Assembly: GCA_002256025.1 (NCBI GenBank)
Contig: NKIB01014145.1
Location: 1 to 46,766 of the forward strand
Source of the DNA: Asterionella formosa
Lineage: Eukaryota
DNA length: 46,766 bases
Direction: 5' to 3'
In this document: positions 1-46,766 of the stretch, in pieces
How the letters are laid out: each line of letters opens with the position of its first letter
Numbering within the stretch: the stretch's first letter is position 1
Notes under the pieces: generated by a model
Told to the model about the DNA's origin: nothing
Seen by the model: the letters and a program-made list of their open reading frames with translations, nothing else
Database searches by the model: none
Translations under genes and position numbers: made by a program

Positions 1-380
1 AAACTTAAAAAGATTAAGCTAAATATCTCAATTGCCGGACCTTCCCATTCAGGATCATTAAATACCGTGGATGAGACGATGTGATGACAGAGAATCATGA
101 TATCACGGGAGACCATGGATGACAACAACACAATTACCGGTAGCTGGACCAGTTACCAGTGCCAGGTACGGATATTAGCTATTACACGCGCAAAATACCA
201 GGTATATGGTACAAGTACCTGGTACTCGGAGTCCTGGTACCGGTACGCAACTCCAAAGGCGGAGTACCGGTATCGTCTACATTTTCTTTTCACCATTCCC
301 TTTCATTTGATAATATATATAACAATCGCAACACTGTTGCCTGTTGAGACCAACGAATTCATCCCAATCCAAGCCAAAAC

Positions 381-992
381 ATGTTTAGAAGAATCCAGAA
401 TGCTCTTTTGTTATTAGTTGTCAGTTGCCTCTCAGCTGTGAACTGTTTTGTCACAGTATTTCGCCCAACGATCCGCCCATCATTCTTGACTGAACGAACC
501 ATGGTCCTACTGACTCGGCGGGATATTTTATCCTTGACTACTACTGCTACTACTACTGGTGCATGTTCCGTGTTGGTTCTCACGTCGTTGCCATCAATCG
601 TGGCAGCAGCAGACGACACGGTCGAGTCCATGATTAACGAATTAGAAGTCAGCAGACAGAAGCTCAAGCCAATCCCTGCGATGATTCAAGCCGAAAATTG
701 GGAGGGAGTTCGACAAATACTTAAGACACCTCCTGTCAATAACTTGTGGAATATGGGTGATGCCAAGAATACAATTCTCAAGATTGCCAAGGCAACAGAC
801 GAGTTTGGATTGGTGGACATTAAGGATGAACTCTCCATCTCACTGCAAATGTGTGATCAACTTGTCTATGATAATGTTTTTGTATACTTTCAACCTGGAA
901 ATGGCAAAGTTAAAGTTAAGGAACCCGCTGATCTTGCTATGAAAGCTATTGCTCAACTTGGGGAAGCGATTGAAATGGCAAAGAGTATTTAA
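381..992 (+). CDS. Plastid thylakoid-lumen protein, probably PsbQ-like helical bundle (203 aa)
   Basis: Signal peptide ending VNC-F (ASAFAP-like), transit peptide, twin-arginine motif TRRDIL, hydrophobic stretch and AAA cleavage site. The mature part is amphipathic-helical (IQAENWEGVRQILK). Confidence 0.65.
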   Translation: MFRRIQNALLLLVVSCLSAVNCFVTVFRPTIRPSFLTERTMVLLTRRDILSLTTTATTTGACSVLVLTSLPSIVAAADDTVESMINELEVSRQKLKPIPAMIQAENWEGVRQILKTPPVNNLWNMGDAKNTILKIAKATDEFGLVDIKDELSISLQMCDQLVYDNVFVYFQPGNGKVKVKEPADLAMKAIAQLGEAIEMAKSI

Positions 993-2089
993 GTTCAATT
1001 ATAATTAAACAGTAAGACCTACGTTAAACGTTTACACATCATGTTTCGATTTTGGACGGAACAGCATATAAAATGTCTTTATCAAATGAATGAATCAGAC
1101 AATTGCTGCGGTATGGAGTCCAGAGTGATAGACGGCATCTGCAGTAGGGTGAGCACACTTCTCGGGTGGTCGTGAAACTGGAGAACCCATTTCGTGATAC
1201 CCTTCGCGAACGCGTGAACATTCCTCTTCCAAATACTTTGAATCCAATGTCAACTCATAGAGTATGGCATTGAGGAGTTGGGGAGTCATTAAAGGCTTCC
1301 TTTCTGGCTTTGGTGTCAATCTCATCATTAATTGCTTCTGTTGTTGCGATAGTTTGTGTGTTGAATTATTACTTTTCAGGTTATGATTGTCCCGTGACTT
1401 CATGAGAGAATTATGTTTACAATACTATGTCACCTTGAAGCGAACTCCTGTGTCATCCCACTCCATTTTACTCTCCCTAGATACGAGGTAGTGAAACCCT
1501 GACGCGCAGAGCTAGCTTGAAGAAATCGTCAATCATGAGAACCATGCTTGTCACGAATCCAATCACAAAGAATTTCACACAAACAATTGTGGAGGTCAGT
1601 GGTTTCTGTTCTGTGTGTTAACAACGTAATATCCGGTAAGATGGACAGACTCGACCGCGCCATAATTTCCTTAGGGTGAATGTCGTATTCATATTTATAT
1701 ATATCATGATATGTATAAAACTGTATCTTTACGGTACCAGGGTACTAGGTACCGGTTGTATAGTCCCAGGTACTCCGTACCAAATTGGGTATTCTCCCCC
1801 TGCCGCCATTGTAGGAATCATCGCTCCAGCGCGCTTTGGTGATTGAAATGTTTATGGTTACCAGATAACAACAATGTAACAAAATGCATGCAGGGCGGGA
1901 TGATCGCGGCAAGGTGTCTCTATGATCGCATTTATCTATTCTTACTCGTCCACCGGTATTATCTGTCTACTGTAGCATAAACCACTGAGCCGCCACTCTT
2001 CTATTGCACCTCCAGTTCCAATAGTCCAGACTTTGCCAACGCCAAAAGGCTGAGCAAAGTTTTTTGAGAATAGAAACGACGACAAAACA

Positions 2090-5000
2090 ATGATGATGAC
2101 AAGAAAGCGTCGGGCGTCAGAACAAGCGGCTCCGTCGATCACATTATGGAGATGTTCTGTGTGTACAAAAGAAAAGACTCGACGACGATGTGATTGTCAG
2201 AGACCAGCATTGGAAGATTTAACGAATTCGACAACAAAAATGTCCAAAGTTGGGTCTTGGATCCAGCAACGAAAACGCAAGAGGCAAGAGATCGCGGTCA
2301 TGCTGCACTACTCGGTCGAAACAACCGTCACAGTGCGGCTTCGAATCCACGGAAAGGTGGATCGACATATTTTAGTAGCAAGTGTCAGGATGAATAAGCC
2401 TCAAGAAGGAACATGGAAGCCCGATGCCATAAAGTCTCCGAAGAAAGATGAAAATCCAGAGTCAGCGAGCGAATCAGCGGCAGATATCAATGTTTTTCCT
2501 TCTTCACCTGCGGAAGCATACCTGGAAAAAGGTTCAGGGAATCAACTGACTCAACATCAAGAAGCCACAGCGAGAGTCATCGCGCTTACCTCTCTTGTTT
2601 CTGATCTACCAATTGCAACAGTACAACAATCACATCAGAATCTCAGATCCTGCACATCAGATAAAGATCCATCATCGAAAAGTCAGACTGGCAAAGCGTC
2701 TAATGTTTGTATATACCCTGTTTGCGCAGAGAATGCATCAAATTTTGAAACTGAGCAATCGGAAGCTTCGGGGAAAGAATCTACTGCGGATTCAATCACA
2801 CGTGCGAAGAGTGACATTGAAAATTCTTCCGGAAAGAAAATTCAGCAAGGCAACCAATTCGAATCGCAACGACACACGCAAGTTGCAATGTTTAACGAGG
2901 TTACCAACTGCGAGGTCCGTTTGTGTTGTCCTCCGCCAAGCGGCCAGAGTTTCACTCAAGGTATTGGTTTCTCGCAGATTATGACTCAACAAAATGGAGG
3001 CTTTACTTATACTCAATACCAATCTAGCCAGTCTCAAGAAGCAATTTCTGCATCGATAAATGACATGGGTTGTACACCAGACGAAGAACCAGGTTGTTCC
3101 CCGCCGTCCCCATTGACTAAAGGTGGAAACTACAAGTTTAAAAGGAAGGAGTCAACCAAATCAATTGAAGTGGTTTCCATTTTGCCTAGAGATTTCAGAG
3201 CTGGAAACCTGGAAAAGGCAGATTTAGACGATCATGTGAAGGAAGGATTTCCCATTGGTCTATCTCCTTGTGACTATTTCAAAAATGAACACAGCAAAAG
3301 AGGAATTAACAATACCCAACCGAATTCTGTCCCCATGTTTCGCAATGATGAACAGAGCGCCGAAAATATCGGTGCCGGAGACGGTACAATTTTTGATGGT
3401 AATTCAAGCCATGACTCGGTTGATCCTTCTGATAACGAGCAACTACCATACCTTCCATCGGACGCTCCTTTCTCACTGCCTGCAATCGAGTTTCGTACAG
3501 CAGGGCGCTCGTCATTGATATCGGTCTCAGAAGAAGATATCGTGAAAGCGAAGAAGCTACTTTTAGATACCAACCTCGAGGCAGATTCAAAACTCCACTC
3601 ACATCACGTGGTATCCACTGAAGGCCAATGTATCCAGTCCGACATGAACTTGGCTTTAGCATCAAATTTAGTTCACTCGTCGAACTTTAAAGGTGGGAAC
3701 TCCAGCGGTAAAGAACTACCCGCTTATGAATCAGTACATTTCGCAACTGCTGACAGGGACATGAAAATTATGATTTCCGACGACTCAATGGTCAATGGAA
3801 AGGCGTTCGTGAAACGAGGGAATAGTGGCGCAGAACACTCGATTTTTTCTACAGTTGCATCACCGATTTGCTTCAATACAAGTGGAAAGCGATCAGAAAT
3901 CAAACTATCTAAAGAAGCAATTATCAAGGCTGGAATGTTTTGGGTTTGCAATAAGGACGAACATTCCACAACGAAACCAGACTGTAAGCAGATAGACGCA
4001 ATCCCGACAAAGTCGATCGAACCAGTTTCAGAATTTCTTGATTTCGTTTCAGTAGCATCAACCACAAGAGGAGCGATGAGAGGCCACGTATCTCAATCCA
4101 AACAGATTACCAAGCTAAATAGTCATGCCTCAAAGATCGAGAATGAAACGGAACAAATCTCAGATCAGGCCATTGCCGACTCGAGTCGCTTGTTCAAATC
4201 AGAGAATCCGTCCACGATCCCCCAAATTATGTCGTTTGCAACAGCTGGAAAAGGAATAAAACTCTCAGTTTCTGTGGAGGCAATGGCGAAAGCAAGTATT
4301 TTGCTCTCAAGTGACAGTGCACCTCCCGTTGTGGAGTCACAAATATTTTTTGATGTAAATTGTGTATCTGCCTCGAGTGAGGTTCGAACTATCAATCAAG
4401 GTAATCCAAAAGATGCTCTGAATTCGGTCATGGACGAATTGAGTGGCAGCGGCGACCAGGATTGTTCACTCGAGCATCCGCCAGATAATGCTATTGCTAC
4501 GCCGGTTTCATTTTCAACTGCAGGCAAGGGTATAATTGTGCAAGTGTCAGGAGAAGCATACACCAAGGCAAACAAACTTTTGCAGGCTGAAAATGTCAGC
4601 TATGATTCGTCTGGATTTTGTTTGAAAGACAAAGTTGCTGGGTCTGTCGCAAGTTTTGAACCTTCCAATATATCCGGCAAAAGACAGAAGGTAAACACCG
4701 CCGGTCACGGCGTTGGTGCAAAAAATTCTAAGTTGACCATCGAGGACGATGTGATCATTGCTTCGAAGCTTGACACTGATAGGAAATTGGCGCCTTCTGT
4801 TTCCTTCACTACTGCTGGAAAGGGAGCTACTCTTTATGTCAGTGAGGATGCGAGATCGTTAGCTATTGCCCCACTGTCATCAAGACCACGGATTTCTCGT
4901 CCTGAGCCTATTTCTGATTTGGTTTCATTTGCATCTGCTGGCAAAGGTATCATTGTACAGGCGTCAGACGAAGATTGCACCAAGGCAAACGAAATATTGG

Positions 5001-8000
5001 AGGGCGGAAAGGTCAATTATGTTTCATTGGGATTTCACTCGCAAGGCAAAGTTGCTGGGTCTTTCGCAAGTTCTTGTCCTTTAAACACAACTGGCAATGG
5101 ACCGAAAGTGTACACAAACGATCACAGTGTTGACGAAACAAATCCTTATTTGCCCCTGGAGGGCGGAAAGGTCAATTATGTTTCATCGGGATTTCACTCG
5201 CAAGGCAAAGTTGCTGGGTCTTTCGCAAGTTCTTGTCCTTTAAACACAACTGGCAGTGAACTGAAAGTACACACCGACGTTCACAGTGTTGACGAAACAA
5301 ATTCTTATTTGTCCATCGCGGTTGGTTCGATCATTGCTTCAAAGCCAGGTACTGATAGGAGATCTTCCTTCCTTACTGCTGGAAAGGGAGTGCCTCTTCA
5401 AGTCTCTGAGGATGCGAGATCCCGAGCTATCACCCTCCTATCATCTAACTCCCAGGCATTCTGTCCGGAGCCTGTTTTCGATGAGGGTAACGTGCACACT
5501 TCGACGTGTACTGCAAGTTCAAAAGTGAATTCGGGACCTATAGTTCCCTTTGCCACAGAAGCAATGGACGAGTTCGAGGATCAAAGCACCTTAATTGAGT
5601 GCCAGTCCACACAGTGTATAGTATCCGAAAATTGTGATTACAGCTTGCAATTGAGCTCAAGCATGAAGGGCACCTCCCAAACAGTTTCAACTGCTGCGAA
5701 ATTACTTGTGTCAAATGGCACAATGATTCAGGCCAATGCGGATTTAGATTCCCATCACTGGCAAGTTGCTGATAGTGGTGATGGAACAAAACGTGGAAAA
5801 AGATGCGACCTAGAAACTTTCATTGACGAAACCGACTCAAGTCACATGTTTGAATGTGAGTGCTCAACTGCATTGGAGATAAAATCTCAATCACAAACCG
5901 CTGGTCAAAATAGTATGACACCGAGTGCTAGTCGTTCGATACAATCGCAGAATTCTATTTTACGTTTCGACCACCATGAAGACTCGGCGGGGCAGCAAAA
6001 TCAACCTGTCTGGAATCATCGAAATGGTCGGCGACGAATATCTTTTGGTCCCGACGATGCAAAGCATGAGGATGTCATGTCCATTTCTACTGCTACTCCG
6101 AAAGGCGCTACTTTGAAGGCTGCTATTGCTGTCACGAGATCAACGAACATGAAGAATCCCTATCAGAGAAAAAGGACGTTAGCAAAACAAGACTTGTCAC
6201 CGCTTGAACCTTGGTCACCGGTGGCAATTCACTTCAAAGAAGACGAAAGAATCGAAGGTGAAAATTTTCAGCGGATTCAAATTAGTGGACCCTCTCGTGG
6301 CATCAAAAAAGCTTCGACCAGTGATGGAAAAGATGAATGTGTCGTATCGAATGACGAGGGGTCGCTGAAAATTTTTGTGAATAATTCAAACTTTTGTCCT
6401 CCACACTGGACAGAGCATGTTCAAGATTGCCTTGATGATGGAGTACATCCTGTGATTATAGAAATTGACGCCATGAATGCTACGAAATTGAGATTTGATG
6501 CTGATAGTGGCTCACCTTGTACCTTGTTCGGGCGTCCAAATCCGTCTGGGAAAAAAGCTATTGGTGGATCAAAAGACCTTAGGGACGCATTGGTGACGCT
6601 GGGTTGTGAAGGTAAATCGTTCACTGACAAATGGCTTGCTAATCATACTCGATGGATTGTGTGGAAATTAGCATCAATTGAGCGCCGCTTCTCGTCGAGC
6701 ATCGCTAGAGAATACTGCACTTTTGATCGGCTTGTTTCATGTCTGAAATCACGTCATGTGAAGGAAATCGAAGGTGGGCAACGTTCTGCACTCCGAAAAA
6801 TCCTAAATCGTGATGTTGCAGCAAGTCGCATGATGATACTTTGTGTTAGCTATATCTTGCCTCCTTCGACGTCAAAGAAGGGGCATGCCAACGAGAACCA
6901 GCCTATTTCAAGCCAGGCTAGTCCAGAAAGCAAAATTGAGTTGACGGATGGATGGTACGGAGTACAAGCTGTTCTGGATTCGAAGCTACGTGATCTCGTC
7001 GAGTGTGGCAGGATAGTTGTGGGGACGAAGTTATTGGTCTGCAACGCTGTTTTGAAGGGCGCAGACGACGGAATCGATCCGCTCGACGACAAATTCACAT
7101 CAGTGAAATCCAATTCTATTGCTGGATTAGCGTTGCTAGCGAATTCTACTCGGCTGGCGAAGTGGGATGCCAAGCTAGGATTTGTCCCACCTTCAAAGCT
7201 TCAGCGACAAAATCGAGGTGTCTTGCTGGTCCGTTCACTGTCCGATGTGGTACTTGGTGGCGGGAACATCTCCATGGTGGATTTGATTGTTTGCAGGGTG
7301 TACCCAGTGTTGTACTTAGAAAAAACGGGAAAAGCTTCCATGGGGGATAGTCGTCCTCCTGTGCTGTCAATATCCGAAGAGCATGATCGAAGAATTGAGT
7401 TCGAAAGGAAGAAGCAGAAGGCTATGGAAACAATGTCAGATTCAATTCAGCGAGAATGTGCTAGGGTGGTCGATGAAATGGCACCGGATCTGTGGAAGGT
7501 TTTATTGAAGAGTAGTTTCCCTGAAAGCTTCTATGAACAGCTTTCAGCGGCTGACAAGTATTCCATTGATAACTGGAAAGAAAAAAGAACTGGTATTCTA
7601 TTCGACAGAGTTCGAAATGAGTTGAATGCCCAGCTCGAGGTCGATGAGTCGATCTTTCGAGAAAGCACGCCATTTATTCGTGCTTACGTGAAATCTCATA
7701 CCCCTGTTCATGGGAGTTGCCAAGGTGCCACTCTTACCCTTTGGAACCACACAGAGGAACAGTTGGCTCTGTTGAAGGAAGGGACCGTGTTACGCGTTCA
7801 GAACTTGTCCGTAAGGGATTCGAAGTATGAGGGTTTGTTACAGCTAACAGCTGGAGCAAAAACGCTGATGGGACCATCACCTCGTGGCAAATTAGAACAA
7901 CTTCCAGGCTACATACCTCGCAGATTTACCAAGTTGGTTGCGGTGCATGCCATGTCAAAGAAGTTGGAAAATAGAAATCTTCTGGCTTCCCCAGACACCG

Positions 8001-8752
8001 AAGTTGATACAGTCGGCGTTGTATTGAAAGTAGCAGTTGAAGAACACCAATACTCCATATACATGACTGATGAATCCGGTCTCATTGTTCGTGTTATACG
8101 TGAGGGATCATTAAAAGATACAGACCCACTAAAGTGTCTGAGCTCAAATGCGGAGCAAAACTTGGAGTCTCCGATCATCTCGTCTTTTCGGGACCTTCGC
8201 GTGCTTCCGTATGACCGAATGGAGGCTTGTGCCGTGGTTGTCTTCACGTCGAATTCTAGTACATTCACGAAGCCCAATTCACGAGCATCCAAGCTCCAGA
8301 CTTGGGCTGCACATTCTTCCCTTCTACTTCGAACGGCTGCACTTTTAGATGTCGGCTTGCCGATGACTCTTCGTGTCGACGACGACAAGAGTAACAAGAT
8401 TGCACTAGGATACATCATGGGGTTGCAACCTCAAAAGGGCAGCCAGACGATCAAGGTCCAAGTCGACTGCCACGCTCTATCAGACCTGCAAGTTTGGTAT
8501 CTACCGCTGTTTCTTTTCCATGATACCATAGCCCTTCTTGAAGGCTCATCTGGTAGACTTTCTCTCAAACCAGAAGAAGAAAGCAAGTATGCCAACCTAA
8601 AAGTGCTAGGCAAACTTCTGGGTGGTCGAGGAGTACTTCTTCGGTTTGGTCTGAAACGAATGGGTACAGGCTACGAAATTCATGAAATCTCGGCCGTGAA
8701 TGCTCATGCACTTGCCAACATTTACCTGTCAATGAATGAAGCAGACGTATGA
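2090..8752 (+). CDS. BRCA2: BRCA2 homolog (2220 aa): BRC repeats plus helical/OB-fold DNA-binding domain
   Basis: Eight F-x-[TS]-[AS]-G-K-like repeats followed by VS..A..KA..LL. DNA-binding-domain motifs WLANHTRWIVWKLAS, RSALRKIL, ELTDGWY, ANSTRLAKWDAKLGF and ATLTLW. The exact start codon is uncertain. Confidence 0.95.
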   Translation: MMMTRKRRASEQAAPSITLWRCSVCTKEKTRRRCDCQRPALEDLTNSTTKMSKVGSWIQQRKRKRQEIAVMLHYSVETTVTVRLRIHGKVDRHILVASVRMNKPQEGTWKPDAIKSPKKDENPESASESAADINVFPSSPAEAYLEKGSGNQLTQHQEATARVIALTSLVSDLPIATVQQSHQNLRSCTSDKDPSSKSQTGKASNVCIYPVCAENASNFETEQSEASGKESTADSITRAKSDIENSSGKKIQQGNQFESQRHTQVAMFNEVTNCEVRLCCPPPSGQSFTQGIGFSQIMTQQNGGFTYTQYQSSQSQEAISASINDMGCTPDEEPGCSPPSPLTKGGNYKFKRKESTKSIEVVSILPRDFRAGNLEKADLDDHVKEGFPIGLSPCDYFKNEHSKRGINNTQPNSVPMFRNDEQSAENIGAGDGTIFDGNSSHDSVDPSDNEQLPYLPSDAPFSLPAIEFRTAGRSSLISVSEEDIVKAKKLLLDTNLEADSKLHSHHVVSTEGQCIQSDMNLALASNLVHSSNFKGGNSSGKELPAYESVHFATADRDMKIMISDDSMVNGKAFVKRGNSGAEHSIFSTVASPICFNTSGKRSEIKLSKEAIIKAGMFWVCNKDEHSTTKPDCKQIDAIPTKSIEPVSEFLDFVSVASTTRGAMRGHVSQSKQITKLNSHASKIENETEQISDQAIADSSRLFKSENPSTIPQIMSFATAGKGIKLSVSVEAMAKASILLSSDSAPPVVESQIFFDVNCVSASSEVRTINQGNPKDALNSVMDELSGSGDQDCSLEHPPDNAIATPVSFSTAGKGIIVQVSGEAYTKANKLLQAENVSYDSSGFCLKDKVAGSVASFEPSNISGKRQKVNTAGHGVGAKNSKLTIEDDVIIASKLDTDRKLAPSVSFTTAGKGATLYVSEDARSLAIAPLSSRPRISRPEPISDLVSFASAGKGIIVQASDEDCTKANEILEGGKVNYVSLGFHSQGKVAGSFASSCPLNTTGNGPKVYTNDHSVDETNPYLPLEGGKVNYVSSGFHSQGKVAGSFASSCPLNTTGSELKVHTDVHSVDETNSYLSIAVGSIIASKPGTDRRSSFLTAGKGVPLQVSEDARSRAITLLSSNSQAFCPEPVFDEGNVHTSTCTASSKVNSGPIVPFATEAMDEFEDQSTLIECQSTQCIVSENCDYSLQLSSSMKGTSQTVSTAAKLLVSNGTMIQANADLDSHHWQVADSGDGTKRGKRCDLETFIDETDSSHMFECECSTALEIKSQSQTAGQNSMTPSASRSIQSQNSILRFDHHEDSAGQQNQPVWNHRNGRRRISFGPDDAKHEDVMSISTATPKGATLKAAIAVTRSTNMKNPYQRKRTLAKQDLSPLEPWSPVAIHFKEDERIEGENFQRIQISGPSRGIKKASTSDGKDECVVSNDEGSLKIFVNNSNFCPPHWTEHVQDCLDDGVHPVIIEIDAMNATKLRFDADSGSPCTLFGRPNPSGKKAIGGSKDLRDALVTLGCEGKSFTDKWLANHTRWIVWKLASIERRFSSSIAREYCTFDRLVSCLKSRHVKEIEGGQRSALRKILNRDVAASRMMILCVSYILPPSTSKKGHANENQPISSQASPESKIELTDGWYGVQAVLDSKLRDLVECGRIVVGTKLLVCNAVLKGADDGIDPLDDKFTSVKSNSIAGLALLANSTRLAKWDAKLGFVPPSKLQRQNRGVLLVRSLSDVVLGGGNISMVDLIVCRVYPVLYLEKTGKASMGDSRPPVLSISEEHDRRIEFERKKQKAMETMSDSIQRECARVVDEMAPDLWKVLLKSSFPESFYEQLSAADKYSIDNWKEKRTGILFDRVRNELNAQLEVDESIFRESTPFIRAYVKSHTPVHGSCQGATLTLWNHTEEQLALLKEGTVLRVQNLSVRDSKYEGLLQLTAGAKTLMGPSPRGKLEQLPGYIPRRFTKLVAVHAMSKKLENRNLLASPDTEVDTVGVVLKVAVEEHQYSIYMTDESGLIVRVIREGSLKDTDPLKCLSSNAEQNLESPIISSFRDLRVLPYDRMEACAVVVFTSNSSTFTKPNSRASKLQTWAAHSSLLLRTAALLDVGLPMTLRVDDDKSNKIALGYIMGLQPQKGSQTIKVQVDCHALSDLQVWYLPLFLFHDTIALLEGSSGRLSLKPEEESKYANLKVLGKLLGGRGVLLRFGLKRMGTGYEIHEISAVNAHALANIYLSMNEADV
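3491..5445 (+). repeat. BRC repeat array within BRCA2 (8 repeats)
   Basis: Phe codons at about 3491 (FRTAGR), 3740 (FATADR), 3872 (FNTSGK), 4235 (FATAGKG), 4511 (FSTAGKG), 4805 (FTTAGKG), 4928 (FASAGKG) and 5369 (FLTAGKG). Confidence 0.85.
4998..5312 (+). repeat. In-frame 159-bp (53 aa) tandem duplication inside BRCA2
   Basis: TGGAGGGCGGAAAGGTCAATTATG... begins at 4998 and again at 5157. The protein reads LEGGKVNYVS[LS]GFHSQGKVAGSFASSCPLNTTG twice. Confidence 0.95.
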
Positions 8753-9100
8753 ATCTGGAGAATGGTTAGTACGGTGACTATAGACACACAGTTCCACAAT
8801 ACTATTGAAATTTTATTAGACCGACCCTATGGTATCATAGCTCTTTTAGCAAATGTGCATTCATACACTTTCCTGTTTGTTGTGAAACATACATCATACA
8901 GAATATGATGTGTTGAGCACTCGTCACCAAGTCTTCAGGGAATTCAAAATTCTATACGGTTTTTATGTTTATTTGTAATTTATTACAACCAACCTTAGAC
9001 TACCGGTATGGATATAATTTTTAATATTATAAGACTGCTAAGAATAGCATTTCCACTGCCGCTTGCGCCTTGAACCTAAAAAATTATCGCATTCTTCATC

Positions 9101-10754
9101 ATGTCGTTTTCGTTGGATTTCTTGTTTCCGTCGCTGACATTGATTTTGTACACCATTCTCGCAGGCTGCGTGCTATTAGTAACAGTGATCATTTGCTCTC
9201 TTCGCTGGACGCTTCGACGAAAGGCTCCGAGTAAATCGAGTCCCAGAGAGATTGCTTTCTTTCATCCATTTTGTTCGGCAGGAGGAGGTGGGGAACGAGT
9301 CCTCTGGAAGATCGTGGAAGCATTGGGACAGCTCGACGATCAAGGATTGGCATTAAAGGTCATTATTTACACAGTTGATACTCCACAGGAAAACTATCGA
9401 CAAGGTAAGTGAGAGCGTTACATTTTGATTGCAACAAGAAGATGCATCGGAAGGAAATGTAACACTTAAACATAGATTTCCCCCTTCACGATTCGCGTCG
9501 CTAAAATGATTTGTATTAGATTTGCTACAACAGGTCAGAACGCGGTTCTCTATTGTCCCGCCTCTTTCATTGTCCATTGATTTTGTCCATCTGCATGAAT
9601 ATTCAAGATTTTTGAGTGAGTGTGCGGATGGATAATGCGAAGCTATGATCGTTTTGCAACACAAATGTCCAGTATGGATGCTTATACTCACGTTTTCATC
9701 CCCAGAACGGTCTAATCGTTTCTCCCTTGTGGCTGAATCATGGGGAACTATGATGTTGGCGTACAAGGCACTGAGCACTAGAATGCCTCACATATTCATT
9801 GACACAACTGGGTGCGCCTTTACTTACTTTGTTGCCAGAGTTCTGGGTGGATGCAAGGTCGGAGCTTATGTTCATTATCCGACAATTAGCACAGATATGC
9901 TTGCACTTGTTTGGTCACGCCGACCGACTTATAACAACGATTCTCAAGTCACCAAGAGCTTATTGATTACCTATGCTAAAACATTGTACTATGTTTTGTT
10001 CGCAGTTGCATATGGGTTTGTTGGAAGTTTGGCAGTTCTAGTTCTGGTGAATTCGACTTGGACATTCTATCACATTGTATCGATATGGAGAGGAGCATCG
10101 AAACGAATAAAAATTGTCTTTCCTCCTTGTGATGTGACGAACTTGCAGAACCTGCCATTGGAAGGACGGAATTTAATTGTTATCTCGATTGGTCAATTTA
10201 GGCCAGAAAAAGATCATGCACTTCAGATCCGATCTCTTGCTTTGTTGAGGGAAAAGTATCCAAAATGGAATTTGGTCAAACTTGTTTTGGTCGGAAGCTG
10301 TCGAGGAAATGAAGATGAAACAAGGGTCGAGGAACTCAGAAAATTAGTCCTCGCACTAGGTCTTGTCGAATCAGTTGACTTTGTGTTGAACCAACCATAT
10401 TCTGTTGTGAAAGATTGGTTTGGAAAGGCAAGCGTTGGAATACACACCATGTGGAATGAGCACTTTGGAATAGGTGTTGTGGAAATGATGGCGGCAGGGT
10501 TGCTTGTAGTTGCACACAATTCTGGTGGTCCAAAAGCTGACATTGTTACTCCTTTACATGGCAACAAGCAAACAGGCTACCTTGCCGCAACTGACGAGGA
10601 ATATGCAGATGCAATGAATGCAGCATTCTCATTAGATAATGCAGCAGCAATTGAGATGCGACGAAATGCAAGAATTTCAGCATGTCGGTTTTCAGATGAA
10701 GTATTTAATGAAACCTTCAAAAGTGTTTTCCTAGAGTCTGGAATTATGAAATAA
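9101..10754 (+). CDS. ALG11: GDP-Man:Man3GlcNAc2-PP-Dol alpha-1,2-mannosyltransferase; exons 9101-9404, 9520-9615, 9706-10754
   Basis: Motifs IAFFHPFCSAGGGGERVLW, FIDTTG, YVHYPTISTDM, IGQFRPEKDH, HTMWNEHFGIGVVEMMAAG and HNSGGP. Introns gtaagt..ttag (9405-9519) and gtgagt..ccag (9616-9705) restore the frame. Confidence 0.95.
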
Positions 10755-11647
10755 GCAGAAGAAATGTAAAGTATCATCTGAATGCCTGGATATTTTAATT
10801 AGGCATAGTAGATTTATTAATCACGTGTTATACCATGTATGCCAAATGGGCAGAATATTAAGTTGAAGAACATATTAGCTTGACTGTACTAATCTGGATT
10901 ATATATTTTTGTGGATATACCTGTTTGACTCATCATGATTTGAGAAATGATATTCATAGTAAATTCCTATGTAATTATTAGAACCATTACTGTAGTTTCT
11001 TAGATGCAATCATTGAAATGATGAATATGCGTAAACAATAAGGGAAACAATCACCAATGCAGTCATCTTTTAACACATTGGTATTTTTCTTCTCATCTTC
11101 ACAATATGATGATTGTTCCTAGTCAATCCATGGAAGGTAAGAGTTATGATTTTGGGATAATGAGATCATAGTTTGTGAAGACAGTGGTTGCTGCCAATAC
11201 TTGTATCAGGAGATCAAACTAAAGAGTTTGTTTTTGATGAGTATTTCATCATTGGGCAGTAGTTTCTGAGCATTATACAGAATTCATGTTGATGAGTATA
11301 CTATCAGCCTCTAATTGACCAGCAGCTGGCAGTACTCAGAATATTGGCTTCCATGGTAAAAGATGAAATAATCATGATCAGCTGTCATTCAACTGCCTCA
11401 TCGAAGGGACTCAACACATCATTCACAATGTCATGGAACATTTCTTAAATAGGAAAAGATGAATAAAAGCTAAAGTTACATAAAAATAAAGAGGCAGAAT
11501 CGTGCATTGCATCAAAACAGGAACAGTATACCTGTAGTCTATGTAGCACCTCATGTTACCAATGGACGATCACTCATTACTCAGTATAGCTATACGAGGT
11601 ACCAGGTACCGGTACTCAGAACACGGACTTATTTTTGTTGATTACCA

Positions 11648-11737
11648 GCAAGTTGCGGTAATTTTGCTGAAACTAAAGATTTAGCTATCTTTATCCCTGA
11701 TTAAAATGTTAGTTTAAGCAAAATGACCGCAACTTGC
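11648..11737 (+). mobile_element. ~90-bp palindromic MITE-like element, copy 1
   Basis: Terminal inverted repeats GCAAGTTGCGGTAATTTTGCT ... AGCAAAATGACCGCAACTTGC around a core containing TTTAGCTATCTTTATCC. Homologous copies occur elsewhere in the window. Confidence 0.75.
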
Positions 11738-12739
11738 AGGTGCTATGTGCTATGTACCGGTATATGTGCTACGCTGGTGCCACCCAGGTAGTACCTAGTA
11801 CAACCGATAGTCGAAGTACTTTATGTCACTTTACCAGAGCTGATAGACGACGGCAACGACATTATTATTTGACATCTCCATCATGTTGGTGGCGGCGAAG
11901 TTCTTGTCAGTCACGAGGCACACGTGAATGAGGAATTAAGCAAGGCAGTATGCGGTTTGCAGCTTGGCTGTCGTGTTGAAATTCCAGCCGGCCGCAGGGA
12001 GTAGAGTAGTATATGTACCGGAATAAGCACACTACGGGTATAAACAGTTACAAAGAGAACCCAGAGGATGGGTCGGCAATTGAGGAGTTTAGCTATGTTA
12101 CCTGACTAGTTAAAACCGTGTTCTACGTCATATGATCGAATCAAGGAAAGCCTCCCCATAACGGTGTACTTACTAACGTACTAACTATGTATGGTTGACT
12201 GATCTATTCTATCCATAGTCATTCCGGAATATGTATCATATTTATTTTATGAATATATCTATGGTATTGACTATATCCATACCGTACATACCTGAATAAA
12301 CGATGAAACAAATCTCGTCATCTTGCTCGCCACTATTTGATTTTGATTACCGGTTTATACATATAATGATACCACTACGAAAGCATTTTTGTCGTCGTAT
12401 ACAACGAATTTCAGTCGAGTCCTCTGATGCATATGCATGCTTGTTGAACAAACGAAATGAAAGTCACATAACATTTCGTGAAACACGCAATCACACCGAA
12501 TCCTTTATTCATCTGTTCCTGAAATGTAAGTTTTTCATCTCTCGACTTCCTTTCGTCCTTCACACATCTCTTTGCTCTGTCCGTGGGAAGGTGATAATTT
12601 GAAGTCCCTGTGAAAGAAAGCATTTGATTCAAGAGTGTTTGGTGATCAATGAAACTCCTACCTATTCCGGTATTTTGAACACCTGTCATTCTCGATGTTG
12701 ACTCACCCTCTCTGCTCTTAGCCGCACGCGAAGTTCAAA

Positions 12740-13618
12740 ATGATGAAACGATACCGTTCTGAGACCATTGATCGGCCTCCGATGAAGCGACCGCGCCTCG
12801 CACACTTCGAGATTCCAGCAATAAACAAGACTTACGGAATCATACCCACTGATACACCAAAGTGTTCTCAACCAACTAATCCACGAAAATACCGCAAGGA
12901 AGGTTCTATGGTCCTTGTAAGTCGCAAGTTCTTAGAAGATCATTTGAAGCCGTGGCAAGAGGCGAGCTTGCTTCGTCAACGCACGTCCACGCTTGAAGGT
13001 GACATACATCGCTTCCGATCCCTGGTGGCCGAAAAGGCCGAATTAGATAAGGGCATTGAAAAGGAAGAATTTCATTTGTTTCAAGCTAAGGCTCGCCTTC
13101 TATCTCATAACGTTCATTGGGACGATCTACAGAAAATCATCGGCCGAGTCGAACAGAGTTATGCCCGTCAAAACTTGTTGTTCAAGCCAGTGCATCCAGT
13201 CAAGCACGAAAAGCCCACTTCTGCGACATCACTGCCGAATAATGCCCTCAAGTCTGCCTTGAAGAAAAGCCGAAAAGCTACCAAGCATGTGCAATTCAAC
13301 ATTGAAGAGTGTCACATCATCACAAATCTCATGGTTCGAGCCGACATTGGCAAGGTCGGTATCTACATTAAGAGAAGTGATCTAGAAGTTTTGTTCAAAG
13401 GAAAAAGTGAACTCGAACAAGAAATAAAGGCACAGAGTGAATTGGAGAAATATAGTAGCAACTATGAGAATGTGCTTAGCAAGGTCAAAGCACGACGAGA
13501 GACGCTCAATCGCCTATCCTGTCTCGTTTCTGAGCTGCAAGCAATCTTGCTTCTGCTGAATTTTGACGCCAACTGTAGTATGGAACATGGGCGGATTCGA
13601 AATGAAATGCAGCAGTAG
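12740..13618 (+). CDS. Hypothetical protein (292 aa), predicted coiled-coil, possible NLS
   Basis: Uninterrupted ORF with good start context (aaaATG), PPMKRPR basic motif and heptad-like L/E/K-rich segments. No family recognised. Confidence 0.6.
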   Translation: MMKRYRSETIDRPPMKRPRLAHFEIPAINKTYGIIPTDTPKCSQPTNPRKYRKEGSMVLVSRKFLEDHLKPWQEASLLRQRTSTLEGDIHRFRSLVAEKAELDKGIEKEEFHLFQAKARLLSHNVHWDDLQKIIGRVEQSYARQNLLFKPVHPVKHEKPTSATSLPNNALKSALKKSRKATKHVQFNIEECHIITNLMVRADIGKVGIYIKRSDLEVLFKGKSELEQEIKAQSELEKYSSNYENVLSKVKARRETLNRLSCLVSELQAILLLLNFDANCSMEHGRIRNEMQQ

Positions 13619-13925
13619 TCTAGCTACAAAGGAACACATACGTTCACTGTGGTGATTAATTGATTAAGAACATCAGTTTATTCATTGGAAAATAAATGGT
13701 ATTGTTCACAAATCTCTCTCTACGGTGATGAAATAGGTCACAACCAAATGGTTTCACCATCTAGGATCCGTTGCTATGTAGCCACATAGATAGCAGAGCT
13801 ATGAAAAGGTTGAAATACTGCAGAAGAATTTGATCATAAGCAGCAGTTGGCCTATATATTGGTCTCAGTCTCGGTGAAAGATGAAGCAACATACCAGGGG
13901 GCCCGTGGGGCCGTACATAGTACCG

Positions 13926-13999
13926 GTATTAGTCTTGCCATCAACGTGTTCCGGTCAGTACATAGTATTAGTCTTGCCATCAACGTGTTCCGGGCAGTA
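13926..13999 (+). repeat. 39-bp-period tandem duplication
   Basis: GTATTAGTCTTGCCATCAACGTGTTCCGG(T/G)CAGTA at 13926 and at 13965. Confidence 0.9.
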
Positions 14000-14113
14000 G
14001 TAAAATGGGAACCCCCGTCGCGAGGTGCACTGCTTGACGGCCGAGCGATGCCAACAAAAAGGGAATGATGGAGTACGGTGCCCGTATCTGGTACTGTAGC
14101 TGCTGTGCCGCAC

Positions 14114-14206
14114 GCAAGTTGAGGTCATTTTGCCTACTAAACAAACAATGTAATATGGGATAAAGATAGCTAAATTTTAAGTTTTAGCAAAATTACCGCA
14201 ACTTGC
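14114..14206 (-). mobile_element. ~90-bp palindromic MITE-like element, copy 2 (inverted)
   Basis: GCAAGTTGAGGTCATTTTGC ... GGGATAAAGATAGCTAAA ... GCAAAATTACCGCAACTTGC, the reverse complement of copy 1. Confidence 0.75.
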
Positions 14207-14319
14207 TGGTACCTGGTACCAGGTAGGTGTATGGATTGGGAGAACCTTGCCTGACACGAACATCCAGCAGCCATGTACTTGTACCTGGTACCAGGTACCT
14301 GGTACCCTGGGTGGTAACA

Positions 14320-14410
14320 GGAAGTTGCGGTCATTTTGCTTAGAAACAATTGAATAAGGGATCAAGATAGCTAAACTTTTAGTTTCAGGACAATCATTAC
14401 AGCAACTTGC
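14320..14410 (-). mobile_element. ~90-bp palindromic MITE-like element, copy 3 (inverted)
   Basis: GGAAGTTGCGGTCATTTTGCT ... GATAGCTAAACTTTTAGTTTCAG ... TTACAGCAACTTGC. Confidence 0.7.
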
Positions 14411-14939
14411 TGGTTACAAGGCTTACAACCGGTACATATGTAGGGTCCTGGTTACCTGGTACCAGAACCCCTGGTACCCGGTAGTGTACCTTGTACCTGT
14501 ACCTGGTACCTGGTACCAAGGTTCCAGTTGTCACCACGCACCTGCAATTGAGATATTTAGTTTATTTCATTCTGTAGTTTCCGGTAGATGACGAGTGCCA
14601 GAAGTACCGGTACGGTACCAGGTACAATGATGCCCATACCCCCCCCCCCAACGAGATTCCAGGTATCAGCTACATATACAGGAGTACCGGTTCTCCAGTG
14701 GAGTACCAGCATTTTCAGCAATTTGGCTGCTTCAGGCTGACGGGCAGACACAGGAATTTAAACAGAAGCATACCGGTATGTTACCGGTGCCCATGCTTAG
14801 GGGGTTATCGGCTACATCAACAAAGCTTGCGCAGACACGTGAAATCGACGTTCGCCAAATCAATTTGAGCGATATGTTTCAGTCGAAAATAAGTCATTTA
14901 GAAGAACAATAGTGCAAAACGGCTTAATTTACAAGAATT

Positions 14940-15115
14940 TAGGATAAGAAATGTATAATTATTGTTTTAGGCACATACAAATCTTTTCAGAAATGATCAA
15001 AAGCAATTGTTTCAAATCGTCAGATTTAGCTAGGATAAGAAATGTATAATTATTGTTTTAGGCACATACAAATCTTTTCAGAAATGATCAAAAGCAATTG
15101 TTTCAAATCGTCAGA
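14940..15115 (+). repeat. Perfect 85-bp direct repeat, period 91 bp
   Basis: TAGGATAAGAAATGTATAATT...AAATCGTCAGA at 14940-15024 and 15031-15115, identical by eye. Confidence 0.95.
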
Positions 15116-15212
15116 CAATTCTAGGTCTTCCTCCTGTTTGTCATTTCAAAAATATTTGTACTAAGAAATAAGTAGATTTTTAGCCGTAGTTACATACCGG
15201 GTACCTGTAATT

Positions 15213-15461
15213 AGAATGCATTTTTCAGCGTCAAGACAAACAGTTGTACCAAAATCCGGAAATAGCGATGAATTGCAAACAAAACTGGCAAGAAACAGAA
15301 ATTAGGCAACTCAATCATTTTATTTTCCATTAAAAATGTGGAAAGAATGTATTTTTCAGTATCAACACAAACAGTAGTAGCAAAATCCGAAAATAGCTAT
15401 GCATTGCAAAAGCACAACAATGGCAAGAAACAGAAATCAGGCAACTCAATCATTTCATTTT
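15213..15461 (+). repeat. Diverged ~115-bp direct repeat, period ~131 bp
   Basis: AGAATG(C/T)ATTTTTCAG...CAAAATCCG(G/A)AAATAGC...TGGCAAGAAACAGAAAT(T/C)AGGCAACTCAATCATTT starting at 15213 and 15344. Confidence 0.85.
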
Positions 15462-18307
15462 ACAAGCAAAATAAAACATGGATTTCACATGATTGGCCGA
15501 AACAAATAAACCTAGCAATGTAAACCTGCAAACAGTTTTTCCAGAAGGAACTGACAAGGCCACCTGAACAACTTTATCTTGTTCACATCATCAAATCACC
15601 AAGTTTTGGAATAATATTCCTGTTGTTTTTGGGGCTGCATGACGTGTATTCAGGCTACGAGTCCAAGACTGTCAGGACTTCTTGATATGCTTGTTGAGAA
15701 AACTAAACTTTGACAGATTCATACATTGTTGTCACCATCATAGTGACATCTCAATCCAGGACATGAAGGAAAATGATGAGCTAGGTGAGGTGGGGAATGA
15801 AAAATTGGAAAATTCAAATCCTTTTTAGACAATAACTTAGAAGTTCCCTACCAGTCACCTTTGTCTCCTGCTGTGCCATTGCTACTATACTCAGAAAAAG
15901 TCAAATCCAGCACTACTGTCATGCTCTCTAAAAACCAGCGATCACGTCTTCCTTGAAAATATCTTTTCTTCACCAACTCCATCCACTTGTTCCTCCAATG
16001 CTGTCGTGACAATGAAAGTCCACCTCAACCTCCAGGCAATTACCCATACCTCGAGCAGGTACAAACAATCTGTCTAATTTGCCCGAAAAAATCCAGGTGG
16101 AATGATGATCCTTTGTTCACCCTTGGTTGAGTTTTACCAAAATTTCTTTTTGTGATTACCATCTACAAGCCTCTCGTCGACTTGAGTGATTACAACAAGC
16201 AAACAAAGGCATATCTTAATACAAATGGATGCTCAATCATGATCCAGGAAGCTCCTGTTGCTACATACATGATGAAAAAATTGAAAAATATGCATGAACC
16301 GGATGGAACCGAATTGTGTGCTGCTACCTTGAAGATTCACAGAATGATAGCATTTGAGATTGATGACAATAAGGATTGTAGTGACAAAAATACTGGGCTC
16401 TTTTCCCCTGGAGATATTACTTGCAATGCCGATTATTAAAACTTTGGAGGTGGAAGATCCAGTAGGTCCGGAAAGTTGAAAAACTATTGCCATATGATGG
16501 AAACAGTTGTCAGTAAAGATGAAAATGGCATGGATATGGTCCAACTTTTTGCTTTTGAGGTCTGGAAGGTGGTCACAAATGGATTGATCTGCAGCCTTGC
16601 AGTGCATCATCAAATCAATTCTGATAACTATTATTACATTGAGGCCAAGCAACATGTGTGGGACATAACACAAGTATCAATGTGGCACATAGGTACTGTT
16701 ATAAATGTATAAATATGTAAATGTACCATTATTCATTCAGCCAATAGCAATGGTTTACAGCAGCAACGGAATGAGTCCAATGATGTTGATGATTTCTCCA
16801 TTATTGGAGAGTTTCTAATGATCCCCATACATTAACGAATATTGATAGAACTGGTATGATTATACAGAGGAAAAGATGGAATTTAATATCTTTTAGCTGA
16901 GCAATATTCTCACACCTGCATAATTATATAAAAGTTGATGCTTGCTCAGTAGCAGAGTAAACATGAAAATTTCGCATTTTTCGCAATTAAGTGTTAACAG
17001 TGACCGTTGGGCGATAATACCTAATTAACAATTTACACCATGCAACAATACAAGTACGTACGTATTCACTTGCTACATAAATCAGAACAATTCGTTCGTG
17101 GCAATAAATAGTGTATCTTGCAAACTAAGTTCATGCCGTGCATTCACTCCATTTATCGGTGACTTACGGTTCAAAAATTGCCATACTAGTGCTGGCCTAA
17201 AATTTTTAACTGGTACAAGGTAACAGTGCCCAGTAGCTAGAAACATCCAGTCGATGCACATCAAAGCTCAAATCAGAAAGGCATGGACTGGTTGTACCAG
17301 GAGTACCAACAATAGAGTACTGGTAAGCGATAAGAATTCCAGTCCGCTTGGTACAACCAGATGCCAGTTCAATCCTACTATGTATATGTTGTTAGTGGTG
17401 CAGCACACCATAATTATTAACATGTCATCTGTCTAGACTACCTAGTAGATTTAACTGAAAGATGTCTAATAAGTCACTTGTCAAACACTAGCTAGGACTG
17501 GGGTTTCATTCAAGCCATTGAGTCATCATGGTTGACTAGTAACATAGGCATCAAGTTCCTCATCACTACACCATTGTTGTTACATAAACTCCGAATGCAT
17601 GAGTACAAGCTGAAATGTTGCCAATTACTGAATTTCCCCAGCACAGGCTTCTGGGAAGTGAACCAGCATGTATTTGACATGAAGCTTAAAATGCATGGGA
17701 GCCTATGAAAAAACGCCGTCAAAGTGTGAGATTCAATGAAATTCAGAAACATTATGGAGGAAAAAATAATTTGTTGATTTTGTTTGAGGAAGGAAAAATA
17801 GCTAATTTCAAGAATTACTAGGTTCATTATTGCAGATTGACCTCCAGGCAAGCACTACCATCCCAACAAAAAGTTAAAAATCATCCTTCAGCTGACACAT
17901 GTAAAGGGATTATTAATGGATGTGCTTAAAATTGCACTCAAAAAATAGGATACAATTTACAAATTATCCTGTTGTATCCAGTACTTTCAAGGACTGTCTT
18001 GTAATAGTTGTAATGTTCTCAGGATATACACACTATCTTGATCATTTCCTTTTACCATTATTGATGTACACATTATTTCAACAAGGAAAAGAACACATAA
18101 CATAACAAAGGAATAAATTCCTTTTATGTTAACTTGCTCCCAAGTCATCAAATTGTTGTCACCAGCAAATTGAAATTTGGAAGAGGACAAGGGAATAAAA
18201 GAAATCGTTCTTTTGTCTATTTTATTGATGTACACTATATCCCAAAGGGAAACCCTCTTACATGAGAGTTTCAACATATAAACGAAAATTCGATTGTAGC
18301 AGAGGAA

Positions 18308-20446
18308 CTAATTCCTTCTCATGTTGTGTTGCTCCCATGTTGTTGATGTGTCGCCAGCATAATGCTGCAGTCTAGGGCTCAATGGTGTGTTGATTGGAGA
18401 AGTTATCTTCTCACTTATTTTTGAAAGTACAGAATCATCATCGTCTGTACCAACTGTTGACGCACTGCGGAAGCTGCGTTCCCAGGATGGGATCGGGCCT
18501 AGCATCTGATGATTAAAACTTCCAACAGGAGAAATGGTGCGTTCGGCATCTGGATCGATTTGGTCCTGAGTAAAGACTCTGCATAGGGATCCTCCACCAA
18601 CAGAGCCATTCGCCGATAATCCCTCCATTCCTGCTGCCGAATGGTCTGTTCCTAAACTTGCTGAGTGAACTATTGAGTTGGCCTCTTCGTTTCTCGTGCT
18701 GAAAAACGATGGTGTATCGAAGGTATCAGGCAGCCATTGGGACTGGCACCCCAACATCTTCGATGGCCAGTCAAATTCAATGCGTCGTGGTGGCGCAGGT
18801 GGAGGCGTTCGTGCTTCATCATCTTGTTCCACCATTTGTTCATCTGGTCCAACAATTTCATCTTCACAGTCCATCATCTCCAAAAGTTCAACCTCCTGAC
18901 TCTCTTCAGTGGCACCATATGTTCCTTCTTGGTTCACAGCAGATGTATGTGGATGAATGATGTCCATTGACCCTTTTTGTGTCAGCAACATACCATCGCG
19001 GGGACCATCACTACTGTCATTTGCACAAACAGCCATGCCGTCCCAAGAACCAAGGAAGTTGGTTGCAAATTGTGACAATAATGATGGATGTTCGTGGACG
19101 GCATCGAAAGGCTGCGTTGATCCGTGAGGCTCAAGTGCATGTGACTTTGGGTCGGTGTCTGGTGCGAGTGAATTGGAATTCGAGTGGCAATGTCTGATAG
19201 GGTTGTATGAGCTGCATTGTTGTTCGGGGCGAGGACGGGACGTCGAAGCACCATACGTGCCGTAGCGGTCAGAAGCAGGACGACCATACGAATATGGCTT
19301 TTCGTGCACTGCAGCACGTCTACGGTCTTCTTCAAAAGTAACAATGCGCCTTGAACCATCGCGATGGTCAACGGTATGATCATCTGGAGGGTGATGTACA
19401 TAAGCCAAAGGCTTGGTACTACGTCGTACAGGCTTATCATGCCCATCAGAAGATCCTGAGTTGTTGCCGCCAAAACTGAAACTTGTTTTTGTCCATGCAG
19501 CAATCGACGAAGGAACGGACGTCACGAACTTAGGAATCTCGGAAAATGCCGACTTCGAGTGATTATCATCATCATGGCTTGAGTGGGAAAGACTTGGAGG
19601 AATATTGTCTTGATGTGCTTCGCTTTGCCGGGAACCTCGAGGACTTGGTGCACTATAGTGACCGTGGGTACCTCCTCTTCTTGAAGTGACGGAACCTGAA
19701 GGCGATTTGGCTTTTGCCGACGTATGACTGCTTTCGTCATAACTAAAACTTCTCTGATAGTGAGGCGAATGGGCATGCGACTCCGGCGGAGGATGAGCGT
19801 ATTCAAGGACTGCTGGTGGCGGATAGTGGCCATATGAAGAATATGCCGGATAATAACCCCAGGGTTGGGGGTAGTAATGCGCGGGTGGCGGTCCATAATG
19901 CTGCACAACATGAGCAGCTTCTTCCACCTCGACACGTTTCATCTCCGCTCGCTGGTGGTTAATCTCAACTTCAATTTCTGCTCTAATGGAAGGTGCATTC
20001 TCTCTCAACGCCTGGCTGGTCTTATCTCGTGCCTTCTCATCGCCAATGTCACACCAAAGTCCGGATTTTGAATCCCTAGTTAGAAAATGACCAGGAGGAT
20101 TTAACGCTCTAATTTCAGTGACGATGCTGTTTGCGATGAGGCGCTTTTCTCGCTTAAATCGAGCCGTCAAGTATACTCTTTTTCTTCGTTCCACGAGGTC
20201 TCGAAAGCGCTCATTTCCTGGATGAGAGTTGATTGAGCCTCCTCTTCCACAAAGGACATCATTTTCGTGCGGCTCTTTAACGTCCATCCTAGTCATGGAC
20301 GGTATCTCCTTGTCGCAATCGGAAAGGGCGCCTCCAGGGGTAACAACGACTCCTTTGGAGTAGGAGCCTTCTAGTCCGTTCGTGCTCTTTGGAGATTCCA
20401 TGGTTGAAAGGGATTCGCTAAATTTATGGTTTGAATGGGGCTCCAA
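18308..20446 (-). CDS. DUF6824-domain protein (diatom-expanded putative DNA-binding family) with long disordered C-terminus
   Basis: PHENDVLCGRGGSINSHPGNERFR...EKRLIA..IV..IR...PPGHFL...W.DIGDEKARDKTSQALRE matches DUF6824. The ORF call starts at TTG; the first ATG is near 20401. Confidence 0.85.
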   Translation of the reverse strand: MEPHSNHKFSESLSTMESPKSTNGLEGSYSKGVVVTPGGALSDCDKEIPSMTRMDVKEPHENDVLCGRGGSINSHPGNERFRDLVERRKRVYLTARFKREKRLIANSIVTEIRALNPPGHFLTRDSKSGLWCDIGDEKARDKTSQALRENAPSIRAEIEVEINHQRAEMKRVEVEEAAHVVQHYGPPPAHYYPQPWGYYPAYSSYGHYPPPAVLEYAHPPPESHAHSPHYQRSFSYDESSHTSAKAKSPSGSVTSRRGGTHGHYSAPSPRGSRQSEAHQDNIPPSLSHSSHDDDNHSKSAFSEIPKFVTSVPSSIAAWTKTSFSFGGNNSGSSDGHDKPVRRSTKPLAYVHHPPDDHTVDHRDGSRRIVTFEEDRRRAAVHEKPYSYGRPASDRYGTYGASTSRPRPEQQCSSYNPIRHCHSNSNSLAPDTDPKSHALEPHGSTQPFDAVHEHPSLLSQFATNFLGSWDGMAVCANDSSDGPRDGMLLTQKGSMDIIHPHTSAVNQEGTYGATEESQEVELLEMMDCEDEIVGPDEQMVEQDDEARTPPPAPPRRIEFDWPSKMLGCQSQWLPDTFDTPSFFSTRNEEANSIVHSASLGTDHSAAGMEGLSANGSVGGGSLCRVFTQDQIDPDAERTISPVGSFNHQMLGPIPSWERSFRSASTVGTDDDDSVLSKISEKITSPINTPLSPRLQHYAGDTSTTWEQHNMRRN

Positions 20447-22272
20447 CAGTCGTACTGTCCAGCCGCGCCACAGGTCAGTTGATTTTCAGTTGAACAGCGC
20501 TTTGGCCAATGCGAACGAGAAGAAGGTATCGAAATCAATATGATGTCCCCAGTATATCAAGGCACGGTCTTGGCAACAGTTGAGTTTGATCTTGTAATAT
20601 GGCGACGGCAACTGAGTGCACCTTTGGCGATGAAGTGGAGCCCTTAATGTAATAATCAGTGATTGAACTCTGTCGTAGTCTTACTCGCAGTATTGTTGCC
20701 GCCTTTGGGCTGTGGGAACAAGGTGGGAAACTTAAACACTTCGCTGAAATTTTCCATTTCATGCTCGGCCGGCGTACACTATACTTAATGAAGGATTGAG
20801 TGTGGAAACATTCACATAACTGTTAACGTATAATCGTTTTCAAAAAGAGAGAAATTTGCAGTGAATCCGGGTTTGTTTCACCAGTTGAGCGTGCCTGTCT
20901 CGGAGTATTTTCGGAGGCAGTTATATGCATACCGAAGATTCCCGTAGAGACAACGATGTTCATATCACTTTATCTGCCTCCAGTGGGGGTGCAAGATTTA
21001 ATTGAAACTGTTCGGGAACACAGTCTCCTGTCTGATGCACGGATGGAAAAATTGCACGACCGACTGCTGAGCAGTACGGTACCTGGTGCCCGGTATTTAC
21101 ATTGTGAGGAAAACGGGACCAGATACCCGCAGCAGATACTCCGACAACCTGTTAGGGTAACAGTTATACAGGTATCACCAGTTTGGTACCAGTACTACCG
21201 GTAGTACGGATACCTGTCCAGTTGCGTGACATTGGTAATTCAGCTGTTTTTTTAATATACCTGCCATATACCGGTAGTTAAAACCGTCTTCTACTGCAGC
21301 TCCCCAGGTACCTGGTACCTTTACCAAGTACCGGTACCCGGGACTTTTCCAAACGAGATGAAACTGTAAAAACTATTACCCGATAGTAAATTCAAATGTC
21401 CAGCCATTGGCATTTGGACTACTGGTAAAATACTTACCGGTAGAGTAACCTGAATTGCGCAACACTACCGGTATATCGAATCCATGCTACTACACATAGC
21501 TGTACAGGAATAAATGTGATCCTCAAAATTACAGTCCGCCATTATTTGTTGAATAATTTGTTCACTTCCCTTGCCAATTTTGCATCCATGTACATGAATT
21601 GACAGAAGAGGAAGAAGAATACATGCCGTGAGACTAAAAAGCTTGCCAATCTACCTCAGGATGTCTTGTATGCCAAGGATATACCATCAGACGTTGAAGA
21701 TAAGGTAGCCAAAGGAATTCTGAAAGGTTTGGACAAATTGAAAAAGACTATGGCTACATAAAATATATGTTCAGCCAGCAGGGTACCTGAGGTAGCCCTT
21801 GTAGATGCTAGTTTATAATTATTTAGCTTAGATGTTGCAGTTCATTTCTATTTATTGAACACTACAGTGTAGTTCTTGTGATCAGCTGGAGAATCCTGCA
21901 TCATGCCATCTCTGCCTTGACCATGATGAACATAGCAAATTTCTCCACAAAAAACGAGAATGATGCTTTGCTTTTGCGTAAATACATCTAACATAACATA
22001 GATAAAGCAATCGTAAAAAATAACTTGGCACATTTCTTCATGTTGTTTTAGACAACTTGCTAACAGCCCACAATTCAAGGAAGGTGTAGCAAGGTAATGC
22101 TACCATTGGATGAGTGAATTTGCAGCTGAGAAGTGCATAATCAACAAATGATTATAGTATCACACCATGACATGATAGCTACCAGTAAATACTGGTACAT
22201 GGCAACAACAGATGCAAGGAACACTGACTCGCAGACCCAAAGCAGAGATGGTGAAAGTCAAATGCAATCAAA

Positions 22273-23625
22273 TCATATACCTCCACTCTGAAAAGTTACA
22301 ATGGTTTTGTCAAAATCACGAGTACCAGTCATTTGATTCATATTCAATGATGGCTGTGCAGTAACATCCACAAAACTTCCAATAATTTTGGCTGGCACAC
22401 CCACTGCAACAGAATGGGGCTCTAAATCAGTGATGACAAGCGTCCCAGCTCCCACTTGACATCCATCTCCAATCTTGATATTCCCTAGGACACTACATCC
22501 TGCTCCCAACAACACCCCATTTCCTACCTTTGGATGGCGATCGACTCCTTTCTTTCCTGATCCTCCTAGTGTGACATGATGGAGTAAGGAGCAATTATGG
22601 CCAACTGTGGCTGTTTCGCCAATGACAATGCCTGTTCCATGATCCAGCATAATACCACTGCCTAGAGTTGCGTTGGGGTGAATATCAATTTGAAAATTTT
22701 GTGACACTTGAGACTGCAAGTAGTGCGCCAGAACTTGACGTCCCCCCTTGTACATGTAGTGTGCGACACGATAGGTCTGAAGGGCATGAAATCCTTTAAA
22801 GTACAAGAAAACATCAGGGAGACATGTGCAAGCAGGGTCTCGGTCACGAACAGCCATGATATCGGCGCGAAGAGATCGGCGAAAATCAGGACAATTTTCG
22901 AGAGCTTCCTGTATAAGGGATTGCACTTGAGTTGACATCATGGCTGGACTTGAAAGTCGATTCGCCAAGTGGAATGCAAGAGCCGATTCCAAGGATTTGT
23001 GATTTAAAATAGAGGAGTACAGAAAGCTGACTAGCAAGGGTTCTCTTTCGGCTTCTCGAAAGGCTTCGTATCGCAGCGTATCCCAAACTACATCAGCTTC
23101 GTCTGAATAGACTGCGACTGGAATACTAAGATCTATAGAAGGATATTGAAAATCTGGGGGAGGTAGGGAACCATTACTCGTTTTGGCCTCGTAGGCAACG
23201 AAGTTTTCGCCGCTCGTGCTGGCGCCTTCAAAGTGAGATTCATGCCAGACTGCAGCTGTCAAGTGTCTGTCGTTCTCGTTGCGTGGAATAATCTTCTTGG
23301 TAGTTGGGATCACCGAATTAGCAATCGACACATGGGATGTTGCCGGAATATTGGCCGCTCGCTCTTGCTGTGCCTCTGGTGGCTTTTCGGCTGGGTCCGG
23401 TGCAATCCAATTCTTTGCAGCGTCTTCGATGGATTTTTCATTATCTTCGTCGCCTGAAAATGGCTTGTTCTTCCCGAGCCCCAAGTCGTATTTGCGAGTG
23501 CCCTTATCGAACAGACGCGTATTTCTTCTTGGCAGCTTACCACTTGTCCAGGCCAGTATGACACTAGACGATAATATCCAAAGGGTGAACGCAAGGAAGG
23601 CACGTGTAGAGAGATTGGCCACCAT
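22273..23625 (-). CDS. SAT: Serine O-acetyltransferase, plastid-targeted (450 aa)
   Basis: RDRDPAC, YFKGFHALQTYR, IDIHPNA, LDHGTGIVIGETA, VTLGGSGK..DRHPKVG hexapeptide repeats and a C-terminal Ile (cysteine synthase complex). The signal peptide ends ILA-W. Confidence 0.97.
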   Translation of the reverse strand: MVANLSTRAFLAFTLWILSSSVILAWTSGKLPRRNTRLFDKGTRKYDLGLGKNKPFSGDEDNEKSIEDAAKNWIAPDPAEKPPEAQQERAANIPATSHVSIANSVIPTTKKIIPRNENDRHLTAAVWHESHFEGASTSGENFVAYEAKTSNGSLPPPDFQYPSIDLSIPVAVYSDEADVVWDTLRYEAFREAEREPLLVSFLYSSILNHKSLESALAFHLANRLSSPAMMSTQVQSLIQEALENCPDFRRSLRADIMAVRDRDPACTCLPDVFLYFKGFHALQTYRVAHYMYKGGRQVLAHYLQSQVSQNFQIDIHPNATLGSGIMLDHGTGIVIGETATVGHNCSLLHHVTLGGSGKKGVDRHPKVGNGVLLGAGCSVLGNIKIGDGCQVGAGTLVITDLEPHSVAVGVPAKIIGSFVDVTAQPSLNMNQMTGTRDFDKTIVTFQSGGI

Positions 23626-24452
23626 GGTGGATCATCGACTCGTACCTATTTTTATCGCTCTGCGGGTGTTCCGTGAAGCATGGCTTCGAAAAAAACTCAT
23701 CACGTCGACGACGTCTTGGTATTGTAAATCAAATGTACTGTAAATGCATGTGATCCCTGTAACGCTTAATATTTTTGTTTTCCAATCCTATGTGTACACA
23801 TATGTATGTACCGGTATGTGACATCGTGGTTCATCTTCCGCCTGTATGATACCACGTACCGGCAGTACAGTACCTGGTACCTGCTACATAACATAGAGAT
23901 AAAATGCATCGACGTACATACGACTGCCTGTAGACTACTGATAGCTAGCTCTAGTAAGTTTAGAGTCAAACGTTGGTGCCTCGTTGGTTCCTACTGCCTA
24001 TGCATTTGTTCCACTTGGTGTTGTTATTTAAGAATAAAAGGGCTTTTGCCACAAGTTTCTCCGATTTTGCTCCTTGATGTTTTCGACATAAAAAAAGGAG
24101 TCGAGCTCGTCTGATATTAATTATCCCGGGTACTGACTAACTAACTAGGTACCTTTACGGTATACGAATTGGATGCATGGTCACCCCCTATAAATCGTGA
24201 CAATGACGGACTTTCAGCCACCCTGCTCCATACCTTACCTGTACCAGGGTACCTGGTAGTGGTACCTGATACCCTGGTGCTCATCAGAGCAAGCCATGAT
24301 CATGATAATAATAATCAAAGAATGCCGGAACTACCTTTCTTTATTTTTTTGCAATCTTGTCATCACACTTCTGATCCTTCCTATTCCTGAAGCGTAACGT
24401 CCATTTCATCTAGCTAATAATATCATATACCGGTAGACTATAGTTGCTTGTC

Positions 24453-24956
24453 ATGATTGTTCCTTCCCGAATCTTGAGGATTTCCGCAGTATTAGTACGA
24501 ACAACGTTTCATCCTTCCATCAGATCCCCCGCTGCTGCACGATGGCTAACAAATACATCCATTGGCGCCTTGGTGGCTGACGAGACAGCAAAGAATGCAG
24601 AAACGGTGAATGTGGTGTTCATTCAACCTGATGGTTCGAAACGAAAAGTAGATGCGAGGATTGGAGAATCTCTTCTTATTGTGGCCCATCGACATGACAT
24701 TGAACTAGAAGGAGCATGCGAAGGTGTTTGCGCATGTTCCACATGTCACTTGATTTTGCCCCTTAATGTCTTTGATACGCTTCCTGAACCGTCGGAAGAC
24801 GAAGAAGATATGCTGGATATGGCCTTTGGATTGACAGAAACGAGTCGACTTGGGTGTCAGATCAAAGTCACAAAAGATTTGGAAGGAGTTGAGTTTGAAA
24901 TGCCGAAGGCCACTAGGAACTTCTACGTCGATGGACATGTACCGAAGCCGCACTGA
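24453..24956 (+). CDS. FDX: Mitochondrial adrenodoxin-type [2Fe-2S] ferredoxin
   Basis: LEGACEGVCACSTCH, EEDMLDMAFGLTETSRLGCQI and C-terminal ATRNFYVDGHVPKPH. R/S-rich presequence from the ATG at 24453. Confidence 0.96.
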   Translation: MIVPSRILRISAVLVRTTFHPSIRSPAAARWLTNTSIGALVADETAKNAETVNVVFIQPDGSKRKVDARIGESLLIVAHRHDIELEGACEGVCACSTCHLILPLNVFDTLPEPSEDEEDMLDMAFGLTETSRLGCQIKVTKDLEGVEFEMPKATRNFYVDGHVPKPH

Positions 24957-25202
24957 TAGCTGTTCTAACTACGGTAGATTAACGTGTTTGACATTTCATC
25001 CAATCTTAGCTCTTCTTGAAACAGTTCCTCCTTTTGCATTCATTATTTAATAAAGGGAATTGACACACATTACCGTCGTCTTCATTCTTTTCATATCAGC
25101 TTTCTCAAATTATAGTAGAATCTTGGCTTCTATGGACAAAATATTATGATATCAATATGTGCTATGGTACATGTTATGCTCAGCCAAATGTCATTAGCTA
25201 AT

Positions 25203-26285
25203 TTAATCCTTGCTCTGTGCTGTCTTCTTGACACCCCGAAGACGTCCAGTACGTCTGGCTCCAACAAGACCACACTTACGACCAGAGGATGCATCATGAG
25301 CACAAGTAGATGGGAAACCAATGTGCTGGTGATTACCTCCTCCGTGAGGATGCTCGACTGGATTCTTGGCCACACCTCTGACCTTTGGCCAGCAGTTACG
25401 CTTGACACGGTACTTGTGGTAGGCACGCCCTGCCTTGAGGAGCGGCTTATCGGTACGTCCACCTCCAGCGACGACTCCGATCTGCGCACGAACAGCCGAG
25501 GAGACAGTCTTCTTGCCTCCGGAAGGAAGACGAAGACGGGTAGTGCCATTCTCGTCATCGTGTGTCACAACGACAGCAAAGGCACCAGATCCACGGGCAA
25601 AGGCACCACGGTCGCCTGACTTGGACTCCACATTGCACACAATGGTACCCTCTGGTACGGACGAAAGGGGCAACACGTTTCCAACAGTCAAAGTAGCTTT
25701 CTTTCCGCAATAAATGAACTGTCCAGTGTACATGCCTTCTGTGCAAAGCAAAAGCTCTGTATCACGCTTGTAACGGTAGGCATTCAAGAATTGGACCTTG
25801 GCAACAGGGGCACCTCTTCCTGGGTCATGCAGAATCTCCTTGACAACTCCGCGAATGTACCCATGCTTCTCAGCATAGTCTAGGGGTCGGAGCTTGACAG
25901 CACCCTTTCGGGTGCGGACATGCGCCTTGAAAATCGTGGACTTTCCTTGACGTTGGGCCTGTCATGTCCGTGATGTATGCATGATGCAACACAACACAAT
26001 CCATTGCATTATCCAAGTAAATGGCATCGCAGAGGAAGACGGGGAACCAAACGGATGTCAAAGGATGAACGCGTGGATCATAATGATTCAGGGCGCAGCC
26101 GCGATGCGGAAGAAACCATCATGATGAATCCACAGAAAGAAACAAGGGAAAGGAAGAACAAATCACTGTGAAAGTTAGCTAATCGATGCGGGCGGGGAGA
26201 AATTGAAGAGCAACTACTCGGTTTCTACATGCCGGGGTAAGGCTCAGCAGCAATAGCGTTAACGCACCTGAATGTACTTTCCCAT
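25203..26285 (-). CDS. RPL8: 60S ribosomal protein L8 (uL2); exons 26285-26268 and 25958-25203
   Basis: Spliced product [67 protein letters not shown]. Phase-0 intron GTGCGT..GACAG at 26267-25959 (309 nt). Confidence 0.97.
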
Positions 26286-26465
26286 GGTTAGGCCGTTTCT
26301 AAAATATAATGGTAAACAAAGCCACGTTGTCTTGTACCAGGGTCGGCGTGCGAAGGAGCAAAACCAAGAAAGTAGTAAGAAGTAAGATGACGAGGTGAGA
26401 CGGACAAGCCATCCCACTACCAGGTACCCTGGTACCTGGTATGGTACTTGTACGCTTGTATATCT

Positions 26466-26554
26466 GCAAGTTGCTGTAATTGTTCTGAAACAAATGTTTA
26501 GCTGTCTTTATCCAATATTAAATTGTTTATTCAAGCTTAATGACCGCAACTTGC
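26466..26554 (+). mobile_element. ~90-bp palindromic MITE-like element, copy 4
   Basis: GCAAGTTGCTGTAATTGTTCTGAAAC ... TTTAGCTGTCTTTATCC ... AATGACCGCAACTTGC, about 180 bp upstream of the RPL8 ATG. Confidence 0.7.
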
Positions 26555-26579
26555 TCTGGTACTACCGGTAGCTGATAAC

Positions 26580-26603
26580 TAGGTACCAGGTACCTGGTAC
26601 CTA
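26580..26603. repeat. Perfect 24-bp palindrome made of GGTACCW heptamers (representative of many such tracts)
   Basis: TAGGTACCAGGTACCTGGTACCTA. Similar palindromes at 14281-14298 and 33441-33462. Confidence 0.9.
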
Positions 26604-26814
26604 CCTACCTTGTACATACAATCAATCCAGAATCTTACGCACAGCATGATGCAGGAATTGTCACTTCATGTGTTGCAGACTACCGGCATCATACCTGTAC
26701 GACTAGATGAGGAGTACACCGGTCGCACATGATAAGTGCTCACTGGGGATGTCTACCAGTATATTTATCGTAAATGTACCGGTATATTAAATATACCGCT
26801 AGTCTAATCGGCAA

Positions 26815-27777
26815 CTATTTATCAATTGGGGTACCGTTTATGTCCTGGTAACCGGATGAAGATACATTTCCCAAGTTTTCACTGCAATGTGCAACATTTG
26901 GTGATGGAGGTAGCAATGGCGAAGGAAGGTATACAGTAGCAGCATCAGGAGCAGCAGGTGAAGCCACCGGTGGTGGGTTGTATGGAAGTCTACCTGTGGG
27001 TGGGATTCGTTCTGGTATAACGTCAGGCGGTATTGAATAGGGAGGTGAAGATCGGTGCAACGAATGGTGAGTATAGGAAACATAAGGTGGCGTGTGATTT
27101 GTAGGCACTGGTACTCGATGATTGGGTGGATGAGGAGCATATGGGATTTGTCTCTTCATGTTGTATCGGAGTCGAGCTTGCTCTTCGTCGGTCTTGTTGT
27201 ATTTTCTCCATTCGAAACCAATGTGATTGAGTCGTGTAACACGTTCTGGAGCGATCCTCTTCGTCGTATTGTGTTCCAGCATGTAGCGATACGCTTGACG
27301 CTGATTCTTTACCCACGTAGCTATTTCTGGGTCTACTGCGTACCCTTGAGGTACATTGCAATTTCCATTCTCAAACTTATAATCCTGCAACCGTAGAAAC
27401 ATGATATTCCATTGGTCGTCGCGTTTGGATCCAGAGCGGATTCCGCTAACATACCGACGTCCTTTCGTCGCGACAGTTTTACGAATAGGGACTTGTTTCG
27501 TTTTCTTGGTTGGCAGAACCACTCCGTTATTGTCAGCGGCAGTCACTGCTACTCTCAATGTTGTGTCGTCAGGATCAGTATTTGTCACGGAAAAATCTTC
27601 TTCAACGCCGTCAAGATCGAGAAACTCTAGCGAATTTGAAGTAGTGACTTCGTGACGTTCATTAGGATCAACCAACAACAGTCGATTCGACGCTGCCAAG
27701 CAAAGAGTCATAAATGATGATCCATTCGTCTCTTCCTCTCTTGTTGCAGATCCTTCCCCAGATGATGAAGGTTCCAT
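26815..27777 (-). CDS. Helicase-associated (HA) domain protein with Pro-rich tail (320 aa)
   Basis: QWNIMFLRLQDYKFENGNCNVPQGY..PEIATWVKNQRQAY...ERVTRLNHIGFEW matches the HA repeat consensus. Confidence 0.9.
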   Translation of the reverse strand: MEPSSSGEGSATREEETNGSSFMTLCLAASNRLLLVDPNERHEVTTSNSLEFLDLDGVEEDFSVTNTDPDDTTLRVAVTAADNNGVVLPTKKTKQVPIRKTVATKGRRYVSGIRSGSKRDDQWNIMFLRLQDYKFENGNCNVPQGYAVDPEIATWVKNQRQAYRYMLEHNTTKRIAPERVTRLNHIGFEWRKYNKTDEEQARLRYNMKRQIPYAPHPPNHRVPVPTNHTPPYVSYTHHSLHRSSPPYSIPPDVIPERIPPTGRLPYNPPPVASPAAPDAATVYLPSPLLPPSPNVAHCSENLGNVSSSGYQDINGTPIDK

Positions 27778-28385
27778 CGTCGACTAGACTCGACTCGACC
27801 CAATGTGGACGGCGATAGGAGATATCGACAGATATGTTGGGAATACGACGAAACTGTTTTCTAGATTTTATATTTAAAATTGTTCATGAAATTGAGTTTG
27901 CACATGGATACGATACTGGTACACACTATCCCTCGTACCGGTAGAAGCAAATCGGAACCATCAACTCTCCTCAAGTTTTATTACGAGACCGAAACGTACC
28001 ACTTTGCACGTAGAAAAGATAAATCAAATATCTTTTGCTTTGTTCCATGTACGACATGCCGGTACACTTCTTGTCATCAGCCAGTATCGGAAGACAACGT
28101 ACCTGGTACCAGGGTACCTACCGTTGCCTCGAGAAGTAATAGACTTAATAAAGTCCATCAAACATGTCAGTAAAAACACCTGAAGGAATGATATTTTAAA
28201 AAGCATACATACCGGTATGCATGTGTACAGCATCATGCTCCTTCAAATACAGTGGAATGAATAATCCTTCCATGTTTCATAAATTCTTGCACGTTATTTT
28301 CCCCCGCCAACCAAACTTCAGAGTTCGTGTCCTCCTCGCGTTTATAGTAAGTAGCTGCCAACCGTGCTACTGTTACTCACATCCC

Positions 28386-28712
28386 ATGTGGTTCTGTCCA
28401 CTAGATGGAACGTTATTGCAGGTACAGCTTCCATCTGGCCAAGATGCAACTTTCTTTCGCTGCTCGACCTGCCCCTATTCTTGCAGCATTTCCAGACCAG
28501 TAACGAAGAAGACATATCCAGCAAGGAAACAAGTGGATGATGTACTTGGTGGAGCAGCAGCGTGGGAGAACGTGGACCGAACAATGGCTGTCTGCCCGAA
28601 ATGTTCGCACAGCGAGGCATACTTTTTGCAGATGCAAATTAGAAGTGCAGACGAGCCCATGAGCGTATTTTACAAGTGTTGCAAGTGCTCGCATCAGTGG
28701 AACGATAAATAG
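28386..28712 (+). CDS. RPC11: RNA polymerase III subunit C11 (RPC10/RPC11), 108 aa
   Basis: MWFCP..., FRCSTCPY, VDDVLGGAAAWENVD and CPKC...AYFLQMQIRSADEPMSVFYKCCKC (TFIIS-like zinc ribbon). The true start is the ATG at 28386. Confidence 0.96.
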   Translation: MWFCPLDGTLLQVQLPSGQDATFFRCSTCPYSCSISRPVTKKTYPARKQVDDVLGGAAAWENVDRTMAVCPKCSHSEAYFLQMQIRSADEPMSVFYKCCKCSHQWNDK

Positions 28713-29062
28713 GGGAAGTAAAAATTGAAGCGAGCTTGGGTGTTTACTGGGTGCTTGTCCTGGTTTCGTCTCGACCTGGCGTTTCGGACCTACCACTGTT
28801 TTCTAAATATACTTTGCCCAATGTCAGTTGAGTTTCAATGCTGGCGGAACGAAGAAGTCAATGCTTAAATTAATGCAATACTGGCTCAGTACTCAGCACT
28901 GCTACAATTGCCACGCCGTTATGGTATAAGAAATCATGCAAGAGCACAGCTCCTCAAAAACATAAGGATACACGGCATGACACCTTTCTAATTCGTCGCA
29001 CCTGATGATTTTTTTGTTCAGCTAACATTCCGTGTCAGCCGTAGAAATCCTATACTTAGATG

Positions 29063-29979
29063 TTAATTCCAGCCAAATAAAAATTCGACAACTCGTTGGC
29101 AAACACTTTTGTTTCCATCTGTGCGTGGCATGTTAACATTTCGGTCCAACAAAATGTCAACATCATTCCATGTCTTATTCTTCGTTTGACTGCTGCTGGA
29201 CAACGACTTAGCGGTTGAACCTAAATTGGATTGCTCTGTCCAATCCAGTGAAGACTTTAATGAATAATTCATTCTTGTGACACCAATCAAGACACCATTG
29301 CTCAACATGCCAGCTTGTTGGCAGAGCGCCTTTTCTGCTTGAATCTCCGATTCGTACTGAAAAGCGACCCAATTGGCACTTCCAGGCTTGCAAATTCCTC
29401 GGCGACCAGTGACTCGGCCAAAGGATTCAAAACGGTGAATAATCTGGTCGAACTGATTGCGAGTGGCATAGCCGAATACAACAACCCATCTCTGAAAGTT
29501 ATTATCATCCCGTTCCCAACTCTCGAGAGCGCCGTTATGAGCATCCTTATGATCTTCCTCAGATTTCTACATGCATTAAGACGAAGAATCCGTGAGCTGA
29601 TATTCGAAACAAAAATGCAAAAAAAGTCCATGAAGAATTTGAAACTCACAATGATGGTTTCGGGCAATTCCAGATACAAGGCGCCAGTGGCAAGCAAACT
29701 AGACTTTGGAGGCAAGAAGACAGGCTCAATAGTCTTAGTTGACTCCAAAGATTGCTTTCTTCTCCTAAGCGTTGTATTGTCGACCTGAGAAAAGGGAGCT
29801 CTCGCCTGAGGAGGCGATTGAACGCCGTTTGCAAATGATGTCACATTGCTATAGTTACTCGCTCCCTTCAAAAGTGGATTTGCAATTGGTTTTGGAGAAT
29901 CATTCTTGTCTTTCTTGTAACTCTGTTCACTTGTTGGAAGTGCCCAGCCAAACGCTTGGGCTGACGACGATGTAGCCAT
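29063..29979 (-). CDS. NUP35: Nucleoporin Nup35/Nup53; exons 29979-29650 and 29566-29063
   Basis: Removing the 83-nt GTGAGT..TGTAG intron (29649-29567) gives the RRM-like WVVVFGY..IIHRFESFG..NWVAFQYESEIQAEKAL..GVLIGV and a C-terminal amphipathic helix VVEFLFGW. Confidence 0.88.
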
Positions 29980-30751
29980 GATCGAAGGAAAGGTTGTTGA
30001 TCGTTGGTTGGTTTGATCAGATTTTTTTGAGATTTTGATGCATTGGCGTTTTAATAAAGTTCATGGGCTTTCCAGTGAAGGTGATTGGGTGAATGGCTAT
30101 TATAACGGTGGGTTATTTGGCGTTAACTGTCACCTATAAACGTTTGATTCATGTCCTCCCGCAGAGCTAGACTACCGGTACTGGTAGTCATTTTAGATGT
30201 AGGTTGTGGTTCGTCGCCATATGCCAGTACTGCATGATAACGGTTTGCATCTGACGTATTTTCTAAAATAATAGACAATACAGAAGACAGACTCGAACCA
30301 AACAACACAGCCAGCAGGCAGGTATGCATAGTTGCACCAGGTAATGAGTACTCTCTCTGGTTGAAAATACGGTACCAGAGGCCAGTACCAGGTACCTGGT
30401 ACCGGTATTTCATAGTTGCATAACCGGTACAGAAGGCCAAGTAAGGTATACCTGGTATCGTCCTGGTACCAAGTACTCCCTACCAGCTACCAGGTACCTG
30501 GTACAGGATCGCTTCTGCTGGGCGGTATGCTGATACCAGTGTACTGATGATCATATAGAAATGAATTGGATATGACTGCTAGATACGAGGCGTTGTTCAA
30601 CTATGGTCATGGATCTGACCATCATAGTGATGGTGTCAAAGAAAGAAATGCGCATCACAATACAAACGATATAAAATAACAACGCTAAAATTTTATGCAA
30701 TAGTAACACCCCAACGCTAGATCCTAAATACTGCACAATCAAACCAGCATC

Positions 30752-31213
30752 ATGAAGAATAGCATCCTGTCCTTCCTTATGATCTTGAGTACTCTCGGTT
30801 GCGTTTCGTCGTTTGCCAGTTCTCGTCCTTCGTCATTCGGCATCAAGAGTCTTGATCCTACTAAAACGGTCCTCCAGATGGGGTTCATGGATGGAATCGG
30901 AGACTTTATGAAGAGATTTACGTTAAAGGCTGATGCTTCTCACATTCTCATGAAAGGAGAAAATGCGTCTAACAAGCTTGAAGAATTGAAAAGTCAAATT
31001 GGTAACGACCCCGTCAAATTTGCCGAAGCAGCGGCACAATTTTCTGCATGTCCCTCAGGAAGGAAGGGAGGTAACCTGGGCGAATTCGGGCCCGGGATGA
31101 TGGTAAAGGAATTCGATACTATCGTTTTCAAGGAAGAAGTTGGAGTTGTCCATGGTCCGATCAAGACTCAGTTTGGCTCTCATTTAATTTTGATCAACCA
31201 GCGAAACGACTAA
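30752..31213 (+). CDS. Parvulin (PpiC-type) peptidyl-prolyl isomerase, plastid-targeted
   Basis: ASHILMK, FAEAAAQFSACPSGRKGGNLGEF..GMMVKEFD and GPIKTQFGSHLI. The signal peptide ends VSS-F. Confidence 0.95.
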   Translation: MKNSILSFLMILSTLGCVSSFASSRPSSFGIKSLDPTKTVLQMGFMDGIGDFMKRFTLKADASHILMKGENASNKLEELKSQIGNDPVKFAEAAAQFSACPSGRKGGNLGEFGPGMMVKEFDTIVFKEEVGVVHGPIKTQFGSHLILINQRND

Positions 31214-31801
31214 ATTGATCCACATATATTATCCTCGTTACGCGTACAGTATAATTTTATGCAAAAAACGTGGTTCAAGAATGGTAGAACTTACATGAAA
31301 TCGCCTACCGATTGTTCCTGTGTGTGCTGGATTCAGTCCTAGCTGCTTTAGCCGGCGGGATATTGCACTAACGACACCCGTAGGCGAGTAGTTACCAATT
31401 GTCACATTGGCCTAGTTGAGTTGACCATACTTTGGTGTCAATCGAAAAAAGAGAGGAGCAAAATGCCGAAAAGCGATCAAGTACATGGTCCACACATTTG
31501 CTCGAGTCCATGAGCGAGATCGACCAAGTTTAATTGTCGGTTTGTTCTAAACAACTGTGTTGCATTTTTCCTAGATATGATGACACTCCATCCACTTAAC
31601 AGGCAGGCTATTGTTTACATCTCTATCTATGTAATGGCATTACGTGGATCACTGCTATGATTTAGATGACATTATAAAATAGCTAAAACTTTAAAGTCTT
31701 GGAAATAGATAAGTCGATCAATGTTGCTGATATATTTGTTTCACACGATGAATCCATTATCTTGATGTGCAATTTGTAGGGACAAGCGAATGCGAGGAGG
31801 C

Positions 31802-33244
31802 TCAGCTTTTGATATCCTGGTTGTGGCTTACAGAATTCAAGTCCGCAAGGGTCTGAAAAAGTTCCTGGTAATTGCCACGAAAAAGCTCATCCTTAGTCAA
31901 AACATGGTTCAAGAGCTGCTCTGGCGTGAGGCCTTCAGACAGGGCCACAACTCTTCGTAGCAAATCCTGCAAACTCGCATTTCGAAACGAGGAAAAGATC
32001 AATTTCACAGCTAACTTCTGGGCGTTGGTGTCGCAAAGTAGGGATGCCGCCACCATTTGCTGTAAACATTTCAGGACCTGATTCCCTCCAAAGGCGCCAC
32101 AACCCCATTGCCCAGTAGATATGACAGCACAGCTCGATCCGAAATCAGGGGTTGTGACAAAGGTTGGATCAGAGAGCTGCAGTGACGTGGCGGCACTGCC
32201 GAGAAAGCCGAGATATGCCTTCCGAATGTCTCTCAGGTTTGATTTCAAGGTAAACTGACTGCCATGACATGTTGTTATGGAGGCATCCATAAAGATGATT
32301 GTCTGTGGTGGAAAGTTGTCAACTTCGCGACCTTCAAATCTAAAAGTTTGCAAGTATCCCGAATACTTTGAAAATCGCTTGGCATTTCTCACCACCACCA
32401 CAGTATCCTCATTCATTTCCCCGTGAACAAGCATGCCAACGTTTATCTCCGGGCAACACATCTGTAGAATCTCTTCCTGTGTGCAGCACCCTAAAAATTG
32501 ACCCACTCCAAAAAGCTTATTGGCAAAATTGACCATGCTTGTAGCATCCTTTGTTTCCATGGGAGCTGTTGTGATGTCGGCAAAGATTCTGTTTGATATT
32601 TTAGGTTGTTTCCAGCCAGGCAACGCCAGAAATTTTTCCATTGAGACATTGATTCGATCGAAAACCACATCTTTGTTTTCCTCCAGCATGTCCTCGGCTG
32701 GTCTCTCGGTACTTTGAAAGTATTGGATGAGACACAGAATCTTTTGGCTCGAAATTTGCGAATATTTGGACCCATCCTCGGACATTATATCATAAAAGTT
32801 AAGACCAGTCTTCCCGCGTCTAAACTGCCTAACCTTTTTGACAGCAACAGGATCGCCCCCTATATTCCCCAGAAAAGCATTGGCAAGCAAGCCGCGACAC
32901 TCACTTCGCGACCTAGTCCAGTGGGCGGGTTCCAAGGGAAACATAGCATTGTGTTTTTCTTTCTTGTATTGATCCAATACAGAAGTTGCAGAGTCTACCA
33001 GGGAATCAACAAATACTGTCAGTCTTCTTACGTCCTCATCAAAGAAGCATTTCAAAGCATGGTACAAGCTTGTCGTTGACACATCAACATTTCCTGCGGA
33101 TGAATTAGTAAGAAGCAGAATCTTTTTGGTTAGTTCCTGAGCTGACGCGACGTTGTTGTACCTAGTCTTAAGTATAGCGGAGTCGTCGATGATGAAGAGG
33201 GGGAATTTTTGCATTTTCTTTAGAATAAAGGACGTGTAATTCAT
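31802..33244 (-). CDS. PARG: Poly(ADP-ribose) glycohydrolase (PARG) family protein (480 aa)
   Basis: LLANAF, KILCLIQYF, VNFANKLFGVG..CTQEEI...PE, RFSKYSGY, RDIRKAYLGF and STGQWGCGAFGGN..LK..QQMVAAS. Confidence 0.9.
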   Translation of the reverse strand: MNYTSFILKKMQKFPLFIIDDSAILKTRYNNVASAQELTKKILLLTNSSAGNVDVSTTSLYHALKCFFDEDVRRLTVFVDSLVDSATSVLDQYKKEKHNAMFPLEPAHWTRSRSECRGLLANAFLGNIGGDPVAVKKVRQFRRGKTGLNFYDIMSEDGSKYSQISSQKILCLIQYFQSTERPAEDMLEENKDVVFDRINVSMEKFLALPGWKQPKISNRIFADITTAPMETKDATSMVNFANKLFGVGQFLGCCTQEEILQMCCPEINVGMLVHGEMNEDTVVVVRNAKRFSKYSGYLQTFRFEGREVDNFPPQTIIFMDASITTCHGSQFTLKSNLRDIRKAYLGFLGSAATSLQLSDPTFVTTPDFGSSCAVISTGQWGCGAFGGNQVLKCLQQMVAASLLCDTNAQKLAVKLIFSSFRNASLQDLLRRVVALSEGLTPEQLLNHVLTKDELFRGNYQELFQTLADLNSVSHNQDIKS

Positions 33245-33472
33245 CGGGGATACGAGGTAAATAAAATGTGAATAAAATCATTGTGAGACATCAGATCTTA
33301 CACCAGTACAAAAATATTTATAGACTACCTGGTACCGTAGCTAGTGCAACAAGATTTAAGCAAATATGCCGGTACATATACGCAATTCGCACTATGTAAT
33401 AACAGTACTGACGGGCGCTTGCCCAGAACCCAGAACTGACTACCAGGTACCGGTACCTGGTACCTGATACCT

Positions 33473-33514
33473 GCAAGTTGCGGTAAATGTTGCTGAACTA
33501 AAGTTTTAGCTATC
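33473..33514 (+). mobile_element. ~90-bp MITE-like element, copy 5 (left half only)
   Basis: GCAAGTTGCGGTAAATGTTGCTGAACTAAAGTTTTAGCTATC, after which the similarity ends. Confidence 0.65.
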
Positions 33515-33769
33515 AATTTCCACATCTTCTTTGGCTTCTTATGACGAAGACTTAATTATACATCCAAACCATCAAAATCAAATCATAAATGAGTGAAAAT
33601 CGATTTTTAGTCATGACTAATAGTACTACTACCCGGTAATAGACTGGAGGATTGATACATGTTCATGACTACTAGGGGCAAGGATTGGATCGTGTTCCTG
33701 ACAAGACTCAAAGAAACAGGAGTGGAGTAGTCTTCCACATCATTCCATAATGGAGAACAGACAGAAGAG

Positions 33770-34440
33770 ATCTCTGCCCTTCTATTTCAACCCCATTAGT
33801 TAAGTGGAGATATCAATAAGGTTTCTAGCAGCAGTATTAATGTTGATAATTTGTACTAAGGTACTACTACCCAAGGAAGCATATTCATAGAAACCATGAT
33901 AAACAGCAGCAATGTGCTTGGTGTGGGATTTTAATTTTGGCCCAACATTTTTAAATAGACAAGCACTATTATCTTCATAGATTTTCAAAAGAAATGAAAT
34001 AGCTACGTCAGTAGCTTTACAAACATGGAGGACAATCAATGCTTCCAAACTTAGCTATATGATAATGCTTGATAGTCAGCTCAGCAGCTTCCATACTCGT
34101 AAATAGTGCAATGAAACCAAAAGTAGAGAGAATCCTTCGAAAAAATATCAGTATGGGATTCAGAACATACAGGGAGATCATCCCAATTTTCCGACCCAAG
34201 TAAACAAACAAAATCACAACCATCGAAATCAACAGTAGGGTGAAAGATAATTCTTTGATCATGTACGTCTAGTACTAGTGTAAATTTCAATTTTGACATA
34301 AAATCTTTGTGGCCACTTCTTCATGAGCGGCATGAGAAGAAGGTAGACGAGAGAAAAAGGCACACTGATGGACTGCAAATGCAATATCAGGATAAAAATT
34401 AAATGAACTTAGAATAGCATGCCATGATCAAGCCAAGAAT
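33770..34440 (-). mobile_element. Degenerate Ty1/copia retrotransposon fragment (RT C-terminus and RNase H)
   Basis: Frameshifted remnants YPDIAFAVHQCA (about 34395-34360), IALFTSMEAAE, IYEDNSAC...KSHTKHIA..YH and NLIDIST, ending in an LMG-like terminus. Confidence 0.8.
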
Positions 34441-37205
34441 GGAACGATAGTTCTAGGATTCTTGAGGTGGCGAACCACTTTTGCCTGTGCAAGTGGTTCC
34501 TCATTAGAGTGCACGGGTACTTTTGAAGCATGGCAGTCCTCCAATACCTTGAATTCCTGAACTAGTTTGATCAGGCCCTCTTGGATAAGCGTCAAAGTAC
34601 AATCCTCCAGTAAACGATAAATTAATTTGAATTCTCAGAAATGCGGCAAGGGCACCTTCATGGTTCAATTGTCGTCGGCAGGTTGTCAATAATGGTTTCA
34701 ATTTAGCTCAATAAAATGGTTTCTGACGAATTGTTGCGAAATAGACTTTGATTTCAAGTTGATGTGAAGCATGAAATCCACAATTTCGACAACTAGATCT
34801 AGAAATGCAGCCCGAAATATATGTATGTGCATGTTATTCATAATATTTACGTCATTTTTATATGTAACATACATTTTGTTTTGCCTGGCTTGTGCATACT
34901 AGCTGAAACTTATGGTGCCTACCTAATTTAGTTTCATGGAGTATTTCTATGCAGCCATACTGTCCAACAACAGAATATCAATGGACATCCACCAACTTTC
35001 TTGTGACACACAATACCCTCACAAAAACGGCCAATCTCCAAGCCAAATCATATTCCATAGTAGCTAAATAGAGCCATTTTCAGCTATCTAGTACCATATA
35101 ACGATATACATATTACGAGCATCTTATATCTTCTGGTATTCTAACAACCATTTTAAAGGAAACATTACGAAAAGATTTGGAAAACCCGTAGCCCACTGCT
35201 GGGTAAGAGTTTATTTTGTAAATGCCATTGTCAAATCTGTAGTGAAACCGGCCTTGCGACAGTTTTGTTGAGAGCTGTAATCTCAATTTATATAATAGCA
35301 TTGACTGCTTTAGGGCAGGTACTCCTACTAGAGAAAATAATTTTAGAGATATCGTTATATTTGATTGTATAATTGTCAGTTCACAGTACTAATATAAATT
35401 TTTATGTCACTAAATGTCATAAAATACAAAAGAAAATATCATCCCATCGCACAGTCGTGTAACAAGCGGAAACCTTTCATCAACTTGCTGATCATTGTCT
35501 TGTTTTCATTTCTACTTCTTTATTGCTTTAGTTAAAATTATTCCATTTGTTCTAGCTCAGTTGTAACATTCCAGCAGGTATAGGGTGCCGATCATGTGAC
35601 TTTTGTGACGCCACTGTAGAAGTCCAATAACATCTACATGACACAATACTGGCCTTTGGTGAATGCTCCCTCAGGCAGATTGGTACATTTAGGTAATAAT
35701 GCTAAATAGTGTTACATGTAATTATAATAATTAAGTAGCTTCAAGCAAAGTACGCTATTATGATTAAAAACTCAACAAAGTGGAGATTGTGACATCACAA
35801 AGTGGCCCAATGGGCCTTTGTGCTGCCTGTTGTCAGTCTCCCCCCGCCATTCGGAACCCTAGGGACTGCATATCTCAACAAGGTAGGCGAAGAGTGCTGG
35901 AATCGTACCCGCCGCCTCAGAATGCTGTTAACGACTCAGCCAGCCACTCCCCTAGCAATACTTGCTTCCTAGATGAGAATACATTATGCTTTGCTTCCTC
36001 TTCTGCAATGTTTTCAACGCTGAGGAGGATATATATATATATAAAATATTTCTCTCTTCCACTAGTAGCTAGCTAATATAAAGCTGCACTTTATGTTGTA
36101 CAGGGGGTTATCTGTGAAGTGTCATGGCATAGTTTGTAGCCAGCTGTGGCCAAGCAATCTTGTTGTGTGTCAGGAGGAGGTGATCAGTCTCTCGTGTAAC
36201 AACCAGCTATGGGCATCAGCCTGTTTATATCATCCACCATGCCGCTTTGCCTAGGAGTCTTCTACCAACCTTAGTGTAGTAATTTGAAATAGCCATAGTA
36301 GTAGTAGGGTAGATGAGTATTGATGGTAAAAGCGATTCCTACCTGCCTTTGAATAGATATCTTGGGTTGGTGGGTGTGCTTGGTTTAAGCTGTACTATAT
36401 CTATAGATAATGTAATTTGGATGATTTTTGGATTGTGCAATGCAATGTTTTCTTTCCTTGGTTTATTGAGCTTACATTTGGGGTCAGCAGTGCTTCAACC
36501 AGTCTGCTTCCGTTTGATCAGGTACACTTTCAGAGTCAGTGAGTTTGACAAAACAATGCTGAGTTGATGCATTTGTATCAATTGCCGGGGTATATAATTT
36601 TGCCATGGATGCAAGAATGGGGTCGTTCGATTGGTGACATCGCAGGATATGTAGAGTTGCGAAGCTCTATGTAAAAATGATGGACTCGAAGGAGACCATG
36701 TACCGGTATATAATCGCGCTTACATAGAAGTTTCTTCTTGGTGATACTATTCCATACTATAGGTTGTATCAATGTTCTTCTAATAAGGAGGGACATCACA
36801 TATATTTTGTTTTGTAGTATGTACTGGTATGTTTGCAGTACCTGGTAGATTCTTAGAGAAAATCCTTCAATCACGATATCCTATCGATACACGCTTCTTT
36901 TGTCGGCATTTAACAGCATGATTATTGGAGCATTGTTTGAGACTGTGTAAAGGACGACTCGAAATATATAAGCCCAGCCAGCAATGACCTTTGTACTTCT
37001 GCAACTGCAAGTACAACTACAAGATACCAGGTTCCTGTTACTGCGAGCACCTGGTTTTTACTTGGTACCTGGTACCAGGTAGCAGGTAAAAAGTTTGCCG
37101 GTAACTAATGTCTTCTGCATCATTGATAAATGACATTTCGATGCTTCTTCCCTATATGTATGGTCATTTTGACTCTCGGTCGTCACAGAAAATAGATAAT
37201 ATCCT

Positions 37206-38022
37206 TAAGGTTGCGGCCCTCGGCTTAACCCTAGTTTGGAGAAAAAGTCGATAGGGTTGTAAAAACGGTGTGGAACAGGGAATTTTTTCTGTGTATTCCC
37301 AAGTTGCAAGTATCTCCCTGAATATTTAAAATAAGTAGAAAATGGCGCCACATTGATAGAGTTCCTCCATTTCAAAACGAATGAAGATGTTAATGTTGTA
37401 TCTACCTTGCTCAATGTAGATATAATTTTACTCCCCACCAGAGCACATGTATATACTAGCTACTATATAGTATACCTCGATCATGTACTGGTAGTCATCC
37501 TGCTTCTATAATGCAATATTGGTTCTCCTCTCTGCAAACATCGAACAATGCAACAATCAACCATGAGTTCTGTTGGATCTCCCCCAGTGAATGCCAATCC
37601 ACTTCCATACAATCATGTTCCGTGCCCCACTTGTATTGATCATGACGATTAAAATAGATAGCCATGTACCCTATAATGTCAGGAGTTAACTTCTGGAGAG
37701 AAGTGGCAGTTATGTATCGTAGATTTTTTGAAAAGTTTCGCAACCCCTCTTTTTGACTATTTTTGCGGTAGTTACGAATCTATGATACATAACTGCCACT
37801 TCTCTCCAGAAATGGGGTCCTTAGCATATCTGTATATAGATCATACCCTTAAGTCGAGCAATGACAGTATCTAAGCATATGCAAAGTGGTCGTAATGGTG
37901 AAAGCTAATTTTACCTTTAACTATTTTACTTACTTGTACGTGATGTGTGGATTGACATACATCATAAAAATATTTTGGGGAAAAAGGACCTCGCAATTTG
38001 TAACTGCGGGGCCGCAACCTTA
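37206..38022. mobile_element. ~0.8-kb non-autonomous TIR DNA transposon
   Basis: TAAGGTTGCGGCCC (37206-37219) and GGGCCGCAACCTTA (38009-38022) are perfect 14-bp inverted repeats; the terminal TA may be the target-site duplication. No intact ORF. Confidence 0.7.
37691..37811. repeat. 35-bp inverted repeat (1 mismatch, 51-nt spacer)
   Basis: TTCTGGAGAGAAGTGGCAGTTATGTATCGTAGATT (37691-37725) against AATCTATGATACATAACTGCCACTTCTCTCCAGAA (37777-37811). Confidence 0.92.
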
Positions 38023-38297
38023 GCAACAAGAATTATTATTTTCATGTCTGTTGAGTGTCCTTGGCAAATACTCCGTGTATTTATTAAATTTTCCTTTGTT
38101 CACCATATTTATACCGGAATATAATCTAATACATAAAACATACTCATACCGGTGCCATGTTTTCTGCTACCGGTAAATAGTTGTAACAAAATACCGGTGT
38201 ATTGTATTTATACTTCAATATATAACGGATTCCATCTGTGTTGTCGAAGTTTAAAAAAAAATAACAAGATCATCGAACCAGTTGATCGTACAACAAA

Positions 38298-39456
38298 ATG
38301 AGAGCACCGGTACACAAACTGACGGCACTGACCGCTACTCAAGAGCATGCTGACCATCTATTGCGAGGTGGCAATCTCGAAGATGCTCTCGCTGAATACA
38401 ATTCGGGCATTCATCCTAAAGGGTTCGACCATGCAAGCTGCGGAGTTTAGGCTCGTTTTTATGTTTATAGAGCTATGTGCAACCTTAAACTCTCCCAACC
38501 CCTTAACTGCCTCCTTTTTGCAGCTGAGGACTGTCAACGGGCCATTGAGCTGCTTCGTGGGGGTGTTGACGAATATGAATTGATCGTTTTGGCTTACTTG
38601 CAATCTGCAAAATCCAAGATGTGGTATCAAGGTCATAAAGAAAGAAACTACTGGGAAACTGGTGACGAAAATGGAGAACCCAAAAAGAAGACCAGAAAAC
38701 GAAGAATGGGAAGTCCAGCCTTTACCAAAATGACCAACGATCCTGAGATGGGCCTAGTGAGTGAGATGGGCCTAGTAAGTGCTCTGGAAGATCTTTGGCA
38801 GGCACAGAAATACGATCCAGACAACGCCAGTGTTAACGACACAATGTATACGGTCAAGGCATGTTTGAATTCATTAATTGCGGATGGAGTATCTACTACC
38901 ATTTCGTTTTTGTGAGGTAATCATAGACCCATCACCCATTCTCGAGAATTACGATCCCGAGATATTATCGTTTGGACTGAGCGTCTAATTTCGAAAAGGA
39001 GCATGTTGGATCAAAAATCTGATAAGTATGGAAGTGCCTCTAGTCTCAATATCGGGCGAGATCGTCATGGTTCCAGTTTGCCTCTCTAAAGCAATTCATT
39101 CATTTGGTTTACGCATTGATCTGTTGTACAGTCATCACCTTGGCACCGACATCTTGCAGGATCGCCTGGAAATGTTGGGATCGAAAAACTTGAAGGATTG
39201 GTTGGATGATAAATATCGTCCTTTCAATGTGCTGACTTTCTCCGGGTGTACCCAGGATCCTACCAAACCTGATGCCTTCAAGCCTAGCTCGTATTTCGTC
39301 ACTCAACCACCAGAAAAACGTCGACTTCTTTGGCAAACGTTGATCGATGCTCAAGTCTTTCGACCACGTAATTTAGTTGGCGAGGGACACTTTGGGATGC
39401 TCAGTGACCTTCGAGTCAGAATGCTTGAAAACAGTTGGTGGTACTGCCAATTCTAG
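38298..39456 (+). pseudogene. Disrupted TPR-domain gene
   Basis: The ATG at 38298 reads ..GNLEDALAEYNSGI.., hits an in-frame TAG at 38448, and continues in the same frame as ARFYVYRAMCNLKL..AAEDCQRAIEL..ALEDLWQAQKYDPDN. Then a TGA at 38913 and a frame change near 39030-39090. Confidence 0.6.
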
Positions 39457-39544
39457 CTTCGTTTTAGCATTTTCTTTTCAAACTGGCGGAACTTTATTTT
39501 CACCAGAGCTCAATAATCATTTGTCAGGCGGATTTTTGTTTAGA

Positions 39545-39906
39545 CCTCCTCGCAATGGAATTTATGGACGGAATCGGAGATTTTATGAAGAAATTTGCAC
39601 TGAAAGCTGAATGATTGTTTCAACATTTTATCAAAGGAAGAAATGCCAACTTTCATCAAGCGCTGTAAAAGTAAATCGGCAATGGTCCCATCAAATTTGC
39701 CGAATCTGCTGCGCAAAAAAAAAACTGCTGCGCAGTGTTCTGCATGTTCCCCGGGAATGTAAGTGGTAACCTGAGAAAAGATGGACTAAGTATAACGTTG
39801 AAGGAATTAGATATTATCGTCATCAAGGAAGATGTGGGAGTTATCAATGGACCGATAAACAACTCAGTTTCGGTTCTCATTTAATTTTGAGCCACGAAAC
39901 GACTGA
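39545..39906 (+). pseudogene. Decayed paralog of the parvulin gene at 30752-31213
   Basis: Colinear matches ATGGACGGAATCGGAGATTTTATGAAG, AAATTTGCCGAA, TCTGCATGT, GGTAACCTG, CTCAGTTT.GG.TCTCATTTAATTTTGA and CGAAACGACT, with multiple indels. Confidence 0.9.
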
Positions 39907-40172
39907 ATGATCGTTGATCTACAATGATTCTAATTAATAAAGCTTTTACAGTATAAGGAGTAGTTCCCTCAACGACACATTGTGATATATATGGAAGTCG
40001 GCAAGATTACGGTAGTTGGAGGCCATCATGTAGGAAACTTAGCAAGCTTTCAACTGCTTTCCGAAATGAGTCTACGTAAAATAGTGATTGCAAATTTTAC
40101 TCCAGCGATGTAAATTTAATGCATTTGAAGTACATGATGTATGTGACGATCATCACACGATGAGCTAGGTGT

Positions 40173-43100
40173 CTACGCAGTGCCATACCCCATAAAATTT
40201 CGGGGTGGAATGCCATTTTTCTCGTCGATGCATTCGAGGAAATAGCGCGACGGACCATCATCGAAGCGTTCCAAAATCGTTTGGAAGCATTGTTTGGCAT
40301 GCTCCCAATCCCGGGCGTAGTACGATTGCAAGCCAGAGTTGAATTTTTGGAAAAAGAGCCCATCAGAGAATAGTTCACGAATCTTCCTCAAATCATCACT
40401 CAACCAAACGTTCGCGTTATAAAGGGTTGGTCCGGTTGGCAACACCAGTTCTGGAGGGACATGGCGAATACTTGGGTCAGCTTCGTGTCCAAACTCTGTT
40501 GACCCAGCCGCATTTGTAGCAACATCCAGAGCCGCGGCTTCAGAATTGGCGGAAATCTTAAACTCCTCGCTGATCATTTCCGCTACCCCGGATTTCAAAC
40601 GGTTCACGCTTCGTCGGCGAGGCCCCTTTAGTAATCCTGGGCCTGCATTCCGAGTTAAAGGCTTCTTTTCTAATGCTTCTCGCTTTGAGCCCTTCGTATT
40701 TTCGTTTACCGATTCAGTGTCTGATCCGCCATCACCATCAGCAACAGAAGTCTTCTTTGCTGATACTCTCCACAAAGCATCTATGTCCATATCAAATGTA
40801 AACAATTCCATTACATCTCCCTCATACACATCTTCTTCGTCATCGTCATCATTTTGAAGCATAATCTGATCGACCTTTCTGCAACGGCGACGATTGCTGG
40901 GGTGTAACAGGCGGTGAAAATTGTCTGACATGAGCATATTTAAACCATATTTCTTTGTGGATGATTCTAAAAATTCAGCACGTTCCACTGATTCTGAGAC
41001 ATAAGTGGCATCGATCTTTCTCTGGGACCCAATTGCTCCCTGTACAGCCTTTCCAGCGTGCAAACCGAAACCCATCTGTACCACTGGTCCCTTTCTCTTT
41101 GAAAGTTTAGTTAATAAATTTTCACGCGCCGTCTCGCTCATTGTCTCAATATAAAATTTGTCGTGGTGCAACGCCATACAAATCTTGACCACAGACAACA
41201 GGGCCTTGTCGGCTTGATTGCTTTTCGCTGTATATGTTTCGGCACTATTCGAACTAGTATTCCTAGTCTCAGATCGCATAACCCGTCCTCGACCAGTAGC
41301 AGGACGACCAGTTTTGGTTCCGTCGTCCTCTAGCAACCAACTCAAAAGGAATGCATCGCCAATGTTTTTGTTAGCAGACCCTCCATACGCATGACAAATT
41401 GAATGAACAACAGCCGCAATTCGATTGGTGAACACGAATACCTCTTCTTGAAGACATTCTGTAGCATCAGTGAACTGTCGAATGTCACAAAACAAAAAAA
41501 TACATGAGACTGTCGAACCCTGAGAATTCAGAATCAACATGTTCTTTGTGTGCCCTCTTTCTAAATTGTTTCGGATAATTTCTACGCCGGCACTCCCGAA
41601 CCCGACTTTCATCAAAGATCCTATACGAAGGATAGTAGACATGAGGAACGATGTTTCCATACCCTTCAACACCTCCTTGGTCCAGCGAGTGTTCTTAGTT
41701 AACTCATCTTCTTCCGCCACGAATTTTTTGTACCTCGGTGTGCTCTGATAACCAAGAGGATCAATCATAAGCATCCCAAGCAACCTAACCATTCGCTCGA
41801 TGGGGATAACAACCAGAGTCATCACTGGTCCAGCAAAGGCAGCAACACCAAAAAACCATACCAACAAAATGAAAATAGTGGAACAAAGTTCGACCCATGC
41901 TTCGTTTTTACGTCCGGTCCGATTGTCAAACAAGCCAATCGTGGTGAGATTGAAAGCGTCCGTAATACTGATCTTCACAATCTCAAAGTCACGAAGGATT
42001 GTAGTGTCCTCAACATCGTTATATGATCGACTTTGGCCGTTTGAAAAATTGTACTGGTATAATTTTGGAACGGATGAAGCTCGTGCAGCCTGAATGGCTA
42101 CGTCAGCAAACAAGGCGTTACCGGTCTGGTTGTGCAATACAATCATAGTAGAAGGCCAGGTCGCATCGTTCTCAGAGTAAGTGAATAGCACTGTCAATAT
42201 GAGAGCAACAATGATTCCAATGGCCACACGCTGACCTGTCAATTCACGCATCGCACTACCGACTTGAGATTCTTTTTTGCGACGGCTAACAGCTGTTCTG
42301 GCTTGACTGCTATTTTTACTTGACATTGACAATATCGTCCGACGAGAAATACCGTTCTTGGCTCCGCTTCTTGTGAATGACTTCGCGGTGACACTATAGT
42401 GCCTCAATATTGAATTTTTCTGCGTCACATTTTCGACGGTATTTCTAGTATGGAGATCTCGACGGGAGTCCCAAGCGACGTCTTCTTTGTCACTACTTCG
42501 TTCCGCGGCATCCTCCAGGTGCTGGCCTACATTGGCTCGCCAAGCACGCTGGATCTTTGTGGCGGCTATATGACGTCGAATTTCTTCATCATCACCCCGC
42601 AAAATACCAAGGTAACGCATAACTTTTTTTACAAAACCGATAATGCCTTTATCATGCAATTTTTGAGCTTCAGCATATCGCGTTCGCTCTTCTTCCATTT
42701 GAGTTGCTTTCAAAGTAGCCAAAACTCCCAAATGGACCCCTCCCCAACTTGAACGAATCCCACTTTTGCTATCACGTCCTTTGTTTCCTACTTCTGATTT
42801 TGACGTGTCTTCTATTTCTAGTGAATTAGACGATTGAAGAGAGATTCTTCGACGATAATTCGTCCAATATCTATGTGGATTGATTCGCTGGAAAACCCAG
42901 TACCAATTCACCTTCGACTTCATGACTGTCGACGCTTGAATGAAACGAGCAACACGAGCGGTTCGTCCAATGGTAATCAAAAGTTGGAGTTCGAATGCCA
43001 CGGGTATAGCAAGATTGACATCTCCCAAGCCAGAAATCTAATATAAAAGCGGAGCACAAAACGTTAGGCATTTGTGTATCAAAATAAAAATACAATACAA

Positions 43101-43916
43101 CGGGAAACGTACTGGTAAGCCATATTCATTGATCGTGATATCGATGTTTGCAGTTCGATAAAGTCCCTTGAAAATAAAGGAAATATCAAATAGCAAAGTT
43201 AGGGTGGAGAACAGGTCACACCAAAACATGAAGCTGCAAAGCTTGCAAGCACCCCATGCAGACGGTCCTTCCTCAGTCCCACCCTGAACATTGAATCCAA
43301 AATACAGGTGCTCAACATAGCATCGAGATATGATATCAATAGTGAAGAATACGAAGGCAATGGTAAAAAGAATATCAAATGCTATGTCACCCTTCTTCGG
43401 AATCCAAAGTTGTTGAATTTCAGCCCCGAATAACAGAACAACTGTGAAAAAAATCGTGCCAAAATGCCACCAGCGAGAGTTGATGAGGCGACTCATATAG
43501 TCTAGCATTTTCTTCGTCGGTTTACACTTAGTTCTCATGACTTGCCAACATCGTTGCCACGGTTTAAAAGCTACCACATCGTCGTCGGTAATGGCACTGT
43601 TGCTTGAAGCCTGATTATTGGTAAGGGAAGTCCCTAGATTTTGAACCGCTCGCGGTGGTTGATTTACCACAAACGGGGACACGACATCTGCAGCTGGTGC
43701 ATCAGATCGATAGTCATGGTTGCGATGTGCAAAGAAAGCTCCAAAGAATGAGTGCTTCTTGACAGGAGGAGTCACTGGCTGTGAGATCTTAAGATCGGTC
43801 CCGACGCCACGGAACTCATCGCTGCGATTTTCCTCAGAACTGAATCGTACTGATGGCATGGCTTTTCTCGAACGACGAAGAGTGGTGCGGAGCGACCCCC
43901 TTAATTCCTCCGACAT
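40173..43916 (-). CDS. Ion-channel-like (voltage-sensor-type TM) class III adenylyl cyclase with IQ motif and C-terminal TPR; exons 43916-43113 and 43037-40173
   Basis: 75-nt phase-0 intron GTACGT..CTAAC..TTAG (43112-43038). TM helices include FWCDL (S3-like) and GRTARVARF (S4-like). Also KIQRAWR, IPIERMV, LMKVGFGSAGVEII, FCDIRQFTDATECLQEEV, ANKNIGDAFLL, GFGLHAG.A..GAIGSQRKIDA and FNSGLQSYYARDWEHAK. Confidence 0.9.
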
Positions 43917-44897
43917 GGTGTAGTAGAACGATGGAAAATAATGACAAAATCGAAAGCAGCGCGAGGTGACAGCCGCAAGGAAAGAAATGATTATGGTAGT
44001 ACCCTGGTACCAGGTACCACGTACCAGGGACCAGGGACCAGGTACCAGTTACCAGCTACCTGGTACCCTCGTACCACAGGGCGAGGTGAAATGGACATCG
44101 TATTTACTGGAACATGAATTACACATGTAAATATAAAAGTATATCTATCTAGTACGTATCAGGGTACGGTACTACCGTTAATCTGTGTTGGTGCTTATTT
44201 ATTTTACACGTGAAAAGTACGTGTTTGATAAGTCTGAATCAAAATTATTTCTTAAATCCTACATACATCGAGCAACGTCGTATGTAGCATTTCGGAGCAA
44301 GAAGAACCTGACAGCAACAACAGAAATGAAGGAAGCAACATATCCCCCCGGATGTGAGATACGAAGTAATGATTCTTGTTGGTGGACCGAGCAACATCGC
44401 GCACCTAATAGTGTTCCGGTACCCTATAGATTGACCAGACGAGGTGGTACCAGTACCAGCTACCACGTACTGGGTATCTTAGGGCTACTAGGTACCAGTC
44501 CCGGTAGGGTAGAAAACTGTCGTGCGTTTACGATGACGAGGCTATCCTGCAAAATCTCCTTCTTCGTAATAAGGCGAGGTTCCCGATTGTTCCTGCTCAA
44601 CTCGTCATCAGCAGCAATGCCCTACTATGAGCACCTTTTGCCACATCATTTGTCAAGATTGCTTGCACTCAGCACAATCCCGACATCGCTCATAAGAAAA
44701 AAACAACGACCAATACCTCACTTTCTAAGTTGAGAAAAAATCAGGTGCAACTAATTTTAATGTAAGGAGACGTGGAAGGTCCCTGACATGTGGCGTTCTT
44801 GCCGTGTCTCTTGCGTTCACATTTTATCTTCGTATAAATACATTTGTCTCACCCAATCAAATGGCGAACCTTGTACAGCAGTTGCTAGCATTTCACC

Positions 44898-45461
44898 ATG
44901 GGAAATTCAGCCTCCAGCCTTCCTGCACTTCAGACAGTTGCCAATTGCGAAACTTCCAAGTTCATGGGAACATGGTTTGTTGTTGGTGTCAAGCCTACAA
45001 TGTTTGAAAAGACTTGCTCCAACGCCGTTGAGCGATATACTCTTGTACATGGCAAGAACCACGATGTGGACATTGACTTCCAGTACAACAACAAGGAGGC
45101 CATCACGTCACCACTAAAGTCGCTGCCACAAAAAGGGTGGGTTCAAGGAAACAAGGAAAACAGTGGAGTTTGGAAGGTCTCGCCAACATGGCCCATCAAG
45201 ATGCCGTACATGATCATCGAATGCGACGACAATTACGAATACTGCGTCATTGGATATCCCACTCGCGATTACTGCTGGATTATGAACAGAAAACCCATCA
45301 TGGATGATAGTACATACGAAAAGATCACAAAGCAACTAGAGGAGAAGCATCAGTACGACTTGAAAGGGCTAAGAAAGGTTCCTCAAACATGGACGAAAGA
45401 GGAACGTGCGAACCGGGGCTTGACACAGGAAATTTCTGACGATATGCTCATTGACAAATAA
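44898..45461 (+). CDS. Lipocalin (Blc/TIL-like), 187 aa, possibly N-myristoylated
   Basis: KFMGTWFVV (SCR1 GxW), YEYCVIG.PTRDYCWIMNRKP (SCR2/3). N-terminus MGNSAS with no signal peptide. Confidence 0.88.
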   Translation: MGNSASSLPALQTVANCETSKFMGTWFVVGVKPTMFEKTCSNAVERYTLVHGKNHDVDIDFQYNNKEAITSPLKSLPQKGWVQGNKENSGVWKVSPTWPIKMPYMIIECDDNYEYCVIGYPTRDYCWIMNRKPIMDDSTYEKITKQLEEKHQYDLKGLRKVPQTWTKEERANRGLTQEISDDMLIDK

Positions 45462-45554
45462 TGGCGGGGAATGTAATCTTTCTAGTATGACAGTCTATCT
45501 CTATGCATTAGAATCTTGTAGAATCGGGGTTGAGGGAACCATGGCTCACAATAA

Positions 45555-46766
45555 TCAGAGGCCAAGCCGACCTCGCTTCTTGGGCATAAACTTTGCAGCA
45601 TCGCTGCCACTTCGACGTCCTGGAGTTGCCACTGCAGAACGGCTTTCTGATGAATTTTGCTCTGCAAGGTTTTGTCGATTGAGCATCCGTTGCTCCTTCT
45701 CCTCTTTGTACTTCTTGAGAGCCATTTCCTTTTCCATTTCTGCCTGGCTGATCTTTTGTTGTGCGCGACGCTTCAACGTGGTCTCGTAACTTTCCTTGAT
45801 GCTGAAGAACATGGGTCCAAGTTCAGCAAGCCATTCACCTTCGACAGCTGTGACACAGGACATGTACTCTTTCGTGGTGCTGATAAGTTCGTGGTAGCAC
45901 ACATAATCAGGAGTGTAACCTAGTCCAAAGAGTGCACTAGAAGGGTGCAAGCCGGAAGGAATTCCAGAAAGCATGTTGATGTACTCGCCGATTCCCTTTA
46001 TCTTCGAACTGTTATAAAAATAGGCGGAGCAAATGGATTTGCGCACGGCATCCCAGGAGCCACTACAACTCCTAGGTTCCAGCTTCTGCTGTCTCATGAG
46101 GTCCAGCAATTGAGAATGCACCTCACGGGCTTTGCGAATCCCTTTGGAGTGAATGAAATGACGTGTACACCATTGTGCATCAAACTTGTATTGCTTCGCT
46201 CTAAGGTAGACATTCAAAAGCGTCAAGTGGTCGCTTTCAGGAACAAAGAACTTTTCGCGAGCAGCATCACTCTCCTCCTCCCGATCCTTAGGTCGGAAGA
46301 ACACAGACGGTACACTCAACATGCTGACGACAATCAGCATCTCGGTAGAGCACCCACCATTTTCATGGGCAAACAAAAGAAGCTTGCTCAACGGTGGGTC
46401 CAAGGGAAACTCAACCATGCGTCGACCCATTGGGGTCAAGTCTCCTGTGTTGTCGAGTGCCCCAAGGATCCAAAGCTGATACATCGAGTTCATGATGTTC
46501 TCTTGAGGTGGAGGGTCCATAAAGTCAAACTCCAGCAGATTTTTGACCCCAAGCGACTTCAGAAGCAAGACTACGTTCCCGAGGTTGGTTCTTTGGATCT
46601 CTGGAACAGAGCTCTCCATCAGCTCCTCTCTATACTGCCGATCAGTGTAAAGTCGAAAGGTCACCCCTGGACCAGTTCGTCCCGCGCGACCACTTCGCTG
46701 GTTTGCATTTGCTTTGCTGACGGGCGTAACAAGCAATGCATCCATTCCAATCTTTGGGTTATATAC
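45555..46766 (-). CDS. PRP16: Pre-mRNA splicing DEAH helicase Prp16 (DHX38), 3' part; the gene starts outside the window
   Basis: [11 protein letters not shown], motif [71 protein letters not shown] and [10 protein letters not shown]. Confidence 0.95.

Follow-up and report, generated by a model that had tools for sequence, protein, structure and literature searches.

A conserved intron hairpin resembling helix 66 of rRNA in the uL2 gene of the diatom Asterionella formosa: a candidate element for splicing autoregulation

Feedback by ribosomal proteins through look-alikes of their rRNA sites is textbook knowledge in bacteria; among eukaryotes it is, to our knowledge, documented for just a few genes of yeast and animals. 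In yeast, the products of RPL30 and RPS14B repress splicing of their own transcripts, and C. elegans rpl-12 and mammalian RPL3 are autoregulated through unproductive splicing and nonsense-mediated decay (NMD). Repression of their own pre-mRNA splicing is also described for the yeast ribosomal proteins of RPL22B, RPS22B, RPL18B, RPL28 and RPL7B (PMC4838235, PMC13232506, PMC12311795), and autoregulation of yeast ribosomal protein genes by splicing inhibition or by an rRNA mimic is established (PMC7732827, PMC12311795, PMC13232506). The 5' UTR of yeast RPL1B carries a motif reported to resemble the uL1 site on rRNA (Roy et al. 2020, PMC7732827), and C. elegans rpl-10a is described as having a poison splice site that acts by alternative splicing coupled to NMD (AS-NMD; PMC4937301). 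Introns with a distant branch point have been discussed by Gooding et al. (2006; PMC1431707), in whose account splicing can skip AGs that lie very near the branch, and the placement of regulatory elements between the distant branch point and the exon is a known rationale of the design. For uL2, our literature search returned no report of splicing autoregulation.

The primary binding site of uL2 (L2/L8e) is helix 66 of the large subunit (LSU) rRNA, as described by Kitahara et al. (2007; PMC1919495). In that study, L2 is reported to recognise the internal bulge 1799–1800/1817–1820, and the eukaryotic site is of class II, characterised by A1800, U1817 and A1819. A variant with GA/UAAU (clone N6-15) was reported there to be functional, and the top half of the helix is described as not conserved.

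The sequence analysed here, referred to as the window, is the whole stretch of 46,766 nucleotides at positions 1–46,766 of Asterionella formosa contig NKIB01014145.1 (assembly GCA_002256025.1). It carries the uL2 (RPL8) gene on the minus strand, and the features of the gene are listed in Table 1. Reading of this strand confirmed the gene model that had originally been predicted, including the length and phase of the first intron, from the MGKYIQ start through the GTGCGT donor to the acceptor AG. In relatives, the peptide at the matching exon 1 position reads MGK(Y/I)(V/I)Q, and two spliced mRNA contigs (L005 and L027) join the exon 1 peptide straight to AQR.. The uL2 proteins of relatives are mostly 257 residues long, corresponding to 6 + 251, and the exon 2 product matches the Pfam family Ribosomal_L2_C at 2.3e-43. 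At the 3' end of the gene, a poly(A)-like tail begins at about 25148 in one contig of RNA run X5 (seen as a run of T before 25148). At the 5' end, the RNA contigs of X1 and X2, two runs from one study, stop at 26296; this is a weak hint at a uL2 5' UTR of no more than about 11 nt, and thus at an exon 1 of about 29 nt. The exon 2 contig of run X4 (record 17) stops at 25961, the expected fork between spliced and unspliced paths, with CAG common to both. Were the intron retained, the frame would end at TAA 26261–26259, two codons in (GTG CGT TAA). For the other introns of the window the original prediction gave 75–115 nt; a heuristic intron scan, mostly noise, returned two plausible introns of 75 and 116 nt.

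Table 1. Features of the uL2 gene in the window, in order of transcription
Feature	Positions	Strand	Description
Exon 1, coding part	26268..26285	-	ATG GGA AAG TAC ATT CAG = MGKYIQ; ATG at 26285-26283
First intron of uL2	25959..26267	-	309 nt, phase 0; GTGCGT donor at 26267, AG 25960-25959
Branch site CTAAC	26174..26178	-	branch A = 26175; distance to the productive acceptor 216 nt
Proximal AG, candidate poison acceptor	26163..26167	-	AG 26167-26166, 9 nt past the branch A; then TGA 26165-26163
AG exclusion zone	25961..26165	-	205 nt without AG, from the proximal AG to the productive acceptor
Pyrimidine tract	26134..26162	-	in the 5'-most part of the AG-free zone, immediately after branch site and proximal AG; likewise in relatives
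Long local hairpin	26073..26133	-	predicted (MFE and centroid); in this species only
Conserved hairpin, proposed uL2 site	26005..26031	-	lower stem UGC/GCA, loop GAUG / AUAAU, upper stem CCA/UGG, variable tip
Productive acceptor AG	25959..25960	-	gacAG|GCC; lacks its own branch motif and pyrimidine tract
Exon 2, coding sequence	25203..25958	-	251 aa + stop TAA 25205-25203

The predicted CTAAC motif, the AG downstream of it and the TGA that follows are located exactly where they had been placed by the original prediction. The CTAAC is a real, used branch site, as had been supposed from its consensus, and this is seen in a lariat-like circular contig of run X4. The contig (record 23, 123 nt) covers 26176–26267, continues with one differing letter and then covers 26176–26205 again. 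It is a closed circle of 93 nt in which G26267 is joined to 26175, with a misreading at the branch nucleotide. The circle is a single contig from one of the four runs, and carries no indication of the acceptor that this lariat served.

Downstream of the branch site the intron is depleted of AG. The AG-free run of 205 nt is the longest in the window when both strands are counted, and its length was reached only 4 times when the intron was shuffled 5000 times by mononucleotides, and 28 times in 5000 dinucleotide shuffles. Comparable zones of 154–358 nt are found in all 16 complete related introns that bear the hairpin described below, each reached in none or one of 2000 shuffles; pooled, they amount to 3846 nt with zero AG, against approximately 247 expected at the density just upstream (0.064). 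Orthologous introns that lack the hairpin have zones of 57–70 nt in five cases and of 131 nt in the sixth (L010). In the window as in the relatives, the zone opens on its 5' side with the branch sequence, followed by the pyrimidine tract. The uL2 intron is of a known design, with a distant branch point (>100 nt) and an AG exclusion zone, in which the first usable AG lies so far from the branch because selection has removed every AG in between. The distal acceptor had been judged weak, and it indeed has neither a branch site nor a pyrimidine tract of its own, but this apparent weakness is accounted for by the distant branch point and the exclusion zone.

Within the AG-free zone lies a short hairpin. 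Besides the window, 18 of 80 fetched loci carry it, and every copy lies on the sense strand of intron 1 of uL2. In one further locus (L011) the hairpin is found in part (17.7 bits), cut at the contig end. A covariance model of the element scores 37.3 bits in the window (E 9e-7), the sole match below E 1. In the alignment of the hairpin 95.8% of cells are paired, and six of eight pairs have changed on both sides. The covariation score was reached in none of 500 shuffles, pairing fell to 17–41% when the partner columns were slid, and RNAalifold returned the same stems. GAUG and AUAAU of the internal loop are invariant in 18/18 aligned sequences. The conserved part comprises the hairpin of about 27 nt with its tip, and the flanks are not conserved. 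A group of related genes (L002, L004, L006, L008/9, L010 and L016) lacks the hairpin, as does L024, and it is therefore dispensable. Among relatives with 60–73% identity (L034–L080), the covariance model found no match.

Judged from its sequence, the hairpin resembles the lower half of eukaryotic helix 66, the docking site of uL2. The rRNA side of this comparison is the consensus and structure line of the Rfam LSU_rRNA_eukarya family together with one eukaryotic fragment (L316), standing in for the rRNA of Asterionella itself. The rRNA reads ugc-GAcg in the consensus and UGC-GAUG in L316, followed by the upper stem and ..gUGAC-gca; the intron element reads UGC-GAUG, upper stem, A-UAAU-GCA. The 5' strand of the element is identical to L316 at 7/7 positions. 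Pair 39-55 is kept, as C-G in the consensus and U-A in the element, and pair 37-59 is G-C versus G.U. The core of the hairpin is GA/UAAU with a variable tip, which fits the class II core GA/UNAN. The element and helix 66 thus have in common the lower stem, an internal bulge with the class II core and a variable top half. They differ in the 3' strand of the bulge, which is G-g-UGAC in the rRNA and AUAAU in the element, one to two nucleotides shorter in the latter. Helix 66 is part of rRNA, whereas the element, a proposed binding site of uL2, is part of a pre-mRNA intron. The pattern TGCGAYG..TNANGCA, composed from the class II rules after the element had been seen, has one match in the 46.8 kb, at the element, with a chance expectation of 0.29 per window on both strands. 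When the covariance model of the element was run on L316, the two best of four matches fell on helix 66, weakly (6.0 and 5.5 bits; E 0.3–0.4). On the rRNA strand of E. coli 23S (L081) the model gave nothing at helix 66, as expected, bacterial sites being of class I. Pattern scans of genome and viral contigs (GCGATG near CTGCCCRGTGC) returned only chance matches in GC-rich genomes, and a second scan of viral contigs for eukaryotic rRNA yielded no contig beyond the one already found.

On balance, we lean towards a reading in which uL2 would autoregulate its splicing through this rRNA mimic in its first intron. In the proposed sequence of events, the lariat forms at A26175 within CTAAC, with the pyrimidine tract next to it, and the spliceosome would then seek the first usable AG. 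Free uL2 that is not used in ribosome assembly would bind the hairpin on its own pre-mRNA, and the bound protein would interfere with the choice of the distal acceptor or with splicing in general. Three outcomes can be envisaged: the RNA would retain the intron and reach a stop after 8 codons; the lariat intermediate would be stalled or discarded; or, only in the sub-group of introns with a proximal AG, splicing would occur 9 nt past the branch and a stop would be met at once. All three are unproductive, and therefore the output of uL2 would fall. The feedback switch of the original prediction in this way gains independent support from the conserved helix 66-like hairpin, but the poison acceptor on which it was built is not the core of the device.

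The scheme with the poison acceptor as its main switch, in which choice of 26167–26166 would give an MGKYIQ-stop mRNA degraded by NMD, appears unlikely as a whole, although a used branch site lies just upstream. As originally calculated, this acceptor is 102 nt from the donor and would give an intron of that length, an ordinary size, with an in-frame TGA next. An AG at +9/+10 from CTAAC also occurs in L001, L012, L013/L015, L017, L018, L020 and L032, so that 8 of the 18 distinct introns with the hairpin have it, or 8 of 11 when only those with a clear CTAAC or CTAAT are counted. The spacer between the branch A and this AG varies at most positions among the introns, which suggests that the AG is kept by selection. 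Every use of such an AG leads, moreover, to an early stop. Conservation of an AG directly followed by a stop had been singled out as the feature to look for in relatives, and here the AG recurs in the introns just listed, whereas a stop follows directly in only two of these eight (TGA in the window, TAA in L032). In the remaining 10 of the 18 hairpin-bearing introns there is no proximal AG at all, including that of L022, which groups with AG-bearing loci. The immediate stop is also not special, because a second of the six internal AGs of the uL2 intron (26218–26217) is likewise followed by an in-frame stop, TAG, and because splicing to any internal AG, like retention of the intron, would end the frame early as well. 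At 9 nt from the branch the proximal AG falls within the range of bypass described by Gooding et al. (2006; PMC1431707), and no pyrimidine tract lies between the two. Recursive or two-step splicing via the same AG was considered and rejected, as the regenerated GT lies one base back and the frame is broken.

The RNA contigs bear on the same question. The 26268→26165 joint is absent from the contigs of four runs, which is a weak argument against the proximal acceptor: the productive joint is likewise absent, the exon 1 side appears shorter than the 31 letters required for bridging, and contigs could hardly reveal the proximal junction because exon 1 is apparently only about 29 nt long. Two contigs, record 22 of X4 and record 31 of X5, read straight through 26166. 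Intron-containing RNA contigs that are continuous with exon 2 are present in 4/4 runs from two studies, with the reservations that contigs give no ratios and that RNA libraries can contain DNA. These retained-intron contigs may also be an effect of assembly, in which a 29-nt exon 1 is clipped as a tip at k = 31. No run has contig cover at 26325–26375, and X5 has none past 26222. The contig depth in X4 is 407.7 over 25932–26205 and 54.5 for the circle, figures of a kind that cannot rank parts of a gene. A skip from 25436 to 25693 (side 27 of X5) seems to stem from another organism or a repeat. The candidate poison site at 26167–26166, if used, may be one output in one sub-group rather than the centre of the uL2 feedback proposed here.

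A purely structural role is less likely still. In such a case the hairpins would shorten the effective distance to the distal AG, or present it, and splicing would be constitutive without any feedback by uL2. Recognition of the 3' splice site in yeast is reported to need structure between branch and acceptor (PMC3239191). Three local hairpins are predicted in the zone of the window, and the long local hairpin at 26073–26133 may shorten the path from branch to acceptor. In L013, L017, L018 and L022 the element is followed by a further hairpin, whose stems covary. However, a mere spacer would be expected to keep its pairing, whereas here nine unpaired or loop letters are invariant among proteins up to 25% diverged. 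Nor would it be explained why the element matches the helix 66 site of uL2 inside the uL2 gene itself. The fold of the AG-free zone alone is no more stable than that of shuffled sequences (z -0.35, not significant), and the fold of the whole intron is similarly unremarkable (z +0.64).

It is very improbable that the hairpin serves another RNA-binding protein or belongs to an intron-derived, snoRNA-like small RNA: snoRNAs are often hosted by ribosomal protein introns and several relatives have a C-box-like ATGATG just before the element, but that ATGATG has no counterpart in the window, the alignments contain no conserved D box or H/ACA boxes, conservation is limited to the hairpin of about 27 nt and its tip, and Rfam gave no family at gathering score in the whole window and, in the intron at E <= 10, only a chance-level S4-Bacteroidia leader (15.5 bits versus a gathering score of 34.7, E = 1). 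An intron snoRNA formed by a C-box-like ATGATG and a CTGA around 26125–26085 was likewise rejected, being not conserved and matching no family.

Returning to autoregulation by uL2, a broader version can be put forward tentatively. An ancient feedback might exist in diatoms, and perhaps in sister algae, in which a copy of helix 66 is placed in the AG-free search path, free uL2 acts when the acceptor is chosen, in the second step of splicing, and a sub-group of genes diverts splicing to an AG 9–10 nt past the branch to give a dead message. If true, this would be the first autoregulation of uL2 described in any eukaryote and the first of any ribosomal protein in stramenopiles, and a case of a ribosomal protein governing 3' splice-site selection rather than spliceosome assembly. 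The candidate concerns a ribosomal protein that ranks among the most ancient and universal, in ecologically dominant algae, and its support consists of a covariation-backed RNA structure, a mapped branch point and a testable design. The design of distant branch point and AG exclusion, described in vertebrates, also exists and is conserved in diatoms. For annotation, it accounts for an intron three times longer than its neighbours and for retention in the transcript assemblies of many relatives. The 27-nt hairpin, furthermore, is a ready substrate for studies of class II site recognition by eukaryotic uL2.

In its architecture the locus is closest to the distant-branch-point introns as presented in PMC1431707, which have the same branch and pyrimidine tract at the 5' end of the zone, the first AG as acceptor and a regulatory element, here a candidate one, in between. 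The cases described there are human or from other vertebrates and alternatively spliced, whereas here intron 1 of a ribosomal protein gene from a diatom, like that of many of its relatives, has the design and includes an rRNA look-alike. With the yeast genes that autoregulate by splicing, it shares a conserved structure in an intron of the gene that encodes the protein, through which excess protein is proposed or shown to block splicing. In the yeast cases the element is located at the 5' splice site or the branch; in the diatom gene it lies between branch point and acceptor, the protein is uL2, and the regulation is a candidate only. The RPL1B motif (PMC7732827) and the leaders of bacterial ribosomal protein genes likewise copy the rRNA site of the protein in sequence and structure, but they are placed in a UTR or leader, from which they affect translation or the level of mRNA, in contrast to an element in a spliceosomal intron. 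Finally, ribosomal protein genes regulated by AS-NMD have in common with the uL2 gene a premature stop, which in the latter would arise from a candidate alternative splice choice. They differ in that the alternative junction is absent from the diatom contigs, and that the candidate AG of the diatom is 9 nt from the branch and is missing in over half of the related introns.

The uL2 (RPL8) gene model and the other located features are collected in the table below. Exon 2 encodes 251 residues with a Pfam Ribosomal_L2_C match of 2.3e-43, and most relatives have 257 aa, corresponding to 6 + 251 from the two exons. Among the relatives with names are the diatom Fistulifera solaris (84% identity), an organism whose name begins 'Cylind' (82%) and Triparma (78%), which makes the assignment to a diatom a reasonable one. 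The intron position is confirmed by two related spliced mRNA contigs (L005 and L027), in which MGKYVQ is joined straight to AQRKGK. A dispersed short repeat, the palindrome GGTACC(A/T)GGTACC, occurs in the window in 30 copies with at most one mismatch (0.02 expected), mostly intergenic and also just upstream of the uL2 gene. The neighbours other than the tabulated open frames are ordinary: 2Fe-2S ferredoxin, serine acetyltransferase, PARG, ALG11, lipocalin and a DEAH-helicase C-terminus.

Features of the uL2 gene, its first intron and its surroundings
Feature	Position	Strand	Detail
uL2 exon 1 coding start	ATG 26285-26283	-	ATG GGA AAG TAC ATT CAG, then GTGCGT donor
uL2 first intron	26267 to 25959	-	309 nt
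CTAAC branch point	26178-26174	-	
Proximal AG	26167-26166	-	
TGA after proximal AG	26165-26163	-	
Local hairpin	26073-26133	-	GUGGAUUCAUCAUGAUGG ... CUGAAUCAUUAUGAUCCAC
Conserved hairpin	26031-26005	-	
Productive AG	25960-25959	-	
uL2 exon 2 start	25958	-	GCC CAA CGT
Exon 2-intron RNA contig, X1 record 1	extends to 26296		
Exon 2-intron RNA contig, X2 record 9	extends to 26296		
Exon 2-intron RNA contig, X4 record 22	extends to 26205		
Exon 2-intron RNA contig, X5 record 31	extends to 26201		
Neighbouring open frames	26818-27783, 18311-20485	-	helicase-associated HA domain (PF03457), DUF6824
GGTACC(A/T)GGTACC, examples	14208-14626, 26582-26601, 30384-30505, 44006-44067		
Second-longest AG-free run	23677-23865	+	between serine acetyltransferase-like and ferredoxin-like genes

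The RNA evidence consists of contigs from the assemblies of four runs (X1, X2, X4 and X5), all of lake or freshwater RNA and belonging to two studies. One 123-nt contig (X4 record 23) comprises 26176-26267, one foreign letter and then 26176-26205 repeated, the form in which a k = 31 assembly gives a closed 93-nt circle. The circle closes between G26267, where the intron begins, and 26175, the final A of CTAAC, with the branch nucleotide misread. Because both ends coincide with splicing signals, the circle, one contig from one of the four runs, is best read as a lariat junction, without indicating which acceptor it served. The CTAAC branch site is real, and the consensus branch point of the original prediction is in use. 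Contigs running continuously from exon 2 into the intron were found in all four runs; neither the productive nor the proximal joint is listed. Since the X1 and X2 contigs stop at the same position, exon 1 may be only ~29 nt long, below the assembler word length, in which case assembly would trim the 5′ end of the spliced form and preserve the intron-retaining one. X4 record 17 stops at 25961, where spliced and unspliced paths would part, and a T-run before 25148 in one X5 contig fits a poly(A) tail. Within 25932-26267, mean depth in X4 is 407.7 for the contig spanning the intron's 3′ portion versus 54.5 for the lariat-loop contig; an RNA species holding only the part after the proximal AG could account for this, but contig depths cannot rank gene parts and are not interpretable here. 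RNA contigs from elsewhere also match 26492-26550.

A strong pyrimidine tract lies directly 3′ of the branch site, and the proximal and productive AGs are separated by 205 nt devoid of AG. No other AG-free run in the window, on whichever strand, is as long (the next longest being 185 nt on the plus strand and 116 nt on the minus strand), and shuffling attained this length in 4 of 5000 trials by mononucleotide and 28 of 5000 by dinucleotide. The local hairpin within it, long and near-perfect, is predicted in both the MFE and centroid folds and is not obviously conserved in relatives. All 16 complete related introns bearing the conserved hairpin (L015 dropped as a near-duplicate of L013; L022 and L025 omitted, with exon 1 outside the locus) have AG-free zones, of 154-358 nt or 53-98% of the intron, each attained in 0-1 of 2000 shuffles. 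Added up, they cover 3846 nt in which no AG occurs, against ~247 expected from the AG density just upstream. The zones of hairpin-less orthologous introns are 57-70 nt (L002, L004, L008, L016 and L024) and 131 nt (L010).

The original prediction took the proximal AG as a poison acceptor, and its CTAAC, AG, TGA and 102-nt intron are all exactly placed. The immediate stop is unremarkable: the intron has six internal AGs, a second of which likewise precedes an in-frame stop, and plain intron retention ends early too (GTG CGT TAA). The AG lies 9 nt downstream of the branch A, and an AG at +9/+10 from CTAAC recurs in 8 of 18 distinct hairpin-bearing introns (the window, L001, L012, L013, L017, L018, L020 and L032), or 8 of the 11 with an unambiguous CTAAC/CTAAT plus pyrimidine tract (absent from L021, L022 and L025). 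As the branch-to-AG spacer letters vary widely among these eight, the AG may be kept by selection, shared ancestry also being possible. A stop follows it directly only in the window and L032. The ten remaining introns have their last AG 5′ of the likely branch site. The comparison therefore points to the proximal AG as an optional addition to a device that would work without it, and we consider a poison acceptor doubtful as the main switch.

Relatives were gathered by scanning metagenome contigs with the exon 2 protein. Eighty loci were kept, and upstream regions were read for 32 of the best 33 (L031, with its match cut at the 5′ end, was left out). The hairpin is present in the window and 18 of the 80 loci, always in the uL2 first intron and on the sense strand. 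Its lower stem, (A)UGC/GCA(U), leads through an internal loop, GAUG/AUAAU, to an upper stem with 3 bp or more, capped by a tip that ranges from 4 to ~50 nt. In the stems 95.8% of alignment cells pair, and six of eight pairs are changed on both sides, with C-G to U-A replacements in four sequences at the lower-stem closing pair and in four at the first upper-stem pair. None of 500 shuffles attained the covariation score, sliding the partners lowered pairing to 17-41%, and RNAalifold predicted the same two stems. The two loop strands, GAUG and AUAAU, show no variation among the 18 aligned sequences. A purely structural role for the hairpin is improbable in our estimate. A covariance model recovered the window copy at 37.3 bits (E 9e-7), with no other match there below E 1, and across the 80 loci only the training loci, L015 and a cut copy in L011.

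On a poorly resolved protein tree the hairpin is spread over the entire group, down to the deep branches L029/L030 and L023. Its absence from one clade (L002, L004, L006, L008, L010 and L016; support 90/87) and from L024 looks like losses on that tree. The most distant hairpin-bearing loci, L029 and L030 (75-76% protein identity, exon 1 MGKIIL), may by identity level lie outside diatoms, Triparma being at 78%; their introns are 220 and 178 nt, the latter without any internal AG, and further downstream L029 contains another GAATAATGC-like half-site. In four relatives the conserved hairpin is followed directly by a second one (approximately L013:1046-1100, L017:518-570, L018:508-560 and L022:328-375), with a conserved core GATTC ATGAAAC GAATC and a covarying outer stem (AACCAC/GTGGTT versus GATCATC/GATGATT); the window has a different hairpin there. 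Several relatives (L013, L017, L018 and L032) also share, between branch site and hairpin, a block like (A)TGACGTGG preceded by GATCAT-TAT, where the window has TTTGACATCC (26062-26046, minus strand). This block may represent one more RNA element, or a site that acts at the DNA level.

The hairpin resembles helix 66 of LSU rRNA, whose internal bulge (E. coli 1799-1800/1817-1820) is bound by uL2 (L2/L8e) according to Kitahara et al. (2007). In their account, bacterial helices are class I (GC/GUAU) and eukaryotic ones class II (A1800, U1817, A1819), GA/UAAU is among the selected functional class II variants, and the top half is not conserved; the E. coli helix taken from L081 is consistent with that numbering. 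A eukaryotic rRNA fragment (L316), located via part of a primer in PMC3664796, scores 78.6 bits against Rfam LSU_rRNA_eukarya. In the family consensus shown with that match, the lower half of the helix is u-g-c G A c g [upper stem] G g U G A C g-c-a, and the structure line pairs 36-60, 37-59 and 39-55. The source of L316, a contig in a viral collection that begins with ~120 nt of this rRNA (L316/L317, end of record), is a chimera or else a piece of eukaryotic sequence filed among viruses. The L316 helix reads UGC GAUG ... G U UGAC GCA and the intronic element UGC GAUG [upper stem] A UAAU GCA. All 7 positions of the 5′ strand agree between the two, the core of the bulge (GA/UAAU) is class II as in eukaryotic helix 66, and pairs 39-55 and 37-59 are kept as U-A and G.U; the 3′ strand of the element is one to two nt shorter. 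A pattern derived from the class II rules and the helix 66 comparison, written post hoc, matches the window once, at the element (0.29 expected per window). The element model placed the two best of its four L316 matches on helix 66, weakly (6.0 and 5.5 bits), and gave no match at E. coli helix 66. That the hairpin serves another ligand, or belongs to a small RNA, seems very improbable.

We therefore favour, with modest confidence, feedback of uL2 on its own splicing through the hairpin. Free uL2 would bind the hairpin on its own pre-mRNA, so that the distal acceptor is less readily used or splicing as a whole is impaired. The outcome would be a retained intron, a stalled lariat intermediate or, where the proximal AG is present, splicing to it, all with an early stop.

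The element is not in Rfam 15, and a full-text search of main articles returned neither uL2 autoregulation nor a helix 66 mimic in pre-mRNA; neither is described in passages of PMC8047918 (a review), PMC8216456 and PMC7732827. In the distant-branch-point design of Gooding et al. (2006), a branch site and pyrimidine tract stand at the 5′ end of an AG-free zone, the first AG downstream is the acceptor, AGs very near the branch can be bypassed and regulatory elements lie within the zone. The uL2 intron shares this arrangement of branch site and tract followed by a long AG-free zone. Regulation within such a zone is already known, as is feedback by ribosomal proteins on their own transcripts through rRNA look-alikes; what is new is this uL2 case.
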